Assembly: GCA_001655205.1 (NCBI GenBank)
Contig: LPNZ01009878.1
Span: 62,001 to 126,000 of the forward strand
Source of the DNA: Lenisia limosa
Taxonomy: Eukaryota > Protista > Breviatea
DNA length: 64,000 nt
Direction: 5' to 3'
In this document: one piece after another, positions 1-64,000 of the stretch
Layout: each line of letters opens with the position of its first letter
Position numbering within the stretch: position 1 is the stretch's first letter
Made by a program: the position numbers and the translations under genes
The notes under the pieces: generated by a model
The model's input: only the letters and a program-made list of their open reading frames with translations
Databases searched by the model: none
Told to the model about the DNA's origin: nothing

Positions 1-377
1 TTGCTGGAGTTGGTATTACGATTGCTGCCTCGGAGTGGCCCTCCAAGAATGCTGTCATCACCTCAATACAGGTAAGCCACGGATTCATCCCTTCTTTGTC
101 ACATCCTTTTGTGGATAAAAAGACTGCTTCTGACGATGAATAAAAAATATGACCATGTAGGCATTCCGTCTTAAGATGGCAAATGGACCGGGTTTGCCAA
201 CGTCTATGCAACCTTCGCCAAGCCCACTTTCTGCTCATCCGTGCACTTGGAAGGTATGCAAACTTCTAATTTCAACAAATAACTTCACGTCATCTGACTC
301 TTCTTTCAGGTGTGTGCTTGTGGGCTCTCACTTCTTATCTTATGGGTTATCGTCATCAACGACAGGCTCTGATTTAG
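1..377 (+). CDS. 3' end of an unidentified spliced gene (partial, begins left of window)
   Basis: Three exon-like segments with GT/AG flanks: AGVGITIAASEWPSKNAVITSIQ|gtaag, AFRLKDGKWTGFANVYATFAKPTFCSSVHLE|gtatg, and GVCLWALTSYLMGYRHQRQALI* (TAG 375-377). No family recognised. Confidence 0.45.
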
Positions 378-531
378 TGTTCCTTCGTTTGTTTCCTGTT
401 TCTTCTATTACTATTCATATGTATCTTTAATTTGACTGGGCCACAGTGCAACACTGAATGCGACATCAATCAAAACTAATCAATGAAAAAGGAAGACACT
501 TAACATCCGAATAAACTGATAACGGGCGCGT

Positions 532-3539
<3,008 letters not shown>

Positions 3540-4072
3540 TATTTCCTCTTACTTATGAATGATAACTTATATAAGTATTTCAGTTATGTTATTATGCTTA
3601 TTTTTTTTTTTATTTTCTCCACTTTTCAAATTTTCAATTTTCAAAAGCCGTGGATGGATTTTGCCTTCTGTTTATTATAATGCAAACTGATGCATTAATC
3701 TGATCTGAAAGTATATTAATAATAAAAGTTTAACGTGAAATTAAACTCAAATAAAAAGAGCGTGAGAATTTTTTCTCCGCCCGCTGCATCGGATGAATTA
3801 TGTGTTTCCAAAAGGCCGCCATTCATTCGCCACATTTAAGCGTGTTGGTTCTTTGTTGTTTAGTGAAGTTTATTTAGTTTTGCCATTAGTTTTTTAGTAT
3901 ACCACCTACACCTAGATTGACTTTAGTCTCCTTAAACAATCAAATCTTCCACCAGAAGAACCCCCAATTGCTTTCTTCCTTCTGCCTGCCTTGAATTAGT
4001 TTAATCTCAAATAAAATTATAAAATAAGCCAGGAAGAAGCTTAATTTTCAGTTTAGATCGGTATTACAAAAT

Positions 4073-7000
4073 ATGGTAAGATTTGGATTCTCGTGTATCA
4101 TGACCTGCATCAATACTATTTTGGCGGAAATTTAAATACGATAGTTTTTATACATAATTCATGTAAACTTCTGTTTAAAGATTCTCTTGGCTTTAAGTTT
4201 TACGCAGTCGGTAACTATGGATAAAGAGAATTGCCATTCCAATTTTTGATAAATGAAAATGACAATATAGACGTATTTGATTATTATTTTTAATCATCAG
4301 TTTTTCTGAGTGCTTCGCGATCTTTTACCAGATCTTTAGGATGAAGGCCTTACAAGGCGGTCTCCTTCGGACATTCCTCGAAATGACGAACTCAACCAAA
4401 TCTCGTGGGTTCTCGTAACACATTGATCATTGGCACGAGGATGCTCTTACCAAATAATGGAAGTTATAATTTAAAATTTACTTGAAATTTTTGTGAAATT
4501 CGTCATTTTCATAAATAATCCGTAACTGTTCACAAATGTAGCTTTGAGATTTCAGACCCGGAGCAAGAAAAACCTAAGGTTTGTGATGCACATTTCCAAC
4601 TGATTCTCAGCATATTTTTTTATCCTTTTGACCGGTTCAGAATGTTAAAGGCATGCGATGGTTCCACCACCCGGTCGTGATTATGTCAGGCATTACGGCC
4701 TTCTGTCGCATTGTTGGTCTTATAGGTCTGCTGCAAGAAAGGCTCACATTATTCGGTTCGTCTTTTGACAGTTCAGTTCATCTCTTCGGAAAGGATCACA
4801 ATGGAAACTCGACTGGAATTCCAATGGATGTTGTGCCGTTCGCTTTCCTGGTAAGCTCTTCAGTAATTCTTTTCCTTAAAAGTCTTGATGATTGTTTTAA
4901 CTATCTAAGTGGCATCTTTCCGCTCTTTCCGTGCTTACTCTGCTTCTTCTTGCCACTTGGAATGTGAGTTATCATGATTTTATGGTACTAATTCTGATTA
5001 TACTAATTCCTTTATTAGGTTGTGCAACACATCTTTTTCAAGAAGTGGGTTGTGACCATATCAGCAGTTGCACATTCCTGGTGGATCCTTCTTGCCCAAC
5101 TGGACAATGAACAACAGGTTGTTGGGGTACTACATTGTGCGCCATTGTTACGTTCTGAGTGGATTCATTGTATAAATGGGTTCCTTTTATTGTATTTCAA
5201 CGGACCAAGTACTATTGACTCTCTAGCGGCATATGAACCAACACATGACCCTCAACGTTTTTCGTGTTTATGGCAAACCGCAAAACCTCTTTGAAAAAGT
5301 AGGAATGCAAAGCTGGGAGTGATTACATTTGACAGCCATAACCATTATTTAGGATCTTGTTGGCCCTGTCACAGATGATAAGCCGCATCTCATCTTTGCA
5401 TCCCTCCTCATTCTTCTTGGAATAGCAGCAGTCACGTGTACAGCCCTTCTTGCTATCAGGTGAGAAATCCTCCTTGTCACAGCATTATTGGTGAGTTGAT
5501 GTTAACTTCTTGGCAGAAAGAGGCGCCTCCAAGATATTTACATTTCCTGGAAGAAACTTTTGCTTTGCGGCCTCTTTCCCTTCATGTGCCTTGCTTATTT
5601 CCATGGTGTAGCATCTAGCCAAAGAGTGAGTCACTTTCCTTCACTTTATTGTCCCTAACCAATCAGTTGCAACTCGTCAAGCCCGTTGAAGAGTACTGGG
5701 TAGCCTCAATTCTTGGAATTGACAGTATTCCCGTTCCTAAAAATGAGGTTGAAAGGGTGGTATTCCTTCATTCATGACCATTCATTCTTTTCTTCATAAA
5801 TACTTCAGACCCAATCTGCTATTGATCTCAGAAGCCATCAGCCCCATCCCGAAGACACTGTTTGGCCTCTTGGTAAGCTGCAGTCCTTAAGTTAAATCTG
5901 CACATTGACGTATTGACTTATTCAGGTTTGAGATACCCAATGGTGAGATATCGCGTTCCAGGGTACCAGCATCACGACAAACGCCATCATAAAACGATTG
6001 TTCACCATGGCCGGTATGTGATGGAATAGCTTAGCTTTGAAGCAACCTTGATTGTTGTATTTTATTTATAGAGTACTAATCATTTCTTTCTTTATAGTGT
6101 GGAAAGCTCACTTTTCAGTCCAGACCCTGAACACATTGGCTACGACGCAACAATTCAAACAGAGAAAAATGTTGGTTAAAATCGAATACAAAATGTCTTA
6201 TTCATTCTTTAGGGTGTGCTTGAAGACTTGATTCCTGTCTTGTCAGATCTGCCTGATCCCATTCTTGAGCCAGCTGAAGGGTTCCCTGCTCGAGAGTCGT
6301 ATGACCATCCCGACATCGTTTTTTTGAGTGTTGAGAGCCTCCGTGGAGCTGATACTGGTTTCGCCAAGCGAAAGTCTTCGGTTGGTGCTCTTTATGATAC
6401 CTTTTAATGATTGTTAAACCGTACTTATTTCGTCAACACCAACCTCGTATCCTTACCTTGTAGTCAGCAACACCTGAATTGGACACAAGAACTCAAGATG
6501 GCGTGGTTTTTGAGAATTTCGTAACCAACGGTCGTCCCACAAGAGAGGTGTGCTTTGGACATTTGAACTACACCCATTTCCATTTCATCTCATTTTGGTA
6601 GGGATTCTTCAGTTTGCACACAAGCCATTGGCCCCATAGCAATGGCAAGTTCAACGTTTATAATTTCCTGGGCAATGGCTGGGACAGCTTCACGACTCGC
6701 CTGAAAGACTGGGGTTACGGTGGGATAAGTCATATTGGCTGAATTTTAGTCTCTACATTGTTTTCGTAATTTGTTTAGACCGTGTTGCAGTGATGGGTTC
6801 CAACCCTGGATTTGACGGTATTCTGAAGTGGCTTCATCTGTTCTATGACAAGTGAGGGCGGCTTCCATTCCAATTTTCCTATGCCAATGACTTCTTAGAA
6901 TTAATGCACAAACCTCGGCAATTAGCCTCAACTACAAAAAATGGGAAGATTCAAAGGTCTGCTGTCATTATGCCGGGACTTATAATGGGACTTGGACTTA

Positions 7001-9397
7001 CGTTGTTATGGTGCTGAAATTCCAGGTGATCAACGAGATGATTAGTGAGGTCAAGGCCCATGATGCCCGCAACATCGAATTGGAACAGAATGGAAAAAGG
7101 AAAAAAGTGGGTTAACTTTTGAACTTCTGAAGTGTCTTGTTATCTAACTTGGTTATCTAACTTGGTTAATTGATTCAGCCCCTCATGATGTGGATGCACA
7201 CAACGTCTCTTCACCTGCCTTTTTCACTCGATGGTGATGACACAGTCACATCTGATGTTCCCATTGGTAGGCTATTGTTCTAAACATTCGTGTCATTTTT
7301 AGCAACTGAAATGACTTTTTAGACGAACATGACCGCTACCTTCGCGCTCTCAATTACGTTGATAAACACGTTGCGAGAGGTAGGCATGTGGCAAAGTAAC
7401 GTGATGTTGGAATTCCACCCCTTTGATATTACACCAAAGGTCTTGATTACCTTCGAAATGAACGTGCACGAAGGAACAACACCATTGTGATCCTCCTTGG
7501 TGACCACTCCACTCCGATTAGTTCAGATGAAACGGATGTAGGTTTAGATCTGGAAATGTTCCTGAAATATTATACCATGATCATCTGATCTTACCATTTA
7601 GGCTAAATCTGCTGACATGCCATGTGACCGAATGGTCTGGACAAGTGCAGCCTTTTGGGGCCATGAGAAGTACATTGGAAAGCCCAGGAGAGAGACGATC
7701 GCAAGTGAGGGACATGCAACAGTATTTATTTGATCATTCGTTCTTTTGCTTCTGGCTTGACTATTCCATCCAACATTTTGTCATGCCGCAGGTTCCTTAG
7801 TTGATATTGGGCCAACAATATCCGGCTTTGTTGGAGACCTGAGACCAACCGCAGCCTTGGGTTTGGACCTCTTCAGTGACGTCGACCACATCGTGAGGGT
7901 TGTGCCACCACATTAACCATATGACCAATGCAGAAGCGGGAAGCCATGTCAATTCACGGTTCTGGTTTCCGATCAACACGGTTCTCTGAATCCACCTACA
8001 TTCATAGCCCTCACAATGGGCAATCCGCCTGGCTTCTAAGAGACGATCGTGACGAACGTTTTCCTGATAGGTAGGCTTCATATTAGGATTTGTTAAAATG
8101 AACTTTCAAAATTGTAAGTATATATAAATTTCATTAAGGTGGTTCAGTCGCTGTCTTGTTTTTCAAAATAATTTGAAGCCATGTGCAATTTTGAAAAAGA
8201 CCCTTCGGGATAATTTCGTAGGGTAGTTTTTCATATAAAATAGCCTCGGATAGAGAATTTTTAAAATGACCATTTTCCCGACTCCCGAGGTTGTTTCAAT
8301 TTTGAACCTTTTTTGGCTTCTAAATTTTTCCATTTTTTTGGGGTTTAAACATGATATTTGAGGAATTTACATTGTTCTCGTCAAGTACGCACATCCAGTA
8401 CTGTACCATTGTCTAGTTTTTGCACTATTGGACTCATATAGCCTCAGTTAGACATTCCAGGCCTTTTTTACTCATTTTTAAAGTTTGCATGTTAGAGCTA
8501 TTTCATACGAAAAACACCCTGCGGAATTATCCCGAAGGGTCATTTTGAAAACTGCACGTACAGTTTCACTCTATTTACCAAAATATAACGACTAAACCAC
8601 CCCAGCCTATGAGGATTACTTATTCTTGTAGATGTGTTGAAGGTATGAAAGTGCCTCAGAACATGACCCAAGACGTGAAACGGATCGTTGATACCATCAC
8701 ATACGCGTCATATCTTTCCGAACAGGTTTGTCGCTGTTTTGAGTCTCTTCATAACCAACATTGTCCTCTTCTTATTTGACAGGACCGAATGTATCGAAGC
8801 CGATTCTTGGAAGGTTTGTGAGGCATGACAACACACAATATCATATCAAGTTTCTTCATTTCTCCATCCCATGCTAGGGAGGCAGGCAGAAGGCCGACAA
8901 GCCTGGGCAATCTCCCCAACGTCGATCGCGCTGGGGTTAGATCGTTGGAATTTTCGATCTTTAACGAGGAATACCTAGTAATCACAAGTTATCAGATTGG
9001 GCCGAGTTGTAAGGCAAATGATTGGCAATATCTTTCGTGATGGTGTGGACGGCTTCGGGCAGATATAACCTTGTTTATATTTTCGATATATCATAATCAC
9101 CATTGTATGATGCTAGCTTTCCTTTTTCAATTTCTGACTAACCCTTTAGGCCGCTGGATTCATGATGATTCACATGTGATGGTTTCGAAAGTAAGAACCA
9201 GCCACCACCACCACAGAGGCCTCACTGCTGCTTTCTTCATAATGGAATTGGTATGAAAAAAACAGTTCAACCTAAGAGCACCCCTACAACAATCTTGATA
9301 AGTCTTCATTCTTCAGGTTTTTGCCATAGCCACTGGAGTGTTCTTTTGGAAGAGATGGGCAAAAAAGAAGACCATCCAAGCCTTGTGCACCCAATAA
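4073..9397 (+). CDS. LTA-synthase family (LtaS/MdoB-like, alkaline phosphatase/sulfatase superfamily) membrane enzyme, many short exons; 5' end approximate
   Basis: Hydrophobic N-terminal exons (KPHLIFASLLILLGIAAVTCTALLAIR; KKLLLCGLFPFMCLAYFHG), then PDIVFLSVESLRG, ATPELDTRTQDGVVFENFVTNGRPTRE, PLMMWMHTTSLHLPF, RYLRALNYVDKHV, NNTIVILLGDHS, SLVDIGPTISGFVG...ALGLDL. Ends with a hydrophobic VFAIATGVFFWKRWAKKKTIQALCTQ*. Motif order matches the LtaS/MdoB catalytic domain. Confidence 0.8.
8138..8601. mobile_element. Non-autonomous MITE-like element (~464 bp) with ~105 bp imperfect terminal inverted repeats, inside an intron of the LtaS-like gene
   Basis: Left arm GGTGGTTCAGTCG...GTGCAATTTTGAAAAAGACCCTTCGGGATAATTTCGTAGGGTAGTTTTTCATATAAAATAGC (8138-8244) is the near reverse complement of GCTATTTCATACGAAAAACACCCTGCGGAATTATCCCGAAGGGTCATTTTGAAAACTGCAC...CGACTAAACCACC (8496-8601). 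No ORF inside. TTAA on the left flank only. Confidence 0.72.
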
Positions 9398-9678
9398 GCC
9401 CACTATTTCTACTATTATTTCTATTGTTTTTGTTTTTGACTGTTTTTTTGATGGTAAGGTTTTTATTCAATTGTAACTATGATATTAATTTATTACATGG
9501 TGTGATATGAGGGGTTGTTTTCAAAATTAGGGGTATTATGATAATTCTGTTCACCATGAAATACAATTTTTTAAAAGTATATTGGATAAAAATACAATTA
9601 CCATCCACTTTGTATTACACAATATTACATTGGATATAGCACATTCCGTGATCGCTGCACCTGAACAGTCATTTTAGT

Positions 9679-12600
9679 CTATAATTTATTCATTTGACCG
9701 ACAATTATATGAGGTTCCATGTGCTTCCATCCCACATTGTGGCGGCGACGCTCATCAAAGTTGCGTTGTCGCATGGGGGCTTCATTAAAGTGCTCCCGAG
9801 GCTCCCTGAACATTTTAGCTGTCTGAAAAGCTGCAAAAAAGATTCCAGTGACCCTCCCCCCCCCCACACAAAAAAAAGAGTAAAAAAACATACCTTGACA
9901 GCAAATCTCGAGGCACATTAGGGATGAGTTCCCTGCAAAAGAATAATCTCGAGGCACATTAGGGATTAGGGATGAGTTCCCCGCAAAAGACTCAAACAAA
10001 TCTCACAATGATTCTATCTTAGACACGTCCATTAAAACTACAGAGGGAGATTTATTGTATTGCAAGAACTATTATTTCTACCTTTCCCTTTGCAGGAACT
10101 ACTATTTAATACAAATCAAAGTATCTACCTTGGTAAATCTCTAGGTATAGGCATGTCTCTGGGCATATCCCTAAAGAGTTAAACCATCATCGTCATTGAT
10201 TGTCTTTAAGCCACACTTGTACATGCAGAGGTTTCCAGGAAGGCTTGACTTGCATCAAGAATATTAATGGTATACAGAGAAAGTTTGGAATTTCAATACC
10301 AAATCTCCCCGGGAAATTGCTCAAAACATACCTTGGCATATCTCTGGGCATATCTCTAGGTATAGTATCTCTCGGCATATCCCTAAAGAGCATGATTACT
10401 GGTCACAGTAGAGGCCTAATGGAACGAAAACAAAAACTGGTATCCCATTGAAAGTTAAATCACATTTTGCCTGAAATCAGATCCAGAGTTTCACCAAAAC
10501 AGTTCTACTGCTGAGGCCAATACTTAACGTATAAAGAATATCGATGATCTATTACACAGTTCTTTGCTGAGAGATACTCTATAAAACATACCTTGGTAAA
10601 TCTCTTGGTACGGGTATATCTCTGGGCATATCTCTAGGCATGTCTCTAGGCATATCTCTGGGCATATCCCTGCTTGTAAGAAAACGATTACAATCATAAT
10701 ATGCCATAATACATATGTATACTAGTAGTATGATATCCAAAACGATAATATAGCAGATGAAAATTAGAATTATAGGATCACATGTTGCATTACTCCAATC
10801 TTTCTTGGACCAGGGCTAATATGAGGGCTAATATGAGGGATGACTTAAAGCCCAGCATACTGATTCCCTAAATCACGTGAGATGATTCGAGAGAGAGAAT
10901 CTCGTTCATCAGGCCTAAAATCGTAAAGAGCACCGCACAAAATGATCCAAAAAAAGAGTCCACCCACCTAATTGGATGGATGCTTGGTTTGCCGCCCTCA
11001 GTCCTGGAAAGTCGCAAATGGAAACCATTCGCCCAGTCAGTGAAGGACCTGCCTCGTCAGACTTGCCCCAAGGCTTTTTCAAATGAAATGAGGCAAATTA
11101 TCTTGACAATGCTCCCACATCATACCGTAAGTGACTATTGACACTGTCAGTCCATGCCTCAATATCCGTCATCATCTCATTGCGATCGCTGGCCAGGGTT
11201 TTTACGACGTCCTCCTAAACTGTTACTTGAATAAATTACTCACCCATGACAAGGATATACACTCTTACGTGATCAAGTAACAACATAAGAGTATTAACTA
11301 GAGAGGCGACAAAACCCCTCACCTTGAGCTCTTCAAACTCCTCCTTGAACTTTGAAGACTTCTCAGCCAAGGCGTCCTCGATGACCGAATTGGAAAGGGC
11401 TACTGGGTCCTAAATGAAAGTAACTCTCTTTCATTCCTTGAACAAATCATCATGTCAAATAGGTTGCACGAGGACGCTTACTTTGCTATGAGACGCCCTT
11501 AGTTTCTTGAGGCTGTTTTGGATCTTGGGAAGTAGGTCCCTACATGAGTCATGTCATGTCCAAAGGCAGTGAGAAGCACAGTAATTGACGCACCTGTGCT
11601 GTGCCACTTCAGTGTGAAGCATTGTGATGTCGGAGATGAGCCGTTGAAACTTCTTGGCTGTCTGCTTCTCATGAAGTTCCAACCTGGTCTATAGTGTAAA
11701 GACTGAGACAAGATAAGACACATCTTTCACTAGCCCGGCAAAATGAAAGCACCAACCTGAAGTTTCATGATGAAGCGCGCAGAGCGGGGGTCATTGTCCT
11801 GACTTCTCTGTTTGATTGCGTTCAGCCTCGCTTGTCTGTCTTTCGTGGTACCTGCTAATTTTTGAGAGCAAAAACATTAAATAAAATCTTGGGAAACAAA
11901 TTAATACATTGGGATACGGGGGGGTATAGCCTGACCAAAGCTGGTGGCGTCCAACCTTTTTGCGCTTCAGAGGAGACCGATGGGGCTTGATTTCTGAAAT
12001 ATGTATAAAAAAAAAACTTCTTTCAGGAAAAGAAACCAGGTAGTTGTAAAAAACTGGAGTGGGCAAAAATAATATATGGCAAACCACCTCACGTTTTTGA
12101 GGGGGTACTGACAGGTGTAGAGGGGGCGGGAGCGGACTAAACCGTCAGAGAAGACTCTCGGGATAATCATTAACAGTACCTTGGAGGGTGTGGAGGGGGC
12201 TTCGGAAGGCGGAATGTACACTTCTGACGGACTATCTGGCGGATCGTTTCCCTCTGCCAACTGTGAGGGGTTTTTCCAGACAAACAATTGCATATTAGGT
12301 TCACTTGGTATCATGCCGGCCTCGAACTCACCCGTTGGCCATGAAACCGGGTTCTTAAGAGGGTTTGGCGGGAGTGGAGGGATATCAGCCTGAGTGGTTC
12401 AATACACTTGGACTGATATGAGGAATTCTAACATAGCAAGTGCGCATCTTGTGGATATGGTCAAATGAATTTAAATCCCAAACAATATTAAATTCTTCTT
12501 GTTGAAATACTCTACAAAGTTGATCAAAGCCATCAAATCATATTGCAAAGAACATCTACTATGATGAAAGAGGGGCGATAGAAGGTTGAGTTCGTCCAAA

Positions 12601-13607
12601 AATAATATTGACCTTGGGGAATAAAGTAGCCATTTCGGCCAGGTCCATTTCATCCATTTCTTCCGGGTTCTCAAGGTCCATGGACTCTTCGGGGGGTGTT
12701 GGCGGCCGAACTATTGGAGGTTTCGATCTGGGGGGGTAAAAAAAGAAAACTATGCAAAGGGAAGGTCAAATTTGATTTCTATCGTACGATGGACTAGGTG
12801 GAAGGGGAGGGTCGTTGGCGTGATACTCGACATCCATATGTTGAATGTCATTGATGGTCTTTGCTGCCTCCACAGGAGTCGTGTATGATCCTGAGTGCGA
12901 TGAATGCGGCATTTCAGTTCCTTTGTACAGAGAAACCGCACAAAGAAGAAAAGCAAAAAAAATAACCTACTTACCTTGTTGGGGCTGAGACTGGGCAATC
13001 ATGTGTGAGTACAATGAGCTCTGATACGTGCTCCCAATTGGCCTGATGGGATTATCAGAAACGGGCAAAGGGATGTCTTGTGCCCGGAAGTGGAGTGCAC
13101 GCATTTAAACAGTAAACTACACACACAATATGTGATCGGTGACAAAGAAATCATTTGAGTTTTCCTAATCCCTGCACCAAACCGTTCATCTCGATAAGAG
13201 TATGTACTTTGTCGGTAGCGATAGTCTTCAAAACTGAACAATGAGATGATCGCGGCTTTCCCCATCCTTGTTTACCCAATATGAAGAATATCCCCCCACC
13301 CTTACAAGCAAGGCACCTCACACCCTTACACATGTATGTAGAGACGAGAAATAAAAACAGATAATACTTGGACAAAGGATATAGTAAAAGAGTAATTCAC
13401 ACACTCCGAATTATTTGCTTTACAACACTGTGCACACAGCTTTCTGCGTCCCCAGCATACATTCATCAGCAAGATATCCCCCTCCCCCACCCTTGCTGTA
13501 CCGGCGGTTGGCCGTAGTTTGGTGGCCAAGACATGAACCTGCAGCATAAGATGATGAACACAAGGACATAATGATGACTTGACACAAGCCAAAATTGACA
13601 TAGTCAT
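9679..13607 (-). CDS. Hypothetical proline-rich protein with a putative helical region and C-terminal DMPR-repeat micro-exons; ends approximate
   Basis: Chain of GT-AG-flanked exons: SKPPIVRPPTPPEESMDLENPEE, ADIPPLPPNPLKNP, GTTKDRQARLNAIKQRSQDNDPRSARFIMKLQ, TRLELHEKQTAKKFQRLISDITMLHTEVAQHRDLLPKIQNSLKKLRASHSK, DPVALSNSVIEDALAEKSSKFKEEFEELK, then RDMPR-repeat exons. No family recognised. Confidence 0.55.
9903..9995. repeat. Tandem duplication spanning a micro-exon 3' splice site
   Basis: aatctcgaggcacattagggatgagttccc(t/c)gcaaaaga occurs twice; the second copy has an extra tagggat and loses the AG (ccgc instead of ctgc). Confidence 0.75.
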
Positions 13608-14087
13608 AAGAGAAATCTTATAAAGAGTAGGTTTATATTCAAAGCAAATTTATTGACTTTGAAATGCAGAATAGTTCAGAAGAAGAAAATCCTACTGCTA
13701 ACCCTCAGGAACGAAAACGCCAAAAGTTTCCCACACAAAAACCTCAAAACACGAAATTAACCAGAAATTAACCCGATATTATATTGAGATATTCATGAAT
13801 TTAAGAGCAGAAGAGGCGTAGAAAGTGCTCTAGTATGATGGAGGGGTATTGGACTCAGATTTTAGAAATGTTGTCTTCTACCAATCTATCAATCTATCTA
13901 TCAAGTGTGTCTGTATGTCCATGTGTCTATGTCTACCATAAAGAGGTTGAAAACTCCTCTGTTTGGTCAAAAGTGAACCATATAAACCCCCGGCGTATAT
14001 TTAAAGCGGAATTGCAGAGTTGGTTTGCGGATTAAAGAGGTGTAGGTATATATAGATATATAGAGCTGATATAGAGTCAACAGCAAA

Positions 14088-17000
14088 ATGACTACGACAG
14101 AGGAAGAGGGTCCATTGACAAAAGTCGAGGGACAGGGTATCCCTCTCTCGGAACTAAAAAACTGGCAAGACAATTCAAACAGTTTCCCAGACTTTGATGA
14201 CTCATTGGACGATGATCCACTTCAGACTGAGTTCCGCTTCCCTTTCAATGAAGAGATTAACCGAAAAATTAGCCTCTGGTGAGTTTTCTTTCCACCTCCT
14301 TCCTCTCTAAGCAGTTTAAATTTGTAAATAATCGTTTAGGGACGGCGATATCACAAAACTCAGCGTCGATGCCATTACCTGCAGTACAAATGAATCCCTG
14401 ACAGATAAACAGAACCTCTCTTCTGCTGTGGGTAATTATATTTGATTCTTTTTTAGAATTCAAATTACTTGTTCTGAAATATGAATGGGTTTTTTGGATA
14501 ATATTTGACATGTGTTAACATATTTTTGTTGGTGTTTCATCTCTTCTGCTCTTCTAATAATCATAAACTGCACAAAGAACGAACTTGACAGAAAACCATT
14601 ACGATATAGATTTTCGAAGCGGCGGGTCCGGACCTTGCAGTGGAGTGCAAGAAGATTGGCGGCTGCAAAACAGGCGAGGCTGTGTCTTCANNNNNNNNNN
14701 NNNNNNNNNNNNNNNNNNNNNNNNNNNNNNNNNNNNNNNNNNNNNNNNNNNNNNNNNNNNNNNNNNNNNNNNNNNNNNNNNNNNNNNNNNNNNNNNNNNN
14801 NNNNNNNNNNNNNNNNNNNAAGGCACTCAGTAGCAGGGAACCCTTGACTATGTAGAAAAGTAATCCACACGGTGGGGCCTCGTTTCAGCGTCAAATATCG
14901 ACTCGCTGCCGAAAACGCTCTCAACTCCTGCTACAGAACATGCCTTCAGGTGGGGGCTTGTTATTTTTCGATGGAAACGTTTCGTCGTATACAACACGGC
15001 ATTATATATATGCTATGTATATAGTATATACTATACGTCATACTATATGATATGCTATGTATTATGATTAAACACTAGGTAAGAAACTCTATTTACTTAT
15101 TCTTAGACGCTTCATGAGGACAAACTCCGAACCATCGCGTTCCTTCCCATCCATTCCGAACTCAGAAGCTATCCTGCTGAAGAAGGATGCCATATTGCCT
15201 TACGTAAGTCTTTTCGGAAGAATGACATTGTGATATGTGTTTGGTTCTCTTTTAGTGACTTCATTTGAGTCATTTTTCACCTTCCTTTGTTCTTCATTTG
15301 TTTTATTACTCTTCTTTGCAACACACACTTCTGTGTTTTAGCCGATTTATGAATGCAAACGGTCCTTTTACAACCAGGAACCATCCGAAGATACATGGAT
15401 GCGCATGGGGAGGACATTGATATGGTTGTTATTGCGTTCAACGGCCCTGTTGAAGAGGAGCTCTATTCAAATGCTGCAAGGTGGGAGGCACTGGAAAGCA
15501 GCATGTTTTTGACACTTCTTTGAGCTCACTAATGCATGACCAGGCTGTACTTCCCCCGAAACTGCGCCCAGGCCCGTATCGCTGAAAAGCATCTCCCGCA
15601 GGACACGGGTAGGAGACCTCCAATCTCTGCATCTTTTTTTATCGTCTTACACTACCATTGAGTTGACTTACCAAATAAGGCAACAGTGAGGGTCGTACTG
15701 TCGTAGAGGAACGAGCAGTTCGCATTGGCATGCCAGAGCAACTAAGAACCAACGAATCGAGTATCAGTGTATGGGGGATTCTTGATGTCGTCGTTCGGGG
15801 GGATATTCTTATTACCACGTGGTGGTGTTGACCGTTTCGATTTTACTGTTCATTGTGTATGTGGTTAAATGCTAGGTTTTTTTTTTTGACTGTACTTTAT
15901 TCTCAGCTAACAGATATACTATGTATATTATAGTATCATATCATATATTAATATGTAAGGCTTCCCTACGGTCCCAAATAGACCGAATTTCTCGATAAAT
16001 CCTCGATAAATATCGATATTTAACCGGTCTTTTTCGGACCGTAGCGAAGTCCTAATCATATGATAACTATAGTATGTGTGTGTATGTATAACGTCCTAAG
16101 ATAACACGCAATTATGAGGGTAACAGCTTTCACGAGTTGACATTTTACCCCCCGCCCCCACCTCCATTTTATTTTGAGGATGTAGGATCCACTGATATTT
16201 GGAACAATGGCCACTTTAGAAGTGACTAATACCTATATTACATGCACACCAAGAAGTTTCCTTATATACTGCCCCCAGGTTGTCTCCAAAGTTGACATCA
16301 AGAGAGCTAGAGCCTTCACCTCTATGCAGCCTGAGAAAGTTCTTGCAGTTTGGAGGGCGGGGTGTATGTATTTGCCTGACATGATGTAATGGTGTAGAAT
16401 GAAGAGGAGAAGCAGAAAGAGAGAGCTGTTGAGCTTGAAGATGACCAATTGGAGGCCGCCATCAGAAGGTGAACTGCCTGCAAGCTTACAACCCCATAGG
16501 ATCTAAAATGATTGCTTTTCTCCTCAAGCTTTTGAATAAATTATTATTCAAAAAATAAAGTTTTCAAATGGATTGATAGTGCTGAAAAGTTTGACAATCC
16601 AGCCAAGCCAAGGAAACAGACCTCTCTGACATGGAGGCACTGAACGTTATTACTAAAGAGGGTCGTGGTGTTGACGGCAGACAAATTGTAGGTTCCAATA
16701 CTCAGATGCTACTTCTGATTTCCCCTGAGTATATTCCCCTGTCTTTCATCCTTATTGTTTTTAGTATGCAGTTTGGATCGCCAGGCTGCCTGCTTCTAAG
16801 ATCAATATGGCGAAGTTCCGTCTTTACTCCATTAACTACTTCATCGCTGCTGGTGTTGAAGAATACTGTGGGGGGAGAGACTGATTTGCATTTAACTGTA
16901 TTATTTTGACTAAGCTTACCGACTTAGCGGTTGTATATGTGCACTCAGCAATGCAAACGTCGAACGAGCCATCAACAGCCTGGCTCAAGGAAACCTACAA

Positions 17001-17549
17001 AATGATGCCTCGAAAGTCTGCACGGTGCTTAAAGTCTTACCCTCTAGACCAAGAAAGCAGCTCCATGAAGTCTTTGTTGTCCACTCTACTTGGTGGTTCC
17101 GAACCGGTTCGTAGCCCTGATTTTTTTGGTGCTAAGTCTGACAATCTAGTGGCTTGGTTCGCGGCTGCGTTCACCTCCAAGAAGTTTTGGGCAAAAGTCA
17201 ATTACGTTGGCAAGTTTGCGGAGGGGGAGCCTGTGCATGAGCTTGATAAATTGTTCGATAGTACCCTACCGAAGTCCTGACCATCTAGGCTCTACGATCT
17301 GTTCTCAAGGATTCCTGGCGATGCCATAGCCATTCCCAACTATGTGGTGGCTCATGATAAGTTTGGGGGTCTTGATTCTGATCGGCGCATCCCGTTGGCC
17401 TCACATTGCAGGTCTCTCCACGGAACATACACTCACATTGCAGGTCTCTTCACGGAACATACACTGCCAAAAATGGCAGCATCGCCCACCCTTCAATCCC
17501 CACAACCGCCGCCCCTGATACTAACGACCGTGTTTACAGCGGCCTTTAG
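14088..17549 (+). CDS. GDAP2: GDAP2-like protein (Macro domain + CRAL-TRIO/BCH domain); interrupted by an N-gap
   Basis: FPFNEEINRKISLW|DGDITKLSVDAITCSTNESL, IFEAAGPDLAVECKKIGGCKTGEA, KVIHTVGPRFSVKYRLAAENALNSCYRTCLQ, YPAEEGCHIALRTIRRYM, LYFPRN, GNSEGRTVVEERAVRIG, then AKETDLSDMEALNVI and VVYVHSAMQTSNEPSTAWLKETYKMMPRK...LHEVFVVHSTWW. The last exon has two possible acceptors (stop at 17549 or 17565). Confidence 0.9.
14691..14819. other. Assembly gap (N run); further gaps at 25964-26050, 31679-31777, 33314-33376 and 56320-56349
   Basis: Runs of N. Four fall within gene spans (GDAP2, SMC5, ADAM-like x2), so exons may be hidden. Confidence 0.99.
17400..17463. repeat. 32 bp x2 duplication of the last GDAP2 3' splice site
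   Basis: ctcacattgcag|gtctct(c/t)cacggaacataca in two adjacent copies. Confidence 0.85.
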
Positions 17550-17893
17550 ATCCCTGCTTGGGTAGGCCTGTTTTGAAATAAAAAATTTGATCAACTTTGT
17601 GTCCAATAATTATTTTCAAAATCTCTCTTCGTCTCCTTTGATCATTTCAGGATGCCTTGGAGGTTCCCTTTGCTCTGCACCATTTTTGTACTTTGTCGAT
17701 TCTACTGATCTAATAAAATGTTTCCAGCTTTTCAAAGTTCTGCTACTTGTTTAACTGAAACCTGAGACATATCTTCATCTTTCAACCAAAAATAAGATAA
17801 CTCTTCCTTGGAGTATCTGGGAGTTGGGGAAGCCTGATGGGTTATGAATAATCTTCAAAGTTACAGCATATAGGCCATAGTGTTTACTTTCCT

Positions 17894-20800
17894 TCAGTTC
17901 ACGGGAGCAAAACTGGACTCTCGCACTTCCGACAGAATCGCTGAGGCGCGCTTCAATGTTTTCAGTGTTTCTTTACAGAGCTGAAGGATAAGGAAAAGGA
18001 GGTGAGCATTGTACCTTTCTCCGAGCAACAACAGCGGGGTCCTCAGCCATGAGTGTGTCAAAGAGGTTGTCTGCAGAGTTAAAATGGACAACATGTGGGA
18101 GCTGAGAGGAGCTTGAAATCATACCTTTATAGAGCTCCGAAAGGAGGGAGTGCTGCAAGTTCTCTTTGAGATGTGTCACAAGGAAGAGCATGATACATTT
18201 AGGGATGGCATCCTAAAAGGTGATACTTTGATTGTTGACAAAGCATCATTTGTTGCGTTAATGAAGGTACATTATATCAATTATAACTATGAGATATCAG
18301 CCTCCATCAAACCTGGACATTTTTCTTCACAATTGCAAAATACGAATCCAGAAGAGTTCCTAAGTTGTAAGGCAAAACTTCAATAAAAAGAACCAGAATC
18401 CATTGTAAAACCTAATAGTTTGAGAATAATATTTCATTGAGTACAAAAATACAAGACAAAAAGATTGGGCATAATGTTAGGAATATATACCGGTACATGA
18501 TTAAATTGACATACTGATAAGAGAGACTTCGACAGTTTCGTTTCCGGAAAGCGTTTCAGGAGCATGTAGAATCGTAGGAACCTGACATTAAGTTCAGATC
18601 AGAGCATTGATTGGCCAAGACAGTCCAAGGAAATCAATCCAAACCTTGTCCATGTTATCGGCTTGAGGTGTGGGAGGTTCTTCCTCCTTGTTCGGTGCCT
18701 TGAATCCAAAGAGGCTCTGGAATATACTGCTTCTACAACATCAAAACAGCGACGCACAAGAGACTATGGTAAAGATAGGAAACCAAACTCACTTGGCTGG
18801 AGAAGTTTGCTTAATCAATTTCGTCTTCTTTTCCTAAAAAGATCAGAGCAGTCAAAGGACCTACACCCTGTTGCTGCTGCTGCATTTCGGCCATAGCTTC
18901 CACTGCGAGCTTCTCCATTGCATCGGCAATAGCCCTGCTTCCTGCACTATTAGCTACCGTATGGGTTTTGTGCATGTTAGTTTAACAACTATGATTCACA
19001 ATCCTCCTTAAATATCTTGAAGACCATTCACACAGAAAGTGATTTCATTTTTTAAAAAATCTCACACTTGCCCGCTCTCATGCAATCAAACAAACACTAT
19101 GGATGAATCCTCAAACCGCCCGTGAAGTCTGGATGATTGGTATTGAAGTAGGTCATTTCCATCAAGATGATGTTACTGATCATTTCAGATGTTGGTTTGA
19201 GCCTGCTATGCAACAATGCACCAGTGACTTCGTGTAACTTCTCACGGAGATTTGTGAACTGTCTCAATTCCTGAAACGTCAAACAGAATATGCCATGTGA
19301 CTAATAGTGAACCCTCAAACAGAATATGCCATGTGACTAATAGTGAACCCTCAAACTGGGGTGTTTGTGTTCTGGCTCAATCTAAGCAACTCCTCAAGGG
19401 CCAGCTCTGCACACTGAAGGGAAGGCTCTTTCAGAAGGGCTATGAGGTAAGGAAATAGGAGGCTTTTCTGTATGGAATTACATTACAACGCAAAGAGAAG
19501 TTCCAAAAAGTGAATTTAAGACGCACCAATCTGTCTTTTGGCGAGAAGCTCAAAGGCAACTTCAGGAACGAAAATGCAGGGCTTCGGACCGGTGGCGTTC
19601 TTGACCGCAGTTCGGATGTCACTGAGGTCAAATTTTGCAAATTGGGTGAGTGTGGTTCAGGCAATAAAGATTATTAGTTATTACAAAGACTTCATATGAA
19701 ATTTTATGCTACGATGCTTACACCGGAATCCCACTTTGTACAAAGACCCTCGAAAGCAGAGATCTTTGCCACTCTCTTGAAGAATAGTTCATTGAAAATG
19801 TAGTTCAGCCTGGCTCCTCCTTGCCTGAAACATCAGCAGAATCCAAAAGGCACGAAAGGTCCCGATACCCACAATTCCTTGGTACTCAGGTCAGGGTTTC
19901 GACCGTCAATGGCATCACGGAAGTCTGACGAGTACTTTGTCAGAATTTGAAGTAACAGTGCCCCCTATCAGGTGAAAACAAGACGAAAGAACTGGCTTCC
20001 CGCCTCTCAACAAACCTTGCCCGATTCTGATTCGAAAAAAGGAGACGCGTAGCTTGACAGCTCAGTCTGAGTTTCGAGAGTCATTCGGTTCACTTTGTCA
20101 CGGACCTCGGGGAGGCAGGACCGAATGTGGTGCATCAGAAGCTGAGCAATGAGTTTTTGATGTGACAAGCCCCTCAAATATTATTGTCATTAACTCGTGG
20201 AATACCTTGGACAAAGTTGACGCCAGGTAATGAGTGCCACATCTCGAGGCAATGTTGCGGTACGCACTGTGGGTACTGAAGAATTCCCTCTCCGATTTTT
20301 GGGCCTAAACGTTTATGATGGAGAAGGTTCAATAAAAAAGAAATCAATCATGTCAACTCTCATACCGCCCGTATGCTTTTGTTGTTGTTAATGTCACATT
20401 GCGACCTATTGACGACACCAATAAAACCAAGTTGCAACGGGACAACTTTTCCAAGAAGAACTTCCAGAGCTGGAGAGTAAAACACGCTACAGGAAAATCT
20501 GTTCAGAATATTTCCTCATGATAAAAAGCTGTAACGAGGAGGAAAATAGGGAAGCATCAGAAAATATGATCAGCATAGTATAATAATCTTGATAGCATCT
20601 CATGGGATGTAATCATTTTAAGAAAAACCCTCACCAGTCTTTATCCATGAGATCAACACCCTCACCATCAGTTCCTTTATCCATGAGATCAACCTTGGTG
20701 AGAACTCCAATCGTTCGCATGCCTAAATGAGTAAGTAGAAGAATCCTTGACAGTATTTTATGATTCACATCCACCATTTTACCAGTGTAAAACCCCCACC

Positions 20801-21895
20801 ATCAGCATCAACCGTCTTGGCAAGCGACAACGCATCACTGTTCGCTATGTCGGTATTGGCAGAGGTAACGGCCAGAATGATGCATTTTGGGTTTGCAATA
20901 AACTTCAAGATCATGCGCGTGATTTGTTTCTCAATATCAGTTGGCTGATCACCCACTGGGACCTATTGATGTGAAAGGGCGTTAAGATTTTCAGAGTAGC
21001 GGTGCTATGATGTCCCATAAACCACAACTTATAACAAGATAAAAGACAAATGTTCAGTTCAATGTGAGTGTGAGTGTGTCAGGGTATTGAGACTAAATTA
21101 CGAAGAGACCCTCACGGCAACTGTCTTTGGCCTACTTTCGTGATTCCTGGTAAATCAACGAGTGTGAGATTCAAGACGAATGGGGAGCGGATTTTCAGAT
21201 AAATGGCCGTGTCGGAGATGCCCTTTGAGGATCCTGAAACGGTTAGTTCTATCGCCGCAACACACGATATGGATGAGATTATATATAAAAAATCAAACAA
21301 ACATTGAACGTAACGACAATACCCTTCCCTCTTGTTTTTATTGCTATACCCTATCTTTCAAGGTAAACGAAAAGGAGTGCTATTATGAGAGAATTAACAA
21401 AAAAAAAACAGTTGAGTTTTATTCGCACCAGCAATCTCAGCTGTTCGATTGTCAATCTCTTTTCTGATTTCTGTAAAATCACGGAACTGCTTGTTTGGAA
21501 GATGCGAAAACTCCCCCCATTCTGTGTCCTCTAAATCCATGAGTTCAGTTCAGTCTGAAGGTGCAATATGGTAAACGGTATAAGCCGTTATGCATAAATT
21601 AACCCCTTTAACCTCCAGGATGTCGTGATTTATCTGTCCATGGCAGGTTAATGAGCTGTAGGACAAGCGGGCAACGCGTAACGATACCGGTTCCTCTAGG
21701 AAGAAAGTCCCTTCCAACAAAAGCTTCCAATACAGATGATTTTCCACTACTTTGAGACCCAACAACGGCAATTTGAGGAAGATCAATAGGTTCACTATTT
21801 AATGTCGAGAAGACCTCCTGTTAAATGAATTATATAGACTTGAAAATCGTATTACCAACCTGAAGCTTGTTAACCACCGGGATTAGAGTCTCCAT
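17894..21895 (-). CDS. DNM1L: Dynamin-related GTPase, DRP1/Dnm1/Vps1 type (GTPase, middle domain, GED; no PH/PRD seen)
   Basis: [15 protein letters not shown]...[151 protein letters not shown]...[16 protein letters not shown]1 versus Vps1 orthology cannot be settled without a tree. Confidence 0.92.
19279..19355. repeat. 36 bp x2 duplication starting at a DRP1 5' splice site
   Basis: Minus strand: exon NTNTP|gtttgagggttcactattagtcacatggcatattct twice, plus a third gtttga. Confidence 0.85.
20628..20695. repeat. Imperfect duplication of a DRP1 exon end plus 5' splice site
   Basis: Minus strand: GTTGATCTCATGGATAAAGGAACTGATG|gtgaggg followed by gttgatctcatggataaagactg gtgaggg. Confidence 0.8.
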
Positions 21896-22253
21896 ACTCC
21901 ACTCTTATTTTTGTGAAAAGATTTACTCCATTAAATACACTCTAACTCTGTGCTTCTTAATCAAGGAGATATAGTTAGCTATTATTATATTCAATATTAT
22001 TATTTAAAATTTTTGTGTTATGCGATATATAAGATCAAATGATCATATAACTGAATGGGAAAACAGGAAAAATGGAAAATCCAGGGAAATTCTCGGGAAA
22101 TTCTTAATAACTTTATATAATCTAATAATAATTAATAATAGTTTAGTTACACATATTAATTTAAAATTTGAAAAAATGTCCAGGAGTGACCGGTGAAGAG
22201 TGCTTCCTGGCTTCCCGCCTTTTTTTCTGTAGACCTTTCTAGAGGTCTTCACA

Positions 22254-25200
22254 ATGTCTCAACTACGGGATGATAATTTTGATGTAAGTTTGGGAGAGAC
22301 TACCCGATTTGCTCTTCTAGAGTTCTAGTTCCACGTTGTCATAACGAAGTATTCACCTCGAGCACTTTTCCTGGAGCTTTACTTTTTTACTCTTTCAGGA
22401 CCCTTCACTGATCGATAATGAGATCAGTGAACAGCAGTGGAAGAGGGGTGCTATCAAGCGTGTCCGTGTGCAGAATTTTATGACCTACGATCAGGCTGAG
22501 ATTGAGATGGGTCCTGGACTTAACTTTGTAAGAGGTTACTTGTATTCACTATTTTGAAAATTTGTCAAGCTAATATTTCAGATTTTGGGTCCCAACGGTA
22601 CAGGTAAATCGTCCCTCGTCTTCACTATTATCATTGCCTGCCTTGGTAAACTCAAAGTTTGTGGCGCGCCTTTCTTCTCTGTTGTGGTTAAGGCTTCACT
22701 TCGGACCATAATATCGATATTTATCAAGAATTTATTGGTATTTATTCATGTTGAACCAAGCACTAGTTGTACGTTGCCCCCTCCTGCTAATAAGCGAAGA
22801 GGCATATAAACAGTTATTATAAAGAGTCACAGTTTAGGACCATGAGAGAGCTGACAGTTTGGGAGGGTTTGTAAAAACGGGCTGTGACGAGGCTTACGTG
22901 GAGCTAACTCTTCATGACGATGAGGCTAAGGTGAGAGTTGTCTTTGATCGCGCTTTCTCCTTTTTCTTTTTTTTCTTTCCCTCTATATTTTCTTCCCTTT
23001 TCCGCTTGAGTATCCTCTTGTGACTTCTTCAAGCATAGTTGCACAGTAATGGGAAGATCCTTCAAAGCCACTGGCGGATCAAGTACATTCTTCATGAACA
23101 GCAAGCATGTCAAAAAAGAACTCTATGTAACACGCCTCGCTGATTATGGGATCAAGGTGAGAGACGGAACTTTCTCTCCCTTTTGGCATCGCAGGATGAT
23201 GACAGTGCATTTATGAATCTAGATTGACAACAAGTTCCAAGCCTTGCCCCAGGAAGAATTGGCTCGAGTGACGCAGTTCACGCCCCCTGAGTTACTCTCT
23301 CATCTCCAAGATCGTGAGGAGAGGACGGTGCTTGGATCGTGAGGAGAGGACTGTGGTTGGAGATCGTGAGGAGAGGACAGTGGTTGGATCGTGAGGAGAG
23401 GACGGTGGTGGGATCGTTTTCTTTCCTAACACAGAAGTGATTGACCCTCAACTTGTTGAAGAACAAAGCACACTAGCTAACTTCCAAGAGTCAATGAATA
23501 GGAAAGCAAAGGTTGGTGACGGCAAAGGTGGTTTTACTCCTTAGGACTTGGCTTCTGAGGAGAAGAACCAGGTGATTCTGACTGACAAATTCACAAAGGT
23601 ACGTTATTGCTTCTCTTTTTCTTTCTTTTCATTCTTTGCCTTCCCCTTTTCATTGTCTCCAGGTTGAGGAAGAATACAATCAGTTCAAAGAATTAGAAGG
23701 CATGAGAGAAAAGGTAGTATTGAGTGAATGAAGTGACTTATTATTTCAGCACCAACAACTTGAAATGAAGAAGCCTTGGCTAGAGTATCACGAAACCACC
23801 AAAACTGAAGCTTTGGTATGCGTTCTTCTTTTCTGTATCAATTTCTATACCTCCCTCCACTCCTTTTTTTAAAATCTTTTAGGCGAAGGAAAAAATGGAA
23901 GAAGCCTTGTCGGAATACCAGGAGAAGCAGAAGCCGCTGGAGCCTTTGAAGAAGAAAAAGCTGTTTGTGCTGTGCATGTCCTTGCGAATTGACCGTGTAG
24001 TGAGGCGAAAAAGGCGTTCGATCGTACGCGGCCGAAGGAAGTCGACCGCAACCAGCCCAATAGTCTGGTTCGCCACTTTGCCAACAGCGTTCGCACCATC
24101 GACCCCAACATTTCGGTATGCATTTCAATGAAAATGCCTCTTCTTACACAAAAGGGTTTCAAAGAGCAAATCGAAGAAGCTGAACGATCTGAGAAAAAGT
24201 AGGCTCTAACTGCCAATTATCAAATGAAATGTGACTTGAATATAGCACACAGTAGAACTATTTTGTTACAATTTCAGGAGAGTAAAGGAGATCGAAAAAG
24301 AGGAGGCGCGACTAGAGACTATCAATATCAAAATCAGGGAGTACCAAATGCCTGATGAGAGTGTCAAGGTTTGGGGAGTGCCCTTCAAATGATAATAGAG
24401 GCTCTTCGTGTCTTGACTTTTTATAGAGGCATTTGGACGAAGAAAAATACAACCTTAACAAGGAATCGGAGGAAATTGTCGCACATATGCGAAGGTTTGA
24501 GCCTGGCCTTGTGACTCCCTCCCTCCCTATCCTTTTCCTCAATGCTGCGTTTCATCGTGATTTCACATAATTCATTTAATGGATATTATATTCTTTGTGG
24601 CTCTGGTCGAATTTTCAATTTCTCATTTCCCTGCAGATGTGATGGTGACATTCGCATTATTCAGAATTCAAAGAGTACCCTCGAGAGAAAGTTGGCCATT
24701 TTTTGTGACCTTTTCCTTTCTAACGTTACAGTATCAAGGAACTCAATAAACACTCCAATTTCCGCGAAGACTCTTTTGTCAGTGCTAAGAGCATCAGAGG
24801 CGCACGTGAAATCGGGACCTGCATCAACGCTATCCGGTAAGCATGGCCTGTCAAGATCTTGGTGAATGAGAGCGATTTTGACTTCGCAGACATGGAGTTA
24901 AGAACGGAGATCTTCAGTTGAGGGGACGCTTCTTTGAACCTTGTGTCCTCTCAGTGGGCCAACACAGATCAATATCTGATATGTATTCACATAGTATTAC
25001 TTTCTATGGTTTTTATGATATTTTTCATAATAAAAAGCATGTTGTCTGACAATAACAACTTATCGGTAGTTTTGTTTCACTTATCGGCCTCGTCTTTGAG
25101 GGAAAGAAGTTGTTTTGATTGTTCCAGATAAATTTGGTGTCAAATGCCCCGAAGCTTGCGGCGTCTTGGCTTGAGCACGCTATTAGTCAGGACATCCAGA

Positions 25201-28200
25201 AGGTTTGCTCACTCCCTTTTAGCCAATTTCACACTTCAGGCAATGTATTTTGAATTTGGTGAAGACTTGAAAACAGTGCAAAACTTTGTCAATAGGAGCG
25301 TCTCCAAGGTAGGGGTGTGACAGGTTTTAACTCATTTCTCTCAAAGATGAATTTCACATAAAAGCTCAACTGCCACCACTATTTTGTGCTGCATCTTTGA
25401 CGTTTTTCAGTCGGTTGCATCTCAAATGGTGTATGTCAGTTATGAAACCGAGAGGGAATATCCCGATCCTGCTGATCGCGCGGAGGTATGATATTAACTG
25501 TTTTCTGTTATCATACATGCCGAATGACTAATTGCATCAGGTTAAAGAATTCGGTGTTCATGGCTTCCTTTCAGACCTCTTTGAGATGGACCCATTCCAC
25601 AAAAAGTGTATTTTAGACAGAACACAGCTCCACAGAATTGTAAGCCTTTTGATTATCCCTTCTCTCAGTCCTAAAATCCAATAATCTTCTTATTCTACGT
25701 GATTCTCTTCCTCACCACCCTATTCCAGGCGTATGGTAATGACATCAAATACCAAGAAATAGGCAAGCTCACAAAAGGAAACATTACTTCAGCGTATTAC
25801 GGCAATAATGATATTGTGACAATGAAAAAGTCCTACTACTCTGGCGAAATGGTGTATTCGACAAAGTTTGAGGGTCGCCATTCTTCATCTCTTTAGAACT
25901 TTGTTATACATTTGCTTACCATATCCAGGACTTTCTTCAAAAAACCGGAAGTCATTACCCCCGNNNNNNNNNNNNNNNNNNNNNNNNNNNNNNNNNNNNN
26001 NNNNNNNNNNNNNNNNNNNNNNNNNNNNNNNNNNNNNNNNNNNNNNNNNNGAATGAAGAGAAGATTCTGGCCTTGCAGCGCCGAATGGATGATGCTGACA
26101 CCAAAATCGCGCATTACAAGGAGTAGGCTCGTGACCTAAGTGCTGACATTGCAGGAAGCAACGCGAAATGAAGGGACGACTCGCAGAAATCAATGACCAC
26201 ATCAACAGAAACAAGGAGGCTGGTGTAGGCTGGCCAGATTCTCTTTGTTGTGTGCTGTTCTGAGCCAGATTTTCTTCCTTGTATGCTGTTCTGATTGCTG
26301 TAGAGAAGTTATCAGCGCCAGATCCATGACCAAAAGAAGTTGTTGGGCCAAAAATGTAGGGGCAGGCTGCACGTGATTATTGTGTTGTGTAAAACTCTTC
26401 TCATATAAAATATTCTAAAATCGGTTTTTTTTGACATAATAGCAACTGCTGAGGAAGTATTGAATACAATTCGCAACCAACCTTCAGCGGAAGAAGAAAT
26501 CCGGAAGGTGGGTCTCTTTATCTCTTTCTATCAAGCTTCCGTTTAAGTCATGTTTGATATCATCCAATGACATTCAAGAATGAGGAGAACATTGCTAAAG
26601 TGTGGGCAAAATACAACGGCAAGCCAGCAGACCTCGTGGTATGTTTACGCGACTGAATGAGGCAATCGCTGACGTTCTAGAGTGCTTTGATTCCTGGTCT
26701 TGAGAAGTACAGCAAGAGACGCACCGGTCTCATTCGGAGAGCTGTCTGCAAAATCGAATATGAGAAGGTCGACTCGCAACTCAAACACCTGGAGGTTGCT
26801 GGGGTGAAAACGGGCTTTTGTGTGTTGCTTTTTATTTTGGTTTTGTTTTTTCAAGGATCTGTTCAATCTTACCATTTGGTGTTGGCTGTTCATATGAAGA
26901 TTGAGACTGACTTTGTAGAATATTATCGCAGAATTCCGTCGCCAGTTCAACATCTGTAAGCCTCCAACAGAACCAAGCCTTGTCCTTGTTGTTAACTGTT
27001 TAGCGAAAGACGCACATGAAGAGGCACATACACAGATGATTAATGCACGCACCGTAGCCAACAACGTAAGAAATGAGCCTGATTGAAGTCGGTTGAATAT
27101 TTATGCCATCAGGTCTGGCCCTACGAAAAGAACGGCGAAAAGGAGATTTATGACTCTGTAAGTGATTTATGGTGTTCTCTGACGTTTTAGCTCCCTGACA
27201 ACCTTGCTGAACTCACCACAACTCTGATTCGTATAGCAGCCCAAATTAACGTAAGTACTGTTTTTCATATTGTTAAACCCTTTACTTTGGTGACCATCCC
27301 AGGCCGTGCACACTGGTCATCGTGATATTAAAGCAGAGTTCGAATATGCGAAGGAGGCACTTGCTGCTTGTGTTCGAAAAATCAAGGAAATCTCAATGAC
27401 GATCACAAACACTGGGGTGAGCGTGATAGTCTTGCCTTTTGTTGAACTGATGATCTCTATTAAAGCAGTTTTTCACCCCTCCCCCTAGGATGACATTGTC
27501 CGCCGTCGTAAGGCTTGGGTCAATGAAGTGGACTCCATCGTGGAGCGTGCCAATGAGAGCTTCAAGGAAGTCGTGAATTACATGGACTTCAGCGCCTACC
27601 TCGAATTCGGTTTGCTACTGCTTCCTTCCTTCCTTCCTTCTTCACTTGCTTGTCATTTTGCCTTGTTTATTCTCCAGACAAGCCCAAGGACTCTGAAAAG
27701 AATGACTTGTTCAATGAGTTCGGCATCAAAATCATGGTTAAGTTCCCGCACCACACTGAGCATCGTGTTTTGAGCAGTAGGCTTCGTGTTGCAACCCTGT
27801 CTTTTTTTAATCAATCACGTCTATTATGGGATGACAAAGATGGGATCATAGCTTGACATTTCAGCGATGGCACAATCTGGAGGAGAAAAAGCGATCTCCG
27901 TTATGTCTTTCCTTCTCGCTCTCCAAACCGTGGCAAAGTGTCCATTTAGATTTATTGATGAAATCGAACAAGGTGGGGTTGTAAAAAAAACTTATTATGA
28001 GTATTACTCCCCACCTTTCCCGTTCAGTTTTTATTTTTTACTTTTCAGGCATGGATAAAAAGAATCACACGATGGTGTGGGAGGCCATCCTCAAAACTAC
28101 CAGGTCGCAGCATTCCCCCCAGGTTTGTTTTAACTTGTAACTCATGCAATAGTACTTCATTCTCACCCCCAAACTGCGTGATGGCTTTAAATACACACGT

Positions 28201-28406
28201 GACGTTCGTGTGCATCTACTTTTTAACGGTTGGCCCAACTATCTGGCTTGAGTTTTTTTTTTGTGTGTGTCTTTTTGTCTCATTATCCAGGTCACTTCAA
28301 CCACATGTTCAAGCGCCGCCTGATTGAGATGGTTGAGAATGAAGCCTCTCAGCCTGTCACCTCGCAACCGCCACAAAACTCACAAAGAGCGGTTCGTGTC
28401 TCTTGA
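22254..28406 (+). CDS. SMC5: Structural maintenance of chromosomes protein 5; interrupted by an N-gap
   Basis: GAIKRVRVQNFMTYD...GPGLNFILGPNGTGKSSLV (Walker A), VKTGCDEAYVELTL, NKFQALPQEELAR, long coiled-coil exons, signature [36 protein letters not shown], and QYFILTPKLRDGFKY. The QYF(I)LTPKL and CPFR-DE-QGMD pattern is SMC5-type. Confidence 0.93.
23310..23417. repeat. 25 bp x ~4.3 minisatellite made of an SMC5 exon end plus 5' splice site
   Basis: Unit gatc|gtgaggagaggac(g/t/a)gtg(c/g)t(t/g)g; the first copy is the probable donor after ...ELLSHLQD. Confidence 0.85.
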
Positions 28407-28595
28407 CTGTCTTGACCTCATCTTATTATGTAGACCCCCAAGAGACAGAGGAAACGAAGAATTGATGATGAGGATTGAGTATTATTTAATAGAAGTTATT
28501 GATGGTACTTTGGCCCTTTTCTCTCAACGAAACATCAAATAGTACTTCATAACCCCAACCCCAACCCCAAGAATAACAAGAATAACGGCTTTGCT

Positions 28596-31500
28596 TTAGA
28601 TCTGCAAGTAGGACGCGGGAACAACTCCTCTCCGCCCTCTCAGCGACACCTCAACCCAACCATCGCCGTCAGGCTGAATGGTCAGAAATCACCTGGTCAT
28701 ATGGACTTTGTCTTTAAATAAAACTAGGCACCCGCCTCTCCAGCATCTAATAAAACTAGGCACCCACCTCTCCAAGCATCTCCACGTTGTCACCCGGCTT
28801 GATTGACAACTCGCCTGGACCAGAAGACGCGTATTCATAGAGAACTTCAGTAGATGCTGACACTATTGCGACTGAGCAGTTAGACCAAAAACTGCCTGTG
28901 TTGAAATGTGATATTTCAGCAAAGATGAAACATTTCAGTTTAAGATGATATTTCAACCCCTCACAATCGTCCATTGTTGAAGCTCCTACGGTTGAAGCGC
29001 CCATAGTTGCGGTGGTAGTGTTATCATCAAACTCTTCGAACGAACTAAACCGTCAGAAGAGGTACAAACCCAGCTTACGGTGACGGTTGAGGCTTCTTCA
29101 ACTTTGAGGTTGGATCGGTCTTCCTGAAGGCAACTGCAACCACTGCCCCAGCCACTGTGAAGGCACCAAGAGCTCCTCCCTACAATATAAGACCACTTAT
29201 GTTGCTGCAAAGCGTTTATTCAAAAGACCTGCCTACAACGAGGGTCGTAGTTGAGATGCCATCATCGCCTGCGTTGTACTCTTCCGCAATAACGGGTCCA
29301 GTGAACTCGACCATCTTCACTCCTAGGGTGTTGCATGAGAGACAGAAAACATGACAGAGTATTGTCACCCAAATCATGGCAGCTGACCTGAACCGAACTG
29401 GAGTTGGACAGAGTTGGACGACCAAAGGCCAGCTACTGGGGCAAAGAACAGATCAACGGTGCGGTTGGAGGATACCTGATTTGTCAAAGGGCTACTGTGC
29501 CGCTTTCACCATGAAAATACAGCATGACATAGGCAGGGTGACCATACCGAGGGAAGTGGACACTCCGCGTAACCATTGGAGGCGCTATACGACCCAACTG
29601 TCGTACTGAAACCCTCGGATTCATGTCCATATCTAAATGATTAGCTCTTAACAATCCTGAAATGAATTCATATCCTGATGTCTGAGCGGAAAGAATCCTT
29701 CCCATACCTGCAAACACCAGTAGTTGAGTCTCCCATGGAGTCAAGGTAGCGACCAAAGATGCGAATGGGGAATCTGGGAGGTGGGGGAGTGAGATAAAGA
29801 AAGTGTCAACAGTTCAGACTAATAGATTGTAGTCCTCCGCTCACTCTGCACCAGTCAAGGGGACGATATTCGGTACTGCGGCGGACAAAACGGGGGCAAT
29901 CACAACCTTGACCTTGGTCGTGAGCTATTACATACATACGTAGCCTCTTATTTCAATTTAAAGAGAGCCTACCTTGACACCAGCACCTGGGGCAGCACCA
30001 GCCTGGCTGATGGCCATCGTCGCACTTCCTACGGTGAAGGTCAGAATTTGCAAAGAAGGAATTGGAAAAAGAACGGAAGATGCCAAAAGCCAAAAGCCAA
30101 CCCAGGGTCTGAACAGCCACAGTTGGACACGTGACTTTGAGGTTGGCTGAGTCCTTGGTGCAGGCAGTCGACGAAATATCGGCGCTGTTCAAAGTGACCG
30201 TTACTGCTGATGATCTGCAAAATGGGTGAAAATTAGGCTTGGAAGGTCAAAAGAGAACAGGAAAGAGAAAAAGATCTGGAAGAAGAAAGAAAATTAGACA
30301 AGGAACAGTATTCCGTTGACATACGGGATAGCATCAACGGTGAGAGTGATGCTGGAGGCCTCGTTGGCAATGAGGAATTTCGGAGAGGCGGCTGTGACTG
30401 TTGTTGTTGATGCTGCAGTACCACACATATTATTGGTGCAACTGGGAGAGGTCATCATCACATGATGGTAGGTAAACATAATACAAGAAATGGTTGAAGT
30501 CCATGAAGCTAACGTGAGAGATCCCGAGCAATCGCTGTTTTGGAGACAACTGGTACGACACTTGCTGCTGCATGCGTAGTTGTAGCAGGAAATGACCGGA
30601 CTGTTTAGTCAGTTTTGATATCCAACCCCCAGGCAACTAGAATACTCCGCCAGCAACCTGTCAACGCACGATCCGGAATAGCACGCGCCCTTAGGAAGGA
30701 ACTCGTCTGCTGTTGTTGAGCACATGGCCTTCCCACAACTCTGGCCGTCTCTACTTGATTGGCAGTATCCTGAACCGCATGATTGGCATTCCTGTCAAAG
30801 TGAGTGTGATGTGGTTAAGAATAGTAAGCTTTCCCTTAGAATGCATAGTGCCAAAACAAGTCCCAGCCTACCCCTCCACACGCCTTGTTGCAGCACATGC
30901 CCGAGGCGCAGACGCCACTTTGACACTCACTCTCCAACTCGCAAGTCTTGCCATTCGCCTGAACATTGAGGATGGTTTTGAGTGGTTACAGGAACAATAT
31001 TATAGTACTATCGTCAAGAAGACAACTCAGACCTTGAGATTGGTGTCGCAAATGGGAACAGAACAGACATCGGCAAGGACCGGGGTGGCTAAGCCTGAGT
31101 CTTGACAGAGCGATTGGCTTCAGTGTGAAACAACAAAAAATTGAATAAATAAATAGAAGCAGAAGTCTAAAATTTTAAATAAGCAAATCAAAGCGGATAA
31201 CATATGTACCTGAGCTCCGTGGCTAGACATGCCTGCATACCTGACTTCGTCGCCATCCTCATTGACGCATACTGCGGTGCGGGAGCGATGGCCATCGCCT
31301 GAGGCGCTGCATGCTGGAGCGCAGGTTGAATACACCGACGTCAACCACATGTAGTGCACCTCTGGGGGGGGGGTTAGACTCCAGGCTTGAGATCACAAGA
31401 TCACGCACCTGAGCAAGCTGTGCCGGTCCAGGACCCGTCACTGCCACAAGTCATTTCGGTCTCATCTCCATCTGGCCCTGAGGAGGCTGCACGGAATCCT

Positions 31501-34500
31501 GCGGGTGTGAAAAGAGTCAAGGGGCTAAAAGAAGAAAAAGTGTCACTAACCCCTTGTAATTCCAAGTAGGCATACCTCTGTTGCAAGTGAAGGTACATTT
31601 ATCTCCCACTGCAACTGAGCCACAAGAGGACGCTGCATTGGGGAGAGATCCACACTTGATTACTGGGGGGGGGGGGGANNNNNNNNNNNNNNNNNNNNNN
31701 NNNNNNNNNNNNNNNNNNNNNNNNNNNNNNNNNNNNNNNNNNNNNNNNNNNNNNNNNNNNNNNNNNNNNNNNNNNNNATATTTGAAAAACAAAATAAGTT
31801 CATAACTCAGACCCACATTTACAAGACGGCACACTCTCCATGAATTTGCCATTGCTGTTGCAAGTCATTGTTTTCGTTTTTCTAGAAGTACGTCAGGGTC
31901 AAAATCCAAAATCCAATTTAGAAAAATATAAAAGTGACTTCCAAAAAGGCAGCTTACACTCCAGAGGAAATGTGATATCCCGAACTGCAGGTGATGGTGC
32001 AAGTGTTGGGAGCCTTTTGGGTTACAAGGGAAAAGAGGAGGCATTACGATAGCAGCATGAAAAGTCCACCAACATTGACGGAAGAACACGCAGTTGCTGC
32101 ATCGGAGTTCGCTACCGTGGGTTTGGCACATGAAATTGTGTCGGTGGCTGGATGGTTGGTGTTATGTCCATCTCGGCGTAAAAGTCTACATATTCCTCTG
32201 TTTTTACTAGCAATTGGAGGTTTCCAAGAGTTATTTTTTCTTCTCAAAATAAGAGGACACCATAATCCTTAGATCCCCAGCTTTACCCACCTGGACACGT
32301 GGTTGATGACCACACTCCAGAGCTATTGCAAGTCACTGTACGCGTGGAGCCGGATTTACACTGAATCGAACATCTGAATAATTAGGTTTCGATGTCACTA
32401 AACTCAGAACTGCAGGGAACCAGGGTAGGCCAAGCTGAGAAGCAGAACCCACGTTGAACCAGAGGCGGCGCCGCTGCAGCCAGCACCAAGGGTTCCGAAG
32501 GGCACAGCCGACTTTTGTCCGCCTATCGAGTCAGCATCGTTGTTGATTCAAAGGTTAGAGAGGCCCGGGCCTACATCTGCAGACGCCGGTGTTGCAGTCG
32601 GCTGACACTGCCGGTTTTTCTTCCTTGCAGTACTGCGAACCTGAAGCATGACCTTTCACAAGAAAAACAGCCAGATATGTATATCCTCGAGAAATACTGG
32701 CCTTGTCAACAACAGAACATCATGGCCTGACACCCCCAACTTTGTGAGCACGTGACGGAGCGCGTTTTGGTGCCGCCGCCGCACTGTTTGTTGCAGCTTC
32801 CCCAGTCGCCAACCTAGGGCTGTCAGACGGTTCTCAGAACAGGGAGTAGCCATATACTATTCAGACATGGGGTTGCAACCAAGTCCCCACAGACTGTCCA
32901 ATAGCCACAAAGCTGTGCGTTACAGACTTGTGACGACTCTGGAGCCGGACCTATTTATTAGTGACCTCATTGTAGCGGTATATATATACATCAAAAGTCC
33001 TTGTATGGCATACCCAGGAGTTCTAGGCACTGGGCAATATCTCTGTTGCAGTTGACAGTTCGCGTGCGGGTTCCGCCGTTGCAGGTCTCAGAGCAGCTGC
33101 TCCACGAACCAGTCTAAGATGGTCAACTATCAACTATCCAAGTCCAGTCTAAAATGCTATCAACCCTCCCACGTTCCATGACGGACATGATTCGGTGTTG
33201 CATGTTTGCGATGCGGCGGGTTTGGAGAGGGAAAGAGCCGTGCACTCACTATCTGCAACCTACATACAATGACTAATTGTATATCAATCTGTGAGAACTA
33301 CTTGTGGTTCTAANNNNNNNNNNNNNNNNNNNNNNNNNNNNNNNNNNNNNNNNNNNNNNNNNNNNNNNNNNNNNNNTGGGTACAAGACACAAGACTCTCT
33401 ACCCTCCCACTCGTTTGCCAAGGTACAAACAGTTAACAACGCGGGTTTGCGTTCCACTTCCGCACTTCTTCGAACACTCACTCCAATCACCAGTCTAAAA
33501 CATTAGTCTAACCAAAAACATTGTTGAGATGCATTTCAGGAAGGTCATGCGGTCATCACTCATTTCCCTTATTCGGTCCTACGGAGTTCAAACCTCATAT
33601 TTAGCGCAGTCCATAGTGTTACAGGCCTTGGTAGTCGCGGGCTTGGATTTGATGTCACAATAGAAGTCACTGACAACGGTTCCGTCATTCTTGACCTGGT
33701 ACCGTGATTACTGTCTTTGAACTTTCACATCCAAGATGTTTGATTCTCAACTGGCATTCATTGTCGACCCCCTCCCACCTTGCAGGTAACTGTCCGCATG
33801 TTTTCACCTCCTCCACAAGGCTTATCACAGTCAGACCAGGAACCTAGGGGTGTGATTAAAAGACCAAAGGGTAGATACAACGAGAAAGATAATGATACCA
33901 CATTAAAATTAATAAAATAATGATATCACTTCAGTCCCAAAACAAGATGTGAGTAAATCTTCAATATAAAAAAGAAGATAAATCCAAGGACTTATCATGA
34001 TATGACCAACCGGTGGTCCACTCGTAAGAAGCGTCACAAGGGGGGCTCTGGCAGCTCTGCGAAATTGCAGGGAATCCTGAGGGACAAGCATCGGATGCCT
34101 TACCTAGGAAAATGAGGTGCGCCTTATAAAAATTCCTGCACCTTCGGGATCAATGCAGGCGGTTCGGGTCTGTGTACCGGACTGTCCGCAAGGCCCAGTG
34201 CACTTCGACCATGCGCCTGGTGAACTGAACTGTAAGGTCGTCTATTGTGCTATTCCGGTACCAGCCCCTTACTTGATGTAACTTGCTTTGTCCGCTTCAA
34301 TAGCAGAAATGCAGGATTTGGAGACACAGACCTGGAAAGTTAGTAAAGACTGTTGGAACACAATAAGCATCAAACACGGGTCCTTAAATGGTGACGGCAA
34401 CAAGCAACTGGATCCTTGGTCTTGGACATTAAACACACCTTATCCGTGTCACAAGTGGTTCCTGTCGGGACAGTCCAGGAAGAAGAAGCTGAATACATGT

Positions 34501-37500
34501 CAACTCATGAAGGAAGCTATCCAATCACAAACAGCCACCTACAGAAGCAAGAGCCTGAAGAGCTTTTGCAGTAGCTTCTTGTGCAGTCTACCGGCTTAAG
34601 TGGGTCGCAGCTGTATTTATTAGCACTAAACGAAAGAACTGGCGAATATGCAAAGAAATAAGATAGCAGTCCCCATACGCAGTGTAGGAGCTCGAGCACC
34701 CCTGCGTTTGAGAGACACATTTTCCCTATAGCAATAAGACAAAGGATGCAAAGGGAGATGCGAGGCATTTTGACCCAAAGGGCAAACCTGGAAGCAAGTT
34801 GAACGACTCTCGATTCCGTCGGAACACGCAGTGCCAGCCAATTTATGTGACACTAAGGGGTCAAGCCCGCCAAAAGAACAACACACTCATCACCCACGTA
34901 CTCGGGCATTTAGAGGACTTTCCGGTGCAATAGTCGGCCAAATCACAAGCTGAGTCAACGCCAGTATTTTTGGCATTGCAAAGGGTTCCTGAAGACCTGA
35001 TATGGTGAGATGAGCAAAGACTCCAATTTTGCTGAGACAGGCATACTTGAACTGGCAGCTGGCGCAGCAGGGGTCATAGTCAGAACAAACAGCGCCTGAG
35101 TTGAACTTGCAAGTTGTGGGGTTGCAACATGAGTCGCTGCAGCCTTCCATACCACAGTCACAATCCTCTCCTTTAGAAATCAGAAATTACAAAAGACAAT
35201 ATCGTTGTTGACAAGTATGTACTAGATGAGCACTATCATACCAGTTTCGACGAGGCCATTTCCACACACGTTGGAAGTCTTGCCAACATTGGCACCTAAA
35301 ACGTAATTTCATGTTTGGAAAAAAACCGTGGTAAAGCCTCCCCCCCCCCAGACTATCCGTGGTACATGCGCCATTGCCGTTACTGACCCAGGTGTCCAGA
35401 GCAGTCACGCTAGAAGCGTCCCAATTGGAGGGGTTTGATCCAGAAGACGACATAATCTAAAGAGTCATAGCCCTCCTGTGGCAGGAAGATATCCAAAAGA
35501 GACGAGGCACTCACCAGTCCTGAGGGAGTAACGTGTCTCAGACTCCAGTTGTGTCCAAGCTGAGTGGGTCAAAACAGTTCAGTAAAGCTGGAGCAAACCT
35601 CGTGAGTTGCTGTGGCTCCAGCATTGTCAGCTGCGCGGTTGATGGTAAACTGGTTGATACTGCAGGAGCTGCTACCACACATCGAACCCACCGGAGCTGA
35701 AAATGTCAACTATTCAAAGAGAACTCCAAACTCCAAATCAACATAACATGTAATACTCAGAACCGCCTACCATAGCCAATAACATTGTCACGGAAATCAG
35801 TTCCACTGAAAAGAAGCGTGTTGTCGTAAACTCGCAAATCGCGGCTCCAAGCCTACAACATGAGACCAGTACTTGGTGGCTCAAACCTTGAACTGAGACA
35901 GCAGGCTTTCATAGTCTACGCTATCACCAGTGTAGGTCGGGGAGTAGGGATCACCATCTGATTTTTGTTATTCGGAAATTGCAAAGTTTTTGATGAATAA
36001 CATTGCCAGCAACATACGGGCGAAAGTGGACATTCGAGAAATTACTACATTGACACTGTATGAGGCGCCTGCCCTGTTTTGGTAGCGCGTGTGAATTGCG
36101 TTGGCTGCGTCAGCGCAAGATTGGTGCGTGTTGGAACCGAAGTCTGAGGGATTAAAGACGTCATCATCATGCCGGCATGACCCTTCATACTGACCCAGCG
36201 TGCGTAGTCGTTGACAAATTCCACCTCAAGATACAGCTGTGTGGCTCGTCTGTGTCGTTCCTATAATACAGTTAATCATGCCCACTTCTTTGCAATCCCA
36301 TGTCCATCTTGCAGACCACTTGTTCAGGAGTGCGGCGCTCAATTTGGTGTTTCAAGGCGTCTTGTTCGGCCAATTCGTCCTCAGTTGCTGGAGCACTCTG
36401 CAACAATGAATTAACGTCTTGAGTTGCCCCTTCCTCCCATCATGGCCTGAGCAACCCCAGACCAAGCAAATTCCGTCATCCTGGAGTTCGGCTCGCGACA
36501 CCACAATATGGTCATTGAGGCTATCCGGGTCCCTCTGGGGTGTGAAAGAATGGTCATTGAGGCTATCCGGGTCCCTCTAGGGTGTGAAAGAATGGTCATT
36601 GAGGCTATCCGGGTCCCTCTGGGGTGTGAAAGAATAATACGATTGAGTAACAGAAAAACGTCTTATGAAACCGATGAATACATACTCTTCTCATTTCAGC
36701 AACTTCGGGGTTGGAAACTTCAGCAGGGTGCGAAAGGCGCCATGATACTTGCTCGGTATGGATAGTTCCAGATACTCCTGGGTGATGAGCCAAGTACTAT
36801 TAACAGCAGCACATTGGTAAAACATGTCCTCCTCACCTTCACAGAGGGAGGCAGACGACTTTAGATTTGAGGATACCCCATCAATCTGAAACATCAATAC
36901 TTAGCAGCATGCCACAGCAAACAAAGATGTCACAACAAACCCAATTTACACTGTATCCCCCCACCGAAGCGGTTCCAATATATTGGCATCTCTTGATAGT
37001 GGGGGTTATTGCGACTGATTTCATATCGGTGGGGTCATTGTTGATATAGAGAAACTCCTGGAAATCCTCGCCGTACAACTGCATTGTCAAATAAGGCTCA
37101 AAAGTTGTGGAAGTGTCCAGGGGTTGTTTGATACTATTAGAGAAAAAAAAGGTTACAATCCCCACCTGATCAAAAGGTTACAATCCCCACCTTATCAAAA
37201 GGTTACAATCCCTCCCTGATCAAAAGGTTACAATCCCCACCTGATCAAAAGGTTACAATCCCTCCCTGATCAAAAGGTTACAATCCCTCCCTGATCAAAA
37301 GGTTACAATCCCTCCCTGATCAAAAGGTTACAATCCCCACCTGATCATTTCTGTCAAAATCAACCGAAAAGTCCTAAAATAATAAAATAAAGACGACATT
37401 GTCTGAACAGTCGAGGGCCTAACACCCCCCCTACTCTGCCGAAAGCCTGGAAAGACAGGCCCTTTTCAGAGACTGGGAATTCTCCACCATCACGAGCCTG

Positions 37501-37701
37501 CTTTCCTCTTGTTACTTTCACCACTTCATAGTCTCCAGCAATTCGCACTGAAGATCGGTCTAGCAGGGGGGGGGGTCAGCCACAGCAATATCAATAAAGT
37601 TATGTGTGGTGCACCCACGAGAAAAATACAAGGCAGTCCTTCTTACTATTGACAGCGCAAACTGCAGCGACAAGCACACACAGAAAAAAGATGAACCTCA
37701 T
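28596..37701 (-). CDS. Large type I membrane ADAM/ADAMTS-like metalloprotease: signal peptide, prodomain, M12B protease, disintegrin, Cys-rich, TSP1 repeats, CCP/Sushi-like, Cys-rich, Ig/IPT-like stalk, TM, cytoplasmic SH3; two N-gaps inside
   Basis: MRFIFFLCVLVAAVCAVN; YEVVKV...LSFQAFGRDFSVDFDRNDQ; YLEVEFVNDY; YDNTLLFSGTDFRDNVIGYAPVGSMC; HELGHNWSLRH...IMSS; CGNGLVETGEDCDCG...CCNPTTCKFNSGAVC...CCASCQF...CDLADYCTGKSSKCP; TSP1 units such as GSWSDCDKPCGGGENMRTVTC and GDWSECSKKCGSGTQTRVVNC; TM GGALGAFTVAGAVVAVAFRK; SH3 EVLYEYASSGPGELSIKPGDNVEML...DGWVEVSLRGRRGVVPASYLQI*. Confidence 0.85.
36508..36633. repeat. 42 bp x3 tandem repeat triplicating a 3' splice site in the ADAM prodomain
   Basis: atggtcattgaggctatccgggtccctct(g/a)gggtgtgaaaga x3; on the minus strand tctttcacaccc(c/t)ag|AGGGACCCGGATAGCCTCAATGACCAT. 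Confidence 0.92.
37147..37346. repeat. 25 bp x8 minisatellite built from an ADAM exon end plus 5' splice site
   Basis: Unit aaaaggttacaatccc(c/t)(a/c)cctgatc. On the minus strand GATCAG|GTGGGG; 4 copies keep GT and 4 read GG. Confidence 0.92.
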
Positions 37702-38605
37702 TTGAACAATGCCTCAACAACGACTAAACTCGGTGTTTTCTTTCAGTATGGAATAATATCCGCTATTCTTCAATCTTGTAAGCAGAGAAAAGCGACCTCT
37801 AATTGAGAAGGCTTGCAAATATACAGTTCAGCCGACAACAATTAGGACCATTCAGGTCTTAAATATGTTTAAAAACAGCTTGATTGAGGTTGTCTTGTGG
37901 GTCTAAGTGTCAAAATGGACAAAATCTAACCGCGCGAAATCTCGGTGATCTGGGTGATCTCAGTCACAATTGTGTAAAGGACATGTAATTAATGCTACAA
38001 ATGTAATAGCTGCTACTGCCTTGTAATTTTGTTGTGTGTCATGTGTGTGCAAGTTTGTGCAAGTTTATAAGTTGGCAGAGAGCTGGAGAGCAACTGGAGA
38101 GGGGCAAGCTGGTGGTAAGATGCATGATAAGTTGGAGGAAGACTGGAAGACTTGAAGATAACTTAATAGGCAAACAATATTCAGGTTTCAATTGGGAATT
38201 TGAAAACACTGGTTGTTAAAGGAATGCAATACATGACTAATTGTACCTTATTATTGAAACCTATGCTAAATGAAATATCAACCAAAAGTAATTGAACCAC
38301 TCCATTATCAAATCATACATTGGTTACTTAATTACACTCCATTGTCAAAATCCTTAATTACAATCCATTGTCGAAATCATACATTGGTTACTTAACTACA
38401 TTTCAACGAGACAATATAACTATTTACAAAAATAATATTTTTTTAAAAAAACAGCAGTATCAAACATGACATGGCAATAATATAGTTTAAATAGACACCT
38501 TAAATAAATTGGCCGAAAAGTTATTCCTTTATGAAACAGAAGCCCGTACAGCAACATGCGCAGCAACAAACTATCATAACCCCTATATCATTAGTAAAAA
38601 ATCAT

Positions 38606-40173
38606 TCAATAGCATATGCTATGTGTGAACCTACCAAAAATTGAGAGCAGATAGAGATGGAAGAAAACAGTAGACGCGTCACAGCTTATGCTTCCTCCAA
38701 TTTTGGACTCCACGTAGTCACAGTCAAACTTTTCGTGCAAATCATGATGTCGATAACTTTCACTTTTCGTATCATCTTCGTAAGACATTGTACATTTTTC
38801 TGGATCTTCTTCTCCTCCTGAAACATGAGGACTCCCTCCAAAATAACAAACCTTCCTCGTAAAGATTTATATCATAGACTGATTTGTAGTAGTATTCAGT
38901 TTCCTGATGACACTTTTTATCATCACCAGAACCTAAGAAGTAAAAATCAATAAATAACGGGATTTTAAGAAAGACCTATTAACAGACCTGTACACTTTTC
39001 TTTTGTTCGAGACTCGTATGTAACCGTCACGTCATACGCAACACATTCTCCCTCTTTTTGGTCGACAAAAATCGGCTCTGTGTCTCCCTAAATGTAAAAA
39101 AACAAAGCAATGAAACAAGTAATGAACAGCGACTTTGGTAAAGCTTGACCGAGAGAAAAGACAATCACAGTCAGTATATATTATCATATCATATGTAGAA
39201 CAAATACATTGATGTTTGTTTGACATTACCTGTTTGTATAATGTACTTAACCTACGCTTGACTTTATCAAAAAGGCGATGAGCAAGATTGCAGTAATGAA
39301 CCCAAGGGCAAAAAGGCAAACTCCAAAATGAAAACGTTCTGGACAATTAAAATGAGATACACAATATTTGGAAGAGAAAACAGTTGGGTATTATAAATGA
39401 ACAAAAAAGAGAGAGTTATATTACTCAGTTTGACAGATATTGCATGTTGGTTTGATTATTCTCTCTCATATATTATATAATTGAAATTTGTAGAAGATTT
39501 AACGCGAATCAAATCAGATAAAGAAGATGGTTAATCGATAATTATATAAAAAGGGTATTCTCACCGAAACTAAACTGACACGATGTTGATCTTGATCTAG
39601 ATCTTGAAGGGGCTTCATTTCGACGTCGCATTACCGGAGGTTCAACTTTTAAGGCGGGGCTTTCAACTGTCTGGTCAAACTACGGTCAATGATACTGCTT
39701 CAATATTTCAAACAAATAGTATACTAGTAATATGATACTATGATATTATATATTATTGACTCCTCACTATTTCTGATTAGGGGGAGAGAATAAAAAAGAT
39801 CGTGTTATCGCCCCGAACAAGATTCAACTTGAATCAAATCCTTTTGCTGCGGTAGTAACGTTTTGGAATGACTTGTGTCTTTAATTTTCACCTCTTGAAA
39901 AGGTTTTGAATCAACTGTCACCTCTTCATACGCTGGAAGTTCTTCATCTGCAAATGTCAACTCAAACTACAATATATGTAGTATGTACACATTACCTCCT
40001 TGCCAACAACAACAAAAAACCTCACCTTTATCTAAAACAGGTATTTGCGCGATTTGGGATTGATATGGCGGAGGAGCTTCCACTGGTGGAGCTGAAGGAC
40101 TTGGCTGTGAGTCCTCGTTCAGGGGCGAATTGAAAGAGGGTGGGGGAGCCGAGTAAGTTGGCTGGTCAACCAT
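38606..40173 (-). CDS. Hypothetical single-pass (type II-like) membrane protein with N-terminal PPPY motif; 3' end approximate
   Basis: MVDQPTYSAPPPSFNSPLNEDSQPSPSAPPVEAPPPYQSQ, later FGVCLFALGFITAILLIAFLIKSS (TM), then Cys-containing exons (KKCHQETEYYYK, EKCTMSYEDD, FDCDYVESKIGGSISCD). All GT-AG flanked. Confidence 0.5.
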
Positions 40174-40574
40174 GGTGGCCTTTGTGACTTGAAACAGTGG
40201 ATTGACAGTAGATCACTCGTGAAATAGGACTGACTGCTGGTGCCTGAGCTATTGAGTACGGAATGCACTGATGACACTCTGTGGGTGGGTGGTTGGTGTG
40301 ATGGAATAAGTTGGGAAAGAAGAATGGAGGGAGGTGGAGGACTGGACGTCAGATTTTCAGGGCAGAGGGTTGGGAAGTTAGTAATTTTAACTTGAAAATA
40401 ATTACAGAGTACCACAAAAATGTTTGAGTTGTGAATGTAATCCAGTTGTGATCGATCTCTGTAAGTGGTGTTAGTGTGAGTGAGATAGAGTGAATAATTA
40501 TATAACAACATACAGGCAGGAAAAAAGGGGGGGGGGTATCTCGGACCTCGGACACGGACAATTCAGAAGTCACC

Positions 40575-41702
40575 ATGACACAGATCTTCATCTTCAGTCT
40601 TCTTTTATGTGTGTTCTGTTGTGGAGCAACAAAGTAAGATACTTCTTTTTCTATCTAGGCTTACCTTTGTGGTGTGTATATAGGTGGAACGACCACAGCT
40701 TACCCTCCAATAACTGACGAAGATGTTGTTTCGACAGAGTATTTAGCAGAAAGAGTTTGTGAAATATGTTTTCTGTTTGCTTATTGATTAGATTAATGCA
40801 AATCATACAAAAATAAATGCAACAAGGAATGCAATTCAGGACGTGATCGATCATCATGAGAGACGTTTGTCATTTATTTTCTTTAATCTTCAGGGATGGA
40901 CTGCTTTATTCGTGGGATTCCAGCCGATTACCCAGACCTAACTTCTACAATTTCAAATGTCAAGGTTTATACTGATAGAACAGAAGCAGATCTTACCCTT
41001 ATTGTAAGATGGGTTGAGGTTCAGTCGGAGAAAGTGTATCTTCTTTTCGTGTGGTTTTTTATTTTGAAAGAAATATTGAGTTTGTGAAGCATATCATATG
41101 TAGGATCTCAATATTGGCATTTTTGGCCTGAAGAATATTTGTGATTAGTATTTGAGCTGAGGTCGAGAGTCTTAATGAAACAATGCAATGTGATGTCAGG
41201 TCGAGGCAATCCTGGAAAGCGTTTTTTTTACACCTGTCTACCATTCTTAATATATGATCACGGAGTGGAGGCTTCTGTGAAATACTATATGATAATATAT
41301 GATATATATATAATATATAGTGCATTGTACAACAGGTATGATATATAGTGCATTTTACAACAGGTATGATATATAGTGCATTATACAACAGGTGTGCATT
41401 ATACAACAGGTATGATATATAGTGCATATCATATAGTAGTATAAACATTTGAATCCTTTTTTCCTTTCATCCTGATAGATGTGGAGCTATTACGAGGTCT
41501 CTTTTGGTATTCTATTATTCACTATTCTCAGGGCTCATGTCCTGTGGGTAAGACAAAAGCAACTTTTTCAAACCCGCAAATCTGCTACTTTAATTCAGGG
41601 TGGATCTTGACCCCTTGTGTTTGATCTAATATGTAATATGTTTGTCTATTTAATTGTATCTGCAGACTCTATATTCCTGGATAGGAGTTCTGATTGAGTA
41701 AA
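40575..41702 (+). CDS. Hypothetical small secreted protein encoded by micro-exons; model uncertain
   Basis: Signal-peptide-like MTQIFIFSLLLCVFCCGAT|gtaag, then short GT-AG-flanked exons (TEADLTLIVRWVE, DLNIGIFGLKNICD, GSCPV). Confidence 0.42.
41290..41432. repeat. Degenerate ~28 bp tandem repeat in an intron
   Basis: atatatagtgcatt(g/t/a)tacaacaggtatg recurs about 4 times. Confidence 0.8.
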
Positions 41703-41779
41703 ACATGGTTTTGAAAGATCCTGTATTCGCAGAATAGCTTAATTCCACAAATAAATAAATAAACGAAAACAATAACTTA

Positions 41780-43658
41780 TTACACATTCCTTGTTCCGTA
41801 ATCAGACTGATCAAATGATCCATAAGAAGACTCTGAGCTCAATGGTGACGCTGGCTCCTGTGTCATTTCTAGAAAGTAAACAGAGCCAAGAATCCTTCCC
41901 CATTTTTATAGTAATTGGGATAATACTTGACCTATTTTCCTTGGGAAATCACGTAGCAAATCGGTCAAGACTTATCCCAGTCACTGTATATCAGTATGAT
42001 ATGACAAAAATAGATGCACCACACTCAAGGCCTTCACATACCTTCAATCCACTCTCCCATCGCACTGACAACCGTACTTTCAGACTACAAATGTAATCTA
42101 CGTCAGAAAAACTTTACATAGTAGGAGCAGAACGATAATAACGTAGTGTGTTCATTGACGTAAAAAAATCACAAATGAGGGAGTGAACCCAATACGTCAA
42201 TAACGTGAACCACTGATAAAAGTGGTTTACATAATAAGAAGAACGTTAAAACTGTAATGGTTTAATTGTATACAGTGATGAATAATATTTCAGACATTTG
42301 TATTCATGAAGCAATACTCAGAAGCCCAATTTACATCTTTTTATTTGTTAATTAAGAGAAATTGAAAGAGAAATCCTGGATGGAAAAAAAGAAATATAAA
42401 AATGAATTAACTCACCATTGAATGGGTTGTTTGGGGTTCAACTTTTCTTGTACTTCTCACCAAATATGAGGATTTTGCAAGATCTCGCTTTGAGGCTCTA
42501 AATTATTATTCCACATCAAGGGATTATAGTAAGTAACAACAACAAACCTCATTTCTCTCACTGTACTTGCAGAAGTCCACGATGGTAATAATTCAGGATT
42601 AGGAAACAAAACTTCGTTCGGAATTGTTTCATTTTCATCAGTTGATTGGTCATAATCTATAAAATCAAACAACCAAAAAGATATGACCTGATTCCAACCT
42701 TCAAACTCATTTGTTTCTTCTGAAAACACCACCTTCCCTAACTGGGTGACAATATTAAAATAAAAACAGAAATAAATACACTAAATTGCTGACAGCTCTC
42801 TCAATATATATATGACAAAGCCACCTACCTCCAGATTTCTTCACAGAAGTCTGGGTTTGCATGTCACAGTCTACCAAGGTCAACAGAATATTAAAATGGA
42901 AACACATCTTGACTAACTCACCTAAATCAGATATTGAAACGGGTTGGCTCTCCAGGGGCGCAGGCTTCTCACATATTCTGCCAACGATGTAGTTATCGCT
43001 GAGGGAATGTTCCAACCTAAAGTTAGCAAAACACAAATACTGAACTAAGCTGTTCCACTTAAAAGCTTCTTGTACCCCATGCGAGAGAGACTCTCGAAGA
43101 AGGGGGTGGCTCCGATTGCAAAGAGAGACTTGAGACCACTTTGACCCTGAAACTAATTTGGTAAATAACCAGTACTCATATCGCGATAATAAAGACGAGT
43201 CATACCATGACGTCGTTGCTTGACTGGTTTATTTGCTGCCTCCAGCCTGAGGGTATTCATCCGAACAGTGTGGGGTGAAGGTGCATCAATAGTGTCAGAG
43301 GCTATGGCAGAAACTGAAAAGAGTTAGAATTAATAAGTGGTGTACTGTACTGAAGTCAAGGTAATGTCAGATTATTCCATTGAGAGGGATCAAAAACAGA
43401 AAGATATGAAGTCCCGGCTAACTTGAGCTTGAAAATGATGCAGCAGCAAATGAAGCATAATTTGGTCCTTCACCAATCTCCAACTCAGCTTCTTCCTCTC
43501 TGTATCATAAGATTCATGAGACGGATCAGAAATAATTAGAATATGCCCTTTTTTGGGGAAAGACCATACATTTCCACATCCTCCTTTTCTGAAATGTTGT
43601 GCTTCCCTTCAGGAGGCAGTGACAACAAAGCGGACACTCGCATTTGCTCCCCGTCCAT
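41780..43658 (-). CDS. Hypothetical multi-exon protein
   Basis: MDGEQMRVSALLSLPPEGKHNISEKEDVE, LRLEAANKPVKQRRHGMTRLYYRDM, GQSGLKSLFAIGATPFFESLSRMGYKK, SDNYIVGRICEKPAPLESQPV, GKVVFSEETNEFEGWNQ, ending EMTQEPASPLSSESSYGSFDQSDYGTRNV*. No family confidently recognised. Confidence 0.45.
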
Positions 43659-44178
43659 TTTGTCAGCAGTTTGCGGTTATTTTCTGGATTTCAAAATAGC
43701 TAGTGAGCTAGTGTGCCTCTCAGCACTCAGTTATCAGCTTGATGATGAGGGTGAGGTGGGGAGTGTATACTGCAAGCTGAGTTTGTGTTGGGGGGTTTGT
43801 GGGTGTATGCAAGGTGGGGTTACACCTATAGCACCTATTGTCAGTCAACCTTATAGCAGCCTTATAGTTGGTTTTAACTGGGTTTTGACTGGGTTTGGGG
43901 GTTTCGGTTTTGAGTTTGGTTGGGGGGGGGGGGTTTATCCCGGGCCGCAATTGCGCCTGTCCCCTTTTTTACCGATTTTGTGTTTTGTCGCTACTTCGCC
44001 ACTGTAACCGCAAGCTCCAAACCTTCTTGGCATTTATGTGCTTATGCACAAGATGTGTTGTTTGCAATACTCAATTTAGTTGTAACGCAAGGGAGAAATC
44101 TTATAAAATACAAATTAAAATGTATTAAATTAGTAATATAGTTCCAAAATTCCCAAAACATCACACCAAAACGTCACA

Positions 44179-46145
44179 TTAAAATTCCCAATTTTGAGGA
44201 GTGAACTCCACTCCTTCCAACCTAAAAATAGGTAAAAAAAAATATATAATAAAGACTACTTATCTATATAATGAAAAAACAAGGCCTACTTGTGGTCAAG
44301 GACTTGCTTGTCAGGCATCAGAATATCCCCTTTGCTGTTGAAAACTGTAATGTCTAAACGATGTCATAATATTAAAAATCAATAGGCCTCAATTGGTAGT
44401 GGGATGTCATATTTCCATATTTCAAATTCTATTACTCTCAAACAGTCATTCCCAATACATCACCTATTATTATTTGACCAATGAAAAGTCAAACAGAATT
44501 CCACAAACAGGATGCCGTCACGCCGTCATGCTCAACGGACTTCAAGGCAACGAACTCACCACTTCGTCCCGGTATCAGTTTAAGTGACGAAAACCCTCTA
44601 ACAGGAATAGCATCCTGTAACAGTTAGTCTCTGAAGACAGGGAATTATTACAAGACCTCCATTACCCAACATACCCCGACAGTAATATGCCGTACAAATG
44701 AAAAGTTTTCATTTGCCGTGAATAAGAGGTTTGTTCCACGAACTTCGTCAAGATCTAAAGATAAATAGACGTTTCGGGGACATTGTAAGGATCTTTATTT
44801 GTATTTCGCTTAGTTTTATAAAAAAGAAAAGAAGATATGCTCAACTTGCTTTTAGGGTGCATACCTTCATCATATGGCTCCCTAGATGCCCTTCTTGGGG
44901 CAAAATACCATTTCTAAAAGGTCAGTTAAATATGATTTCGTACAATTTACCTTTTGAGAAGCGTCCCACACTCCAGACTCGTGAAGCAAATAACTAGGAG
45001 GTATCAGTAATGGAAAAAAGGAAAAGACGTAATTGAAGTTCTCAAACTCACCCGGGGAATTCATATCCAGCTTCCTTTCTCATAGAATTGTAGTTATCAA
45101 CCCAGTTGATATTTTCTATTGTTCCAAGGGGTGAAATTGTCTTAATCCATTGAGGATGATCGTTAACATACTCCTAGAGTGTTACGGAAAGAAAGTAGCT
45201 TGGGGAAACGAAAGTGACCCCACAACAATTTACGTTATACAGGCGCTTACTCCTTTTGCAGTCGAGAACTCCTTGCCAAATCCACCAACAACCAATTTGT
45301 TGCCCTTCACCGTACACCATTCCGCCTTAAATCCTGAGGGTTCAATTAACGCCATTTTTGTTTGAAGACAAACGGCAACAGAGATTAGTAAAAATAATAG
45401 GTAACACTATAGTATACAGATACATATATCAAACCTTTTTCAACGTTTCCATCTCCGTCTCGCAAAATATAGCGAGCTATTATTTTTTCTGGAGTAACTT
45501 CATAGACTAAACAATTAGTTTTTACTGACTCTAAACAAGTGTGAACAATGGAGCAGAAGGACCCAGAATACCTATTCCTGACCTATCGTCAAATGAATAC
45601 ATCTTGTTATTAAACCAGCATAAATCACTCAACTCCATTCCTCGACCTCCTTCTGACAGCTTAGAGACCAGTTCAAACTAAAAATGAGCTGTGAGAAACT
45701 ACATACATGTACATACCACATCATGAACTTCAACATCATAAGCACCACTAGAGGGGTCTCTGAAAAGCTTCGCTCTAACAAAATTTGCCTTCCACTTTGT
45801 TGAATATTCATCCTAATACAGTCAGGAAAAATTAGATTCATTTAAAAATTGCACTTCTTACTTACTTTTCCTGGGACTTTGCTTGAATGATCCAAATCAG
45901 TAACCATTAAAATATTCCAAGGTTGATTTTCTGCGGGAACTAAAGGTCCAAATGCAGATGGGGGTTGCCTACATATTCAGCAAAATGAAAGAGCTTCTCA
46001 AACGCAATAGTCAATATCAAAATGTCACAATTTTAACTTTAACCACATACAGCTGCATGAGAAATGTGAACAGCAAGATTATGAAGAAGATACTCGCTCC
46101 TATCACAATTTTGTTCCGCTGCTGTGTCTGGACGGAGTTCATCAT
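44179..46145 (-). CDS. CANT1: Calcium-activated nucleotidase / apyrase (type II membrane)
   Basis: N-terminal [23 protein letters not shown]; TDLDHSSK; EGGRGMELS; [31 protein letters not shown]; [25 protein letters not shown]; [16 protein letters not shown]; [11 protein letters not shown]...VALKSVE; LEGVEF. Confidence 0.93.
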
Positions 46146-46463
46146 TTTCTACTATTACGTCAAATGGGACAAATTGTGAACAAAAATTATTCATTAGCTA
46201 ACCGGTTCAAACGAGCAGGCTAAGAACGAAAACGAAAGCACCTTTTCCTGGTCCACCCTAATCAACACCAGCTCAAGTCACCTTCAATAATCTCTTCTTA
46301 AATGAATGATCGGGGAAGAAAGGGTGATCATATAGATCCTGTTACTTTTTTAATTTTTGTAATTTATTATATTTTTTCACAAAGAAAAAAGAACAAGGTG
46401 TTTCTGTGTTATATTTGTTGATTCGTCTTCAGTTCACCTTCACTCCAGAGGCCAGTTAATAAG

Positions 46464-49400
46464 ATGGAGATGGAAGCAATGAAAGATCCCATTGCCTCAG
46501 CGGCAGCCCAAGCAGCAACATCTTCTGCTGTTATGGCTGTGTTCGGACAGAGTGCTGGCGCTGGTGACGATGCTCTTGATATGATGCCTTCCTTCATGCA
46601 TCCAATCTTTAATTCTGTTGAAGGAGCTCAGGATGATAAAGTAAGTTATTGTTCTAGTGTTTTGTTTCTTTTTTTTATTATTTATTAAATTAGGTCCCAA
46701 TGCTTCCTGGAATGAAGAAGACCTTTTACAATAATGACGAGTGGGAAGCTGCTGAAGAGATCTGGGAAACTAAGGACCCCGTTGCCGTTGCTTACTTTGC
46801 ATCAATGAACGAAATGCTGAAGAAGGAAGCTGAGGAAGAGGCTGAAGCGATGGAGCTTGACCAAAAAGCTCTTCAAAGGGAAGCTGAAAGTGCAAGATTA
46901 AAAATGATTGAATCGTTAAGGAAAGAAGGGTACGACCAGGCAGTGGAAGAGATGAAGAAAGTTGACAAAGTGCTTGAGGAGAAGAAGGTCGTGAGAATGA
47001 TCAAGGGAAAGAGAATGTTGAGAACCATTAAGGTTATTGAAGTTGCTCCAGTGGAAGATGTGGAGATAGATGATGAAGATTTCCTTACTCAGGTTGAATA
47101 TCTCGACAAACTTGGGATTCCCTACGAAGAAGAGGAAGAGGTGGTGGAGGGAGAGGAAGAGGAAGAGAACGCGGGAATCCCCGATTCCTTTGTTTCTAAG
47201 AAACGAGCTATCGCTGTTGTACCTTTTGCTGAAGAGGTGAGTCAAAGAAGGGTCTTTGAACAGCAGTTTGTTTTCCAAAGTCGTACTCGTGTTGTTTTCC
47301 TTCATCTTCTCCTTTGTTTTCAACTTTAAATAACCATTTTAGCTTGCTTACCGTGCGATTACTGACAAAATGAACCACCCCTCCAGCCTCAGAACAGTCC
47401 TTAGATCTCTCCACCCTGAGCAGGTTTGCCTCATTTTATCTTTGTGTTCTTTGATTTCGTTTTTCTTTTTCTACCACTGTATCTATTTTTGTTGATGATT
47501 TCTCCATTAAAATAGCTTATTGCCTTGAACACTTTACTTTTTCATTTATTGAAAACAGCTTGCAGCCATTGCTTGCCGTAGTATCCTGAAGTCTGCCCCT
47601 GGAAGTGCACCTCTTTTGAATACGGTCCTTCCCTCGGATGATTCTGGCGAAAGTATCAAGTCCTTCAAAGACCTTTGTAAAACAGTAAGCGTGCTTTAGT
47701 TGGTAAACTAAGTATTCGTAGAGCGAACTGTTTTATCCCTCTTACCCTCATATTTATCTTTTAGGCAATTCGCGTATGTTGTGCAGCTGCCTCCGAAAAG
47801 ACCACACACTTTACTATCAAAAATCCAACCGAAGAACAAATCTTGGCAAAAGTAAGGACGGGTCACCTGCTTTGTTGTGGCATGGACTTTTCAAATCAGT
47901 TCGAACATTCGTGGAAATATTGTAAAAATCGATAATGTATTTAGTATTGTCTGAAATAAAGTGCTGTTAATGTGCTAGTTATTTTGTGTTGTCGTTGGCA
48001 AAGTTGGATATTCGAAGCACTCTATTCTTTATTGCGCGTCATATTAAACGTGAATCACACCACTTTTGCCTCTTTTACTCCTTTCTCAAAATCGACTTAA
48101 GAGTCATTCTCCAAGGAAGGCCTCTTCCAGGCCCCTTCTTCGATAGTTAATCTGCTATTGGAGACAGCTTTTTGAAACCCTGCAGATATTTGGATTTTGA
48201 ATATTAATTTTCACATATGTGAACTATCTTTTCCATGGAGTGATTTTTTAACCCATATTAATCCACTATGAGATCAGATGTCCAACTGATATGATGAGGG
48301 TTCATCCCGAGTGTATCAGAGTATTGAGACTTGTCAGAGTGAATATGAGCAATCTAGTAGATATCAGCATATTGTTTTGTTTTAAGAAAAATAACATAAA
48401 TAAATTGATTACATATATTACAACTCAGGAAACTGAAACTCGTGTACCTAATGCCGATGATGTTGCTGAATGTGTTTTATCTGCTTGTAAACGAGTGACT
48501 GTTCTCATCCAAGTGGCCTTAGCAGGTTGGTATCTCACATTTTATTAGTATTACAAACTATGCCATTGTTTGACTTTCGCAGCTCATGACTTTAATTCTG
48601 CGCTGTCCTTCTTGACCAGCTCTCTCCCTTGGGTGGACAGGCTATCTTTTGCTGCTTCTTCAATCAAATCTCATGGCACCCTCTTCCCACCCAACGCTCC
48701 TAATATTAAAAAATCGTGGGTTTTTCAATTTTAATGTCAATCATGCTTCCACTAGTAACCCTGTAGACCTTTCCATGCCCCCTCATGCCCCCCTACCCTT
48801 CCCCATTTGCCAGTGTGCCTTATTGCGGTTTGGGTTGATCTGGAAGACAGCTTACAAACGTGCAGCTCTGAAGCGAAGAACCTTCCTTGGATGGTTTGTT
48901 TGTTGTTTGAGGACACTGAAAGCTTTTTAAAAAATAATCTTGTTGTAGACTGTTGCGTTAGCAGTAAGAGCGTTTGAAGACCGTCCGTTATTTTCCAATT
49001 CTATGGGATTACTCAGAGGTCGAATTGAGGTTTGTTAACAACTATAAATCTTATTGATGACTGATGTGTTGTTATATTGTTCATATTGTCAGGTCAAACC
49101 GCCAATTTTGGATGAGACTAATCTTGATGATGAAGAACGGCTTACATCGATCAACAATCCAGAAGGTTTGGCTCAAAAATGGAGGATACTTTTAGGCTAT
49201 TTTTTTCAACTATTTTTGTTCCTGTTATTGTGAATTTTCATTTCTTTAGAGCCAGAAGGAAGGACAGTTCAAGGACCAGCCTGGTTGCCGCCATGGGTTC
49301 TTGCTCAAAAGGAGTTCAGACAAGAAACAGAAAACAGAGTCCATGCACAGGTTTGTTTCTTGATTGGGTGTGTTTTATTTTGTCAATGGAAATAACACTC

Positions 49401-49651
49401 ATGTTTTGTTTGTAAAGCAAGTTATTTTTAATTAATAAATAGAAAGAGGTTTAACTTTCCAGTTCGGTGATGTCACTCAAGTGGAGTATGCTAAGAAGGC
49501 GGACCTCTGGGATCTGCAACTGTCTCAGCTTACCAGGCCCAACGTTGATCCTTGGAGTATGGAATTACCGCCTGAAGAAATAGCAAGGCTCAAGCGAAAA
49601 GAAGAGCTTCTTCTTAAACGTAATGCTGAACAAATGGAAAAAAATTCTTAG
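46464..49651 (+). CDS. Hypothetical protein with acidic, coiled-coil-like N-terminal half
   Basis: A 209-codon open stretch (46700-47329) rich in E/K, plus consistent downstream GT-AG exons ending ...RLKRKEELLLKRNAEQMEKNS*. No family recognised. Confidence 0.6.
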
Positions 49652-49929
49652 ACAGATGGAGGATTAGAGGGAGGATTTGCAAGAATATTATTTTCTGCCT
49701 CATGCGTAATTATTAACACTTAGTGGTGGTGTGTGGTGGTGGATGGACCTCAAGAAGCTCGGATTTTGAACCTCCGGGGGACCTTCATTTTTGTGGGTGG
49801 CTCTCTCAAACCGCTTCTGTGATGTGTTTTGTTTCTTGTAAGTAATATAACGTTTCAAATCATCATTCAGGAGGGAGGGTTTTACGTTTGTTTTGTGAAG
49901 CGGCAAGGAGAGTGAGTATTCAAAAAACA

Positions 49930-50450
49930 ATTATCACAAAAAAAATCACAAAAGAAATGATTAAAACATAAAACAAATAATGTTAGATATAGATATTAAT
50001 TGTATATATTTGATTAATAAAAAACTAATTTCAATAAACAAAATATTTCTATTAATTAATTATTTTATATTAAAGAACAATAATTGTATTACAACTAATA
50101 TATAGATTATGTAATATTTCAAAAACGTAAATGAAGTTTCAGAAAAGTTTCAAAATTGTCTAGCTGTAAAATGATGATTTAGTATACTTGTTTATATTTT
50201 GTCATCTATATATTAATTGTTTAAATATTTAGTATTTGAAAATATTGTTGTGGATATTTAATTTAATTTATAATAGTGGATTAATGTTTCAAATAGTGTT
50301 TCACAAAAGGCAAGCCTAAAATATTTAGGATTTGCCTTGATTATGTCATTTTTATATTAATTTTTTAATAATTTTAGTATTTGACACTATTGTTGTTGAT
50401 CTAAAAATAGTGTTGTTGATTAAATGGTGTTTAACAATATAATTAGGCTT
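49930..50450. other. Very AT-rich intergenic island between two convergent 3' ends
   Basis: About 500 bp dominated by A/T runs (e.g. aatatttctattaattaattattttatattaaagaac), much more AT-rich than its surroundings by inspection. No ORF. Confidence 0.7.
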
Positions 50451-50863
50451 TTCCTCGTGGTTGTATAGGAAGGGAGATTATTACGAGAGTGGATTGAATT
50501 AACTTTTTGGATAATTTTCTCTATATGATCTCATCATATCCGCCGATACACAAGGGAGAATTACCTTGTGTTCATAATTTCGACTTGAAACTTGGTCATT
50601 AGATATTTTAAAAAAAACCCCTCCTAAACGTTTCTCTGTTTCAATTTCGACTCAAAAGTCGGAGAACAACTCATATTTAAACAAAATTCTATATATTTAT
50701 TTCAAACTGTAATCAAAAGTTTGTGACTCGTTATCCATCGCTTGTAGCATTAAAAAAAACCTTAAACACTATCTCTATTTTCACTATCATTCTTGTCTGT
50801 TTTGTATTATTATTATTAGAAGAAGCAAGTTTGATAAAGCAACACTGCATTTCCTTAAGATCC

Positions 50864-52512
50864 TTAAGATTGTTGGGGGGTACTACTAGGGATGATACAC
50901 TCAGTCTCCGTGAGGACATATCCTTGTCTTTCGATAACAGGCTTGAAGAATGGATGATGCATGGCTTCAATAGCAGTTGGCCTCACTAAAAGTTACAACT
51001 GGTATGATTTTGAAACTCACAGGCAACGTCATATTGCAGCAGTTGTGATAGTAGATCAAGAGCGTCATCCTGAACAAGATCCATGTTTGTGGCATTTGTG
51101 CAGAGATCTCTCCAATCTCTTCTCGGGTAGCTGAAGCAATTAAGAGAAAAGAATAAACCAACGTTCCAAGGATTTTGTCGTATTTTGGAGATAACACAAG
51201 GTTGTATTTGCTGATGTATTTTTGAAGGTCATCAGTTCCCAAAACCTAAAAAATAGTGATAAAAAACGTAGTGGTTACCTTTGCGATCTTCACAAGCTGA
51301 TCAAAGTTATCTTTGCCTCTGAACATTGGATCACGGTTGAACACCATAGCTCCGAGCATACATCCCAAACTCCACATATCGAGAGAGTAACTGTAATCCT
51401 TAAACAATAAGCAAAACCTCCCATAAACTAACTTGGTGATCAGTCAAGAGTTCAGGGCCTTTATAGAATCGTGAAGCAACACGAACATTGTACTCCTTAT
51501 CTAGAGAATAATCCTGTGTTCACTAGGAAAGGAAATGTTTTATTTTTTTTGCAATAAAGCATGTATTTTGAACTAGGTACACACAGGAAAAGAAAACAAC
51601 ACAAAAAAGAAGCCAAGAAAAGGAGCAAACTTCGGAATACATTAAAAGAAAAAGAGGAAGGGAAGGGAGAAGAAGGGAAGGGAAGGGAAAAAAGGAATAG
51701 GAAAAGGAAAGGAAAAGGAGAAGGAGAGAATTAAAGGTACAGAAAATCTCATAGTAAAAAATAATGATAATAAAGGCATACTGGGGTGATAGAACTCAGC
51801 AAGGCCCCAATCAATAAGTCTCAGCTTCTTTTGCTTGTGGTCAATCATGACGTTGTGGGGCTTCACATCTCTATGCATAATTCCCTGGCTGTGACAGTAG
51901 TCAAGTGCCTGAAAGATAACAAAAAAACAACAAAGACAACATACCAAGAGGATTTGGAAAATATAATAGCGAATATCGTAGAGCTGAAACTGAGGATAGA
52001 GAACCTTGAAATCATGGTTATCGACCCATTCAAAAATCTGAACATGTTAATCACATAACTTTCTAAAGTGCCATCCTACTAAAGAAGGAGTTCTGCTGAC
52101 TGGATCACGGACAATGTCAAGCAAGTTAACAATATTTAAACCTCCTGAAACATTCTACAGAAAATCAAAATAATAAGAGTAACAAACTTGCAAGATTTTA
52201 ATCTCTCTTTTGATCTTCTTCTTTTTTACTGGCTTTAAGATCTTAATAACGCATTTTTGGTTGTTTTCAACGTTGACTCCAAGGAAAACCTGAAAATTAA
52301 CCAATCAAATAGAAACCCACATCTGAATACTTTCCTCTTCCAATTTTCTTGACAACCTCATATTTTGATTGATCACTAACAATTAGCAAAAAAAAAAACC
52401 CCCAAGTCACAGAGAGTGATTCATAATCCCAATATTCACGGGGACGGCTAGGATTAACATTAGGATATTGGCGAGCAAGACGCCATGAGTTTTTGTCGGA
52501 CTGTGACGCCAT
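50864..52512 (-). CDS. CSNK2A1: Casein kinase II catalytic subunit alpha
   Basis: [177 protein letters not shown]. Confidence 0.97.
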
Positions 52513-52901
52513 CTACAAGCCTAAGAGTCTTGAAAACAAGCTTTTTCATGGTTTAATATATCACTGGCCTTGTGAAGACTCTTAAAGGGAGGAAAGAAAG
52601 ATGGTAACATTTGTTCCCACTTACAGCGTTGTTTTAGTATCTCTAGTGCGCCTTCTTTCTTTCTTAGAAGTGCTTTGGCGACCTGCCTATTGAAAATAGT
52701 CAAAAAGGGAAAAATGTGCAAAAACGCCCCCATTTTAACTGCCGCCGCCGCACTTTGCCTCATAGCTCCTCTTTGGCTTCTTGCTTCCACCTCCACGCTC
52801 GTGCTTCATATTTTTTTGGTTCATTGTGCGAGCATTGTGTCGTGATTGTTTCTGAATATTTCTAAACGAAAAATAGCGTTCAGTACTGTGGCGCACAGCG
52901 T

Positions 52902-55118
52902 ATGAATCCATCCGATTCGCTTGCCCAGTTATCCAAGATTGCAACTTCCTCACTTGAAGAAGCTAATAACACAGATGATGATGCTTCAAGGAAGGTAGCA
53001 TGTATATATTGTAGGAAACAGAAGCAGAAGTGCAGCGGTGGTCATCCATGCAACTTTTGCATCAAGAAACAAAAAGGTTAGCGCTTTCTTTTTACATTCG
53101 AATGTATCTATGTAAATCCAAAAAAACCTGGTCCAAAACATAGGGTTGCAAAAGTTGAGACCTCTAAACGTTGCCCTCCTGTTTCCAAGAAAATATCATC
53201 TTTTATCTCGAACAAGTATGCTGGCTTTAGTGATGTGACTTTTAGACCAAATAATGTTCCGCCACCTTTTACCTTCTGCCAAGAGTCTTTAGGTTTTTTG
53301 GTTTTCATCATCAGACCATATCAAAACAACTGTTTCTGCAATTATTGGTTTCACGATCCCTATTCAGCTGATTATATCGCCATGTAGACCAGTTTGAGGA
53401 TGTTATTCACTTATTCTTTTGCACATCAATAATAAATAACCATTATTCTTTTTTAGGGTGATTTTTTGCTTTCTTCTCTTTGCTCTGTTCCTTATCTCTT
53501 CTACCAATCCAAATGGAAGGAATGTTTACAGTGTGTTTTTTTTTTTTTTGAATAAAAAGATCGTTAAAAACCTCATTGGACTACTTTGGTGCAGCTATGT
53601 CTTCACCATCTGCTTCTGGCGTGACTGCGTGTTGTTTACTTTCGTTGTATTATGGACTGGCTGGATCAATTGCGATGATGCAACATGTTTGTTCCCTTGA
53701 TTTCTCATATTGTAGTATTCCAGGATTGGTATTTCTCTCAAGAAGGCAATGAATCATATGGCACATTCCTCTCTGAATGCCGAAACAGCGAACATGGTCG
53801 AAGCCAGTGTTGAAATGATGAAGTCCTTGATTGGTATTGGCTGATCTTTTTGTTCTTATATTTTTCAGATGAGGATTACCAAGTGACAGAAGAAATGGCC
53901 AAAAAATCATATCTTGCCTTTATGAAGTGAGCACAATGTTTGTGTTTACTATTTAAGACTATGCTTGACATTTGTTGAAAACAGGAGGAAAGGAAACGAT
54001 ACCGGAGACCCACAGCTTATTGTCAGAGTTTGCTACTTTGACCATTGTGACTGTTTAGCTCACTGAGCACTGGAACAAGGAGACTAGCGAAGGAAGAAGT
54101 TTGAATATATCGGTTAAATCTTCGGGAAGAATTATTTCAGGTGGGAGTTTTTTGAATGACTAACTTTAATTAGGATTAATGAAAGGCTTGGCATCATGGG
54201 TCTCTGGGGATGTGTCAACAGGGGCTGAAAACGCATCTGAAGCACTTGGAATTACTTCAGTATTCGATTTCGACTAACCAGCTTGACAACCATGCACCTC
54301 TGATTTTATTTGGTCCACTTCGTCCATGCTTTCCCCATTTGTCGTATCTCTTCATGGAAACTAAAACGGTTCTCCCCATTTATTAATCAGATTGCTGGCT
54401 TGTTTGCCTTACACCGTGTTCTTGATTTCTTACGAGGGATGGCTTGTTGGAGAAAGGAAATTGATCGTCTTCTGGGGGTGTTAGGGATGGCGTTCCACTC
54501 TTTCGGAATGAGAAAACCATCTCTCAGAGAACTCTCTGCGGCTCCTTCTCTTTCCACTGCAGATCCTTTGGAAGCGTATTTCATTTCATTAGACAAATTC
54601 GAAGCACCCCAAACGAAGCCTCTCTTACCTCAAGTGGTTGGTTGAATTAGTATTTGTCGAAAACTCTTTATTATATACTATGATAAATTCTCATTTCTAC
54701 GTCTTGACCGATTTTTCAAAAATCGACATCAGTCGACTTCCAAAATTAATAAATTGCTTGTCATATTCTCACAATATAGGCTGCCAAACCTCCACCAGCA
54801 GCACCTGCAGCTCCTTCGTTTGCTTCAATACCCCCTCAGTTCTACCAACCAATTGTTCAACATATTCAAGATGCCAAACCTAGCGAGGAACCTCAGAATC
54901 AAAACGCAGAGGAATCCTTGAATCCTACAACAACGTCTCAACCAATTAACATGAATCCTATTGATGAATCAGATGCTATCAACATCCCTCCTAATCTGGC
55001 AGCTTTTCTCAAACCTGTTCTTGGTGAGATTCCAACATCAGTGTCGAAATCATTTCTTGTTAAATATGGTGTTGACCTCTCCTTCATTGAGCAATTGACT
55101 CAAAATAATCAAAAGTGA
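52902..55118 (+). CDS. Zn(II)2Cys6 (GAL4-type) binuclear cluster transcription factor; first intron anomalous
   Basis: VACIYCRKQKQKCSGGHPCNFCIKKQK / ECIYVNPKKPGPK gives C-x2-C-x6-C-x5-C-x2-C-x6-C if 53077-53100 is removed. A helical middle region and a P/Q-rich C-terminus follow in GT-AG exons, ending at TGA 55116-55118. Confidence 0.8.
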
Positions 55119-55129
55119 TAAATATATCT

Positions 55130-56115
55130 TCACTTCACAATTTTAAACTTCAAAAGGTGACTTTTCATGTTCTCTTTGACCGTTTCATTCACTGACATTA
55201 TCTAATAAATCGCACATACCTTGTAAAACCATGGTGACTTCTTGGAACAATTGAGACCTTTCAACTTCAAAAAAATGAAGTGACTTGAACAGCTCAATGG
55301 AAGCCTTGAAAATAACTTAGGTTTGGACTCACAGTATTATGTAACTTAATTTTGGCCATAAATGATTCAATCTTCCAGTCAGTATTCTCCAAGGCTAATT
55401 AGTTGAAGGCTCAAACCATATCCTCCTGCGAGAAGAATAGAGTTCTTTGCAAAACTACACCTTCTTGCTCTTTTCTCAGCAACCATAACGTTAAATTCAA
55501 CTCAAGTCAAATAAAAGGATAAAACTGCTTTGATTCTTCATCATAAAACATATTGACATCACCAACAATTCCTAGATATGAACAAATCATGAAAACCCAA
55601 CCGTCAATATTTTGAGTTTCAGCCGAATCTTTAATTAAAAAGGTGATTTCTACTATTAGTCAAGAAAACTTACTATCTGAATCCTCTTGCCATTTTTGGC
55701 ACATTTCCATGTCTTCTTCAAGAGTTGGAAACTCATCCATTCCTGTGAAGGTGACATTATCAAGTATAATTATTCTAAAACCAAGAGATGAAAAGGAAAT
55801 CAATTTTTAAAATGTTAAAGACATGACAAAAAAGTGTTGGTGCACTTTCACCAATCACCAAACCTGTTAAATGGGCAATATCGCTATCTTGGAGCCAGGC
55901 ATTATACTGCTCAACATGGCAAGGTAGATAAGGTATCAACGAAAGCCGTTTCTAAATTAAGGAACTATCATTTTTGAAATTAACTTTATTTTATATGATA
56001 CGTAATATATGTACTATGTCTACTATATCTCATATATTAGTATACCAACTAGTATCATAATTATAGATGCAACATTCCCCTAACTCTTCCATACCTCGCA
56101 TGCCGTGAGGTCCAT
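55130..56115 (-). CDS. NAT9: NAT9-like GNAT N-acetyltransferase (absent from the ORF track because its exons are tiny)
   Basis: KRLSLIPYLPCHVEQYNAWLQDSDIAHLTG...TLEEDMEMCQKWQEDSD, ITFLI, GIVGDVNMF, EFNVMVAEKRARR, ASIELFKSLHFFEVERSQLFQEVTM. Matches the NAT9 pattern (VLVPY...YHEWM, MVGDVNLF, IEVMIAE, FQKLHF...VFQEVT). Confidence 0.82.
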
Positions 56116-56741
56116 TTCACTGAAAGTCAATCCGTTCAGAACCTTTTCAACAAATTTTTTTTATTACAAATGCAATGATACGTTAATGTATCAATGAACC
56201 AAAGGGCGGGGGTGGGGGGTGTAGATGTATCAGGATGTATCTGCCCTGTCTCTGTGATAGTGGGTGAGGGTGAGGAGTGAGTCTGGGGCTGGCTGGGGGG
56301 TGAGAGTGTGAGGGTGTGTNNNNNNNNNNNNNNNNNNNNNNNNNNNNNNTTGTTGTTAGTAGCAAGTTGGTGGTCCCAAAATGGGCATGGGGGGTTTATA
56401 ATGCGCCTTATTATGAAATTTGAAGAGCCCGTAGCCGTGCCGTAGGTGGTAACTTGAAATAATTTTTTGGGGAAATTTTGAAATTGAAATTTGAACAATA
56501 AGTTGACAATAAGTATTTAAAACAGTTAAAAAAGTAAGTATAAATGTATAAAAGCTGTATAAAAGAGTAAAAATACAAGTTATCAGGGAAGTCTCGAGAG
56601 AAGGGAGTTTCGCCCACAACTGGGAACTGGGCACCTTTCCCCCTCCTTCTTTTTAAATTGTACTAACGTAGTGGTAAAGTGGTAAAATATACTGGTTGGT
56701 AAGAAAGAGACATCAGCAACAACAAAACTACTTTTACGATC

Positions 56742-59700
56742 ATGGTTTGGTGTCCTCCTTCATTTGTTGACTTTTAGAAACCAATATTCACGGTTGATTC
56801 CTCTCAGTTTGGCCAAGGCCCTATCATGTAAGATGTTTTACCATTAATAATCTCAGAACATCATGGCACCCTGAGTCAGCATTTGTGGCCACAGCTGGAA
56901 TTGAGCCCTCCGTTATTGTCAGTGATCGTCATGGACGCAAAGTGGCAGAAGTTAACCTTTCCTCGTAAGAGACTGTGTTTGTGTTACTATTTTAGATCAG
57001 CAATATGTCTTGATTGGGACTGTCAAGGAGAAACCCTTGCCATTGCTGAGGTTTGTCATGACTAACTTTGGTTCAATAACCGTTTCAGAAAGCCTCCTCA
57101 GAAATCGTTCTCTTCGACCTTCCAACTGGTAGATCCGAAAAAGTATGAGTCTAAATTCCTGTTAATAATCCATAGGTTCAAACAGATATGCGTCCCGTAA
57201 CAGTTCTTGCCTGGAACAAAACAGGTCCCCAGGTATGTTCACGTTTTTAGTAACATTCAGCTTGTTATCGGAAGTGGCAAAGGGCATTTGTGTATTTACA
57301 ACAAACAATCCAGAGACATTATTCCCATTGTTGGAAAGCATACGAAAAGTTCTTTTTCCTTTGCTAATCAGAAATCACATCTGCGGAGTGGAACAACGAA
57401 TCCATTTTCGCCCTCGGTTCGGAGGATAGACAGGTGACTATCTCGTCTGCCGATGGTGAAACACTGACATCTACTCAATGCAAAACTTCCACTAGATATT
57501 TCCAGGTAGGTGTAAAGGTAAACGTTGATTGTTTTAGTTTGGTTCCACAAAAGCAGGAGATCCAGCAAACACTCTCGCAGCAATTGTTGGAAAAGCAACA
57601 ATCTTCCTCTTCAACAGATTCAACATTAATGATCCTTTGGAATTGGTTGGCTTCAATGCCTCTTGATAACTTGATTAGGAGTTCCATCAACATTATGGTG
57701 GTGTTGTTTCTTACAAATGGTTCGGAGTGAGGTAAGGCAGATTATCTTTTTCTCATTGTGTCCAGCCATCTTTTCGTCGGCTTCACCAGTGGGCAATGTG
57801 TGATTCTTAATACTTCTGATGAGGACACAATTGAAGAAATGTTTTCAGAGAAGGTTTTAACCTTATTTTTTTTTTTTCATATTTTAGCTATTCCGAACAT
57901 ACCTTAATGATGTAACTGTTTGTGAACATGTTCAAAAAGCGGCTGTGATTGGCGATTCAAGCTTGAAAATTTTAAGTACTCGAAACAGAAAGGTAGTTCA
58001 AACTAACAAGGTTGATTCTCCAGGAGGTTATTGATACTGCGGTGCTTGATGATGAGATGGGGTACTTAGATAGAGTGCATTGGAGCCCTGACGGCTCTGT
58101 CTTAATTGTCACATCAAAACAAGGTTAATTGGAGATTATTGTGTTTCGTTCTGTTTTCGTTCCATTAATATTACCAGGCAATTTGTATGCGTATCTCACA
58201 TCACTGCCTTCCCTTTCCGATGCTACTGGAGCGAGACTTGCCTATCTTTCGTCTCTCAGTCAAGTCACTGTGGTTTGGAGCCTTATCCATGCTTTATTCT
58301 CTAGCTTGATACGGACCAGACGGAAATCACCCCGGTCGCTATTGACGTTGATGTGGAACCTGCTTTTATCGCGGTAAGACAGCACCAGTATTGTCTAATG
58401 TCTAGGTGGGCGATCAATGCCTTTTGGTTGGAAAGAATAACAAAAGCTGGGCGTACAGTCTCAACCCGTCTTCTTTGGGCAAGCTCATTGCATCACGAGA
58501 CTACCTAGCCACAGTGTCAAAAGCATTGACAAGAGGGTCTTGGGTTGTGTGTTTGGCAGGTGAACGAGCGCTCCTGCATCATGTCCAGCAAGACTCTGAA
58601 GGTCTGTCATGAGCCTCAGTTTAGTACTTCGCTCTCCTTCATTATCTTAATTAAATATATCATAACGTATGAATACTATATTATAAATATGATATCATAT
58701 ACTTTCACAAAACTTCATTTTGAAAATAGAGCTCACACTAAAAAAGGGAAAGGTGAGAAGTTGGCTTTGGGGAATGATGATAAAAAAGGAAGATATCATC
58801 AGAGAGCCTCAAAATGTGCAGCAAGAGAGGCAGAGGACTGAGGGTTCAGGGATCAGATCAATGAAATAAGCTGCCTGAATGCATCGTTAAAGTTCTTCAA
58901 ATGCTATAAATGATTATAACACAGGCAAATTTTTTTTTCTTTATAAGTATACTCAAATTGAACTGAACTTAGGTCACCGGTTTACTGAGTAGTACTTCTT
59001 GGTATATTTTATATTTCAATAATTTTTTGTTTTATTTAAACAGCCAAAAAACAGCATAAACTACAGTTTTTGAACAGTATGACTATAATATAAACAGCAA
59101 ACGGAAAACCTTTGAAATTGTTGAAGATCATGTTCTGAAACCAATATAAAAATCACTGTAAAACTCCTATAGATTCATCAATGAAGACAATCCCCGACCG
59201 AAGCCAGCCCGTCTCCATCATGGATATTGGACTTTCTGAAGAGTTCTTGATCTATGGAACTGAAGTTTGTGGTTGTTTTTATTTAACTCTATTCTAGGAA
59301 GGAGACTTGGTGTTTTTCTCACTCAACGATCAAGCCGGTTTGATTTTATAATACATATGAGATTCATGGTGTAGTGGTTTCGGATTATAGACATTCGACT
59401 GGAATCAGACATGTTTATCCCAACACCTCAGCCACCAGAGTGGTCTTCATTGATTCTGACGCAGCGGTGAGTCCTCACCTTATCTGATTTTGTACTCATC
59501 TGTCAGGGATGGCTCTACTCTCCAGTGGATGACTCAGTTCTACCAATCCCCTCATGGCCCGAAAGAGGAGCCACTATTTTATGGGATGCTGCTGATTGGA
59601 GTGTTTTCACTGCGGTTCATGGAGAAAGAGTATGAGGTTTTTTTAGCCAACATACAGGTTGATACATATGCCTACCGAGCCGTCAGCCTGAAGGGCCCCA

Positions 59701-62700
59701 ATGTTGAGCATATCGGCTCAACTTTGTTTCCTTCCGGGGCAACTCCAAAGACTGTTGTTGATGGCTCTGTCAAGGTAACATTGTGTTAATTTTTGCCGAA
59801 GAGTTTCATTTATCCTTCTTTAATCGAAAAACAGGTTCATACTACTGATGGCGAAGTCTCAGCAGCCACGTTGACCTCGCACTCCGCCTTGGCCCAAGCT
59901 TCCAGTGGTGACACTACAAACGCTGTATGTTCAAGCATATCGAATCCACATCTCAATACTCAATACTCATTCAGTGTTTTGGTGAAGATTAAGAATAGAT
60001 CCCTTCATCTTTCCAGGTTATGCAAGAAGCCTTTTCGCAAGCTGTCGTACTCAATCGCCTACAAAATGCTTGGGAAATTGCGGTAGATAATCAACACTTT
60101 CTGTTCCGTTCTCACTCTTTAGGTGATGACCAATGATGGAGATCAGTTTGCTGATTTGGGAAGAGCAGCTCTTGAGTGTTTGAATGTTGAACTTGCCACT
60201 CGAGCTTTCAGGTGAGGATAATTGCGCTACTTACCTCTTTAGACGGCTCGGAGATGCAGGAATGGTTCTTGCGTTGGAGGAACTTGTGCTGGTGGAAAAC
60301 CAAAACCTTCTATCAGGGCATTTGGCCCAGCTGATGGGCGAATTCAACCTTGCTCAGGTATAAGTTTTCAAGTATCCTATCAATCAAAATAAGGACTTTT
60401 TTTATGACAATTACTGAGGAGGAATGTTGTGTTAATAAGATGATACTATAAATAAATATACCTTAGCAACGTGCTCGAGTTGACGGCTTTGGTTAGATAC
60501 TTCCTTTATTATTTCTAGTTTCTACCGAATTATTATTTTCTCTGCTAACTGTTTAAGGAGCGATTCTTGCAGTCAGACCATCCGATTGAAGCGTTAAACA
60601 TGAGAAGAAACCTGCACCAATGGGATACTGCTCTCTCCCTGGCAAACAGACTTGAGGTTTTTTTTGTTAATTGTAACGCAAGCCTGAATCGGTTGCATCC
60701 ATTGCCCACTCGTATGGTCAGCAGTTGGAGTTCAAAGGGGACTATTCGCAAGCCAAGGCTATGTATGAGAAGGCTGAGCAGACCAATGACTCTGGTGTGC
60801 GACGTCAGTCTCAGGAAGGCATCGCTCGCTGCATGTACCAAATGGGCGACCAGGTAAATACATCGTCGCCCTTCTCACCTCATAGGCTCGTGGCTCAAAC
60901 ATCGTAAACAAGTTGAAATCCCTCCAGCTGTACAAGGAGTGTGCTGCTATCTTAGAGTCCTCTAACCTTCTTGGTGATGCTGCCTTACTCTATGAAAAAG
61001 GCGAAGCCTGGGATAAGGCTGTCGCCATTTACCTCAAAACCAAGTCCTATGGAAAGGTAGAAGAATTCTTCACTTTCTCATATGTTTCAGGCCGAGTCTC
61101 TCATGGAGTTTGTTTCTGCCCCGAGACTGCATGCTCAATTCGCCAAGGTTTGCTCACCCTAAATATTGTGTTTTTTTCTTCTTCAGTTATGTACAACTTT
61201 TATAATGCTACAACAGTTTCTAGTGATGAGCAGCAATAGTCAGGATTTATGACTCTTCAGGCGATGGAATCACAAGGGAAATTCAAAGAAGCTGAATTCG
61301 CCTACACGAAAGCCAAAGAAACAGACTCAATCGTCCGTCTCAACCTTCAAAACTTGGACAACCCTGAAAAGGCGTTCGACTTGGTGCGGACAACGAACTC
61401 GGCAGAAGGCGGTATGGTTCTGATGATTATCCTCGAAAACTGACGCAAATTCAGCTCGTCTTGTTGCAGAGTACTGTCTTGATGGACACAACCCCCCAGC
61501 TGGTATTGAGTTCCTCCTCATGGCGGGCTTGCGTGAGGAAGCCTTCGACCTTGCTCAGTCCACCGGGCACTTGGAGGAGTATGCTAAGCAGCTTGGAGAC
61601 CACGGCACTCAGAAGGACCACCAAGAACTCGCAAAGGCTTTCGAGGGCCAGGTAGGTGCTTGAATGAGATTCTTGACAATACAGGGTGATCTGGTCAACG
61701 CGGCTGATTTCTATGTTGCTTATGGTCAGTACCAGAGAGGCTTACGGTAAGCCCTTCAGAAGTTTCCATTACTTTTTAGCTTGTATTTGCGCTCAGGCTC
61801 TGATATTAGTATCACTAAGGCAATTGAAGTCGTTGGGAAAGCAAACTCAGATGTGCTCACTAACCAAGTTATCGACTTCCTCATGGGAGAAGTTAGTTTT
61901 AGTTCACAGCTTCTTTACTGCTTAGCATGATAACCAGGCCAAGGACCCCAGGCACGTGTATAGCCTCTACGTTGCTCTTGGAAACTATTTACAAGCTGCA
62001 CATACATCTGTCTTGATTGCTGGTCAAGAGCAATCCGCTGGAAAATACAAGGTTATTGTTTCTTTTTACGCAGGAAGCACATAAGATCCTCCTTGATTCA
62101 TACCTGGATTTGCAGCAGCGTGGAGTCCGAGTGCCCACAGAGCTCAACCAAGCTCTCTGTCTTCTTCATTCGTACATTCGTGTCAAAGTTAGTGCCAAAA
62201 CCTTCCACAGTTGACATTCCAGACCCTTGTCAAGGCTGGTGACCATGAATCAGGTGCAAGAATGTTGATTCGTGTAGCAAACAACATTTCCAAGGTAAAA
62301 AAACTGGTACATTTATTTCCTAGTTCCCTGCGCACATTGTTCCCATTTTGACCTCCACTGTAATTGAGTGTCAACGTTCTGGTTTGAAAAGAGTAGGGCC
62401 TTCATGTAGTCTTTAATTCTCTAGTCTGCGTTTGATTACGCTTCAATGCTTATGAGAACTGAGTATCGCTCTCAGATTGACGCCAAATATCGAAGGAAAA
62501 TTGAGGCCCTTGTTAGGTTAGTTATAATGAAATTAATTACCCTGCATGTATTCTTAAATGTCAAACATATTTGATATTTTTTTACTTCATCTTACTCTGT
62601 AGACGACCTGATAAGGAAGAAGAGGAAGAACCGACGAACCCCTGTCCTTTCTGTGATTTCGAGCTTCCTATCACTGCAACAGATTGTCCAATTTGCAAAA

Positions 62701-63342
62701 ACACTGTTCCTTACTGTATTGTCACGGTCTGTGATTTGGCCTTTTTAATACGCTATTTACATTTTACCTTTACTATTAATTAATTTGTTTAGGGACAACA
62801 TATGGTAGCAAATGATTGGACTTCTTGTATTCATTGCCACTTCCCTGCCTCCTACAACGCCTTACTAAAAGTTTGATCGGAAGTGTTTAAAATGCATGTA
62901 GTATATACATATATAAATTACTATAGTATATGCATATGAATTATATATGATATCATCGGCACTTTCCAAGCTGACAGAAAAATTGACTTTAGAAAGAGGT
63001 GTTTCCTTAAAAAAAAAATCTTGAGAAAAGGGAAATGAACTGAACTTTTCAGACTATTTTCTAAGTCTAATTTTTGCTTTAGTAGCATTCAAATTGTGTG
63101 AAAGCTTTTCAGTGATTTTCCTTTGATTGAATACCTCAAAACGATTCTATATCCCGAGATTTACTTCTTTTAGGCCGCAGCAGCTGATCCCACTTGTCCA
63201 ATGTGTGGCGATTCTCTGACCCCAGACCAGGTACTTTATCAATTTTAATCAGATTTCAAAAACTCATGATGTGAAAGTCATGCTAACTGAGAAAGCTGAA
63301 AAAGAGTCTGCTGAAATTGAGGAAAGCAACACATTGTCCTAG
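56742..63342 (+). CDS. WDR19: Intraflagellar transport protein 144 / WD repeat protein 19 (IFT-A)
   Basis: KPIFTV...[13 protein letters not shown]...[12 protein letters not shown]...[14 protein letters not shown]; [27 protein letters not shown]; [40 protein letters not shown]; [13 protein letters not shown]...[12 protein letters not shown]; [15 protein letters not shown]; C-terminal zinc finger [48 protein letters not shown]...CPMCG. Confidence 0.95.
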
Positions 63343-63399
63343 TTTTCTTTTGTTTTTTTTCTATGTTTCAATATATTCTGTTTTGTTTTATTACCCTTA

Positions 63400-64000
63400 C
63401 TGATATACTGAAACAAAACGTGCACTCTTGACTCTTGTCGAATGAAGGAGATGGAGTGGAAATGAAGACTATCTGATTGGAGAATGACATAAGATGGGCA
63501 TGATGTTGTGATAATAATCATTTGGAAGGAAATTATCGTCCACTTCATGTTTTACTGACAGTAGTTCAGTAGTTTTGATGGAGTTGATGTAGAACTGATA
63601 CAAAAGATTTCTTCATTTGCAGAACTCAGGCAAGTAAATCAACGCTAAGAGTGGGCGACTGCTTGCTGTGTGATGAAAATGACAGAAATGCACAACTTGC
63701 CTTTTAGAGTAATCATAGGCTATAAGAAAAACTCCCACCAACCACCACAACTCCATTCGGTTATTCATTCTTACGTTTTGTTGTTCATTTATTTGATAAT
63801 ATATCCACGTAATCCCATGCGACGGGGACAAAGCTCCCACCATGAAGTTGACAGCCATGTCATCATTTCAATATCTGTTTGATTATTGGTATTATTTCTG
63901 TTTTACTTTCTAGCCTTTCCCAAAAATAAGATGTCCTTCTGCGCCTGCTGTACTAATAGAACAGTTTGAGGTTTGCTTTTGAAAAAACAAGATCCAAAAA
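63400..64000 (-). CDS. Possible 3' part of an unidentified gene entering from the right edge
   Basis: Exon-like stretches on the minus strand (MAVNFMVGALSPSHGI; KTTELLSVKHEVDDNFLPNDYYHNIMP). Weak support. Confidence 0.25.

Follow-up and report, generated by a model that had tools for sequence, protein, structure and literature searches.

Does a protist carry, in its nuclear genome, a relative of the bacterial lipoteichoic acid synthases (LtaS) and of phosphoglycerol transferase I (OpgB, or MdoB), and what might such a protein do there? The question is raised by an intron-rich locus in a stretch of 64,000 nucleotides from Lenisia limosa (contig LPNZ01009878.1, positions 62,001 to 126,000; hereafter the window, to which all coordinates refer, every feature being on the plus strand). 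The gene extends over 4653-9397 and comprises 27 coding exons separated by 26 coding introns, all of the GT-AG type, in a model that is consistent in phase; its coding sequence of 2,376 nt, i.e. 791 codons and a TAA at 9395-9397, is free of internal stops. An earlier note on this DNA had made the coding sequence start at 4073. This start is unlikely: passing through an exon at 4556-4578 into 4641, it would be out of frame and run into a stop. The ATG at 4653 is most likely the correct one: an RNA contig that reaches some 35 nt upstream of 4578 splices the end of a 5′ exon to 4641 across GT..AG ends, which places the 3′ part of an untranslated exon, with an undefined 5′ end, at 4544-4578, while exon 1 (4641-4725) begins with 12 nt of leader.

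Polyadenylated RNA contigs from a public run confirm 12 predicted junctions in total, namely that of the 5′-UTR intron and those of 11 of the 26 coding introns, ten of them joined exactly as predicted and the eleventh witnessed by a loose end. RNA depth over the gene is low (2-9), and exons 3-13 are without coverage in these contigs, as might be expected of a pseudogene in decay, of a contaminating contig, or of open frames that line up by chance. Against such a non-functional locus we find 27 exons in phase without a stop over their whole length, RNA spliced as predicted, invariant catalytic residues that have been kept, the same DNA in an independent ENA assembly and, next door, a eukaryotic housekeeping gene, that of a proteasomal ATPase; of all the explanations considered here this one is the least credible. 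The locus is a real, expressed nuclear gene of the protist. Its G+C content is about that of its neighbourhood and of the remaining window, and this, together with the 26 introns, fits the description of an old, fully intronised gene that had been proposed; the lateral transfer from bacteria proposed along with that description may have occurred, but the gene may also have been inherited vertically from an early eukaryote.

How is the product organized? Hydropathy displays five N-terminal peaks within residues 7-192 (7-25, 46-64, 77-95, 141-159 and 174-192), one of them weak, and a further one at 756-774. Helix 1 belongs to exon 1, defined by RNA joints on both sides (4578|4641 and 4725|4777) together with frame and hydropathy. 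Exon 2 (4777-4850; RNA joint 4725|4777, then phase) specifies an outside loop with a sequon at N35 and the start of helix 2, which continues in exon 3 (4910-4963); exon 4 (5019-5117) would contribute helix 3, with the weaker peak (1.41), exon 5 (5227-5298) a loop, exon 6 (5353-5459) helix 4, and exon 7 (5517-5625) a basic cytoplasmic loop, IRKRRLQDIYISWK (residues 159-172, with five K+R against one D+E), followed by helix 5. A long linker then leads to the catalytic domain through exons 8-11 (5667-5756, 5809-5872, 5926-6013 and 6098-6170, the last one with GTTGGT as its donor). Exons 3-6 and 8-11 are placed by AG/GT borders and phase only, exon 7 by these and by the charge of its loop. At the other end of the protein, exon 26 (9150-9250; RNA joints 8813|9150 and 9250|9317) encodes a His-rich stalk (HHHH) and the first half of a membrane helix, the second half of which lies in exon 27 (9317-9397; RNA joint 9250|9317), before a basic tail, RWAKKKTIQALCTQ (four K+R, no D+E), and the stop codon. 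The predicted architecture thus consists of five N-terminal helices, an outward-facing catalytic domain and an extra C-terminal anchor. Membrane exons had indeed been noted ahead of the catalytic motifs; of the several extra hydrophobic C-terminal segments noted with them, a single helix is retained (about 756-777, split between exons 26 and 27).

Between these membrane segments, the four motifs singled out by the earlier note were recovered on the plus strand in the order it gave: VESLRG in exon 12, NGRPTRE in exon 13, TTSLHLPF in exon 18 and LLGDHS in exon 20. Exon 12 (6213-6380) has its best profile placement on the family NvVlvllESl block and carries DIVFLSVESL, the first strand of the catalytic domain, with the metal-binding Glu342 (codon 6333-6335); the open-reading-frame fragment that contains it, P0001, was the sole true match among 1.84 billion representatives. 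Exon 13 (6464-6547), with TPELD...G..FENF...GRPTRE and the putative nucleophile Thr383 (codon 6539-6541), scores 8.8-10.2 bits with the family profile (hhalign P 2.1e-4). The nucleophile helix goes on in exon 14 (6602-6719; RNA joint 6719|6779) as GFFSLHTSHWP, and the ...LKDWGY that follows is laid by hhalign on the family L..GY block. Exons 15-17 (6779-6851, 6899-6956 and 7026-7106) make the middle of the domain, exon 15 falling on the family FD block, with RNA joints at 6719|6779, 6851|6899, 6956|7026 and 7106|7179. The last of these opens exon 18 (7179-7266; hhalign P 0.043), where TTSLHLPF matches the family S-x-H-x-P-[FY] block and supplies His507 (codon 7212-7214). Exon 19 (7323-7379) is defined by AG/GT borders and phase, with a colinear best placement at profile columns 467-479. 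Exon 20 (7440-7537; hhalign P 0.0066) contains NNTIVILLGDHS, with the metal-binding pair Asp565-His566 (codons 7502-7507), and has a weak match to Pfam Metalloenzyme (E 0.1); the loose RNA end before 7602 is made of its last 17 nt. The contig in question covers exon 21 (7602-7704) and joins it to exon 22 (7792-7892; hhalign P 0.002), where SLVDIGPTISGFVG...GLDLF corresponds to the family QiDiaPTlL...fGrDl block. Exon 23 (7934-8070; RNA joint 8070|8632, phase) provides the C-terminal part of the ectodomain, which ends with exons 24 and 25 (8632-8725 and 8783-8813; RNA joints 8070|8632, 8725|8783 and 8813|9150).

Does this layout amount to membership of a family? The profile used comprises 12 bacterial proteins of the LTA-synthase/OpgB family (COG1368), one of which is a true LtaS relative that matches the solved structure 2W8D at 4e-123, and the 27-exon model was searched exon by exon. 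At the Pfam and NCBIfam thresholds single exons had no match, including to PF00884 (Sulfatase) and to the LTA-synthase models; no solved-structure match was found for them, and exon-sized queries retrieved no eukaryotic or bacterial relative. When the 3,293 stop-free segments from the six frames of the window are scored with the COG1368 profile, exons 13, 22 and 20 take the first, second and third places, and they lie in profile order. The colinear chain of exons 12-24 reaches 16.3 bits, a score attained by none of 2,000 residue shuffles (mean 0.06, maximum 5.2), and the profile split into two parts with no shared member still gives 14.1 bits with one and 17.2 with the other. With hhalign, exons 12, 13, 14, 15, 18, 20 and 22 fall at columns 286, 313, 368, 387, 447, 502 and 551, with column-to-residue offsets of 45-61, hence on one diagonal; for these seven catalytic exons Fisher's method gives a combined P of 8.5e-7, and such an order would arise by chance with a probability of 1/5040. 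The assignment to the LtaS/MdoB family, which had first been made by eye, is borne out by this significant colinear match, and the protein is supported as a eukaryotic member of the LTA-synthase/OpgB family of the alkaline-phosphatase superfamily (COG1368, sulfatase fold).

Other families of similar construction had to be weighed. EptA, too, begins with five helices, its sulfatase-fold domain coming next and using a Thr nucleophile, and it carries an E-[ST]-x-R motif not unlike the ESLR found here; this speaks for a phosphoethanolamine transferase, either of the bacterial EptA/MCR family or from among the GPI ethanolamine-phosphate transferases that eukaryotes have inherited vertically. Yet a profile of eight EptA, EptB, EptC and MCR proteins yields 0.4 bits, equalled by 13 of 300 shuffles, with no colinear order; BcsG of E. 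coli, a single-sequence model of low power, yields 1.1 bits (12 of 300 shuffles); and the S-x-H-x-P-F and GDH blocks match the LtaS/OpgB pattern. In PIG-N, PIG-O and PIG-G, moreover, the luminal catalytic domain comes first and many helices after it, in reverse order to the protist protein, where the helices come first and one membrane helix follows the catalytic domain. We consider this alternative improbable. An (aryl)sulfatase of the formylglycine type, or a relative of such an enzyme devoid of catalytic activity, fares a little worse still: six arylsulfatases combined in a profile yield a weak superfamily signal of 6.4 bits (0 of 300 shuffles) with eight of ten exons in order, and P-T-R-x-x-F-F-S is loosely reminiscent of the sulfatase signature, but this score is far below the 16.3 bits of the LTA-synthase profile, the first motif is V-E-S instead of D-D, and the Cys/Ser-x-Pro-x-Arg motif is missing, its first position being Gly if PTR is laid on PSR, or Thr by spacing (the sequence is G-R-P-T-R). 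The five-helix N-terminal domain is not known as a sulfatase feature either.

Within the LTA-synthase/OpgB family, block identity to the twelve profile proteins is 22-35% and no subgroup is closest. LtaS of Firmicutes (S. aureus, 2W5Q; B. subtilis, 2W8D) resembles the protist protein by its approximately five N-terminal membrane helices and its outside-facing sulfatase-fold domain, by the order Glu, Thr, S-x-H-x-P-F and Gly-Asp-His, and by an identical length from T-x-G to the Pro past the nucleophile; identity is only about 32-35% even in five conserved blocks. The bacterial enzyme is, by contrast, devoid of a C-terminal helix and cytoplasmic tail, while the protist protein has a linker of about 135 residues after helix 5 and is encoded by a eukaryotic gene with its 26 introns. 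The Gram-negative proteins named 'LTA synthase family' (e.g. VP1736 of Vibrio, PDB 3LXQ) share with it a G-x-x-[ST]-x-x-G that follows the TP..L..G..F block, as well as F-D-[NG] in place of the F-W-N-R of LtaS; seven of them alone still give 14.1 bits, but they lack the C-terminal anchor and their linker is short. OpgB of E. coli belongs to the same profile and shows its motifs in the same order (GESL, TPEL...G, T-H-H-P, S-D-H). Pairwise tblastn of this protein against the protist gene found no similarity, and OpgB differs by an N-terminal domain of its own (PF22895) and by a long C-terminal domain that the protist protein lacks. OpgB takes a single head group off a phospholipid and puts it onto a soluble glucan, which makes it more suitable than a polymerase as a functional model. 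A further parallel may be drawn with the bacterial GacH-type glycerol-phosphate transferases, which decorate streptococcal rhamnose polysaccharides and are treated in a paper that uses the term 'LtaS homolog' (bioRxiv 10.1101/337519). GacH, which we take to be such a homologue and liken here by description only, adds single phospho-alcohol groups to a surface glycan, a role of the kind that we propose for the protist protein.

What chemistry does the active site allow? Mn2+ is held in S. aureus eLtaS by Glu255, Thr300, Asp475 and His476 (PMC9131456). In the protist protein Glu342, Asp565 and His566 occupy invariant or near-invariant columns of the family alignment, and T-S-L-H-L-P-F, with His507, is aligned with the family S-N-H-x-P-[YF]. 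Thr383 sits just beyond the aligned block and was placed by hand, accurate to one column, since the sequence at this point is not of equal length in LtaS and in the Gram-negative type. The Glu-Thr-His-Asp spacings are 41/124/58 residues, against 45/116/59 in S. aureus LtaS, and 15 of 20 near-invariant family columns are matched, including E-S, T-P, H..P, D-H and D. The two residues by which S. aureus LtaS binds glycerol phosphate, His347 and Arg356, correspond however to Met and Ile in the family alignment with exons placed by hand (V-M-G-S-N-P-G-F-D-G-I here, F-H-x-N-x-x-x-F-W-N-R in LtaS), so that phosphoglycerol is not necessarily the head group.

That the LtaS residues binding glycerol phosphate, and those lining the growing chain, are not conserved would also suit an enzyme of the same fold and family that acts as a hydrolase (phospholipase C-like, phosphodiesterase or phosphomonoesterase), freeing head groups or scavenging surface phosphate with no transfer to a glycan. 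The metal site and nucleophile are as appropriate for hydrolysis as for transfer, and enzymes of the alkaline-phosphatase superfamily show catalytic promiscuity (PMC3249071). Yet five helices and a second anchor would be unneeded for scavenging, and a membrane-embedded N-terminal domain ahead of the catalytic one is how lipid-head-group transferases are built (bioRxiv 10.64898/2026.09.23.753746). We regard a hydrolase as unlikely, though a more serious contender than the other families. The protein is probably a phospholipid-head-group transferase, and the complete account, that of an LtaS/OpgB family membrane protein acting in this way, is one that we hold to be reasonably likely.

Extrapolating from family chemistry, we propose that the five N-terminal helices would keep the catalytic domain at the membrane's outer or luminal side, where Glu342, Thr383, Asp565 and His566 would bind a metal ion that activates Thr383. 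The activated threonine would attack a membrane glycerophospholipid at its phosphodiester, releasing diacylglycerol and leaving a phospho-alcohol-Thr intermediate, from which the head group would be handed to a glycan or glycolipid, surface or secretory, at one of its hydroxyl groups. With the extra C-terminal helix and its basic tail, the catalytic domain would have a membrane tether at either end. The sequence suggests, in short, a protist that moves phospholipid head groups onto surface sugars much as bacteria do.

Two of the introns are long. Intron 23 (8071-8631) contains a 48-nt inverted repeat (8183-8230 and 8510-8557), and DNA depth is raised there. RNA skips intron 25 (8814-9149), so that no exon lies within it. 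It contains a fragment resembling SSU rRNA at 8813-9007, which scores 39.3 bits with Rfam RF01960 (E 3.6e-8) where the gathering score is 50, and sequence of very high copy number at about 9037-9076, with a DNA depth of 1,183-12,566 against about 41.

Enzymes of the LTA synthase/OpgB (MdoB) family are known from bacteria, where they belong to the envelope and are drug targets. They take head groups from membrane phospholipids and attach them to teichoic acids, to periplasmic glucans or to polysaccharides of the wall. The observation of an LtaS/OpgB-like gene in Lenisia limosa is confirmed: with this gene, a known enzyme family gains a new member from a eukaryote, one whose architecture is slightly altered. 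It was assembled on the plus strand, between 4653 and 9397, from short open segments that make 27 coding exons. The coding length, counted by phase, is 2,376 nt, made up of 791 codons and the closing TAA (9395-9397), with no internal stop. All introns begin with GT and end with AG; 24 of them measure 41-109 nt, and the remaining two 561 and 336 nt. The G+C content of the locus (0.39-0.44) is like that of the remainder of the window.

Expression was followed in one public polyA RNA library (2016), which contains spliced contigs; the locus is unspliced in that study's DNA run. RNA contigs cross a 5'-UTR intron (4578/4641, plus strand), and the 5' exon ending at 4578 extends at least 35 nt upstream, unbroken. 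They also join coding exons on the same strand at 4725/4777, 6719/6779, 6851/6899, 6956/7026, 7106/7179, 7704/7792, 8070/8632, 8725/8783, 8813/9150 and 9250/9317. A loose RNA end before 7602 corresponds to the final 17 nt of exon 20. Altogether, 11 of the 26 coding introns are confirmed, exactly at the predicted sites, and none of the RNA splice joints is present in the DNA run. Exons 3-13, outside the RNA coverage, are defined by splice signals and phase, with homology in addition for exons 12 and 13. Within that stretch, the predicted donors GTTGGT (6171-6176, after exon 11, and 6381-6386, after exon 12) and GTTGTT (after exon 4) are weaker than the usual GTAAG or GTGAG. An earlier note had begun the coding sequence at 4073, a start that both frame and RNA reject in favour of the ATG at 4653. 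The segment 8814-9149 is shown by RNA to be an intron, and a candidate exon at about 8880-8940 was ruled out, as intronic in RNA and rRNA-like for Rfam. An upstream ORF of 12 codons (window 4641-4680) begins with ATG 4642 of the spliced leader and overlaps the main ATG in a different frame; it may slow translation slightly.

Window positions 2216-10407 have an identical counterpart in an ENA assembly (ERZ3820729, NODE_68), reached via P0001, the ORF fragment of the same contig that holds exon 12. Gene calls there are of a prokaryotic style, several products (169 and 270 aa) running through stop codons and introns, so that the gene is without a usable public protein model.

Family membership was examined on the spliced model exon by exon, the joined protein being used solely for frame, residue numbering and hydropathy. 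A word search with Escherichia coli OpgB gave, among the matches listed, 120 near-identical enterobacterial OpgB sequences. As these were too uniform for a profile, diverse members were taken from annotated plasmids. The resulting profile had 12 members: E. coli OpgB and 11 plasmid genes annotated 'LTA synthase family' or 'alkaline phosphatase family', from six bacterial phyla; its Bacillus thuringiensis member matches the LtaS structures 2W8D, 4UOO and 2W5Q with E values of 1e-111 to 1e-123. The window (64 kb) yields 3,293 six-frame segments free of stops, and the top three matches to this profile among them are exons 13, 22 and 20, which come in profile order. Exons 12, 13, 14, 18, 19, 20 and 22 find their best places at steadily rising profile positions (283, 307, 390, 442, 467, 494 and 542). 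The best colinear chain, over exons 12-24, scores 16.3 bits, a value that none of 2,000 residue shuffles reaches (mean 0.06, maximum 5.2), with nine of 12 exons in profile order (shuffle maximum seven). When the profile was split into disjoint halves, the seven Gram-negative-type members gave 14.1 bits and the other five 17.2 bits; the signal is thus that of the whole family and not of one subgroup.

An independent method, hhalign, placed exons 12, 13, 14, 15, 18, 20 and 22 at columns 286, 313, 368, 387, 447, 502 and 551, with P values of 0.23, 2e-4, 0.11, 0.37, 0.043, 0.0066 and 0.002, respectively. The column-to-residue offsets (45, 46, 46, 46, 51, 52 and 61) describe one diagonal; the combined Fisher P over the seven exons is 8.5e-7, and their order alone would arise by chance once in 5040. 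The sequences thus support assignment to the LtaS/OpgB family, as the earlier note had proposed. Curated libraries were nearly silent, because single exons are too short for them: Pfam and NCBIfam scans of ten single catalytic exons returned only a weak Metalloenzyme/iPGM match, on the exon with the GDH motif. In sequence searches of the PDB, exons 12 and 20 had no real match, and tblastn of E. coli OpgB against the locus gave noise only. A MAFFT alignment of the exons to OpgB, meant as a query, scattered them and was dropped.

Other families of head-group transferases and sulfatases were submitted to the same profile analysis. Eight phosphoethanolamine-type members (EptA, EptB, EptC, MCR-1/3/8 and two plasmid pEtN transferases) reached 0.4 bits, with 13 of 300 shuffles as good, and BcsG (one member) 1.1 bits, with 12 of 300; neither gave any exon order. 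An arylsulfatase profile of six members did better, at 6.4 bits, with no shuffle out of 300 as good and eight of 10 exons in order. This is what one expects from the common sulfatase fold, and lies well under the LTA synthase score.

The catalytic motifs listed in the earlier note were all recovered, with Glu, Thr, His and the Asp-His pair kept: VESLRG in exon 12 (Glu342), NGRPTRE at the end of exon 13 (Thr383), continued by GFFSLHTSHWP in exon 14, TTSLHLPF in exon 18 (His507) and LLGDHS in exon 20 (Asp565, His566). Over five reliably aligned blocks, the protein agrees with the family at 15 of the 20 conserved columns (same residue in at least 10 of 12 members), including E-S of the first strand, T-P, the H and P of S-x-H-x-P-F, D-H, and the D of QxDxxPT. 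In Staphylococcus aureus eLtaS the Mn2+ ligands are Glu255, Thr300, Asp475 and His476, and glycerol phosphate is held by His347, Arg356 and His416 (PMC9131456). By alignment, the protist protein has a counterpart for each of the four ligands of the metal and for His416, and the spacings between active-site residues are 41/124/58, against 45/116/59 in eLtaS. The stretch that starts at the T of T-x-G and runs to the Pro at the end of the nucleophile helix is 19 residues long in both LtaS and the protist protein, and Thr383 is therefore placed on Thr300. The Gram-negative type, represented by the Vibrio protein 3LXQ, differs: this stretch is one residue shorter, with Ser at the position of the Thr. 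By contrast, the protist F-D-G recalls F-D-N of the Gram-negative type, where LtaS has F-W-N-R, and the positions of His347 and Arg356 are occupied by Met and Ile. As judged from the alignment, the catalytic machinery is intact, but the LtaS pocket for glycerol-phosphate specificity is not conserved.

Hydropathy peaks at residues 7-25, 46-64, 77-95 (weaker), 141-159, 174-192 and 756-774. Both the loop at 159-172, IRKRRLQDIYISWK, and the C-terminal tail of 14 residues, RWAKKKTIQALCTQ, are strongly basic. The positive-inside rule predicts that the N-terminus, this loop and the tail are cytoplasmic, with residues 194-755 outside or luminal, which would put the N-x-S/T site N35 in an outside loop. 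The overall layout is that of LtaS and OpgB, except that the protist protein adds a linker of about 135 residues past helix 5 and, C-terminally, a second membrane anchor. A PIG-N/O/G-type transferase looks less likely, judged by architecture only: there the catalytic domain precedes the helices, whereas here membrane helices come before it.

What the enzyme does can be inferred at the level of chemistry only, by analogy with the family. By that analogy (PMC3249071; bioRxiv 10.64898/2026.09.23.753746), a metal-activated Thr would attack the phosphodiester of a membrane glycerophospholipid, releasing diacylglycerol, and the phospho-alcohol would then pass to a hydroxyl of an extracytoplasmic acceptor. 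The main rival to such a transfer is a purely hydrolytic role. On three bacterial plasmids the gene directly beside an LTA-synthase-family or MCR-3 gene encodes a diacylglycerol kinase (L002 279-647, L004 275-661 and L019 2003-2279), an arrangement that fits recycling of the diacylglycerol released by head-group transferases; the window has no such neighbour.

The gene looks native by its intron density and base composition. It adjoins, upstream and on the opposite strand, a gene for a 26S proteasome subunit of the Rpt type, where an ORF piece at about 2951-3238 (minus strand) carries the proteasomal ATPase OB C-terminal domain (PF16450, E 4e-8). Exon-sized queries retrieved no relatives. Exon 12 (56 aa), searched exhaustively against 1.84 billion representatives, returned P0001 and two repeat-protein false positives; this speaks only weakly against close relatives, because about 25 residues of the exon, no more, are conserved. 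With the same exon, an ESM Atlas feature search gave no usable match, and a JGI metagenome scan matched 600 patterns, of which none was confirmed. Since no near-identical bacterial gene came up with these exon-sized queries, recent transfer or contamination is unlikely. Full-text searches of the open literature, which do not prove absence, turned up no paper on a eukaryotic enzyme of the LtaS/OpgB family.

Lateral transfer, raised by the earlier note, is a reasonable but tentative idea for the origin of the gene. We would give only a slim chance to the fuller proposal, in which a bacterial LtaS/OpgB-type enzyme, anciently transferred, decorates the host's own surface glycoconjugates with phosphoglycerol or a different phospho-alcohol, perhaps in short chains like those of teichoic acid; if true, a eukaryote would have a bacterial-style anionic coat, with possible consequences for how its bacterial epibionts attach. 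That a free-living anaerobic protist expresses an intact, fully intronised copy points to decoration of a eukaryotic cell surface with groups derived from phospholipids; to our knowledge nobody has sought this. The gene also provides a concrete protein for expression and assay. Should a tree show bacterial ancestry, this would be a further old transfer turned ordinary nuclear gene; should relatives be found across eukaryotes, an overlooked eukaryotic branch of the family. Either outcome makes a modest addition to a known family, with no new principle.

Two introns carry inserts of their own. In intron 25, a piece at 8813-9076 (plus strand) resembles eukaryotic small-subunit rRNA (Rfam RF01960, model positions 1173-1646, E 3.6e-8), its 39.3 bits being under the gathering score of 50. 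DNA contig depth rises there from about 41 to 1,183-12,566, with many contig breaks at 9036-9076. It looks like a piece of rDNA, slightly diverged, that was inserted in the intron. That the assembly was joined through rDNA is less probable, since RNA is spliced across the piece and the independent ENA assembly has the identical sequence. Intron 23 (561 nt) holds a 48-nt inverted repeat (8183-8230 and 8510-8557, 85% complementary, arms 279 nt apart). DNA depth there is 7-8 times the flanking value, and contig joints lie on opposite strands; this looks like the insertion of a MITE-like repeated element.
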